This document shows positions 1 to 37,926 of a stretch of DNA of 37,926 nt, one piece after another. Made by a program: the position numbers and the translations under genes. The notes under the pieces are model-generated. The model made no database searches, was not told where the DNA came from, and saw nothing but the letters and a program-made list of their open reading frames with translations. The stretch spans positions 1 through 37,926 of the forward strand of contig JACPKE010000004.1 in the NCBI GenBank assembly GCA_016187205.1, read 5' to 3'. Each line of letters starts with the position of its first letter. Within the stretch, counting starts at the first letter, position 1. This stretch comes from Candidatus Brennerbacteria bacterium (GTDB taxonomy: Bacteria; Patescibacteriota; Minisyncoccia; UBA6257; JACPKE01).

Positions 1-1902
1 AAAACTTCAGGAGATCATTTTTATACAACTAGCGCCACTGAAAAAGATTCAGCTGTTGTTGGCGGTTCTCCGCCCTCTTTTGCCCTCAAAGAGTTCAGGC
101 CTTTAAATTATAATTATTATTCTTGTCCTAGTACTTATCCTAACAACGCCGGATATTTCAAAATAGACGCGACTGCTAATAATCTTACTTATCCTTCAGG
201 CGTTGATTACGCAGGCAACAAAATGAACTCCGGCTGGTTTCAGTTGTGCAACAAACTGAAATTAGGTTTTGATCCGTATCTTACCGTCAGCTACAACGAC
301 TATACCGGTTACTACGATGGTTCTGCCAAACAAGGCTTTTTATGGGGCGGTGCTTTCAAACCCGATTCGGTTGCCCAGGGAGGCGGAATTACCGGAGCGG
401 CTTATAATCCGTTAACGCCAACAGTATTTACAACAATTGAATCCGGCTGGATGAATCTTTTGGCTCCCCAGCTTCTCATCTCCAACCTTTCTTATGGCCA
501 GACTTCTTTTTCTTATAATGCCGGACAAGCCATAACTTCTATCACGCCTTCGTACGACGGCCTTAAAGCTAAGCTTTTTACAATCTCTCCGGCTTTTTCC
601 AACGGTCTGGTATTCAACACATCAACAGGAGTTATTTCAGGAACTCCCATACTCTCAAAAGCAACGGACTATACCATTACAGCAACCAATCAGTTCGGGT
701 CGGGTTCGGTGGTGGTGAAGATATCGGTAAAGCCGCGATTTTTGATGGGGTTTATGTCAGTGGAGCTTAATGAGATTGCCTACGCAGTTGATTTATTAGG
801 AAAAGGCGTAAGGCATAGTTTTTGGTTTCTTAATAACCAATTTCAAGAAATAGAAGCAGTTGGCACTATTACACCATTAATGAATGAAAATTTTGAATTA
901 ATTGCTCAAATAATACCCGGACCGCCATCTCTTCTGATCACTGATTATACAGAAATTAAAAATAAATTACGCGATCTTGTAAAAAGTAAAAAAGAAATAT
1001 TTAAATATTGGCAAATTGGCAATGAACCCGACCTTATTTATAAAAATATTAATTCATCTTATACAGCCAGTCGTTATGTTGATTTCTTTTTGGCGGCTTC
1101 GGAAGTTATAAGAGAAGAATGTTCTTTTTGCAAGATTATTCTTGCGGGAATAAGCAATCAATACGACTCTTCACAAAATAATTTTCAATATTATAAAGAT
1201 ATTATTGTAGATATAAAGAAAAGAAGTAAATATGCAAAACCGTTTGATGTTTTTGATATTCATTTATATACAGTAAATAATAGTTTAGAAGATTATAAAA
1301 GGGTGGAAAGCGCGGTAAACGACTACAAACTTTTAATATCAAGTAGTGGTTATATTTATCCAATTGAATTTGTCAGTACTGAATTTGGAACTCATTCCGC
1401 CCAGCCAAAAAATTCCCAAACAGTTCAATTTCAGACTGAAAAATTTCAAGCAGAAACTTTGATTAAATTATATACAGCGTTCTTTAATGCCGGTATTACT
1501 AAGGCCTTTTGGGTTGACGTTATAAATAATTATAAGTTTGGTTTTCAGGGAACGGCTGATGGTTATTTTGATTTAACTGGTCTTATTTATAATGGCAAGG
1601 GAGCCTATGATTTAGCTAATGGAAAATTAGAAGGCACTAAAAAAGAATCTTATTATGCATATAAAACTTTAGTTGCAAAAATTCTAGATAAAACAGCGGT
1701 TATTAAAATAGGAAATAATATTTATAAATTTAGCAATGCAAACAATGCAATATATATTGCCTGGAGCGACGGCGTAGAAACATCATTACCGCTTTCAATT
1801 ACCGGCACTGTAAAGGTTAGTGATTATTTAGGGAATGAAAGTATAAAAGCCGCTCCTGAAGTTATTATTGGTAACAGTCCTGTATTTATTGAGGTGCAGT
1901 AA
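1..1902 (+). CDS. Surface protein, 5'-partial: HFYT (DUF5648-like) segment + Ig-like (He_PIG-type) domain + clan GH-A glycoside-hydrolase-like domain
   Basis: Frame 1 is open from base 1, with no stop before the M at 223, so the gene starts outside the window. It has a GDHFYTTSATEKDSAV segment and an Ig-like stretch (ITSITPSY..GLVFNTSTGVISGTP..YTITATNQFGSGS). YWQIGNEPD (NEP acid/base-like) and FVSTEFG (nucleophile-like) motifs are typical of (beta/alpha)8 GH-A enzymes. Confidence 0.6.
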   Translation, partial: KTSGDHFYTTSATEKDSAVVGGSPPSFALKEFRPLNYNYYSCPSTYPNNAGYFKIDATANNLTYPSGVDYAGNKMNSGWFQLCNKLKLGFDPYLTVSYNDYTGYYDGSAKQGFLWGGAFKPDSVAQGGGITGAAYNPLTPTVFTTIESGWMNLLAPQLLISNLSYGQTSFSYNAGQAITSITPSYDGLKAKLFTISPAFSNGLVFNTSTGVISGTPILSKATDYTITATNQFGSGSVVVKISVKPRFLMGFMSVELNEIAYAVDLLGKGVRHSFWFLNNQFQEIEAVGTITPLMNENFELIAQIIPGPPSLLITDYTEIKNKLRDLVKSKKEIFKYWQIGNEPDLIYKNINSSYTASRYVDFFLAASEVIREECSFCKIILAGISNQYDSSQNNFQYYKDIIVDIKKRSKYAKPFDVFDIHLYTVNNSLEDYKRVESAVNDYKLLISSSGYIYPIEFVSTEFGTHSAQPKNSQTVQFQTEKFQAETLIKLYTAFFNAGITKAFWVDVINNYKFGFQGTADGYFDLTGLIYNGKGAYDLANGKLEGTKKESYYAYKTLVAKILDKTAVIKIGNNIYKFSNANNAIYIAWSDGVETSLPLSITGTVKVSDYLGNESIKAAPEVIIGNSPVFIEVQ

Positions 1903-1927
1903 TAGTTGGTGTTAATTTGTTGTTTTC

Positions 1928-2473
1928 ATGCCTTATCTTTTTTCAGGGAATAATATTTTTTTAAAATTAATGCAGATTCGCCAGCTGGTTTTTGGATTTT
2001 GGGAAAGCTATGGCATCGCGGTGCAGGCATTTTCGGTTTTGCTTTCCGGCGCTTTGTTATTCGGAATTGTTTTTTTTATTTTGCGCCTTGGTATTTTGAA
2101 TTACCAAGCCGAGCGTTTTATTGATGTTTCCGGTTTTGGCGATTTATCTCGCCGCCGGTCTTTGAAGGCATGGCAACAGATTCAAAAAAGAATGCGCCTT
2201 GGAGGCGAAGCTAATATGAAGCTGGCTCTGATAGAAGCCGATAAGATTTTTGACGAAATCATTAAGTTGTCCGGTTATAAAGGGGAGACAATGGCTGATC
2301 GTTTGAAGCAGATAACGCCGGCTCAACTTTCCGGAATTGAACGGCTGTGGCAGGCGCATAAAATAAGGAACCGGGTTGTTCATGAACCGGATTTTCATTT
2401 AACTTTAGAACAAACGGACGCGGCGCTTGATATTTACAAACAATCTTTTCAAGAGATGGGATTAATTGATTAA
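1928..2473 (+). CDS. Hypothetical membrane-anchored protein
   Basis: 181-aa ORF with a hydrophobic N-terminal segment (VLLSGALLFGIVFFILRLGIL) and a charged helical C-terminal part. I recognise no family. The start could instead be the internal M at MQIRQLV. Confidence 0.5.
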   Translation: MPYLFSGNNIFLKLMQIRQLVFGFWESYGIAVQAFSVLLSGALLFGIVFFILRLGILNYQAERFIDVSGFGDLSRRRSLKAWQQIQKRMRLGGEANMKLALIEADKIFDEIIKLSGYKGETMADRLKQITPAQLSGIERLWQAHKIRNRVVHEPDFHLTLEQTDAALDIYKQSFQEMGLID

Positions 2474-2538
2474 TTCTTAGGCTGTGCGTGAAAAACCCAT
2501 TCTTGCAGGGCGCGTTTTTATAGTTTAAATTTTGTTTA

Positions 2539-2568
2539 TTTAGTACTATGACGCGTCATAGTACTAAA
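2539..2568. terminator. 30-bp perfect palindrome between convergent genes (probable bidirectional terminator)
   Basis: TTTAGTACTATGACG|CGTCATAGTACTAAA is perfectly self-complementary, followed by a T-rich run (CTTTGTTTTTG). It lies between the + gene ending at 2473 and the - gene ending at 2620. Confidence 0.55.
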
Positions 2569-2619
2569 CTTTGTTTTTGCCTTCGCCTCTTACAGAAGAA
2601 AAATTTTCGCTGTAAAGGA

Positions 2620-3483
2620 CTATCCTTGTATTTCGGAGAAAGTTTTTTTAGCAAAATCTATTGTCAGTCCGCTGATTGTTTTGCTTAAAAGAGCTTCCCC
2701 GTCATTTTGGTTGAGAACGGCGCCGTAATTTCCGTATAACAGATTTATTTCGTTTTGGGTTTCGGGAATTATAAAGCCTATGATTATGTTTTTTGAAGAA
2801 AAAGGCGCGGCTCCGTAGCCGGTCCAGTTTGGATTAGCGGTTGCTAATCGCTGGAAGCTCTGCTCGTTATTTTTAACGTCATACATAAGTTGTAAAAACC
2901 TGCCGTATATTTCCGCGCCGCTTTTGTTATTAATTTCAATTTCCGCTATAACAAGCGCCGATGCCGCATTGTCTGTTTTTTTTGAAGTTTCAATACAAGC
3001 GATGTCTTTTATGAAAATAAAAATCGGTTTATCCTGTTCAACGTAATTGCAGGGCGTCCGAAGCCCGCGAATCGGAACGCCGCCCCAGGTTTTGGTTATT
3101 TTGACGATTTTAAATTCCGTTTCCGGATATTCTTTCAGACTGAATTGGTAATTTAAATCAATTGAAGTTAAAATTTTGGCGTTTATTTCATTGGCCGGCG
3201 ATTGTACTGTTGTGAAGCTTGGCGCTGTTTGAACGGACGAAGTATTATTTTCCGGCTGCGACAGGGCCGTCGTGGATGTTGCGGTTTGCGCTGGATTTTG
3301 AGGGATTTCCGGCTGTATTATTATGGCTGTTTTTTCAAATGATCCGGAAAAATAATAATATCCCGAAAAAAATCCAATGATTAAAAATAAGCAGCCGGTT
3401 GCCGCAATTATTACGATTACCAGAGTTTTATTAAAAACAGGTTGGGGCTTAAAAGGCCTGATTGGAGGAGTCGGTTCAGTCAT
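2620..3483 (-). CDS. Hypothetical N-terminally anchored extracytoplasmic protein
   Basis: 287-aa ORF with one TM helix (LVIVIIAATGCLFLIIGFFSGYYYF), then a low-complexity S/T/P/Q linker and a globular part. No recognised family. Confidence 0.55.
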   Translation of the reverse strand: MTEPTPPIRPFKPQPVFNKTLVIVIIAATGCLFLIIGFFSGYYYFSGSFEKTAIIIQPEIPQNPAQTATSTTALSQPENNTSSVQTAPSFTTVQSPANEINAKILTSIDLNYQFSLKEYPETEFKIVKITKTWGGVPIRGLRTPCNYVEQDKPIFIFIKDIACIETSKKTDNAASALVIAEIEINNKSGAEIYGRFLQLMYDVKNNEQSFQRLATANPNWTGYGAAPFSSKNIIIGFIIPETQNEINLLYGNYGAVLNQNDGEALLSKTISGLTIDFAKKTFSEIQG

Positions 3484-3510
3484 TTTTTAATTATAGCAAG
3501 TTTTAAATTT

Positions 3511-3588
3511 TGGCGGACCCGACCGGATTTGAACCGGCGATCTTCCCCGTGACAGGGGGACGTGTTAACCGGGCTACACCACGGGTCC
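3511..3588 (-). tRNA. tRNA-Asp (GTC), CCA encoded
   Basis: Reverse complement is GGACCCGTGGTGTAGCCCGGTTAACACGTCCCCCTGTCACGGGGAAGATCGCCGGTTCAAATCCGGTCGGGTCCGCCA. It has a 7-bp acceptor stem, anticodon arm TCCCC-CTGTCAC-GGGGA, T-loop TTCAAAT, discriminator G and a CCA end. Confidence 0.9.
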
Positions 3589-3590
3589 AT

Positions 3591-4988
3591 TTATCGCAAC
3601 GTTTTCGTTAATTTCTTAAAAACTTTACCTCTTTCTTTGTAGTCTGTAAACATATCAAAGCTGGCTGATCCGGGGGAAAATAATATGATTAATTTAGTTT
3701 TTAGCTTATAGTTTTTTCCGCCAGAGGCGGATCCGCCTTCGGCGGAAGTTTTTAACTTATTAGCTTTTTTATATGTTAAATTAACAGCGCCTTTTAAATC
3801 TTTCGTTAAAATAATAGGCACACCGGTTTTTGAAATCGCTTTTTTTATTTTATTTTTATTTTCTCCGAATAATATAATCTCAAGCGTGTTGGAATTTTTT
3901 AAAGTGTTTGCCAATGGTTTGAAATCAAGCTTCTTGTCTTTGCCGCCGGCAATTAAAATTTTTGGTTCTTTAAAAGCTTTTATCGCGGCCGCGGTTGTCT
4001 GGGGATTGGTAGATGCGGAATCGTTATAGAAAAACATTCTAACATTCTTGAGAATGTCAGAATGTTTTTTAACAGGGATTTTAATTGATTTAATCAATTC
4101 TAAGCGATGCTCAAGGCCTTTAAAACCCTCAATTGTTTTTTTTATAATATTTTCTTTTATTTTTAAAAAGCGGCAGACTTCCGCGGCCATTAAAGCGTTT
4201 TTGATGTTATGTATCCCGTTAATTTTTAAATTTACGAAGTGGGACTTCGTAAATTTAACAGGGATTTTTTTGGCTCGGCTTTTTGCAATAATTGGTTTTA
4301 AGCCCGGCTCATTATTAAAATAAAATATTTTATCGCCGATTATTTGATTTTTTACAATTCCGGCTTTGGCATTTATATATTCTTTAAAGTTTTTATGCGA
4401 GTCTAGATGGTCGGGAAAAATATTTAAAATCACGGCGATGTTAGGGGAATATTTCAATTCTTGGAGCTGGAAGCTGGACATTTCCAGCACAACAATTGAT
4501 TTTTTTGATAAGCGCGGAAGTATTTCAATTGCTGGTTTGCCGATGTTGCCTGCCAAATAAACATCGCGCTTTGCGGCTTTTAAAATTTTATAAATCAAAG
4601 TTGAGGTTGTGCTTTTGCCTTTGGTGCCGGTTATGCCTATTGTCAGGCATTTGATTTTTTTAGTTTGTTCCAAAAATAATTCTGTGGAACTTGTTATTTT
4701 TGTTCCTGATTTCGCCGCTTCCTGTATTTCTTTTGTCATATACGGAATTCCTGGAGAACGGAAAATAACGTCAAAAATTTCCAAATTTTTAAGGTATTTT
4801 TCTCCGGATATGATTTTAACGCGTTTATTTTTTCCGCCTTTGGTGAAAAATAAAGATTTTACAGGTTTGCGGTCGCAAATCGCAATTTCATAATTTTTAT
4901 AATCGGGAGATTTTAAAAGATAGCGTAAAAGCGCTTGTCCTTCGCGGGCAAAACCAAGAATGGCGATTTTTTTATGAGTTTTTATCAA
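3591..4988 (-). CDS. murD: UDP-N-acetylmuramoyl-L-alanine--D-glutamate ligase
   Basis: Mur ligase P-loop GITGTKGKSTTSTL, an N-terminal Rossmann-like segment (IAILGFAREGQ), GIHNIKNALMAA and a LEHR motif. Length is typical of MurD. Contains two in-frame hairpin insertions (see the repeat features). Confidence 0.9.
   Translation of the reverse strand: MIKTHKKIAILGFAREGQALLRYLLKSPDYKNYEIAICDRKPVKSLFFTKGGKNKRVKIISGEKYLKNLEIFDVIFRSPGIPYMTKEIQEAAKSGTKITSSTELFLEQTKKIKCLTIGITGTKGKSTTSTLIYKILKAAKRDVYLAGNIGKPAIEILPRLSKKSIVVLEMSSFQLQELKYSPNIAVILNIFPDHLDSHKNFKEYINAKAGIVKNQIIGDKIFYFNNEPGLKPIIAKSRAKKIPVKFTKSHFVNLKINGIHNIKNALMAAEVCRFLKIKENIIKKTIEGFKGLEHRLELIKSIKIPVKKHSDILKNVRMFFYNDSASTNPQTTAAAIKAFKEPKILIAGGKDKKLDFKPLANTLKNSNTLEIILFGENKNKIKKAISKTGVPIILTKDLKGAVNLTYKKANKLKTSAEGGSASGGKNYKLKTKLIILFSPGSASFDMFTDYKERGKVFKKLTKTLR
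3717..3746 (-). repeat. 30-bp GC-rich double-hairpin element, in-frame in murD (encodes SAEGGSASGG)
   Basis: The coding strand reads TCCGCCGAAGGCGGATCCGCCTCTGGCGGA. This is 29/30 identical to the copy in gap (33062-33091). Confidence 0.85.
4226..4258 (-). repeat. 33-bp hairpin element (core GAAGTGGGACTTC), in-frame in murD (encodes ..FTKSHFV..)
   Basis: TTAAATTTACGAAGT-GGG-ACTTCGTAAATTTAA forms a 15-bp perfect stem with a 3-nt loop. The same 13-nt core occurs twice in pheT (7933-7972). Confidence 0.8.
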
Positions 4989-5054
4989 TGCGCTTTTAAA
5001 ATCAAAATTGTTTATTAATGGCTTGAATTATTGCAAGAGTGTTGATTTTTTTTG

Positions 5055-5126
5055 TGACGGCGGCAGGAATTGGACCTGCGACCTAGGGTTTATGAGTCCC
5101 TCGCTCTGCCACTGAGCTACGCCGCC
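5055..5126 (-). tRNA. tRNA with CAT anticodon (elongator Met or lysidine-type Ile2), no CCA encoded
   Basis: Reverse complement is GGCGGCGTAGCTCAGTGGCAGAGCGAGGGACTCATAAACCCTAGGTCGCAGGTCCAATTCCTGCCGCCGTCA. The cloverleaf fits, with anticodon loop CTCATAA. C11:G24 is elongator-type. The T-loop TCCAATT and an A31-A39 mismatch are slightly unusual. Confidence 0.8.
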
Positions 5127-5217
5127 ATATCACTTGTGAAAATTTTCTTTATAATGAATTTATGATTGCGTCGGTAAGATAGGTTTGCCATCTTTCTATA
5201 TTAATTAATCGAGCCGT

Positions 5218-5799
5218 TTATTCTGTAAATCTAAAAGTAGAAAAAATAGCTTGCCTTAATTTACTACCTTTAATATTTCTTTCTATTATTACGTTATCAT
5301 CTGCATCGCTGGCAATTTCTAGTAAATATATAAATTCATTTTTTTGAATCTCTCGATATGTATAACAACCACCTTCATCGCATTGTTTAAATATTCTACT
5401 CGGATAATCTAAAAACTCATCTTTTCTTTCAATATTATCTACTGGTGAATATGTTGATATTGCAATAAAAAAGAGATCATACCCACCATCTAGCTCAAAA
5501 TAAATTAGACCATCAGTTGTTAATGCGGGTTGATGCAATTCTTTATCGTTACGATTAGTTCGTCCAATTATTTTAACAATTGACGGATATTTAACTTCAA
5601 ATTTATACTTTTGATTTTTATAGATTTGCCAATTTTTATAGATTTGCCAATCAGCGGTTGTAGTGGTTATTGGTTTTACGATTTGAGTTTCTTTAACTTC
5701 TTGAATTGATTTTTGGATAATATATCGGATTCCAATAGCTCCACCTAAAACACCCATGATAACTATCAAAATTATTAAACGGTATATTTTTTGATTCAT
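5218..5799 (-). CDS. Hypothetical N-terminally anchored protein
   Basis: 193-aa ORF with one TM helix (LIILIVIMGVLGGAIGI) and a W..Y.N..Y.F...YP motif. That motif is shared with the C-terminal domains of the 2620..3483 and 34050..35330 products. Contains a perfect 18-bp tandem duplication (WQIYKN x2). Confidence 0.55.
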   Translation of the reverse strand: MNQKIYRLIILIVIMGVLGGAIGIRYIIQKSIQEVKETQIVKPITTTTADWQIYKNWQIYKNQKYKFEVKYPSIVKIIGRTNRNDKELHQPALTTDGLIYFELDGGYDLFFIAISTYSPVDNIERKDEFLDYPSRIFKQCDEGGCYTYREIQKNEFIYLLEIASDADDNVIIERNIKGSKLRQAIFSTFRFTE

Positions 5800-5868
5800 A
5801 AGATTAGTTGTTTGGTAAGTTCATGAATAAAAATATAAATGATTAATAACCATTTATATTTTTATTAG

Positions 5869-6175
5869 TTGCGGATCGGGGAATCGAACCCCACCCTAAA
5901 GGTTATGCTTGCTACTACGATTTTCATCGCCTCCAAAATTAGGAGTTTGTAGTCTGGACTATACCTTAATCCTGTTTTAACGGGATTCTCGCCATCTAGT
6001 CTCTACGCCTTCTTCATCTCTTCATAATTCAGAGAAACCGAAGCTTGGTTCGGTATTACCTCTCCGTTGTTGGAAGGGGCTCCACCGAGTTTGACGAGTG
6101 TCCATCACTTATTACTAAGTGACGAGCCCATATTAAGTTTTGAGCCTTTCGAGCTCACCAGAGCTCTTATCCGCC
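5869..6175 (-). tRNA. Intron-containing tRNA, predicted anticodon CAT (initiator-like features); exons 6175..6143 and 5907..5869
   Basis: 5' exon is GGCGGATAAGAGCTCTGGTGAGCTCGAAAGGCT and 3' exon is CATAACCTTTAGGGTGGGGTTCGATTCCCCGATCCGCAA. Joined, they give a 72-nt class I cloverleaf with anticodon arm AAAGG-CTCATAA-CCTTT and T-arm TGGGG-TTCGATT-CCCCG. The 5' exon ends in U and the intron ends in G, as group I splicing rules require. Confidence 0.75.
5908..6142 (-). ncRNA. Group I intron (IC3-like), 235 nt, in the anticodon loop between positions 33 and 34
   Basis: Contains core blocks that I recall from the Azoarcus pre-tRNA-Ile intron: GTCAAACTCGGTG, CCAAGCTTCGG, and GATGAAG..GCGTAGAGACTAGATGGC followed by TTAAGG. 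No ORF lies inside. Confidence 0.75.
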
Positions 6176-6264
6176 TTTATATTATATTTAAATACTTTTT
6201 TCTTGTCAAAATTTATGCGCCTCTTTAATTTGCCAATAAAATTTTAGCCATTACAATTAAAATA

Positions 6265-7287
6265 ATGGATATTTTGAAAAATTTGGAAGAAATAAAAAAA
6301 TTGGCTCATCAGGATATTGAGGCGATAAAAACTACGGAAGAATTTGAAAAAGTCCGTGTTAAATATTTAGGCCGGAAAAGCGAGTTAAGCCTGGCCTTGC
6401 GTTCTATTAAAGATTTGCCGATTGAAGAACGGCGTGAAGTCGGTTTTAAAGCTCAGAAGTTGAAACGGGCATTAGAGGAATTATTTTTAAGAAAATTAAG
6501 CGAGTTAAATGTCAAAGGTCAAATGTCAATGGTTAGTTTAGATATTACAAAACCTGGCAAAAAAATTGAATTGGGCCATTTGCATCCGCTTACAAAAATA
6601 TCCCAGGAAATTAAAAATATTTTCATCTCGCTTAATTTTTCCGTTGTTGATGGTCCGCAGGTTGAAATCGAACGTTACAATTTTGACGCATTGAATATTC
6701 CGGCTAACCATTCGGCCAGGGATATGTGGGACACCTTCTGGCTGCAAAGCAGCCAGAAGGTGTCCAGCAGCCAGCTGTCAGCAGCCAGCAGCCGGTTGTT
6801 ATTGCGCACCCACACCAGTCCGGTGCAAATTCGTTATATGGAATCGCATCAGCCGCCTTTTCAGATTATCGCTCCCGGGACAGTATATCGTTATGAAGCA
6901 ACCGATGCCACCCATAGTTTCCAGTTTCAGCAACTGGAAGGTTTAATGGTCGGGAAAAATATTTCTTTCGCTAATTTTAAATATGTTATCAGCGTTTTTT
7001 TGGAAAAATTTTTCAAGCGAAAAATTGAATTTATTCTGCGGCCGAATTATTATCCTTTTGTCGAGCCCGGCGTTGATGTTTATATAAAATGGAAAAATCG
7101 CTGGCTGGAAGTGGCTGGTGCCGGCATGGTTCATCCGAAAGTTTTTGAGGCGGCGCATTATAATCCGCGGGAATGGCAGGGCTTTGCTTTTGGGTTCGGG
7201 TTGGATCGTTTAGCGATGATTAAATATAATATTCCCGACGTCAGGCTTTTTTATTCCGGCGATTTGAGGTTTATTAAACAGTTTTAA
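6265..7287 (+). CDS. pheS: Phenylalanine--tRNA ligase alpha subunit
   Basis: Class II aaRS motifs: HPLT, NFDALNIPANHSARDMWDTFW, LLRTHTSPVQIRYM, APGTVYR, FQQLEG, GAGMVHP and FGFGLDRLAM. Carries a roughly 14-aa insert between DTFW and LLRTHTS. Confidence 0.95.
   Translation: MDILKNLEEIKKLAHQDIEAIKTTEEFEKVRVKYLGRKSELSLALRSIKDLPIEERREVGFKAQKLKRALEELFLRKLSELNVKGQMSMVSLDITKPGKKIELGHLHPLTKISQEIKNIFISLNFSVVDGPQVEIERYNFDALNIPANHSARDMWDTFWLQSSQKVSSSQLSAASSRLLLRTHTSPVQIRYMESHQPPFQIIAPGTVYRYEATDATHSFQFQQLEGLMVGKNISFANFKYVISVFLEKFFKRKIEFILRPNYYPFVEPGVDVYIKWKNRWLEVAGAGMVHPKVFEAAHYNPREWQGFAFGFGLDRLAMIKYNIPDVRLFYSGDLRFIKQF
6729..6765 (+). repeat. 17-bp-stem perfect hairpin inside pheS; the left arm is conserved coding sequence
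   Basis: GGACACCTTCTGGCTGC-AAA-GCAGCCAGAAGGTGTCC, followed by further GCAGCCAG copies at 6767-6774 and 6781-6788. Confidence 0.85.
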
Positions 7288-7302
7288 CTATTTATTATAG
7301 AT

Positions 7303-7707
7303 ATGTCCGAAATTTTAGAAAAAATAGAAAACGGGGAAAAAGAAAAAAATATTCAGACTCAGGAAAAAGAAGTACTGGATAATTTTCATCGCGAAATTCG
7401 GGAATTAAAAGAAAAAGAAGAAAAAGGAGAATTGAAAACAGTGCATTTAAAGGATATTAATCCGGATGAACTGGTGTTTGAAGATATGGCTAAGTGGGAG
7501 CAGGTAAAAAATAACTTAATCATTTTAGATGATTTGGAAGATTTCGCCGCCGAGCTTAGACAAGAAGGTAAAAAGCCGGAAGATAAAGAAGAGATTCCAG
7601 AATCCCGTCTTCTTTTTGCGGCCTTTTTACTTAATAAAGGGGCTGGTTTCAGGCAAATGAAAGCTCAAGAACAAAAGAAAATTTATAAAATGAAAGAAGC
7701 GGCTTAA
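7303..7707 (+). CDS. Hypothetical highly charged (E/K-rich) protein located between pheS and pheT
   Basis: 134-aa ORF tightly packed between pheS (ends 7287) and pheT (starts 7716). No recognised domain. Confidence 0.5.
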   Translation: MSEILEKIENGEKEKNIQTQEKEVLDNFHREIRELKEKEEKGELKTVHLKDINPDELVFEDMAKWEQVKNNLIILDDLEDFAAELRQEGKKPEDKEEIPESRLLFAAFLLNKGAGFRQMKAQEQKKIYKMKEAA

Positions 7708-7715
7708 AAATTAAT

Positions 7716-9794
7716 ATGAAATTTTCTTACACTTTAATAAAAAAAATAGTTCCAGGGCTTAAAAATAAAAACCAGCTTATTGAAGCGTTAAATGAACATT
7801 CTTTTGAAGTTGTTGACGCGGAAGGCGATTCCTTTGATGTTTCGGTTCCGCCCAACCGGTTTTCCGATGCGGCTTCGCATTGGGGAATAGCGCGGGAAAT
7901 TTCCGCGATTTTAAATTTGAAATTAAATATTAAGGAAGTGGGACTTCCTAATATTAGGAAGTCCCACTTCCTAAGAGTTGAGATTAAAGAAAAAAAGCTT
8001 TGCCGGCGTTATATCGCCGAATATTTTACCAACGTTAAAATTAAGCCGTCTCCTGTCTGGATGCAGAAAATTTTAAAAGACTGCGGTTTGCGGCCGATTA
8101 ATAATGTTGTTGATATTATGAATTACGTTATGCTGGAAACCGGACAGCCGTTACACGCTTTCGATTTTGATAAAATCGAAAGCGTTAAAATCAAAAATCA
8201 AAAATCAAAAATCAAAAATATTATAATTCGCACGGCAAAACACAGCGAGGAAATTAAAACATTAGATAATCAGCAATTTATTCTTAATGCCGATGTTCTG
8301 GTTATAGCCGATTCCAAATTTCCGTTAGCGATTGCCGGCGTAAAAGGCGGTAAAAAAGCCGAGGTGGATGCCAAAACTAAAAATATCATTGTTGAAGCCG
8401 CGAATTTTGACGGTCCGAATATTTACAGAACATCAAAATTTTTAAATTTAAAAACAGACGCTTCTTTAAGATTTTCTCATAGTTTAAGTCCGTTCTTAGC
8501 CGGTTTGGGATTGGCAAGGGCGGGAGAACTGCTTATAAAAGAAGGCGCTCGGCCGCAGGCTTATTACGATTCCCATCCGGACGGACATTTGAAAAAACTT
8601 ATTGAATTTAATATTGAAAAATTCAATCATTTAATCGGCGTTAATTTAAGTATTGGGCAGGCGGAGGATTATTTAAAGCGGCTCGGTTTTTTAACGGCTA
8701 AAAACTATAACCTAAAAACTAAAAGTTCATTCTTAGTTGAAGTTCCGCAATTTCGGGCGGATATAGAAAATTCTGAAGATTTGGCAGAGGAAATCAGCAG
8801 GCTTTACGGATATAATAAAATTAAATCTTTGCCTCCCGAGGTGCCGCTTAAAATAGCCAAAACTGATGATATTATTGTTTTTAAAGACCAATTGCGGAAA
8901 ATTTTAACCGGATTTGGCGCTAGTGAAGTTTATAATTATTCTTTTGTTTCAGCGACTGACTCAAGGCTTGGTTTTGATGGTGGTAAACCGGTTGAGCTTT
9001 TAAATCCGATTAGCCCGGCGTTCCAATTTTTGCGTCCGAATTTAGCCATTGGTTTGTTAAAAAATATCAAGGAAAATTTCCGTTTTTTTGAAGAGGCAAG
9101 GATTTTTGAAATAGGGAAAGTTTTTAACAAACGCGATGTAAAACTGCGAATGCGTCCGAATCAACGAATAAATTCAAATGATACTAATATAGAAGGCTGG
9201 CTTGCCAGCCGAAGCATTAGCGAAGGCTGGCGGCTGGGAATCGCGATTGGTTCTAAAAACAAGGAAATTATTTTTGAACTTAAAGGTTTAGTTTCCGAGT
9301 TGCTGAAAAAATCTGGACTGGTTGAATTTTTTATGCGTGATGGCGGCAAAAAATCAGATTTTTTACAAGCTGACGGGGCGTTAATGATTGAATCTGATAA
9401 TTCAATTATCGGATATCTTGGCAAGGCCGGTGATTTTACCAGCGTTTGCGAGATTGATTTGGAGAAATTGCTAAATCTTGTGGAAGGCGAATTGGAATTC
9501 CGGCCATTACCAAAGTATCCGTCTGTAATGCGAGATATTTCAATCCTTGTCAGCCGCGACATAAGAATCGGGGAAATTTTGGAAGCTATGAATTCGCCGG
9601 AAATTCAATATGTTGACGATGTTGATTTGATTGATGAATATTTTAGCGATAAGCTTGGCGGCAACCGCCAGAGCCTGACTTTTCGCGTTGTTTTTCGTTC
9701 GGAAGAAAAAACCCTTGAGGACAGGGAAGTTGATAAAGAATTGGTTAAAATAGTCAATATTTTGAAAGAAAAATTTATGGCTGAAATACGTTGA
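7716..9794 (+). CDS. pheT: Phenylalanine--tRNA ligase beta subunit (short form lacking the N-terminal tRNA-binding domain)
   Basis: B3/4-type region (RYIAEYF..VKIKPSPVWMQKIL..CGLRPINNVVDIMNYVMLETGQPLHAFD), B5-like region, and a C-terminal FDX-ACB-like end (YPSVMRDISILV...QSLTFRVVFRS..KTL). Position directly after pheS supports the call. Confidence 0.9.
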   Translation: MKFSYTLIKKIVPGLKNKNQLIEALNEHSFEVVDAEGDSFDVSVPPNRFSDAASHWGIAREISAILNLKLNIKEVGLPNIRKSHFLRVEIKEKKLCRRYIAEYFTNVKIKPSPVWMQKILKDCGLRPINNVVDIMNYVMLETGQPLHAFDFDKIESVKIKNQKSKIKNIIIRTAKHSEEIKTLDNQQFILNADVLVIADSKFPLAIAGVKGGKKAEVDAKTKNIIVEAANFDGPNIYRTSKFLNLKTDASLRFSHSLSPFLAGLGLARAGELLIKEGARPQAYYDSHPDGHLKKLIEFNIEKFNHLIGVNLSIGQAEDYLKRLGFLTAKNYNLKTKSSFLVEVPQFRADIENSEDLAEEISRLYGYNKIKSLPPEVPLKIAKTDDIIVFKDQLRKILTGFGASEVYNYSFVSATDSRLGFDGGKPVELLNPISPAFQFLRPNLAIGLLKNIKENFRFFEEARIFEIGKVFNKRDVKLRMRPNQRINSNDTNIEGWLASRSISEGWRLGIAIGSKNKEIIFELKGLVSELLKKSGLVEFFMRDGGKKSDFLQADGALMIESDNSIIGYLGKAGDFTSVCEIDLEKLLNLVEGELEFRPLPKYPSVMRDISILVSRDIRIGEILEAMNSPEIQYVDDVDLIDEYFSDKLGGNRQSLTFRVVFRSEEKTLEDREVDKELVKIVNILKEKFMAEIR
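7933..7972 (+). repeat. 40-bp perfect palindrome in pheT made of two inverted GGAAGT-GGG/CCC-ACTTCC hairpins
   Basis: AGGAAGTGGGACTTCCTAAT|ATTAGGAAGTCCCACTTCCT. It encodes ..EVGLPNIRKSHFL.. and shares its 13-nt core with murD 4226-4258. Confidence 0.85.
8187..8220 (+). repeat. 7-bp microsatellite (AAAAATC, about 4.9 units) inside the pheT coding sequence
   Basis: AAAATC AAAAATC AAAAATC AAAAATC AAAAATA, encoding KIKNQKSKIKNI. Confidence 0.9.
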
Positions 9795-9865
9795 CGTTTT
9801 AAAAAACTTAAGGTATTATTTTTTCCAGTAATTTGAATTTAATTTAATAAGGAAAGGAGAATGAA

Positions 9866-10702
9866 TTGTACAATGAAAAATATAAGATTTGCGAAGGCAA
9901 GTCTAAAATTATCTGGCAAGATCCTAATGATTCAAGTCAGGTTTTAATTCAAAATAAGTCTGTTATTACGGCCGGCGACGGAAAAAAACGGGATTTCTTG
10001 CCAAACAAGGACGAGATGGCGACTGAAACTACTTGTAATGTATTTCATTTTTTACATACCCATGGAGTAGCTACCCATTACCTGAAGCGTGCAAACAGCA
10101 TAACTTTTTTGGCCAAGAAAGTTTCAATGATTCCAATTGAAGTAGTTATCAGAAAGATAGCTTTTGGTTCTTATCTTAAACGGCATCCCGAGGTTCCCGA
10201 AGGCGCTTTGTTTTCTCCGTTAGTGACAGAATTCTTTTTAAAAGACGATGAGAACCATGATCCGTTGATGATATGGGAGGAAAATGAAAATAAATTTATA
10301 CTTTGCAATTCCCAAGAACCATTGGGGGATGGATGGATTCGTCTTTTTGATCCGTCATTATTAGTTAACGGTTCGCTTATTCCTAAAAATACTCTAGAAA
10401 TTCAGAATATCCGCAAGCTGGCAGTGGAAGTTTTTTGGCTGCTGGAAAAAGTTTGGGCTGATTTGCAGGTTCAGTTGGTTGATTTAAAAATTGAAATGGG
10501 GTTTGATTCAGAAACCGGAAATTTATTGGTTGCTGATGTTATAGACAATGATTCTTGGAGAATTTGGCCCCAAAGCGATAAGTTTCAGATGAAAGATAAA
10601 CAGGTTTATCGTGATTTTAAAGAAATTACGCCGGAAGCAATAAAAGCTATTCAAGAAAATTATAAATGGGTTTCTGAAATAACATTTCGATTTAAGTATT
10701 AA
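9866..10702 (+). CDS. purC: Phosphoribosylaminoimidazole-succinocarboxamide (SAICAR) synthase
   Basis: Block-by-block match to E. coli PurC as I recall it: EGKSKIIW, ITAGDGKKRDFLPNKDEM, MIPIEVVIRKIAFGSYLKR, FFLKDDENHDPLM, LVDLKIEMGF, DNDSWRIW and MKDKQVYR. TTG start 5 nt after GGAAAGGAGA. Confidence 0.85.
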   Translation: MYNEKYKICEGKSKIIWQDPNDSSQVLIQNKSVITAGDGKKRDFLPNKDEMATETTCNVFHFLHTHGVATHYLKRANSITFLAKKVSMIPIEVVIRKIAFGSYLKRHPEVPEGALFSPLVTEFFLKDDENHDPLMIWEENENKFILCNSQEPLGDGWIRLFDPSLLVNGSLIPKNTLEIQNIRKLAVEVFWLLEKVWADLQVQLVDLKIEMGFDSETGNLLVADVIDNDSWRIWPQSDKFQMKDKQVYRDFKEITPEAIKAIQENYKWVSEITFRFKY

Positions 10703-10957
10703 TTTAAAAATATAATAATTATAGAAAGGCGGTGATGATGTATGATAATTGCTATAATTGGGATTATTTTTGCATTCATATTTTGTGTAAAGAGATAACC
10801 ATTTTGATTTTTGGACCCTAAAAATAATCGCAGATTAAGATAGTTTGTGATAAAAAATTGTTAAATTGAGCCGGTTTTTCTTCAGAGAATCCGGCTTTTA
10901 CTTTTGAATAAATAATGTTAATATATTAAGTACCCGAGCAGGGTATTTTTATTAAAA

Positions 10958-12937
10958 ATGCCGAAAAAACCAGTTAAAAAAGAAGAAAAAAAGCCAGTAA
11001 TTCCGGCGGAAAAATCCGAAAAACAGCCGTCTTACACCGCTAAAGACATTTATGTTTTGGAAGGTTTGGAGCCGGTTCGCAAGCGTCCCGGTATGTATAT
11101 TGGTTCAACCGGAGTTGACGGTTTGCATCATTTGATTTGGGAAGTTGTTGATAACAGCATTGACGAGGCAATGGCCGGATACGCCAAAAATATCCGCGTT
11201 GAGCTTTTATCCGCCTCCGGTGGAAAGAATTACCACGTGGCTGTTAGCGACGACGGCCGCGGCATTCCGGTTGAAATTCACGCTCAAACAAAAAAATCCG
11301 CCTTGGAAACGGTAATGACAACGCTTCATGCCGGCGGTAAGTTTGGCGGGGAGTCATATAAAGTTTCAGGGGGCCTGCATGGCGTCGGAGTTTCGGTTGT
11401 CAATGCTCTATCAAAATGGCTGCGCGTTGAAGTGTGCCGCGACGGACAATTGTATTCCCAGGAATACGAAACAGGAAATCCGAAATATAAAGTAAAAAAG
11501 GAAAATAAATGCCAGAAAACCGGCACTAAAGTTATTTTTGAGCCGGACCCGAAAATTTTCAGCAAAATTGAATTTGACCTTAAAAGAATTCTTGACCATC
11601 TTCGCCAGCAAGCGTATCTCACCAAGGGCATCAGGATTGAATTTATTGACGAGAGAACCAGTCAGCCGTTTTATTATTCTTTTTATTTTGAAGGCGGTCT
11701 TTTATCGTTTATAAAATATCTTCAGGCCGGCCGCCAGATAATCCATGACAATATTTTTTACGTTCATAAAAATTACGAAAATATAGAAGTGGAAGCGGTC
11801 GCGGTTTATAAGGAAGATTTGGAAATGCAGGAAATGACTTTTGCTAATAATATTTACACTCCTGACGGCGGTATGCATTTGACGGGTTTTCGTTCCGCCA
11901 TCACCAGAAGTTTGAATGATTATGCCTGGAAAGAAGGCTATTTAAAGCAAAAAGACGAGAATTTGACCGGCGATGACGTGCGGGAAGGGCTGACTGTCAT
12001 AGTTTCCGTGAAAATAAGGGAACCGCAGTTTGAAGGCCAGACAAAAGCGCGGCTTGGCAATCCGGAAGCGCGGACTGCCGTTGAATCCGTTGTTAGCGAG
12101 GCTTTAAAAGAATTTTTGGAAAAGCATCCGGCTGACGCCAGAAAAATAATTGAAAAATGTCTGCTGGCGGCCAAAGCCCGAAAAGCCGCTAAAGCCGCCA
12201 AGGACACGGTATTGCGCAAAGGCGCTTTGGAAGGCATGACTTTGCCGGGAAAACTTGCCGATTGTTCTTCGCGCGATCCCGAAGAATCGGAACTTTTTAT
12301 AGTGGAAGGCGACAGTGCCGGCGGAAGCGCCAAGCAAGGACGGGACCGGCGCACTCAGGCAATTCTGCCGCTTAAAGGGAAAATTTTGAATGTTGAAAAA
12401 GCGCGTATTGACAAGATGTTATTAAACAAGGAAATTCGGGCCTTGGTGGTGGCTCTTGGCACCGCCATTGCCGACGAGTTTGATATTGAAGGGCTTAGGT
12501 ACCACAAAATTATTTTAATGACCGACGCCGATGTTGACGGTTCGCATATCCGCACTTTGCTGTTAACTCTTTTTTACCGGTATTTTCCCAAAATTATAGA
12601 AAACGGCAATCTTTATATCGCTCAACCGCCGCTTTACAGAGTGCAAAAAGGCAAGGAAATTATTTACGCTTATTCCGATAATGAAAAAGAAAAAATTCTG
12701 AAAAAGTTTGATTCTGACGGCGCGAACATCCAACGTTATAAAGGCTTGGGCGAAATGAATCCGGATCAGTTGAGTGATACTACGATGAATCGTGAAACGC
12801 GGATATTAAAAAAAGTGGAAGTTGGCAATGCCGCCGAAGCGGACAGGCTTTTTGATGTTTTGATGGGGGAAAACGTTGAACCGAGGAAAAACTTCATCCA
12901 ATCCAGGGCCGAAGCGGTTAAAAATCTTGATGTTTAA
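10958..12937 (+). CDS. gyrB: DNA gyrase subunit B
   Basis: LEGLEPVRKRPGMYIGS, HHLIWEVVDNSIDEA, DDGRGIP, GGLHGVG, the Toprim motifs EGDSAGGSAKQGRDR and PLKGKILNVE, IILMTDADVDGSHI, and a C-terminal QRYKGLGEMNP. Confidence 0.97.
   Translation: MPKKPVKKEEKKPVIPAEKSEKQPSYTAKDIYVLEGLEPVRKRPGMYIGSTGVDGLHHLIWEVVDNSIDEAMAGYAKNIRVELLSASGGKNYHVAVSDDGRGIPVEIHAQTKKSALETVMTTLHAGGKFGGESYKVSGGLHGVGVSVVNALSKWLRVEVCRDGQLYSQEYETGNPKYKVKKENKCQKTGTKVIFEPDPKIFSKIEFDLKRILDHLRQQAYLTKGIRIEFIDERTSQPFYYSFYFEGGLLSFIKYLQAGRQIIHDNIFYVHKNYENIEVEAVAVYKEDLEMQEMTFANNIYTPDGGMHLTGFRSAITRSLNDYAWKEGYLKQKDENLTGDDVREGLTVIVSVKIREPQFEGQTKARLGNPEARTAVESVVSEALKEFLEKHPADARKIIEKCLLAAKARKAAKAAKDTVLRKGALEGMTLPGKLADCSSRDPEESELFIVEGDSAGGSAKQGRDRRTQAILPLKGKILNVEKARIDKMLLNKEIRALVVALGTAIADEFDIEGLRYHKIILMTDADVDGSHIRTLLLTLFYRYFPKIIENGNLYIAQPPLYRVQKGKEIIYAYSDNEKEKILKKFDSDGANIQRYKGLGEMNPDQLSDTTMNRETRILKKVEVGNAAEADRLFDVLMGENVEPRKNFIQSRAEAVKNLDV
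11210..11233 (+). repeat. Single-hairpin relative of the 30-bp element, in-frame in gyrB (SASGGKNY)
   Basis: TCCGCC-TCC-GGTGGA (6-bp stem with one G-T pair), followed by AAGAATTAC. Homologues that I recall (E. coli, B. subtilis GyrB) are shorter just before the DDGRGIP motif. Confidence 0.6.
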
Positions 12938-12951
12938 GGCAGGGCAGAGGG

Positions 12952-12980
12952 TTGACCGTTTTTCATTTTTGAGATTTAAT
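12952..12980 (+). promoter_or_regulatory. Candidate sigma70-type promoter for secE-nusG-rplK
   Basis: TTGACC, 17-nt spacer, TTTAAT, ending 10 nt upstream of the secE ATG. This would give a nearly leaderless mRNA. Confidence 0.3.
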
Positions 12981-12990
12981 AACAATTACT

Positions 12991-13179
12991 ATGTTTAATA
13001 AATTAACAATGTTTTTGCAGGAATCCAGGCGTGAACTTCAGCGCGTTAATTGGCCGAGCAGGGAGGAAACTATCCGTTATACCGCGGTGGTCATCGGTCT
13101 TTCGTTGGTGTTTGCTTTTTATCTTGGCGGCCTGGATTTTGTTTTTACTTATTTAATCAGAACCTTTCTTGTTAATTAA
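12991..13179 (+). CDS. secE: Preprotein translocase subunit SecE
   Basis: 62 aa, with ESRRELQRVNWPSREE followed by a single TM helix. Sits immediately upstream of nusG, the conserved order. Confidence 0.9.
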   Translation: MFNKLTMFLQESRRELQRVNWPSREETIRYTAVVIGLSLVFAFYLGGLDFVFTYLIRTFLVN

Positions 13180-13734
13180 ATGATACAATCTTCAACAACC
13201 GAAAAAAAACAGCGCGCTTGGTACGCGCTTCACACTTATTCCGGCTATGAGGACGCAGTGGAGCGTTATTTGAAGCAGCGCGTTGATTCTTTGGAAATGA
13301 ATGATAAAATTTTTAATGTTATAGTTCCTAAAGAAAAAAAAATCAAGGTAAAAAATGGCAAGAGGCAGATGATTGAAGAAAAAATTTATCCGGGTTATGT
13401 TTTGGTGGAGATGATTTTAACCGAAGATTCATGGTATGTTGTAAGAAATACGCCAAGAGTTACCGGTTTTGTCGGGCCCGACAGCACCAGCCCTACTCCG
13501 CTTTCAAAAGACGAGGTTGATGTTTTGCTTGGCCGGATGAAAGCCGAAGAGCCGAAATTTAAAGTTGAACTTCAGGTCGGCGAAGCGGTTAAGATAATAG
13601 ACGGCCCGTTTAAGGATTATGACGCTAAAGTGCTGGAAGTTAATGAAGAAAAAGGCAAGGTCAAGGTTTCCGTTCCGATTTTCGGACGGGATACTACGGT
13701 TGAGATTGATTCTTTGCAGGTTAAAAAAATCTGA
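13180..13734 (+). CDS. nusG: Transcription termination/antitermination factor NusG
   Basis: WYALHTYSGYEDAV NGN start, YPGYVLVEM, and a C-terminal KOW (GEAVKIIDGPFKDYDAKVLEV..KVKVSVPIFGRDT.VEI). Confidence 0.95.
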   Translation: MIQSSTTEKKQRAWYALHTYSGYEDAVERYLKQRVDSLEMNDKIFNVIVPKEKKIKVKNGKRQMIEEKIYPGYVLVEMILTEDSWYVVRNTPRVTGFVGPDSTSPTPLSKDEVDVLLGRMKAEEPKFKVELQVGEAVKIIDGPFKDYDAKVLEVNEEKGKVKVSVPIFGRDTTVEIDSLQVKKI

Positions 13735-13812
13735 AATGCGACATGTAAAATGCGACAAGTGTAATGAAAAAAACGCGCTATTTCGTTTATTTTATTGAGT
13801 TCCAATAAATTA

Positions 13813-14238
13813 ATGGCTAAACTAATCAAAACAACTTTAAAATTGCAGATTGAAGCCGGGAAAGCCAATCCGGCGCCGCCGATTGGACCGGCTCTTGGCC
13901 AGCACGGCGTTAATATTCAGGATTTTTGCAAGCAGTTTAACGACGCCACCAAGGATATGACCGGGGATGTTGTTCCGGCGGAAATCACTATTTATCAGGA
14001 CAGGACTTTTGATTTTAAACTGAAAACTCCTCCGGCTTCGGCTTTGCTTAAAAAAGCCGCTGGCGTTGAAAAAGGATCCAAGGATATTTTAAAAAGCAAA
14101 GTCGGCAAGGTTTCCAGAGAAGATATCAGGAAAATAGCCGAACGCAAAATGATTGATTTGAATACCGATAATGTTGAAGAGGCGGAAAAAATAATTGCCG
14201 GCACCGCAAAATCAATGGGGATTGAGGTTATGGATTAA
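13813..14238 (+). CDS. rplK: 50S ribosomal protein L11
   Basis: [42 protein letters not shown] prefer the ATG at 13813 over the upstream TTG at 13795 given in the ORF track, because L11 proteins normally begin MAK. Confidence 0.93.
14125..14237 (+). repeat. 113-bp segment of the rplK 3' end, duplicated at 18851..18963 (1 mismatch)
   Basis: Direct comparison of the two stretches, ATCAGGAAAATAGCCGAACGCAAAATGATTGATTTG...GGGATTGAGGTTATGGATTA. The only difference is ATAATTGCC versus ATAATCGCC. Confidence 0.95.
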
Positions 14239-14374
14239 ATTTTAAGTTTATTATAATTTAAGAATTTGCGTTGTTTTTAAATAAAAAATTTCCATACCCG
14301 TTGCTTAATGATTTTTGACCAAAATAATGATAGAATAACGGTATGATGAATATTTTTTAAACAATCTATAAATT

Positions 14375-15091
14375 ATGACAGATCAAAAAGTTGTTGATTA
14401 TATAAAAACTTCCTTGGCGACTGGAAAACCGAAGGAGAGTATTTATAAGGAATTACTAAATAGCGGCTGGACGATTGAAGCAATTGAAAAAAATTTCCAA
14501 TCTCTCAATATTGAATCGGAGAAAGCTGACACGCAAAAGAGAACAATCAAGATTATTTTGACGATTGGCGCAATTCTTATTGGCGCCGGTATTTTTTCTT
14601 TTGTGGCGGCGAATTGGGAAGAAATATCTCGTGTTCTTAAGGTGTCAATACTTATAGCGACTATGTTGGGTTTTTATATTGCCGGCTGGCATTTGAAGGA
14701 AAAAGCCGGCCTTGTCAAAACTGGCGCGGCATTTATTCTTCTTGGAGCAATCACTTACGGAGCTAGTATCTTTCTTATCGCTCAAATGTTTAACATTCGC
14801 TCTAATTGGCCCGATGGTTTTATTATTTGGATGGCGGGGACGCTCCTTATGGCGTTTAGTGCCGATATTTTTTCTCTTTTTTATCTTTCTATAATTACGG
14901 GAATCATTGCAGTCGCGGGAACACCGTTTACGCTTTTTGCGCCTCTTTTTGGTTCAAGGTCGCTCTTTAGCACTAGCTCTCAATTTCTTATGACGCCTTC
15001 TTTATTGCTTCTCGCGGCGGCGGCAATCGCTTTCATAAGCGGCTGGCTGGTTCGAAAAAAAATTCCCGATGAATTAAAAGATTATTATTAA
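14375..15091 (+). CDS. DUF2157-like membrane protein
   Basis: Soluble N-terminal segment, then TM helices with the FSFVAANWEEISR motif that I associate with DUF2157. The gene neighbourhood includes a GDYXXLXY protein. Confidence 0.6.
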   Translation: MTDQKVVDYIKTSLATGKPKESIYKELLNSGWTIEAIEKNFQSLNIESEKADTQKRTIKIILTIGAILIGAGIFSFVAANWEEISRVLKVSILIATMLGFYIAGWHLKEKAGLVKTGAAFILLGAITYGASIFLIAQMFNIRSNWPDGFIIWMAGTLLMAFSADIFSLFYLSIITGIIAVAGTPFTLFAPLFGSRSLFSTSSQFLMTPSLLLLAAAAIAFISGWLVRKKIPDELKDYY

Positions 15092-15096
15092 AAAAT

Positions 15097-16269
15097 ATGA
15101 TTTTAGCAATTTTATTTTTTGTTTTTCTGCCGTTTACCGCTTTTGCTTCCCACAACACTTCTTTTTTTGGAATACCTTATTTAACTTATCTCATTTGGCC
15201 CATTCTTATTGTTGCAGTTATCATCGGCTTTGTAACTTGGCGGCAAAGAAAGCGGGGCAAAACTGTGGCGCTTGGAAAGAATTGGTATTTGCAATTGGCG
15301 CTTTCGCGGGAAGATTTAGTAAGTCAATTTTTGCTTTCTCTGGCCGTGCTGTTTTTCGGACTGGCTCTTATGTCGTTCAACCGCCAATTAGGAGATCCAT
15401 TTTCATGGAAAACGATTATTCTTATTACTTCGCTTGTTGGCGTAATAATTGCCTATTTTTTAAAAGCGATCTATCCCCTTATCCTTGGTTTGGTAGGGAT
15501 GGGAATTTGGTGGATTGGCAAAGATATAGAATGGATTCAAGCCGTCCATGTTAAGCCAGTCTTCATTCTGGCGAGCGTTATTTTTAAAATGCTTTTCCTC
15601 TATGTTATTGGTCGTTTGCATGAGCAAAAAATGCGCTGGAAACGTTTTGCGATGGTTTATTTTATTCTTAGTTTAGCGGTGATAACCGTTATTCTTTTTA
15701 GTTTTTCAACAAAAATCGGTCTTTCCGAGTTCCAATCGCTCTTTAAGGGAGAATCTCTTTTTGGTTCTTGGCAAATTAGTGTTTCTTTGTTTGTTTTTAT
15801 TGTTCTTTTTCTTGGGGCGCTTTTTTATGCGGTGACAAAAGGAGTAGTCGCGAAAAGCGAGGTTGCCGCTCTTATTGTATTAGCGAGCGTATTTACTGCT
15901 ATTATGTTTATTCCGGTGGGCGAGCTCTTTATCAAACCAACGACGGGATACTATTCTAGTTATAATAATCCTCTTTCCGGCGCAGGTATATTTTGGGCCG
16001 CTCTCTTCAATTTCCTTCTTGTTTTTGAACTTTTGGGGATTATTTTTCTGGGATATGGCCGACGGGAAGGCTGGCTGGTTAATCTCGGCGCTTTTGGTTT
16101 CTTTGCTTTTATTATGTTTAAGTATTTTGATTGGTTCTTTACTTTTCTTGATAAGAGTGTTTTTTTCATCGGCGCCGGCATCCTTCTTTTTGGTGTTGGC
16201 TGGCTTATGGAAAAAAGCCGCAGGAAAATGATTTTATCTATGAAGGGAGAAGTTTCTCCCGCTGAATAA
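15097..16269 (+). CDS. Multi-pass integral membrane protein (DUF4401-like by context)
   Basis: 390 aa, about 10 or more hydrophobic helices, 5 nt after the previous gene and 4 nt before the GDYXXLXY gene. The family assignment is by synteny only. Confidence 0.55.
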   Translation: MILAILFFVFLPFTAFASHNTSFFGIPYLTYLIWPILIVAVIIGFVTWRQRKRGKTVALGKNWYLQLALSREDLVSQFLLSLAVLFFGLALMSFNRQLGDPFSWKTIILITSLVGVIIAYFLKAIYPLILGLVGMGIWWIGKDIEWIQAVHVKPVFILASVIFKMLFLYVIGRLHEQKMRWKRFAMVYFILSLAVITVILFSFSTKIGLSEFQSLFKGESLFGSWQISVSLFVFIVLFLGALFYAVTKGVVAKSEVAALIVLASVFTAIMFIPVGELFIKPTTGYYSSYNNPLSGAGIFWAALFNFLLVFELLGIIFLGYGRREGWLVNLGAFGFFAFIMFKYFDWFFTFLDKSVFFIGAGILLFGVGWLMEKSRRKMILSMKGEVSPAE

Positions 16270-16273
16270 TTTT

Positions 16274-17572
16274 ATGGAATCAACAAAACAAGTAAAATTT
16301 ATTATCGTCGTTGGGCTTCAAATCTTTGTTCTTTTCGCGATAATTATTTATAAAACCGCGATTCTCGCGAGCGGAACGGACATTGTATTAAAGCTTCAGC
16401 CAGTAGATCCAAAAGATTTTTTGCGGGGCGACTATGTCAGTTTGCGCTACGACATTAATAACATTGACTTAAATAAAATCTCGGTTGAAGGGGAAAAAAG
16501 TTTTAAAACAGGAGAAAACATTTATGTCAGTCTTAAAAAAGAACAAGATTATTTTTCTGCGGAAAAAGCCAACCATCAAAAACCAATGAGTAATTATTTT
16601 ATTAAAGGGATGGTTAGCAGGGGCGGTGACGGCGCTATTTCTGTTCAGTATGGCATTGAATCTTATTTTATGCCCGAAGGGAATGCCCGCGATCTTGAAC
16701 AGCTTACTTTTGGAAGGCAAAATAATACTCTTCTTGTTGGAGTAAAAGTTGACCGTTCCGGCAATGCTTTAATCAATAAAATAATTATTGCCGGCAAGGA
16801 AATTGACGCGTCTAATTTTAGAGAAGTTGCATCAAGTGTGGAATATTACAGAAACCAATCCCTTGGGAATGTGGAGGTTGCCTCAAGAGACGCGAAGCGC
16901 CAGGCAGATATACGGCAATTTGTTACCGCTATGGAGCTTTGCTACGACAGTACTGATTGCGGCGAAGGAACTAAAAAATATTTGACAAGCGCGACGATGC
17001 CAACAAGTATTGATATTGATAACAGTCCTATATTGTTTCAGAAGATACCGTCCGATTCATCAAGGAATACCCCTTATAACTGGATTAGTAATTTAGGTAA
17101 AGATTATGGGTATTGCGTATACGCTGTTTCAGAAAGTTTCCCTGCGACTTATTATATTGGATCGTCAAAGGGGTATAAAACAGAAACTATAGAACCAAAG
17201 ACACTAGAGGACTGCGGAGTTAAAAAATCTATTGCTCTTGTGGGTGGCTACATTTTTATTGATAGTAACAAAAATGAAGTTTTTGATAAGGGGGATGGTC
17301 TCTTTCAAGATATCAATGTAAGTTTAAGTAAGGCGGAAATTCTGAAAACTGGTGGTGGATTTACAAAGGGAACATTAAATCAGGTTAAACCTGATGCAAA
17401 AGGATATTATCAATTCGAGATTTTTGACGCGGGGAACTATAAAATTAGCCCGATATTAATTTCTAGATCCATAGGAGCGGGTACTAGTGGTAGCAGTAAG
17501 GATAAGGGATATTTTGAAATCAAAGGGGGTGAGAAAATTAACAATTATAATTTCTTTATTTTCTTCTATTAA
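16274..17572 (+). CDS. GDYXXLXY-domain protein fused to a pilin-like segment and a CnaB/SdrD-B-like domain
   Basis: N-terminal TM helix, then LQPVDPKDFLRGDYVSLRY...YGIESYFMPEG (GDYXXLXY family signature). A mid-region SRDAKRQADIRQFVTAMELCYD resembles the segment following the hydrophobic helix of type IV pilins. The C-terminal GGYIFIDSNKNEVFDKGDG..INVSL....GYYQFEIFDAGNYKI resembles CnaB/SdrD B repeats. Confidence 0.7.
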   Translation: MESTKQVKFIIVVGLQIFVLFAIIIYKTAILASGTDIVLKLQPVDPKDFLRGDYVSLRYDINNIDLNKISVEGEKSFKTGENIYVSLKKEQDYFSAEKANHQKPMSNYFIKGMVSRGGDGAISVQYGIESYFMPEGNARDLEQLTFGRQNNTLLVGVKVDRSGNALINKIIIAGKEIDASNFREVASSVEYYRNQSLGNVEVASRDAKRQADIRQFVTAMELCYDSTDCGEGTKKYLTSATMPTSIDIDNSPILFQKIPSDSSRNTPYNWISNLGKDYGYCVYAVSESFPATYYIGSSKGYKTETIEPKTLEDCGVKKSIALVGGYIFIDSNKNEVFDKGDGLFQDINVSLSKAEILKTGGGFTKGTLNQVKPDAKGYYQFEIFDAGNYKISPILISRSIGAGTSGSSKDKGYFEIKGGEKINNYNFFIFFY

Positions 17573-17632
17573 ATTGCGGGGAAAATTACTAACTATAATT
17601 TCGCCGTGCAGTTTTAAGAAAATTTCTCAGGA

Positions 17633-18673
17633 ATGAAAACTCAATTTATTAAGATACTCATTTTTTTATTTTTGGGTTTGATTTTGGTTTCATTACCGTT
17701 TGTTATAAAATATTTGTTTAAAGTAAAACAATCTGCAAATCTTAAAAATGAGGTTATGATAACCGAAACGAGTCCTGAACAGGAAAAACTCTTTGGCGAA
17801 GACAATGTTAAAAAGGAAGCAATTTTAGAAAAAAATGAAATAAATAAAGATAAAAGCGAGAAGTTGGTGGAACCAATCATCAAAAAAGAGGTGATTTTTA
17901 AGACAGCGCTACAAAACAATATCAAGAAAGTTATAATTATTGAAGTTGCGTTATTTGACACAAAATATGCAGATAATACTAATTATATAGACAAAACTTT
18001 TCTTGAGTTAGTTAATGCGCCGACGGCGTATTCTATTGTAAAAGGAGCCGGTGGGCAGGAATTGAGATTTGATTCTTTGCACGGTATCGACGACTGGTTT
18101 GCGCAAGAGTATAAAAGAATTACTGGTTATGAAAAAGAAGTTTTTGATATAAAAATCGTAGGACCCTTTAGCGTGTCGGAGCAACCTCCTCATAAACGGA
18201 TGAATGATTCCTGCTTAATTCTCCAGCCATATTTTCAAAGGGTTGCGATTGACAACGGTGTAGATATTTCAAAATACGACATTGCCGCGTTTGTCTTTTT
18301 TGATGATTTTACGCGAATAACGCCAGATCGTTTAGAGCAAAGCTTTTGGTCATGCCAAACAAGCGGCTCGTCTTATAATATGGTTTTTGTTGATTTCAAT
18401 GTCGCCTTTTTTTCAGGAATTAGCGTGGGGTTTATAGATTTAGCGCATGAATTATTTCATGGTTTAGGCGCTTATGACACATATGATGGTTGGAGATGCA
18501 TTGAACCCGATGGCATTCCTGAGCCGAATAAAGAGCCTAAATATCCCCAAAGTAAAGCTTGTTTAATGTGCAGAAATATTATGATTGGTGAAAATGCCAG
18601 TAGAGCCACTAACTCTCTTGATGAAGTAATGATTTGCAAGAACGAAGCCAAGGCGGTAAAATGGACGAAGTGA
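17633..18673 (+). CDS. Secreted or anchored putative zinc metalloprotease (HExxH)
   Basis: N-terminal hydrophobic helix (ILIFLFLGLILVSLPFVI), an AHELFHGLGAYDTYD (HExxH) motif and a Cys-rich C-terminal part. I cannot assign a family. Confidence 0.5.
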   Translation: MKTQFIKILIFLFLGLILVSLPFVIKYLFKVKQSANLKNEVMITETSPEQEKLFGEDNVKKEAILEKNEINKDKSEKLVEPIIKKEVIFKTALQNNIKKVIIIEVALFDTKYADNTNYIDKTFLELVNAPTAYSIVKGAGGQELRFDSLHGIDDWFAQEYKRITGYEKEVFDIKIVGPFSVSEQPPHKRMNDSCLILQPYFQRVAIDNGVDISKYDIAAFVFFDDFTRITPDRLEQSFWSCQTSGSSYNMVFVDFNVAFFSGISVGFIDLAHELFHGLGAYDTYDGWRCIEPDGIPEPNKEPKYPQSKACLMCRNIMIGENASRATNSLDEVMICKNEAKAVKWTK

Positions 18674-18733
18674 TAACGAAAAATAATCCCGCAAGAAAAG
18701 TTATTTAAACAATTCGGTTTTTATAATTTAAAA

Positions 18734-18970
18734 ATGGTTAAAAAATTATTCACAATCGAAGGAATGCATTGCGGCGCTTGCGCCGCCGGCATTGAGAAAG
18801 GTTCCGGCGACGTTTTAAAAAAAACAGCTGGTAAAATCAGCAGGGAAGACATCAGGAAAATAGCCGAACGCAAAATGATTGATTTGAATACCGATAATGT
18901 TGAAGAGGCGGAAAAAATAATCGCCGGCACCGCAAAATCAATGGGGATTGAGGTTATGGATTATTTTTAA
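18734..18970 (+). CDS. Chimeric ORF: HMA-like N-terminal fragment fused to a second copy of the L11 C-terminal domain
   Basis: [16 protein letters not shown] carries the GMxCxxC heavy-metal-associated signature. It is followed by [60 protein letters not shown], which corresponds to L11 residues from about 84 to the end. The last 113 bp are near-identical to rplK. It may be a pseudogene. Confidence 0.45.
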
Positions 18971-19002
18971 TCCAGTTTTTTGTTAATTGAATATTGGGTT
19001 AA

Positions 19003-19011
19003 TGTTATAAT
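19003..19011 (+). promoter_or_regulatory. Extended -10 element (TGTTATAAT) upstream of the thyX-like gene
   Basis: TGnTATAAT lies 25 nt upstream of the ATG at 19036, with the RBS AAAGGAGA in between. The -35 (TTAATT) is weak. Confidence 0.3.
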
Positions 19012-19035
19012 AAACAGTCAAGAAAGGAGAAAATT

Positions 19036-20715
19036 ATGGAAGAAAGATTGAATAATTTTCAGCAATTATCCGAATTAGGACTGCCTGATTTTCCGGCGGA
19101 AGAATGGAGCGACGAAGAACGTTTTTTGTTGGAACCGTTTTTTACCAATCTTGACGGCCATGTTACGGTGATTCGCAATTTGCCGCCAGAATTGGTAGGC
19201 GCGCTTTGTTCCAAAGCCAGCCGGGCCACCGGTTCTTTGATACGGGTATTTCTTAATGAATATTTAAAGCCGATTTTGCAGGGCGAAGATAAAAAGCTGG
19301 TTAAAGATTTGAAAGCGTTTGTCGCGATGTTTAGAGAATACAGTCCCGATAAAGTTTTGAATAACCAGCTGGCCAGGAAATTTTATGTTAGATGGCTTGC
19401 CGAGTTTGGCGATGATTCAATAGCGCAAATGACCGGCGTCCATGTTAATTTGCTCTATGTTTCACAGGTGGCGATGAAATTTATTGAAGACCAGCGGATG
19501 GGTTTGGAACCGATTGAAAAATCCACAAGATACGTGAATTACGGACAGAAGGTTGGCGGCCGGTATTTGTATTTTATACCGTTTTCTGAGTGGAATACCG
19601 TCTCAGAACTTGATGATAGTAAACTTTATAAAGAAACCCTTGATAATCTTTTCAATGTTTATAACTTGCTCGTGCCAAAGCTAACAGAATGGCTTAAGAA
19701 AAATTATGAAGAAAAATCTTCAGTTCTTGAGAAAAAAGCTTTTGACACGTTAAGAGGTTTATTGCCGATGGCGACTGTCAGTCAGGTTGCTTTTAGGGGC
19801 AATGCCCAGGCCTGGGAATATCTTGTTAATCGCACGGCGCGTTATCCGTTAAATGAGGTTAGGTTAATAAGCTCAGCCATCAGAGAGGAATTAAATTTAG
19901 AAATACCGTCTTTAATGGCAAGACTTGCGGAACCGAAATCGCAATTCTATCAAGCTTATTTGGCCGGAAAACGGGAAAAGGCAAAAAAGATAGCCAAAAC
20001 ATATGAATCATCAACGTTTGTTTACGCCCCTGATGTTGCCTTGATTGAATACGATTCTGACGCCGAAGATAAAATTTTAGCCGGAATTATGTTTCCTTAT
20101 TCCAATGAATGTTGGGGCAATATTATTGAATGGGTTAAGAGTTTGAGTTATAGCGAGAAAGAAAAAATTTTTGATGAGTATTTTACCGCCAGAACCGAAC
20201 GCTGGTATAAAGTATCCAGGGCTTTTGAAAATTCTTATTTGCGTTTTGAGATAGTTGTGAATGCGGGCGCTTACAGGGATTTGCACCGGCATCGGATGCA
20301 GACTCAAGACAGGCAGTATTTTACCATAAATCACGGTTATGATGTGCCGGAGGAGGTTGTTTCCGCCGGAATGGAAAAGGAATTCAGGGCGGCCTTGGAT
20401 TCGGTTAAGCCTTTGTTTGTTATGTTGAATGAAAAATACGGCCCGGAACTGGCTCAATACGTTGTGCCAATGGCTTACAGAATGAGATTTTATCAGTGGC
20501 AGAATTTCCGGCAGTTTTTCTGGGAAAGCGAATTGCGGACTATTTCGCAGGGCCATCCGGATTATCGCATGATTGAACAAATGAAATTCAAACTGGTGAA
20601 AGAAAAGTTTCCTTTATTGGCAAAATATATGAAAGTTGACACAAAAGATTATTTTTTTGCCAGAAGAGGCGTTGAAGAAAAGATTAAGGCAAAGACGGAC
20701 AAGCTGTTAAAGTAA
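19036..20715 (+). CDS. thyX: FAD-dependent thymidylate synthase, tandem-fused (pseudo-dimeric) long form
   Basis: The C-terminal half has YRDLHRHRMQTQDRQY (RHR block) and FFWESELRTISQGHPDYRMIEQ. These parallel T. maritima ThyX RHRIASYNELSGRY and [28 protein letters not shown] as I recall them. The N-terminal half has degenerate equivalents (FIEDQRMGLEPIEKSTRYV and AFRGNAQAWEYLVNRTARYPLNEVR). Confidence 0.75.
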   Translation: MEERLNNFQQLSELGLPDFPAEEWSDEERFLLEPFFTNLDGHVTVIRNLPPELVGALCSKASRATGSLIRVFLNEYLKPILQGEDKKLVKDLKAFVAMFREYSPDKVLNNQLARKFYVRWLAEFGDDSIAQMTGVHVNLLYVSQVAMKFIEDQRMGLEPIEKSTRYVNYGQKVGGRYLYFIPFSEWNTVSELDDSKLYKETLDNLFNVYNLLVPKLTEWLKKNYEEKSSVLEKKAFDTLRGLLPMATVSQVAFRGNAQAWEYLVNRTARYPLNEVRLISSAIREELNLEIPSLMARLAEPKSQFYQAYLAGKREKAKKIAKTYESSTFVYAPDVALIEYDSDAEDKILAGIMFPYSNECWGNIIEWVKSLSYSEKEKIFDEYFTARTERWYKVSRAFENSYLRFEIVVNAGAYRDLHRHRMQTQDRQYFTINHGYDVPEEVVSAGMEKEFRAALDSVKPLFVMLNEKYGPELAQYVVPMAYRMRFYQWQNFRQFFWESELRTISQGHPDYRMIEQMKFKLVKEKFPLLAKYMKVDTKDYFFARRGVEEKIKAKTDKLLK

Positions 20716-20730
20716 TTTTATTTAAAATTT

Positions 20731-20759
20731 AAAAGCCCCATCAATCATTAGGGGCTTTT
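20731..20759. terminator. Bidirectional rho-independent terminator between thyX and folA
   Basis: AAAAGCCCC-ATCAATCATTA-GGGGCTTTT, flanked by A-runs and T-runs, between convergent genes. Confidence 0.7.
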
Positions 20760-20764
20760 GTTTT

Positions 20765-21286
20765 TCATTTTTTTCTCCTTTCCCATGTTTCCAGAGTGAA
20801 TGGGCTTTTGTTTTCTATCGTGTCGCAGCAGTGATGTTGATAGTCCGCAAGCTTCCATTCGTTTTTGTCGTATTCCGGAAAAAATGCATCTCCGTCATCA
20901 ACGATTTTATGAATGCGCGTAATATACATTTTTTTCGCATGCGGCAGAGCGATTTTAAATATTTCTTCGCCGCCGATAACAAAAACTTTTCTTCTTTCTT
21001 TGGCTTTGGCGGCTTTTATCGCTTTTTCCCATGATAAAGCTTGAACGCAATTTTTAGGCATTTTGTAATGCTTTTGTTTAGTCATAACAATTGTTTTCCG
21101 GTTTTTCAATGGATGACCAAGCCGTTTTACTATTGATTCATGAGTTTTTCGACCGCAAATAATAATATGGTTTTTGGTTTTTTGGTGGAAGTATTTCATA
21201 TCCGCTTTAACTTGCCATGGTAAAGTTCCATTACGGCCAATAACGTTGTTATCGGATACCGCAACAATAATTGAGATATTTGTCAT
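20765..21286 (-). CDS. folA: Dihydrofolate reductase
   Basis: MTNISIIVAVSDNNVIGRNGTLPWQVKADMKYFHQKT..IIICGRKTHESI matches the DHFR N-terminal signature. I place the start at the ATG preceded by AGGAGG (21284-21286), not at the ORF-track start at 21436. Confidence 0.9.
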   Translation of the reverse strand: MTNISIIVAVSDNNVIGRNGTLPWQVKADMKYFHQKTKNHIIICGRKTHESIVKRLGHPLKNRKTIVMTKQKHYKMPKNCVQALSWEKAIKAAKAKERRKVFVIGGEEIFKIALPHAKKMYITRIHKIVDDGDAFFPEYDKNEWKLADYQHHCCDTIENKSPFTLETWERRKK

Positions 21287-21434
21287 TATTTTTCCTCCTG
21301 TGATATTTGATTGGTTTAAAAAACTTTTCCAATAATAATTAATAATCGGGTTGCTTGTCAACTGTTTCGGTTTTGTGTTATTTTGGGAACAGTTTTTGTT
21401 TTCACAATTTTGAAATTTTAATAGGAGAAGAAGC

Positions 21435-21998
21435 ATGGAATTAAAACCAGCCAGACTGACTTTTGACGAACTTTTTGATTTGGTTGCTTTATTTTTTGCC
21501 TGCCGTGGAACTTGCGATCGTTTGCGAACATCAACGGTTGTCAGGAGCGATGAAAATGTGTTTATTGCCGCCGGTTATAACGGTTCTTTGCCTGGGTTGC
21601 CTCATTGCGATGAAATCGGCCATTTAATGGTTGATAATCATTGCATGAGAACTAATCATGGCGAGGATAACGCGATATTGAATTGCCTTGACTTGGCAAA
21701 GCTTAACGGCGGGACAGCGACGATTATCGGCAATCCTTGTTATCCCTGCGCCAGAAAACTTATCGGTAAAAAAATTAAAAGACTTCGTTATATAGGAGTT
21801 TATAATAATGCCGCCGGAGGGAATTTGGTTGAAGGGCTTTGCAAAGAAAAAGCCGTTATTATGGAGTTTGTTGATATTAATGAAGTTCTTGCGTCTTTGC
21901 AAAAAGCTTTGGAGTTTCTTCAAGGTCCGGGCGGGCCTTTAAAAGACCTGCCTCAACTTAGTTTGGTATTATTAAATAGAAAAAAGGAGGATAAATAA
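21435..21998 (+). CDS. dCMP deaminase (ComEB-type cytidine/deoxycytidylate deaminase fold)
   Basis: FFACRGTCDRL, AAGYNGSLPG, HC.RTNHGEDNAI (an HxE zinc motif with G in place of the usual A) and PCYPCARKL (PCxxC). Confidence 0.8.
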   Translation: MELKPARLTFDELFDLVALFFACRGTCDRLRTSTVVRSDENVFIAAGYNGSLPGLPHCDEIGHLMVDNHCMRTNHGEDNAILNCLDLAKLNGGTATIIGNPCYPCARKLIGKKIKRLRYIGVYNNAAGGNLVEGLCKEKAVIMEFVDINEVLASLQKALEFLQGPGGPLKDLPQLSLVLLNRKKEDK

Positions 21999-21999
21999 T

Positions 22000-22665
22000 A
22001 TGAAACCTAATCATGATTATCCGGGAAAATTCATAATACTTGAAGGCTGTGAGGGAGCCGGTAAAACAACTCTAATTAAAAGTTTAAAGTTGAATATGCA
22101 AAATTTTGGCTATAAAGTTGTAGCAACTAAAGAGCCGGATTGCGGAACTCCACGGTGTAAGCAAATATGTAAAGATTTATTAAGTCCTGAAAAATCTTTA
22201 ACCGTAGCCGAAGAGCTTGATTTAATGATTGAGTGCCGCAAAGAAAATTTCGGTAAAATCGTTATACCGGCTTTAAAAACCGGCAAGTTTGTTTTATGCG
22301 ACAGAAGTTATCCGTCAACAATCGCTTACCAGCATTATGGCGCCGGTTTTGATTTAACCGAGATTTTAAAAGCCGACGCTATCGCGCGGCAAAATGTAAG
22401 CGCTGATTTAATTTTATTGTTGGATATTGTTGATCCTGTTGCGGGGTTGAAACGCAAAAATATTGAAAGCAGATTTGAAAAAAAGGATATAGAATTTCAT
22501 CAACGAGTTAGAAAAGGTTATTTGCAACAATGGTATGACGACAATGACGGCAACTGGCGGCATATAGACGCCAGTTCTTCGCGTGAAAACGTGAGAGAAA
22601 AAGCTCTGAAAATTGTTTTTGAAACTATTTTAAGAGAAAGGAAGAATAATGCCTCAATCCGTTAA
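22000..22665 (+). CDS. tmk: Thymidylate (dTMP) kinase
   Basis: FIILEGCEGAGKTT P-loop, the DRSYPSTIAYQ motif and a LID-like RFEKKD. Size is typical. Confidence 0.9.
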   Translation: MKPNHDYPGKFIILEGCEGAGKTTLIKSLKLNMQNFGYKVVATKEPDCGTPRCKQICKDLLSPEKSLTVAEELDLMIECRKENFGKIVIPALKTGKFVLCDRSYPSTIAYQHYGAGFDLTEILKADAIARQNVSADLILLLDIVDPVAGLKRKNIESRFEKKDIEFHQRVRKGYLQQWYDDNDGNWRHIDASSSRENVREKALKIVFETILRERKNNASIR

Positions 22666-23107
22666 AAGATATTGCCCGGGCCAAAGCGTCGGAGCGATTA
22701 TCAGAAATAAAAAGGGAGATTTTTTGTGTCTTTTCCGTTTGAAAAAACCAATTGGCTTGGCTTTGCCGGCCGGCCATATAGAAAAAGGCGAAACTCCGGA
22801 ACAGGCGATTAAGCGGGAAGTTTTGGAAGAAACAGGTTTAATGGTTGATAAGGCTGATTTGATCTGGAGAGGTTTTATTGAAAACGAATGTTCGTTAAAA
22901 GACGAAAATGGTTTTTATTACAATGCTCATCAATGGTGGATTTATGACATCAGTGAATGGAGAGGACAGCCGCGGTTGCAAGAGCCTGGCAAGCATAAAT
23001 TCGTTAAATTTATGCCCTTGAATAAAAGAATGATGAAAAAGTTGAAAGGCCAGCCGGTTTTTGATCCGGCCTGGCTGAATATTTTAAAAACTCTGAATAT
23101 TTTTTAA
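22649..23107 (+). CDS. Nudix hydrolase
   Basis: Complete Nudix box GHIEKGETPEQAIKREVLEETGL (Gx5Ex7REUxEExGU). Overlaps the tmk end by 17 nt. Confidence 0.85.
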   Translation: MPQSVKRYCPGQSVGAIIRNKKGDFLCLFRLKKPIGLALPAGHIEKGETPEQAIKREVLEETGLMVDKADLIWRGFIENECSLKDENGFYYNAHQWWIYDISEWRGQPRLQEPGKHKFVKFMPLNKRMMKKLKGQPVFDPAWLNILKTLNIF

Positions 23108-23200
23108 TCTTTTATTTTCTGGAAATTTAATTCCAACAGCAAATCTTCTTCTGTAAAGGTAAGGATGAGATGGATTTTAAGAGAATTGCTAAATAACAAA

Positions 23201-23225
23201 GCGGCTGAAACTACAGCCGCTTTTT
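23201..23225. terminator. Rho-independent terminator between Nudix (+) and the kinase gene (-)
   Basis: GCGGCTG-AAACTA-CAGCCGC followed by TTTTT and preceded by AAA, so it could work in both directions. Confidence 0.65.
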
Positions 23226-23253
23226 ATATTAGTTTTTTCAAGAATGAGGATTT

Positions 23254-23795
23254 TTAAATAATCATTGCAAGATCCAGGCAGATTTTTTGGAAAGTAAGAT
23301 TTTCATTAAGATAAGTTGTGTTTAGGATAATGTCAAAATATTTTTCATCCAGATGATTTTGGATTTTATAAAGTTTACGGTAGCGCATTTTTTCTTCTCT
23401 TAATCTTTCTCTAGAAAGTTCTAGAATTTCATCAAAAGTTTTTTTTGATTTTCTGGTCGGTTCATCTGGCGTCGCGCTCCTTCTTTATCCTCCACTTTTA
23501 AAAGAATATTTATTTTTTTAAAAGAACTTTTTAAAAAAGGCGCCATTCTGCCTTGTATAATCTTGTTGTTTTTGGTGAGCATTAATTCCTCTTGTTCTTG
23601 GTCAATCATTTTTTCAATATCAATTTTATGTTTCAGATTTTTATAAAATTGCGTAATATCGCAATTGTCTCTTTCGGCGAGTTTTTTGAATATCGCGCCA
23701 ATGTTAATGTTCTCATAATCAAGCTCCCGAGCCAGTTTTTCAGCCAGCGTTGATTTGCCGGCTCCGGGATACCCGCTTATAGCTATAATAGCCAT
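23254..23795 (-). pseudogene. Cytidylate-kinase-like (Cytidylate_kin2 / archaeal-type CMP kinase family) gene interrupted by a frameshift at an A8 run
   Basis: N-terminal frame (23421..23795): [22 protein letters not shown] (P-loop), ending shortly after the A8 run (T8 at 23439-23446 on the + strand). The -1 frame stays open for about 60 more codons ([26 protein letters not shown]...DIILNTTYLNE...) down to TAA at 23254-23256, as expected for the C-terminus of this family. Confidence 0.7.
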
Positions 23796-23889
23796 TTTTC
23801 TTCCTTTCATTTTTTTTTCAATGCGGAGTTTTGAACTTTAAATCAGCTTCTGTTAGGATAATAAAAAGATATTAATTTAGCAAATTGTT

Positions 23890-24348
23890 ATGAAATCGGT
23901 AGTTTTTTGTTCAAGCCAGCGTTTTAGAAAGGAACTCAAGGAATTCGTTAAGGAGCTCCGTATTTTAGCTCATGCAAAGGGCGGTCATTTGGTTATTCTT
24001 GAACCTAATTTTGACGATAATGCGGATCATTTGGACCAGGCGCATGAAAAAGACCGGTTGAAAGACGCGCAATATAAATCAACGGTTGCCGGAAAAGTCT
24101 ATGACCATTTGTTCAGAAAGGTCAGGGTGGCCGATGTTTGTTTTGTTTTTAATAAAAACGGTTATCTTGGCGCCAATACCAACGGCGAGCTTTTTGCCGC
24201 CGCCATGGCAGGCAAATTTTGTTATGCTCTGGAAGAAAAGACTTTAATGGGAAATTATCCGCATGATTTATACGAAGAGCCGTCAACGCGGAAACTTATT
24301 CATGAGATCGTATCAACGCCGGAAGAATTATTTAAAAGGTTAGTTTAA
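23890..24348 (+). CDS. Nucleoside 2-deoxyribosyltransferase-like / Rcl-like fold protein (tentative)
   Basis: 152 aa. The C-terminal pattern ADVCFVFNKNGYLGANTNGELFAAAMAGK resembles the D..(V/A)..(D/N)xGTxxExGxAxxxGK signature of that superfamily. The nucleotide-metabolism context supports it. The match is weak and made by eye only. Confidence 0.35.
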   Translation: MKSVVFCSSQRFRKELKEFVKELRILAHAKGGHLVILEPNFDDNADHLDQAHEKDRLKDAQYKSTVAGKVYDHLFRKVRVADVCFVFNKNGYLGANTNGELFAAAMAGKFCYALEEKTLMGNYPHDLYEEPSTRKLIHEIVSTPEELFKRLV

Positions 24349-24350
24349 TT

Positions 24351-25835
24351 ATGTCTGAATATAAACCCACAATTGGTTTGGAAATTCACGCGGAACTTAA
24401 GACAAACACCAAAATGTTCTGTGGTTGTTTGAATGATCCGGAAGAAAAACATCCGAACGTAAATGTTTGCCCGATTTGCCTTGCTCACCCCGGGACTTTG
24501 CCGGTTATTAATCGCCAGGCCGTTGAAGCGGTTATTAAACTTGGTTATGCTGTCGGCGGCATTATTCCTAAAACTTCCCATTTTGACCGCAAGAGTTATT
24601 TTTATCCGGATTTGCCGAAAGGTTATCAGATTTCGCAGTATGAAAATCCTTTGGTTGAAGGCGGAAGTTTGTTGGGAGTCAGAATAAAAAGAGTGCATTT
24701 AGAGGAAGATACGGGGCGATTAATACATAGTAGCCCTTCGACAGGCTCAGGGCGACCGGCTTCGCTGGTCGATTTTAACCGCGCCGGTATTCCGTTAATG
24801 GAGCTGGTTACCGAGCCGGATATTAAAAATGCCGAACAAGCCGTAAAATTTGCAAAGGAGCTTCAGCTTATTTTGCGGTATCTTGGGATATCGGACGCGG
24901 ATATGGAAAAAGGCCAGATGCGGGTTGAAGCCAATATCAGCGTATCCGATAGCGGCGACATGGGAGTGAAGGTGGAAGTTAAAAACATAAATTCTTTTAA
25001 AGCGGTTAAAGACGCTATAGATTATGAAATTAACCGGCAGAAGCAGGTTATTGAGGCGGGAGACCCCGAAGGATCCCGACAAGGCGGGACCTACGGGGCA
25101 GGAAAAATAATTCAGGAAACGCGCGGCTGGGATGATGTTAAAAGAATCACTAAATCCCAGCGGACAAAAGAATCGGCCCATGATTACCGTTATTTTCCGG
25201 AGCCGGATTTGCCGCCTTTGGAATTTTCCGATGCTGTGCTTGAAAAAATAAAACTGGAATTGCCGGAACTGCCCGAAGCAAAAAGAATCCGTTTCATGAA
25301 AGAATTCGGGTTTAATCGGGAGCAAGCCGAAACTATCATTGCCGATCGTTTCGCGGCCCAGTATTTTGAATCCGCAGTTTCCGAACTTCTTGAATTTCAG
25401 CCGGAATTGACGCCTTTCAGCCTGCTTTATAATTATTTTACCAGCGATTTATGGGGTTTAATGGCTCAAAAAGGAATCGGATTCGGGGATTTGAAAATTC
25501 CGCCGGAACACTTAGCGCACCTTGTTTCATTAATAGCCGATGAAACGTTTTCAAGCCGCATGGCCAAAGACGTTTTGGCGAAAATGTTTGACAGCGGACT
25601 TGATCCGGAAGCTATTATTAAAGAATCCGGGTTAACGCAGATGGGAGACGAAGAGGACCTGACTGCGATAATTGAGGAAGTAATTAAAGAAAATTTGCCG
25701 GCGGTGGAAGACGTCAAAAAAGGTAAGCAAAATGCGGTTCAGTTTTTAATCGGACAGGCAATGAAAAAATCTAAAGGCCGAGCCAAACCGGAAGCCGTTA
25801 AAAAACTTTTGGACAGGCATATTAAAACCTTATAA
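24351..25835 (+). CDS. gatB: Asp-tRNA(Asn)/Glu-tRNA(Gln) amidotransferase subunit B
   Basis: KPTIGLEIHAELKT..KMFCGC, VCPICLAHPGTLPV.N, SHFDRKSYFYPDLPKGYQISQ, HLEEDTG, SLVDFNRAGIPLMELVTEPD, RVEANISV, and a C-terminal YqeY-like tail. Contains two apparent in-frame inserts. Confidence 0.95.
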   Translation: MSEYKPTIGLEIHAELKTNTKMFCGCLNDPEEKHPNVNVCPICLAHPGTLPVINRQAVEAVIKLGYAVGGIIPKTSHFDRKSYFYPDLPKGYQISQYENPLVEGGSLLGVRIKRVHLEEDTGRLIHSSPSTGSGRPASLVDFNRAGIPLMELVTEPDIKNAEQAVKFAKELQLILRYLGISDADMEKGQMRVEANISVSDSGDMGVKVEVKNINSFKAVKDAIDYEINRQKQVIEAGDPEGSRQGGTYGAGKIIQETRGWDDVKRITKSQRTKESAHDYRYFPEPDLPPLEFSDAVLEKIKLELPELPEAKRIRFMKEFGFNREQAETIIADRFAAQYFESAVSELLEFQPELTPFSLLYNYFTSDLWGLMAQKGIGFGDLKIPPEHLAHLVSLIADETFSSRMAKDVLAKMFDSGLDPEAIIKESGLTQMGDEEDLTAIIEEVIKENLPAVEDVKKGKQNAVQFLIGQAMKKSKGRAKPEAVKKLLDRHIKTL

Positions 25836-25881
25836 ATTTATGAGGCCGAGCCTCGTAAGAGTATTTCGTAAATATTAAAAA

Positions 25882-26043
25882 ATGGAACAAGAAAAATTTT
25901 TTCAACCAAAATTAACGCCGGAAGAAGAGAAAGCGCATGAAGAAAGCGAACGCCGCCGCAAGATTTTAGAACAGCAGGAAGGTGAAAAAGCGCGCAAGCT
26001 TTTAGAAAAAGAATTGGAGAAAGTTATAGAAGAGAAAGAATAA
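25882..26043 (+). CDS. Small E/K-rich hypothetical protein (53 aa)
   Basis: ATG ORF not in the supplied track (shorter than 60 aa): MEQEKFFQPKLTPEEEKAHEESERRRKILEQQEGEKARKLLEKELEKVIEEKE. No clear RBS. Confidence 0.3.
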   Translation: MEQEKFFQPKLTPEEEKAHEESERRRKILEQQEGEKARKLLEKELEKVIEEKE

Positions 26044-26045
26044 AT

Positions 26046-26960
26046 TTATAATTTTTCAATCGTCTTTTTAATTCCTGTTTCAACGTCTGTTTTTGCTTTC
26101 CAGCCGAGTTTTTTTTGGGCTTTTTCTCCTGATATCGCTATTCTGTATACTTCGCCTTTGCGCGCCGGAGAAAAAACCGGCTTTCCCTGAAAGTTAACGG
26201 CTTTGGCTGTCAGATTAAATATTTTTTTATCGCTGGTTTCTTGGCCAGAACCAAGATTTATAATTTCGTTAACGCATTTTTTGAGCGTAATGATATTGGC
26301 ATTAACAATATCGTCAATATAAACATAGTCCCTGGTTTTTGTTCCGTTGCCGTAAATTTTTGGCTGGAGGCCGGATTTCATCAGTCCGCCGAAAATCGCC
26401 ACTACCCCGGCTTCGCCTTTTGGATTTTGGCGCGGTCCGTAAACATTGGGATAGCGGAATATCAGATAATTAAACCCGTAAACGCGGGAGTAAAATTTTA
26501 TCATTTCTTCTCCCAGTAATTTTGAAAGTCCGTAAGGAGAAAGGGGAATTGCCGGAGTTTTTTCATCAGCCGGGATTTTGTCCGGCTGGCCGTAAATCGC
26601 GCCGCCGGTTGAAGAAAAAATAAATTTTTTTATTTTTACCAGGCCGCCGGCAACCAGAACATTGGCGGTTCCCAGAACATTGGTTTGGTAAGTCGGAATC
26701 GGATCGCGAAGCGATTTCACTACTTCGGCAATGGCGGCATGATGGTTCACGATTTCCGGCCGTTCTTTTTTGAATATTTTTTCAACGGCGTTTTTATCGC
26801 GGATATCGGCTTTGTAAAATTTCGCTTTTTTGTTGATATTGCGGCGGAAGCCGGTAGCGAGATTATCAATAATTACTGCGCGATGGCCAAGATTTATGTA
26901 TTTATCTGTTATATGGCTGGCAATAAAGCCGGCGCCGCCGGTGATTAGTATTTTAGCCAT
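26046..26960 (-). CDS. NAD-dependent epimerase/dehydratase (GalE-like SDR)
   Basis: ILITGGAGFIASHI (GxxGxxG) and the YGLSKLLGE (YxxxK) catalytic motif. Overlaps the end of the upstream sugar transferase by 8 nt, consistent with an operon. Confidence 0.85.
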   Translation of the reverse strand: MAKILITGGAGFIASHITDKYINLGHRAVIIDNLATGFRRNINKKAKFYKADIRDKNAVEKIFKKERPEIVNHHAAIAEVVKSLRDPIPTYQTNVLGTANVLVAGGLVKIKKFIFSSTGGAIYGQPDKIPADEKTPAIPLSPYGLSKLLGEEMIKFYSRVYGFNYLIFRYPNVYGPRQNPKGEAGVVAIFGGLMKSGLQPKIYGNGTKTRDYVYIDDIVNANIITLKKCVNEIINLGSGQETSDKKIFNLTAKAVNFQGKPVFSPARKGEVYRIAISGEKAQKKLGWKAKTDVETGIKKTIEKL

Positions 26961-28293
26961 GGGATATAAAAATCATTTTTATTGTTTTAAGTATAATGGA
27001 AATATCAAGAAAAAACGAGCGGTTTTTTAAATAATAAAGATCATACTGCAATTTTTGGTAAGCATCTTCAATGGATGAGCCATAGCGGTAATTAATTTGA
27101 GCCCAGCCGGTGATTCCCGGTTTTATCAAATGACGCATTTCATAAAAAGGCACTTGTTCTTTTAATGGCTTTACGAATTCAGGGCGTTCCGGCCTGGGAC
27201 CCACAAAAGAAAGCTCGCCTTTTAAAATATTATAAAGCTGGGGAATTTCATCAATGTGAGTTTTCCGCAAAAAACCGCCCAGCGGAGCAATCCGTTCGTC
27301 GTTTTTTCCGGACGACCATTGCGGCCCTTCGGCTTCGGCATTCAAGCGCATAGTTCTTAATTTGTAAATCCAGAATTCTTTTTCATTCTTGCCCATCCGT
27401 TTTTGTTTGTAAAAAATCGGGAAACCGGAAATTAAAGCTATGACCGGTAGTAAAAATATTGATACTGGCAATGCGACGGCAAGAGCTATAGCGGCAATAG
27501 TTAAGTCCTCCATTCTTTTAATAATATCAATGAATTTTTGTTTTCCGGCGGCTGTTTCCATTAGCCAATTTTCTTCCATAATCGCCAGGGGAATTTTTTG
27601 TAAGGCCGATTCGTAAAGAGCGTTAAGGCCGGTGACGCTAGTGCCTGAACTGATAAGCCGGTAAATGAGCTTGGCATTTTCAGGGTTATTTTGGATTTCG
27701 GGAGAAAGAATAATGGAATCAATTTCTTCGTCTTTGATTATTTTTTTAACTTCATCTACGTTTTTATTTTTCAGGCCTGTTTTTAGCCATAATTTTGTTT
27801 GGTAGCCAAGCTGGGGATTTTTTGCCAGGATACCGATTAGTTCCGCGGTTGTTGTATCGGATCCGGTAAAAAGCAATTTAGTCTGGAATCCTTTTGAGAT
27901 GAAAAGCTTGTTAAGAAATTTTCTTGCCCAATAATCAAGCAGGCCGAAAATAAATATTAAAATAAAAAGATTGGTTTTTGGAGTGATGCCGAAATAAGGA
28001 ATAAGATAGAAAAAAAGCGCGGCTAAAGAAGTTCCGGTAATCAGACCGGCGGAGTAAAAACCGCCGAATCCGCTTCCGATTTTCAATTTTTTAGGGTCAT
28101 ATAAGCCGTTAATATAGAAAATAATTATCCACAGGCCGAAAATAATGGAGAACGGCCGCCAATGGCCGGCCCATTGTTCGCCTAGCCGAAACCAGCCGTA
28201 GCGCAATATAAGCGTTAAAAAAAGCGAAAAATAAAGAACCGCGGCATCGCCTAAAAAAAGGATAAGTGATCTTATTTTTGACTGGCTAAGCAT
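26953..28293 (-). CDS. Polyprenyl-phosphate sugar-1-phosphate transferase (WbaP/ExoY 'bacterial sugar transferase' family)
   Basis: N-terminal TM bundle and a C-terminal KLRTM......PQLYNILKGELSFVGPRPERPEF...KPGITGWAQINYR signature. Confidence 0.85.
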   Translation of the reverse strand: MLSQSKIRSLILFLGDAAVLYFSLFLTLILRYGWFRLGEQWAGHWRPFSIIFGLWIIIFYINGLYDPKKLKIGSGFGGFYSAGLITGTSLAALFFYLIPYFGITPKTNLFILIFIFGLLDYWARKFLNKLFISKGFQTKLLFTGSDTTTAELIGILAKNPQLGYQTKLWLKTGLKNKNVDEVKKIIKDEEIDSIILSPEIQNNPENAKLIYRLISSGTSVTGLNALYESALQKIPLAIMEENWLMETAAGKQKFIDIIKRMEDLTIAAIALAVALPVSIFLLPVIALISGFPIFYKQKRMGKNEKEFWIYKLRTMRLNAEAEGPQWSSGKNDERIAPLGGFLRKTHIDEIPQLYNILKGELSFVGPRPERPEFVKPLKEQVPFYEMRHLIKPGITGWAQINYRYGSSIEDAYQKLQYDLYYLKNRSFFLDISIILKTIKMIFISHG

Positions 28294-28313
28294 TTTTAGT
28301 ATAGTATAATATC

Positions 28314-28367
28314 TAGTATCTAGTATCTAGTATCTAGTATCTAGTATCTAGTATCTAGTATCTAGTA
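28314..28367. repeat. 7-bp microsatellite (TAGTATC x7 plus a partial unit) in a divergent intergenic region
   Basis: Perfect TAGTATC units from 28314 to 28362, then TAGTA. Lies between the sugar transferase start (28293, -) and the DsbA-like start (28388, +). Confidence 0.95.
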
Positions 28368-28387
28368 GATAAATTTTAGCAGTTATT

Positions 28388-29098
28388 ATGGACGAAGAAA
28401 AAATTCAACAGCCAAACCAACAGCAAAAAGATTATTTTTTGCCGGCCAGCATTCTGGTTGCCGGAGTTTTGATTGCCGGTTCGGTTATTTACAGCACCGG
28501 TCTTAAAAATACTCCGATAAAACCGCTTCAGGCTGATCTTGGCATTATCGCGACAACTCCGCAAATAGGCGATGATGTTATTCTTGGCGACAAAAACGCT
28601 CCTATTACTATTGTTGAATTCGGCGATTATCAGTGTCCTTTTTGCGGCCGCTTTTTTTCCGAAACAGAAGCTCGATTAAGAAAAGAATATATAGAAACCG
28701 GCAAAGCTAAGATGGTTTATAAAGATTTCGCTTTTCTTGGGCCGGAATCTGACGCCGCCGCCCAAGCGGCCGAGTGCGCCAAAGACCAGGGAAAGTATTG
28801 GGTTTATCACGACGCTTTATATAATGAAGAAATCGCCGACAATCAGGAAAACAACGGCAATCTTACTTTCGACAGGTTAAAGGAAATTGCGGTTGAAAAT
28901 GGCCTTCAAAAAAGCCAGTTTGATTCTTGTTTTGATTCAAAAAAATATGAAGCTGAAGTTAGGGGCGATTACGATGAAGCTCAAGCGCTTGGGGTTAAAG
29001 CAACGCCCACCATTTTTATAAACGATCAGAAATTTGAAGGAGCTTTGCCGTTTTCGGTTTTTCAGGAAGTTATTGACAAAATTTTGGCGCAGCAATAA
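28388..29098 (+). CDS. DsbA-family thiol:disulfide oxidoreductase (membrane-anchored)
   Basis: N-terminal TM helix, FGDYQCPFCGRFF (CPFC active site) and VKATPTIFIN (cis-Pro loop). Confidence 0.85.
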   Translation: MDEEKIQQPNQQQKDYFLPASILVAGVLIAGSVIYSTGLKNTPIKPLQADLGIIATTPQIGDDVILGDKNAPITIVEFGDYQCPFCGRFFSETEARLRKEYIETGKAKMVYKDFAFLGPESDAAAQAAECAKDQGKYWVYHDALYNEEIADNQENNGNLTFDRLKEIAVENGLQKSQFDSCFDSKKYEAEVRGDYDEAQALGVKATPTIFINDQKFEGALPFSVFQEVIDKILAQQ

Positions 29099-29264
29099 TA
29101 TATTAAACGCGTTTAATTTTGAAACTCAATGATTCAGGATTATTTTATTTTAAGAGATAAATCGTATAAATCCCTCGCCTTTTAAAGATCGGCCGCTTCG
29201 CGGCAAAAATATCTGAAATTTTGAAAAGGTTAGGGATAAAAGGGACGAAACAAAATAAACAAAA

Positions 29265-29495
29265 ATGGCTTTTAATAATGATCAGGGCGGCGGAGGTTTT
29301 CAGCGGCCGATGTTTACCGGCGACTGGGAATGTTCGCAGTGCCATGCCAAAATAGACAAGCTGCCTTTTGAGCCGGATCCGGCCCGTTTGAATCAGCTGA
29401 AATGCCGCGACTGCTACAAATCGCAGCCAAGGTCTTTTGGCGGCGGAAACAGGTTTCAGGGAGGAGGCGACAGATTTCAACATTCATCCGAATAA
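29265..29495 (+). CDS. CxxC-x(17-20)-CxxC zinc-ribbon protein with G-rich tails
   Basis: WECSQCHAKIDKLPFEPDPARLNQLKCRDCY fits the CxxC..LPFxPD..CxxC small-protein family that I recall. GGGG and RFQGGG termini. Confidence 0.6.
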   Translation: MAFNNDQGGGGFQRPMFTGDWECSQCHAKIDKLPFEPDPARLNQLKCRDCYKSQPRSFGGGNRFQGGGDRFQHSSE

Positions 29496-29521
29496 GAAAA
29501 TTAAAACTTGAGATTAGCATG

Positions 29522-29543
29522 GCCCGCTTTTTTACTGGCGGGC
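29522..29543 (+). terminator. Hairpin terminator after the zinc-ribbon gene
   Basis: GCCCGC-TTTTTTACTG-GCGGGC followed by TTTGTG. Confidence 0.4.
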
Positions 29544-29578
29544 TTTGTGCTATATATAATAGATAGATAAACTTTAAT

Positions 29579-29752
29579 ATGCATTTTAAAAAAAACATCT
29601 GGGTTCAATTAATTCTAGGCGTTTGGATTTTTGTTTCTCCGTGGCTGCTTGGTTTTTATGAGATTAATTTGGCTTTATGGAGCAATTTGATAGCCGGAAT
29701 CGCTATTGTTATTTTAAGTTTATGGTTGATTTATGGGGAAGAGCATAAATAA
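29579..29752 (+). CDS. SPW-repeat small membrane protein (57 aa)
   Basis: ORF not in the supplied track: MHFKKNIWVQLILGVWIFVSPWLLGFYEINLALWSNLIAGIAIVILSLWLIYGEEHK. Two TM helices and the VSPW motif. Confidence 0.55.
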   Translation: MHFKKNIWVQLILGVWIFVSPWLLGFYEINLALWSNLIAGIAIVILSLWLIYGEEHK

Positions 29753-29753
29753 T
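29726..29753 (+). promoter_or_regulatory. Candidate promoter for the structured RNA at 29760
   Basis: TTGATT, 16-nt spacer, AATAAT. The predicted start, about 7 nt downstream, coincides with the first base of the long hairpin. Confidence 0.35.
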
Positions 29754-29759
29754 GGGTTT

Positions 29760-29956
29760 AACAGCAAATCTTTTTCTGCCAGCCGTCTTCGCAACAGGCA
29801 AATTATCTTTGCTCGTCGTCAGAAGCTTGCGAAAAATTGAGAACTCGCCTTTAGCTCAAACATCTCAATTTTTCTGCTTCTTTCCTCCTTACTCGGTAAT
29901 TTGCGGCTGTTGCTACGACCATGCTGGCCCTGAAAAAGATTTGCTGTTGTATTTTT
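29760..29956 (+). ncRNA. Structured RNA of about 190 nt: extended hairpin with a large central bubble (6S RNA-like)
   Basis: Paired segments: 29761-29776 with 29932-29947 (16 bp, perfect), 29778-29783 with 29923-29928, 29791-29805 with 29897-29913 (GG bulge), 29821-29826 with 29876-29881, and 29831-29842 with 29863-29874 (12 bp). The unpaired bubble is 29806-29820 versus 29882-29896 (15 x 15 nt). The apical loop is 20 nt and a TTTTT run follows at 29952-29956. Confidence 0.5.
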
Positions 29957-30008
29957 CCCAAGTGGAATAATAATGTAAATAATGTTATGATTTTCTATAA
30001 TTAAAATT

Positions 30009-30248
30009 ATGGAAAAAACAATTAAAATTTATACAACGTCGTCCTGCGTTTATTGCAAGATGGCAAAAGAATTTTTCAAAACAAATAACGTGCAGTACGA
30101 AGAGTATGATGTCGCTGTTGATGAAAAAGCCAGAAATGAGATGGTTGAAAAATCTCATCAGCTGGGCGTGCCGGTTATTGAAATAAACGGCGAAATTTTT
30201 GTCGGTTTTGACAAGAGCGCTTTATTAAAGGCTTTGAATATAAAATAA
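30009..30248 (+). CDS. Glutaredoxin-like (NrdH/YruB-type) protein
   Basis: 79 aa, with IKIYTTSSCVYCKMAKEFF (CxxC) and GVPVIEING. Thioredoxin fold size. Confidence 0.85.
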   Translation: MEKTIKIYTTSSCVYCKMAKEFFKTNNVQYEEYDVAVDEKARNEMVEKSHQLGVPVIEINGEIFVGFDKSALLKALNIK

Positions 30249-31186
30249 TGTACGATGTAATTATTGTTGGCGGCGGGCCGGCTGGAGTTGCCGCCGGAAT
30301 CTACACCGCCAGGAAAAAATTAAAAACGCTTTTAATGACAGAGGAATTCGGCGGCCAGTCAATCGTGTCCGATGACATTCAGAATTGGATTGGCGATGCC
30401 CACATTTCCGGTTTTGATTTGGCGAAAAAACTTGAGGCGCATTTGCGGACTTATTCCGATGATGTTGATATTAAAATTCCGGAAAAAGCCGTTGAGGTGA
30501 AAAGAATCGGCGATGGTTTGACGGCTATGGGATTTGAAGTGAAAACCGATAAAAATAATGTTTATCAGGCAAGAGCGGTGATTTTAGCGAGCGGAGCGCG
30601 CCGCAGAAAATTAAATATCCCGGGAGAGGACCGCTTGAACGGAAAAGGAGTTGTTTATTGTTCAACTTGCGACGCCCCGCTTTTTAAAGATAAAGCGGTG
30701 GCTGTTGTCGGCGGAGGCAATGCCGGCTTGGAAGCGGTAGTTGATCTTTTTCCTTACGCGTCAAAAATTTATCTTTTGGAATTCGGTGAAACTCTCAAAG
30801 GCGACCAGGTTTCCCAGGAAGAGGTGAAAAAGAACCAGAAAGTTGAAATTCTTTTTTTTGCCGAAACGCGCGAGATATTGGGGGATAAGTTTGTTGCCGG
30901 ATTGAAATACAGCCACCGCAAAACAGGCGAGGAAAAAATTTTGGATGTAAAAGGAGTTTTTGTTGAAATCGGTTCGGTTCCCAATTCCGAAATGGTTAAA
31001 GGTTTGGTGGCGCTGGATAAATATGGCCAGGTGATTATTGATTCAAAACACAGCACCACTTCCGAACCGGGAATTTTCGCGGCTGGAGACGTTACCGACG
31101 ATCCTTACAAGCAGAATAATATTTCCGTAGGCGACGCGGTTAAGGCGGCTTTGGCGGCTTATAATTATCTTTTGAAGAATAAGTGA
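30248..31186 (+). CDS. trxB: Thioredoxin-disulfide reductase
   Basis: YDVIIVGGGPAGVAAGIY (FAD-binding), the CSTCDAPLF redox CxxC, VVGGGNAGLEAV (NADPH-binding) and FAAGDVTD. Confidence 0.9.
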   Translation: MYDVIIVGGGPAGVAAGIYTARKKLKTLLMTEEFGGQSIVSDDIQNWIGDAHISGFDLAKKLEAHLRTYSDDVDIKIPEKAVEVKRIGDGLTAMGFEVKTDKNNVYQARAVILASGARRRKLNIPGEDRLNGKGVVYCSTCDAPLFKDKAVAVVGGGNAGLEAVVDLFPYASKIYLLEFGETLKGDQVSQEEVKKNQKVEILFFAETREILGDKFVAGLKYSHRKTGEEKILDVKGVFVEIGSVPNSEMVKGLVALDKYGQVIIDSKHSTTSEPGIFAAGDVTDDPYKQNNISVGDAVKAALAAYNYLLKNK

Positions 31187-31719
31187 TAGTCGTACTTTCT
31201 GATATTCGGAGTATTTATAATGTCGGTTCAATTTTCCGAACCGCGGACGCGGTTGGCGCTGAAAAAATTTATCTTTGCGGAATAACTCCGGCGCCGATTG
31301 ACCGTTTCGGAAAAATTAGGCCGCAATTTGCCAAAGTTTCTCTTGGCGCGGAAAAATTAGTTAAATGGGCAAAGGTAAAAGCGACAGGCGTAATTATTGA
31401 AAAATTAAAAAAAGACGGGTATAAAATATTTGCTATTGAGCAGTCAAAAACATCAATTCTTTATTATAAAACCAATCTATCGCGGTCCGACCGCGATAGA
31501 TTGGTTTTGATTTTAGGGGGCGAAGTTAAAGGGTTGCCGCCGGCGATTTTAAAAAAAGCCGACAAGGTTTTGGAAATTCCGATGAGAGGGGCAATGGTTC
31601 GGCAGGCTCACCATCCGCGAAGTTTAGGCCGCGGAAAAGAATCGTTGAATGTATCAGTTGCTTTCGGCGTTATCGCTTATTTTTTAAGATTCAAAAAATG
31701 CAACGTTATATTCAATTAA
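31183..31719 (+). CDS. SpoU/TrmH-family RNA 2'-O-methyltransferase
   Basis: NVGSIFRTADAVG, LVLILGGEVKGL and IPM.G....SLNVSVAFGVIAY (SPOUT motifs 1-3). GTG start overlapping the trxB stop. Two apparent in-frame inserts. Confidence 0.85.
   Translation: MIVVLSDIRSIYNVGSIFRTADAVGAEKIYLCGITPAPIDRFGKIRPQFAKVSLGAEKLVKWAKVKATGVIIEKLKKDGYKIFAIEQSKTSILYYKTNLSRSDRDRLVLILGGEVKGLPPAILKKADKVLEIPMRGAMVRQAHHPRSLGRGKESLNVSVAFGVIAYFLRFKKCNVIFN
31468..31508 (+). repeat. 41-bp near-perfect palindrome inside the SpoU methyltransferase gene
   Basis: AAAACCAATCTATCGCGG-TCCGA-CCGCGATAGATTGGTTTT (18-bp stems), encoding KTNLSRSDRDRLVL. Confidence 0.85.
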
Positions 31720-32165
31720 TCATTCTTTTTCTGCCATTGTTTTTATTGGCTATTTTAATTTACGGCTACGATTACGGCTCTAGAGACAGGTCTTTTGAAA
31801 AGGTGGTTATTAATGGAACAGAATTTACCGTTGATATAGCCGATACTCCGGATAAGCGAGAAAAGGGTTTGTCAGGCCAGCCGGGCTTGGCGGAAGACAT
31901 GGCGATGCTTTTTATTTTTGAACATCCGGGAATTTATGGTTTTTGGATGAAGGATATGAAATTTCCGATTGATATTATCTGGATTAAAAACAATAAAATA
32001 ATTGGTTTTGAAAAAAATATTCCCCCGAAATCTTATCCAAAGGCGTTTTATCCCGAATTGGAAGTTGATATGGTATTAGAAGTTACCGCAGGGACAGTTG
32101 ATAAATTTAATTTTATGGTGGGAGATGCGGTTTATTTTTCATCTATGGGAGTTGAACTTCCATAG
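31698..32165 (+). CDS. DUF192-domain protein
   Basis: N-terminal TM helix and A.TP..R..GLSG...L.ED.AMLFIF.....FWMKDM.FPIDIIWI, which matches the DUF192/COG1430 pattern that I recall. Confidence 0.7.
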   Translation: MQRYIQLIILFLPLFLLAILIYGYDYGSRDRSFEKVVINGTEFTVDIADTPDKREKGLSGQPGLAEDMAMLFIFEHPGIYGFWMKDMKFPIDIIWIKNNKIIGFEKNIPPKSYPKAFYPELEVDMVLEVTAGTVDKFNFMVGDAVYFSSMGVELP

Positions 32166-32231
32166 ATTATTTTTGAAAAGTTAGGGAAAGTGTTATAATT
32201 TATTAAATGATTTATCATGAGAATGTAAATT

Positions 32232-32558
32232 ATGGTTATTACTCAAGAAAAAATTAAACAGGTTGTTGATAAGATTGTTAAAGAATTTGAGCCGGAAAAA
32301 ATTATTCTTTTTGGCTCTTATGCGTGGGGTGAGCCGGATAAAGATAGCGACGTGGATTTGTTTATTATAAAAGAAACCGATAAAAATATTTTTGAAAGAA
32401 ATAGAGAGGCGCAACGGATCATATTTGGAAGCGGCATTCCTATTGATGTTTTGGTTTATACTCCGAAACAATTAATAAGAAGAGAAAAATTAGGCGACCA
32501 ATTTGTTCAAGAAATAATTAATAAGGGTCAAATTATTTATGAACAATCAGCAAGATAA
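32232..32558 (+). CDS. MNT-type nucleotidyltransferase (antitoxin-like partner of HEPN)
   Basis: ILFGSYAWGEPDKDSDVDLFII is the GSx(n)DxD minimal nucleotidyltransferase signature. Overlaps the downstream HEPN gene by 20 nt. Confidence 0.85.
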   Translation: MVITQEKIKQVVDKIVKEFEPEKIILFGSYAWGEPDKDSDVDLFIIKETDKNIFERNREAQRIIFGSGIPIDVLVYTPKQLIRREKLGDQFVQEIINKGQIIYEQSAR

Positions 32559-32955
32559 AAAGGAGTTTGTAAAAGAATGGATTTTGCGCGCGCGAGACGA
32601 TGAGCGTAATATATCCGCTCTTTTTAAAGAGCATGATGGCACTCCGGCGCACATTTGTTTTATTTCTCAACAAATCGCTGAAAAATATCTAAAAGCATTA
32701 TTATTGTTTTATGGCGGAAATTGCCCGAAAATTCATGCCATTGGATTTTTAATTGAATTAATTCAACCTTATGAAAAATTAATTGTGGAAAAATTAAAAG
32801 AAGAAGCAATTTTATTAGATCCTTATTATATTGAAGCGCGTTATCCAGCCGATATTCCTTTGGAAAATTTTACTTGGGAAATGGCAGAAGAAGCATATAA
32901 AGCTGTGATAAAAATTAAAGAATTTGTTTTGGATAGAATCGGGACAGACGCCTAA
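32539..32955 (+). CDS. HEPN-domain protein
   Basis: A..D...I..L........A.F.SQQIAEKYLKALLLFYG....K.H.I..L.......YYIEARYP is the classical HEPN (PF05168-type) pattern. Paired with the MNT gene. Confidence 0.85.
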   Translation: MNNQQDKKEFVKEWILRARDDERNISALFKEHDGTPAHICFISQQIAEKYLKALLLFYGGNCPKIHAIGFLIELIQPYEKLIVEKLKEEAILLDPYYIEARYPADIPLENFTWEMAEEAYKAVIKIKEFVLDRIGTDA

Positions 32956-32992
32956 TTCTTTTAGATTTTAAGCAGATTTATTTGAATTAATA

Positions 32993-34036
32993 ATGAAAAA
33001 TGTAAAAATAGCAATAAACGGGTTTGGCAGGATAGGCCGGCTTTTTTTCCGCCAGGCTTTTTCCGCCCAAGGCGGATCCGCCTCTGGCGGAGGTTTAGAT
33101 ATCGTTGCCGTTAATGATCTGGGCGATATTGAAAATTTGGCTTATTTGTTAAAATACGACACTGTTTACGGCCGGTTCGCCAAAGAGATAAAAGTAAAAA
33201 GCGATAAGTTAATTGTTGATAATAAAGAAGTTAAATTTATTCAGGAAAAAGATCCGGCGCGGCTGCCCTGGAAAGATTTGGGAATAGATATTGCGATTGA
33301 ATCAACGGGATTTTTTGAATCCTATGATAAAGCTAAAGCGCATATCGGCGCCGGAGCCAAACGGGTTGTTATTACCGCTCCGGCAAAAGATCCGGACGGC
33401 GTTGAAGGGAAAACAATCTTGATTGGAGTGAATGAAGCAGAGGCAAAAGGCATTGTTTTGACTTCAAACGGTTCCTGTACCACTAATGCCGCGTCTCCGG
33501 TAATCCAGATAATGTCCGAAAATCCGGGTATTCAGAAAGCGATTTTAAACACGGTTCATGGCTATACCGCTACGCAGAATTTGGTTGACGGGCCGACCAA
33601 GGGCAAGGATTTCCGGCGCGGCCGGGCCGCGGCCCAAAATATTTCGCCTTCAACAACCGGCGCGGCTATCGCGGTTACCCGCGTCATTAAAGAATTGGAA
33701 GGAAAATTTGACGGCGTGGCTTTGCGGGTGCCGGTTGCGACGGGTTCGGTCGCCGATATCACTTTTCTGGCAAAACGGAAAACTACCGAAGCTGAAATTA
33801 ACGATATTTTTAAACAAGCTGCCGCGTCTCCGAGATGGAAAGGGATTTTAGCCGTCACCGAAGACCAGATTGTTTCTTCGGATATCATCGGCGAACCATA
33901 CGGCGCGATTGTTGATTTGAAATTTACCAAAGTTGTTGACGGCGATCTGGTGAAAATTTTGTCATGGTATGATAATGAAGCCGGATATGTTTCAACACTT
34001 ATCAAACATGTTTTAAATGCCGCCGCATTAGTTTAA
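32993..34036 (+). CDS. gap: Type I glyceraldehyde-3-phosphate dehydrogenase
   Basis: KIAINGFGRIGR, the SNGSCTTNAASP active-site Cys, and WYDNEAGY at the C-terminus. Confidence 0.95.
   Translation: MKNVKIAINGFGRIGRLFFRQAFSAQGGSASGGGLDIVAVNDLGDIENLAYLLKYDTVYGRFAKEIKVKSDKLIVDNKEVKFIQEKDPARLPWKDLGIDIAIESTGFFESYDKAKAHIGAGAKRVVITAPAKDPDGVEGKTILIGVNEAEAKGIVLTSNGSCTTNAASPVIQIMSENPGIQKAILNTVHGYTATQNLVDGPTKGKDFRRGRAAAQNISPSTTGAAIAVTRVIKELEGKFDGVALRVPVATGSVADITFLAKRKTTEAEINDIFKQAAASPRWKGILAVTEDQIVSSDIIGEPYGAIVDLKFTKVVDGDLVKILSWYDNEAGYVSTLIKHVLNAAALV
33062..33091 (+). repeat. 30-bp GC-rich double-hairpin element, in-frame in gap (encodes SAQGGSASGG)
   Basis: TCCGCCCAAGGCGGATCCGCCTCTGGCGGA. It inserts between the GRIGR helix and the IVAVND strand, where E. 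coli GapA as I recall it is about 7 residues shorter. Confidence 0.85.
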
Positions 34037-34049
34037 GTTTTAGTTTAAT

Positions 34050-35330
34050 ATGACAAATCAATTAAAACTTGATCCGGTTAAAAAACTTTTCAAAGAATCT
34101 TTTGAATTTTATTTAAACAGATTTTGGAGGCTGACCGCCATATCTTTAACGCCCATAATAGCGTTAATTTTGCTGTCAGCGCCCTTTATCGTTATTTATT
34201 TTTTAGGCATTAATGTTTTTACCGGCGTCGGTATTCTGGCCGTCATATTATTTTTTATATTTTTTTTTGTTTTTGAATTTTGGGCACTTTTGGCTTTGAT
34301 TTATTCCATCAAAGAAGATGCCGGCATTTTCTTGTCTTTTCAGGAAACCAGGCGTCTTTTTTTCCCGTTTTTGAAGATTACGATTTTAATAAATTTGATT
34401 ATTTTAGGCGGTTTTATGATGGGCATTGTTCCGGGAATTATTTTTTCATTTTGGTTCGTGTTTGTCAGTTTTTTGCTTATTGACCAGGGGCTTACGGGCA
34501 TGAACGCTATTTTACGCAGCAAAGAATACGTAAAAGGCTATTGGTGGGCTATAGTTGGGCGAAATCTGATTCTGTTAATGTTTGCAATACTAGTGAGTGT
34601 TTCTGCTTATCTTGTTATTTCTTCAATTATTAATGATGCGGTTGGAGAATTAGCGAGAAGCATTGTTTACCTTATTTTAGCTCCGTTTATGATTGTTTTT
34701 ATGTTTTTTCTTTATCGGAATTTTGTTAATTTAAAACCGGAACTTGCCGGAGCGCCGGTTTCCGGAAAAAAGGGATTTTTTATTTTCAGCGCGATTTTGG
34801 GAGTTTTGGCTATGTTATTAATACTGCTTATAACTTTAATAGCTAATCGATTATCTTCTATGCTTATTGAATCGGAAAATGAAGTTGCCAATTGGGCAGT
34901 GTATCATAATACAAAGTACAATTACTCTTTTCGTTATCCAAGGAATTTTACGATTTATACAGCAATTGATCAGGCAAAAAATGAGGTTATTTTACCGACT
35001 AATACAAGCGATAAAGTTTATCTTACAGACAAAAAAGATAAGTTGTTTTGTTGCGAACCGTTTATTACATCTATTTCTGTGGTGAATGGTTTTATTGATA
35101 TTAAGAATTGGCGTCAGTATGCAGAAATTCCTGATTATCGTATTAAATCTCAAAATGAAATTGTTTTTGACGGTTATAAAGCGTTTGAAGTGCGAAGTTC
35201 AGTTGGCATAGATTCTGTTGGCGCTCGTCTGATTTTAATTCCAAGAAACCAGTTTTCATTTAAGCTTATTCAAGGCGATGAAGGTGAGCCATGGGAATCT
35301 ATAACCAACTCTTTTTTCTTTTATGATTAA
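34050..35330 (+). CDS. Multi-pass membrane protein with a C-terminal extracytoplasmic domain
   Basis: 426 aa with about 7 hydrophobic helices. The C-terminal domain begins WAVYHNTKYNYSFRYPRNF, a motif shared with two other anchored proteins in this window. Confidence 0.55.
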   Translation: MTNQLKLDPVKKLFKESFEFYLNRFWRLTAISLTPIIALILLSAPFIVIYFLGINVFTGVGILAVILFFIFFFVFEFWALLALIYSIKEDAGIFLSFQETRRLFFPFLKITILINLIILGGFMMGIVPGIIFSFWFVFVSFLLIDQGLTGMNAILRSKEYVKGYWWAIVGRNLILLMFAILVSVSAYLVISSIINDAVGELARSIVYLILAPFMIVFMFFLYRNFVNLKPELAGAPVSGKKGFFIFSAILGVLAMLLILLITLIANRLSSMLIESENEVANWAVYHNTKYNYSFRYPRNFTIYTAIDQAKNEVILPTNTSDKVYLTDKKDKLFCCEPFITSISVVNGFIDIKNWRQYAEIPDYRIKSQNEIVFDGYKAFEVRSSVGIDSVGARLILIPRNQFSFKLIQGDEGEPWESITNSFFFYD

Positions 35331-35338
35331 TTAAAAAA

Positions 35339-35800
35339 ATGATTATTTACATCGCTTCAGACCATCGGGGTTTTCAATTAAAAGAAGCGTTAAAGAATTT
35401 TTTAAAAGCGAACGGGTATACGGTAGAAGATTTAGGAAATAGCCGGCTGGATAAAGAAGACGATTATCCGGATTTCGCCGCCAAAGTCGCCAAGATAATC
35501 AGTGAAGATTATTACAATGAGCGGCGCGGCATTGTTTTATGCGGTTCCGGTGTCGGCGTTGATATCGTGGTTAATAAATTCCCGCGCGTTCGTTCGGTTT
35601 TGGCGATTTCGCCGGATCAGGCGTCCGTCAGCAGGAATGACGATGACACCAATGTTTTGTCTTTAGCCGCTGATTTCATGGAAGAAGAAAAAGTTAAAAA
35701 AATCGTTTCTGTCTGGCTGCAAACGCCTTTTGCAGGAGAAGCCAAGAATAAACGGCGGCTGGATAAAATCGCGGAGATAGAAAAGACAATTAACATTTAA
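35339..35800 (+). CDS. rpiB: Ribose-5-phosphate isomerase B
   Basis: IYIASDHRGFQLKE, GIVLCGSGVGVDIVVNKF.RVR and RNDDDTNVL (RpiB/LacAB family). Confidence 0.9.
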   Translation: MIIYIASDHRGFQLKEALKNFLKANGYTVEDLGNSRLDKEDDYPDFAAKVAKIISEDYYNERRGIVLCGSGVGVDIVVNKFPRVRSVLAISPDQASVSRNDDDTNVLSLAADFMEEEKVKKIVSVWLQTPFAGEAKNKRRLDKIAEIEKTINI

Positions 35801-35821
35801 CAATTGACATTTGACTATTAT

Positions 35822-36463
35822 ATGGAAGTTATTCCGGCTATCAATGAAAAAACTTTTGAAGAGGTTGCAAAAAAAATAAAAATTGCCGAAGATTTTTTAC
35901 CGCTTGAAAATAGCTGGATTCATATTGATGTTGCCGACGGAATTTTTACTCCTAATAAAATATGGGATAATCCCGGTGATTTGGCGAGCCTGAAAACAAA
36001 ATTGAAACTGGAAGTTCATTTGATGGTTGAAAAACCGGAACAGCAGATTGAAAATTGGCTGAAAGCCGGAGCCAGACGTTTGGTTATTCATTTGGAAGCT
36101 TTTACCGAGCCGAATTTTATTTTGCGGCTGATTAAGCAATATAATGCTGAAATTATTTTAGCGGCCAATCCGATTACTCCGGCCGATGCCATCGGCCTTT
36201 ATCTCGGCTCTTTTGCTTTTTTTCAGATTTTGGCGGTTGATCCGGGTTTAGCCGGCCAAAAATTCCAGGAAAAAGTTCTGGAAAAAATAAAATTTTTGCG
36301 TTCCCGCAATCCGGCTGTTAAAATAGAAGTTGACGGCGGCATTGATTTGGATACGGCTAAAATCGTAAAAGCCGCGGGCGCTGATATTATTGTTTCAGCT
36401 TCTTATATATTTAATCATCCAAATAGTCCGGCCGTTGGTTATGAAGAATTGAAAGCGGTTTAA
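35822..36463 (+). CDS. rpe: Ribulose-phosphate 3-epimerase
   Basis: HIDVADGIFTPN, EVHLMV, VDPGLAGQKF and EVDGGI. I prefer the ATG at 35822. The TTG at 35804 in the ORF track is an alternative. Confidence 0.88.
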   Translation: MEVIPAINEKTFEEVAKKIKIAEDFLPLENSWIHIDVADGIFTPNKIWDNPGDLASLKTKLKLEVHLMVEKPEQQIENWLKAGARRLVIHLEAFTEPNFILRLIKQYNAEIILAANPITPADAIGLYLGSFAFFQILAVDPGLAGQKFQEKVLEKIKFLRSRNPAVKIEVDGGIDLDTAKIVKAAGADIIVSASYIFNHPNSPAVGYEELKAV

Positions 36464-36602
36464 TAGCAAGTAAACAGTGTTTGATTTTATGACAACATTC
36501 CAATATTCTCAAGAATGTTGGAATATTAAAAAATAACATAACTAGCTTTTTAAGAAAATTAAATAAAATAGCCGCCCTATATAAAAAGACGGCTGACAAC
36601 TA

Positions 36603-36932
36603 TTAACAATGAGGATTGAAAGGAACATTTGATTTGTTTTTTAAAGTGTTAGGAAGGGGAATTTTAAAATGGTGATTATCTTTGCAATACCACATATTGG
36701 CAACTTCACTAGCCTTCCATTCAATATGATTATGATTATTATCTGCTTCACAATACACCCATCCTATTCCATATATTGCATCAACTTCATAAGAAATTCC
36801 GTTTTCACAAGACATAATTTCTCCGTTTGTTAATTCTATAAATGAAGGGTTTAGAAATCTAGTAGCGCAACCGCTAATTAATAAAAAACTAACGCTTAAT
36901 AAGAGTATTTTAACGCTCATTTTATACCCCAT
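36603..36932 (-). CDS. Small lipoprotein, hypothetical
   Basis: MGYKMSVKILLLSVSFLLISGCAT carries a lipobox (L-I-S-G-C). The ATG at 36932 is preceded by GAGGAA. The ORF-track TTG at 36947 is less likely. Confidence 0.55.
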   Translation of the reverse strand: MGYKMSVKILLLSVSFLLISGCATRFLNPSFIELTNGEIMSCENGISYEVDAIYGIGWVYCEADNNHNHIEWKASEVANMWYCKDNHHFKIPLPNTLKNKSNVPFNPHC

Positions 36933-36970
36933 TTTTTTGTTCCTCAAAAAATTTTCAAAAATCTGAAATT

Positions 36971-36999
36971 ATGATATATTTTAAACATTAAATTGTCAA
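36971..36999 (-). promoter_or_regulatory. Candidate sigma70 promoter for the lipoprotein gene
   Basis: On the minus strand: TTGACA, 17-nt spacer, TATCAT, about 30 nt upstream of the start codon. Confidence 0.45.
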
Positions 37000-37071
37000 G
37001 GATTAGTCTCTTCCAATACAACATGATACTGAAATAACCCCCGCTTTCCAACGATTCTGATACCAAGGAGC

Positions 37072-37677
37072 TTGGAAAAAGGGGGTATATCGGCAACGGT
37101 GAGAGGTATGACCATCACTCTCGCTATGGACGATAGACAATTGTCCACCATCCAGGAGGTCGAACGGTTTACCGCGGGAACGGCGGCTGCCCTGTTTCGC
37201 GGCAGTTCGCGCAAGGAAAAGTACGCCTGGGCGGAAGCAACCCTCATCCGCTTCCGCTACGCGCGGCTTCGCAAGAAGGAAAGGTCGTCGGTCAGGGAGT
37301 TTATCCGCAAAATCACCGGCTATTCCGACATCCAGACTAAGCGGCTCATCGGACAGTACCTCGACTCGGGCAAAGTGCTCCTCCAGTCTTGTTTCAACGA
37401 ATATCTGAATTTCCACCGTCCCTGCGGGTTTGCCACCGTGATTGTGGATGCTAAAGGCAAAGAGAAGAAAATATATAACGTGTATGAAACCCCGTATGAG
37501 AGGTTCGGATCGCTTTCCGGAGCGGAACAGTATCTCAAGCCGGGTGTCTCGTTCGCCGAGCTTGATTGCGTTGCCCAGAGGATGAGCGATACCGAATATG
37601 CTATGATGAAGCAAAAGGCCGAATTATTGTCCGCTATAGGCGGAGCCGCTTCAGGCGGAAAAAACCTCTCTCGTTAG
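37072..37677 (+). pseudogene. Transposase remnant (HTH N-terminus joined directly to the C-terminal tail; DDE core missing)
   Basis: The N-terminal part (..KEKYAWAEATLIRFRYARLRKKERSSVREFIRKITGYSDIQTKRLIGQY) is followed directly by the tail NEYLNFHRPCGFATVIVDAKGKEKKIYNVYETPYERF..AEQYLKPGVSFAELD. In full-length rve-type transposases that tail follows the catalytic domain. There is no DDE region in between. Confidence 0.6.
37630..37659 (+). repeat. Diverged copy of the 30-bp double-hairpin element at the 3' end of the transposase remnant (SAIGGAASGG-KN)
   Basis: TCCGCTATAGGCGGAGCCGCTTCAGGCGGA. Both hairpins are retained through T-G wobbles, and it is followed by AAAAAC as in murD. Confidence 0.65.
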
Positions 37678-37801
37678 CCTAACTGATTTCAGTATCATTT
37701 ATGGATTGGAAAATGCTAGATATCTACAAGTAATGGGGTTTACAGAATTATTCGGGGGGGGTACACTAATAATAAACAACTTAAATTAACAACATACGAC
37801 T

Positions 37802-37926
37802 ATGGGAAAAGAAAAAATACCAAAACAAGAACCAACGCCAGAGGAAATCTCAGAAATACGAAAAGAAAGAACGCTTTCTGATGCGGAATTAATTAAAAAT
37901 GGAGCAAAATATGAAAAAGAAGGAAG
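37802..37926 (+). CDS. Hypothetical protein, 3'-partial
   Basis: ATG ORF running off the window (MGKEKIPKQEPTPEEISEIRKERTLSDAELIKNGAKYEKEG..). No recognisable domain. Confidence 0.3.
   Translation, partial: MGKEKIPKQEPTPEEISEIRKERTLSDAELIKNGAKYEKEG

Follow-up and report, generated by a model that had tools for sequence, protein, structure and literature searches.

A 30-bp double-hairpin DNA element, read in frame in conserved genes of uncultured bacteria, that looks like an ultra-small mobile unit

Copies in the window and their host genes

The window (the whole stretch analysed here, 37,926 nucleotides of contig JACPKE010000004.1 from a Candidatus Brennerbacteria bacterium) carries conserved genes whose products were identified by Pfam as MurD, GyrB, GatB, SpoU and GAPDH, together with a remnant of an rve-family transposase gene. 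An earlier note, made from the sequence alone, had drawn attention to a GC-rich 30-bp double hairpin in gap, a close copy in murD, and more diverged relatives in the transposase remnant, gyrB, the SpoU gene and gatB. With a covariance model built from 129 copies and run unfiltered on the whole window, we obtained the following copies and matches:

33062–33091, plus strand: canonical double-hairpin copy in gap (ORF 32993–34036), reading TCCGCCCAAGGCGGATCCGCCTCTGGCGGA, peptide SAQGGSASGG; model match 33059–33094, 54.5 bits, member
3717–3746, minus strand: canonical copy in murD (ORF 3591–4988), coding strand TCCGCCGAAGGCGGATCCGCCTCTGGCGGA, peptide SAEGGSASGG; model match 3714–3749, 56.5 bits, member
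37630–37659, plus strand: diverged copy near the C-terminus of the rve-family transposase remnant (ORF 37072–37677), peptide SAIGGAASGG; model match 37627–37662, 40.6 bits, member
11210–11224, plus strand: single-hairpin 15-nt copy TCCGCCTCCGGTGGA in gyrB (ORF 10958–12937), peptide SASGG; one-hairpin model match 11205–11227, 16.1 bits, E = 0.003, member
31598–31638: model match in the SpoU gene, 6.5 bits, E about 2, unsupported
25072–25106: model match in gatB, 2.0 bits in a targeted search, unsupported

The gap and murD copies, which lie in unrelated genes, are identical at 29 of 30 nt, just as the earlier note had read them, and a pattern that left the loops free and tolerated at most three mismatches matched the window three times against 0.00 expected from 100 dinucleotide-preserving shuffles. 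Two of the diverged relatives proposed earlier also proved to be members, namely the copy in the transposase remnant, which has three mismatches (T-G wobbles), and the one-hairpin copy in gyrB. The proposed SpoU and gatB segments (31614–31635 and 25064–25098) were rejected at the scores listed; the first is part of a separate 42-nt insertion common to L131, and a 13-residue insertion in GatB relative to solved homologues is not assignable to the 30-bp element family. Sliding-window G+C across the window is 33–44%, which makes the GC-rich codons of the element atypical.

Unit, fold and distribution of the element

The element is a discrete unit of exactly 30 bp, composed of two abutting 15-nt hairpins with zero spacer. 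Each hairpin has a 6-bp stem (TCCGCC/GGCGGA) and a triloop, N-R-A in loop 1 and T-Y-N in loop 2; the two 15-nt units are inverted repeats of one another, and a BamHI site lies at the centre. In 905 kb the two hairpins occur together as an exact doublet 117 times, triplets are absent and true singlets number about five; the doublet is the unit. Among the matches listed (122 copies), A9 of loop 1 is present in 95% and T22 of loop 2 in 94%, both being nearly fixed third codon positions. The flanks of the same 122 copies also show a clear preference, with T at −2 in 86% and T or C at −1 in 84% on the 5′ side, and A at +1 in 62% and A at +2 in 79% on the 3′ side; the insertion context is a junction between T-rich and A-rich sequence, TTY|RAA, and the preference is symmetric. 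The reverse complement of N-R-A is T-Y-N, and both strands give an identical element form and the peptide S-A-x-G-G-S-A-x-G-G. Since the reverse complement keeps both form and reading, orientation is undefined for this quasi-palindromic element, and the sense orientation that the earlier note ascribed to all copies is uninformative.

Each copy had been suggested to fold either as two hairpins or around a central palindrome, and our analyses favour the former. Covariation in the 129-copy alignment points to the two-hairpin model, with changes on both sides at 8 of 12 pairs (15 cells), a result matched by 0 of 500 shuffles and compared with 1–3 pairs in slid-pairing controls, whereas the single long hairpin yielded weak covariation in the same alignment. 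Fully complementary loops were present in only 23 of 122 copies among the matches listed, so the element is not a perfect 30-bp palindrome, and we rejected the long palindrome as the fold that matters. The double hairpin was the minimum-energy fold under DNA parameters (−12.8 kcal/mol, z = −4.2), and under RNA parameters the long hairpin was favoured over it; the covariation therefore better matches a DNA-type double hairpin. No known RNA family in Rfam matches the element.

Compensated stem variants were recovered from independently found, orthologous or in-gene sites: TCCGCT-GAA-AGCGGA in the GAPDH gene of L124, TCCTCC-TCC-GGAGGA in that of L127, TCCACC-TCC-GGTGGA in the MurD gene of L134, TCAGCC-CGA-GGCTGA and CCCGCC-TTT-GGCGGG in L129, and similar variants in L087, L115, L098, L023 and L056. 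Two of them carry an amino-acid cost (a Gly replaced by Ser in L124, an Ala by Ser in L127). Such changes in resident copies are not expected of neutrally decaying selfish DNA; they call for a function of the hairpin, for variant masters that inserted independently, or for quasi-palindromes corrected by template switching, and the last two could give the same pattern without selection.

At least 120 loci emerged from a scan covering one genome per species; the roughly 106 assemblies that contain them are all MAGs. About half of the matches listed belong to Patescibacteria of many classes, and other hosts among them include Omnitrophota, Kiritimatiellae, Lentisphaeria and Planctomycetes (PVC), Ignavibacteriota, Bacteroidota, Chloroflexota and others. 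The element is present in over 100 uncultured bacterial species of many phyla, a phenomenon much broader than that seen in the window, and the earlier implication that it belongs to one type of genome does not hold for an element found in at least about 106 MAGs. Its carriers include bona fide T9SS C-terminal domains, so binning error does not account for the cross-phylum spread; the identity of the stems between phyla is partly a matter of ascertainment, since the search pattern demanded those stems. Carriage by phages or plasmids was considered and rejected, with two matches in 2.9 million viral contigs (IMG/VR), none in the GenBank phage collection, and no full match and only two 20-nt partial matches in the PLSDB plasmid collection. 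About four copies were present in 144 kb of MurD-linked loci from related bacteria, loci chosen independently of the element, and this density suggests tens of copies per megabase genome.

Insertion, reading frame and copying

Homologues are shorter where the window proteins carry the element, as the earlier note had stated. The GAPDH of the window has 347 residues, against 337–338 typical in its clade, and its insert falls at a gap position in solved GAPDH structures; the closest orthologue (L123/P0002, 89% amino-acid identity) reads FRQAF-SHKD-LDIVAVND without the element. In an AlphaFold model of the window GAPDH (mean pLDDT 83), the insert comprises residues 24–33 and spans the end of helix 13–25 into the loop preceding strand 35–41, with pLDDT below 50 at residues 27–32. 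The same GAPDH loop holds other odd insertions in L131 and L132, which contain no hairpin of the 30-bp element family.

The murD insert region is likewise a gap relative to T. maritima MurD (4buc), and the element is missing at this site from 13 relatives of MurD with identities as high as 52%. For GyrB, all 97 of 97 close orthologues with a readable loop lack the five residues, reading VELLKNNRVA or VELLxxNxVA where the window reads VELL|SASGG|KNYHVA, and M. tuberculosis GyrB is five residues shorter at the same loop. The transposase remnant (rve, PF00665) reads AELL|SAIGGAASGG|KNLSR against homologues that end AELLKNLSR, a clean 10-residue insertion that is present in 1 of 120 homologues. 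Insertion is precise: taking out exactly 30 bp restores the T-arm GGGTTCAAATCCC of two tRNA 3′ fragments (GGGTTC|AAATCCC), the T9SS motif NPFNPSTT (junction NPF|NPSTT), the transposase end AELLKNLSR and, in P0018 and P0052, a GAPDH loop of four residues (P0018 junction F|ELPELEI).

Flanking direct repeats of 2–6 nt showed no excess over permuted pairings, which rejects a fixed target duplication of this length. Direct repeats of 7 nt flank 9 of 122 copies against 1.0 expected, most of them inside short heptamer arrays, and insertion without duplication does not explain these cases; the murD copy of the window is flanked on both sides by the 7-nt direct repeat AGTTTTT.

Among the matches listed, the 103 copies in stop-to-stop ORFs of at least 100 codons are distributed over frames 0, 1 and 2 as 80:12:11 (P = 1.6 × 10−20, chi-square test), frame 0 giving the peptide S-A-x-G-G-S-A-x-G-G. 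About 65% of the copies listed are in frame 0 of a long ORF and about a third are not, many of the out-of-frame copies adjoining ORF ends or sitting between genes; the earlier observation that no copy is intergenic is true of the window. No stop codon occurs in the loops of frame-0 genic copies, TGA-type loops being confined to other copies, and for this reason the element appears from its sequence to be translated rather than bypassed. Further hosts identified by Pfam include PheT (two copies), UvrB, UvrC, Mfd, a class I tRNA synthetase, an AspRS-type synthetase, CysRS, DnaE, DnaK, RpoB, RpoC, GyrA, the ATP synthase alpha/beta family, a release factor, TsaD, TPI, HsdR and others. An apparent true out-of-frame copy in L066 is read LRQRRIRLGRK, in a gene that, judged from its translation, resembles a NifS/IscS-type cysteine desulfurase.

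Copies within one genome tend to share their loops: 10 of 32 within-genome pairs had identical loops compared to 4.7% between genomes (P = 1 × 10−6), and the excess persisted once one larger repeat was removed (P = 3 × 10−4). New copies are therefore probably templated by resident ones. On a neighbour-joining tree of GAPDH, carriers of the element at site 1 (P0001, P0003, P0009, P0012, P0018 and P0052) are scattered among insert-free relatives, and the distribution on this gene tree is patchy and homoplasious. At the nucleotide level, a quartet of four close GAPDH genes supported (window,L123)|(L124,L126) by 41:13:12; of these four, only the window and L124 are occupied at site 1, and L124 and L126 at site 2. 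This occupancy conflicts with the quartet, so recurrent hot-spot insertion, precise loss or recombination would be needed.

All-against-all clustering of 2554 ORFs from 122 8-kb loci revealed no transposase-like family recurring near the elements. The clusters comprised ordinary families only (response regulator, M23 peptidase, glycosyltransferase, epimerase, ROK), and an element-associated enzyme encoded near the copies was rejected. No autonomous parent bounded by single units was found in 905 kb.

Comparison with known repeats and alternative readings

Rickettsia palindromic elements (RPEs), described for Rickettsia only, are palindromic repeats of about 150 bp with a family-specific consensus that occupy in-frame positions in many genes, unrelated to one another and often essential, where the extra peptide fits the protein fold (PMC10969869). 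The 30-bp element is also in frame in protein-coding genes and read as a peptide, in one frame for 80 of 103 copies. It differs in its 30-bp unit, compared with about 100–150 bp and a family consensus encoding a conserved peptide, and the RPE descriptions further set apart an element that consists of two hairpins without other content and occurs in many phyla. The earlier note had likened the element to RPEs rather than to intergenic REP/BIME repeats, and that interpretation was largely right: unrelated essential genes carry the element in frame, orthologues lack the residues, and one frame accounts for the great majority of genic copies.

REPs are extragenic, and a RAYT gene is usually flanked by cognate REP repeats. 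REP, BIME and REPIN elements are GC-rich imperfect palindromes of 20–40 bp, a REPIN being an inverted doublet, and REPs and REPINs are mobilised by the RAYT (HUH Y1) transposase without target duplication, their hairpin being recognised as single-stranded DNA (PMC3733652, PMC8049555); one end of a REP bears the tetranucleotide GTAG or CGTC (PMC3733652). The 30-bp element is also a short, GC-rich imperfect palindrome and an inverted doublet. However, GTAG or CGTC occurs within 8 nt of only 10 of 124 copies, the flanks being TTY/RAA; about 65% of copies are read in frame within genes; the two units abut without a spacer; and no RAYT was seen among the ORFs of the 122 8-kb loci.

Mitochondrial GC clusters, double-hairpin elements and Neurospora PstI palindromes, the last centred on a restriction site, are GC-rich and mobile in AT-rich compact genomes, where they occupy intergenic and in-frame coding positions. 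The 30-bp element resembles the GC clusters and double-hairpin elements in being a GC-rich double hairpin that is also in frame in coding regions, whereas the mitochondrial elements belong to organelles of fungi and protists, are longer and more variable, and give no sign of a common sequence or mechanism. PATEs derived from IS200/IS605 have hairpins at both ends and a short specific adjoining sequence, cause no target duplication and can be excised precisely; in elements of this type, cleavage-site recognition depends on tens of nucleotides beyond the hairpins. The 30-bp element likewise has hairpin ends and generally lacks duplication, but it has nothing outside its two hairpins, and its flank preference (TTY|RAA) is symmetric. 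It differs from DDE-type MITEs in lacking a target duplication of fixed length (no 2–6 nt excess; 9 of 122 copies with 7-nt repeats), and a parent IS with the same terminal inverted repeats was not seen in 905 kb. By analogy, the element would function like an RPE; in its architecture it resembles a REPIN in miniature, or else a mitochondrial double-hairpin element. In the literature on CPR palindromes, RPEs, double-hairpin elements and REPINs, and with the sequence and peptide as queries, we found no description of it.

We propose, with a probability of roughly 0.65, that the element is a non-autonomous, replicative, trans-mobilised and RPE-like nano-element whose in-frame copies survive selection. 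Resident copies would be copied and inserted, generally without target duplication, at TTY|RAA junctions, the folded hairpins being recognised, most likely as single-stranded DNA, by a putative enzyme supplied in trans, for which an HUH/Y1-type single-strand transposase is our best guess. Insertions would fall in every frame and in intergenic DNA, and within genes selection would retain mainly copies in the S-A-x-G-G-S-A-x-G-G frame, whose small flexible peptide may be tolerated in surface loops; essential proteins would in this way acquire 10-residue loops. Single-hairpin copies such as that in gyrB probably arose from slippage between the two 15-nt units. The single-stranded intermediate and the trans-acting enzyme we infer, together with horizontal spread between phyla.

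A bolder extension of this proposal, which we advance tentatively and at somewhat below even odds, would make the element a pan-bacterial 30-bp nano-transposon of two hairpins only, the smallest self-contained mobile unit yet seen. A putative hairpin-specific enzyme would copy it via single-stranded DNA and insert it at T|A without duplication, and it would move between phyla in groundwater and lake communities and continue to supply ultra-small bacteria with a large share of the loop insertions in their essential proteins. What we describe looks like an ultra-small, undescribed mobile element reshaping conserved proteins. If so, essential and slowly evolving proteins (RNA polymerase, DnaK, gyrase, tRNA synthetases, GAPDH) repeatedly gain the same 10-residue loop from a DNA-level process, which would account for part of the "unusual insertions" in Patescibacteria and other uncultured lineages; Rickettsia-style selfish DNA in coding genes would no longer be confined to a single genus but would span many phyla, in a unit one-fifth the size. 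The element points to a putative hairpin-specific mobilisation activity common to phyla, bears on the annotation, alignment and structure prediction of the proteins that carry it, and provides, through a single regular expression, a marker with which metagenomes can be followed for recent insertion, horizontal exchange and differences between strains.

Of the alternatives to a trans-mobilised nano-element, the one that survives best, though we judge it unlikely, is a host-beneficial cis-element, in which the hairpins are a functional DNA or RNA motif (a factor-binding or processing site, or an mRNA or replication signal) under selection wherever located, mobility being secondary or historical. 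It would account for compensatory stem changes that persist despite their amino-acid cost in L124 and L127, for the near-invariance of the synonymous positions A9 and T22, and for a stable structure with the same stems across phyla. However, close orthologues thrive without the element; copies lie in unrelated genes, an IS pseudogene and tRNA fragments with no shared context; Rfam holds no match; the symmetric compensation disfavours sequence-specific protein binding; and selection could be mimicked by template-switch correction.

We consider it less probable still that the 30 bp are an excision footprint or solo end pair, that is, the joined 15-bp terminal inverted repeats of a larger transposon after internal loss, each copy marking a past visit. 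A parent of 1–3 kb would then be bounded by TCCGCCNRAGGCGGA and TCCGCCTYNGGCGGA, yet in 905 kb nothing as large as a gene lies between two single units, and true singlets are rare. Although the inverted-repeat relationship of the units and the abundance of lone doublets (117, against 0 triplets) fit such a footprint, the lack of a 2–6 nt target duplication, the scarcity of matches in viral contigs (2 in 2.9 million), the lack of a full match in plasmid or phage collections and the lack of a transposase recurring nearby do not.

Convergent selection at the protein level, with flexible Ser/Ala/Gly linkers favoured in loops and the DNA likeness arising from codon choice, is very improbable and already contradicted by the present data. 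While the AlphaFold model places the peptide, a flexible linker of typical kind, in a disordered loop, two unrelated genes share 29 of 30 nt with GC-ending codons in a genome of 36–43% G+C, wobble positions are fixed, copies also occur in intergenic DNA, other frames and tRNA fragments, and stem compensation operates at the nucleotide level. Least credible of all is an artefact, whereby library preparation or assembly would have left, for example, a palindromic adaptor or a chimera in the MAGs. Every match is a MAG and the element is centred on a BamHI site, but the matches come from assembly series with many naming schemes, taken as independent projects and assemblers (one of them, MFD, presumably long-read), copies are in frame in conserved genes and show mutational decay and compensatory variants, and orthologous copies are common to different samples (L124/L125/L126).

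Placement of the element in genes, tRNA fragments and larger repeats

Two copies of the element interrupt the T-loop of partial tRNA 3' ends, in loci from other genomes (L092, 1720-1780, and L112, 3310-3360), with GGGTTC on one side of the insertion and AAATCCC on the other. Both of these element-bearing fragments lie directly downstream of intact tRNA genes, and the fragment in L092 is a duplicate of the 3' end of the adjacent tRNA-Ser. Bigger repeats can also carry the element inside them, since in one Kiritimatiellae MAG it sits centrally within a larger repeat (L002, L005 with two copies, and L054) whose common flanks read …CATAGGAATTT–element–CAATCCGTCTTTGTT….

Real genes can retain copies that are out of frame. 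This follows from locus L066, where the element at 7364-7393 is read in frame 2, giving LRQRRIRLGRK, in a gene whose translation reads like a NifS/IscS-type cysteine desulfurase.

Among the matches listed, four of the 120 element-bearing loci (L047, L058, L076 and L077) fall in what we interpret as the dnaK region, Hsp70 being confirmed by Pfam in L058 only. From our reading of the translations, the host would be DnaK in L047 and GrpE in L076, while L077 would have the element in the G/F region of DnaJ. We roughly estimate that four loci are more than a stretch of about 4 kb in a 1-Mb genome would be expected to hold.

Heptamer repeats flanking the element

In 9 of 122 copies, compared with 1.0 expected, the 7 nt on each side of the element were identical or had a single mismatch. 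Most of these copies are located within short A/T-rich heptamer arrays, and their flanking repeats are not accounted for by a mechanism without target duplication.

Copies with 7-nt flanking repeats
Window 3710-3753
Loci L035, L037, L046, L064, L065, L066, L071 and L093

Other in-frame insertions and the GAPDH loop

Insertions in SpoU and GatB
Window 31596-31637: 14 residues in frame, AMVRQAHHPRSLGR, in the SpoU ORF 31183-31719
Window 25066-25104: 13 residues, PEGSRQGGTYGAG, in GatB as compared with the structures from T. maritima and A. aeolicus

The SpoU insertion is present in locus L131 (8734-9300) and missing from the SpoU orthologues of L126 and L130. By our own count, its first 29 nt match at 28 of 29 positions between the window and L131, despite only 61% identity between the two SpoU proteins. 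It looks like a second in-frame repeat family, distinct from the 30-bp element. The element model gives no match to the GatB insertion.

The GAPDH surface loop after FRQAF (window 33059-33100) is a general insertion hot spot, because other lineages bear different, unrelated insertions there: LSSEALAKGE, AKASAGQ(T/A)G, DKSSASQARSG and one of 23 residues (homologues P0017, P0028, P0029, P0045, P0081, P0090 and P0091).

Transposase remnant and possible intron-split tRNA in the window

The ORF at 37072-37677 is an rve-family (InsO-like) transposase remnant with its catalytic core deleted, fusing the N-terminal and C-terminal parts of homologues of roughly 350 residues.

Group I intron and flanks
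5931-6152, minus strand: group I intron (Rfam, 59 bits)
About 5860-5930 and 6153-6195, minus strand: intron flanks resembling two tRNA halves

ARAGORN made no call for the putative intron-split tRNA at about 5860-6195. The upstream flank looks like the acceptor/D/anticodon-stem half of a tRNA and the downstream flank like its T-arm (GGGGTTCGATTCCCC) and acceptor end.
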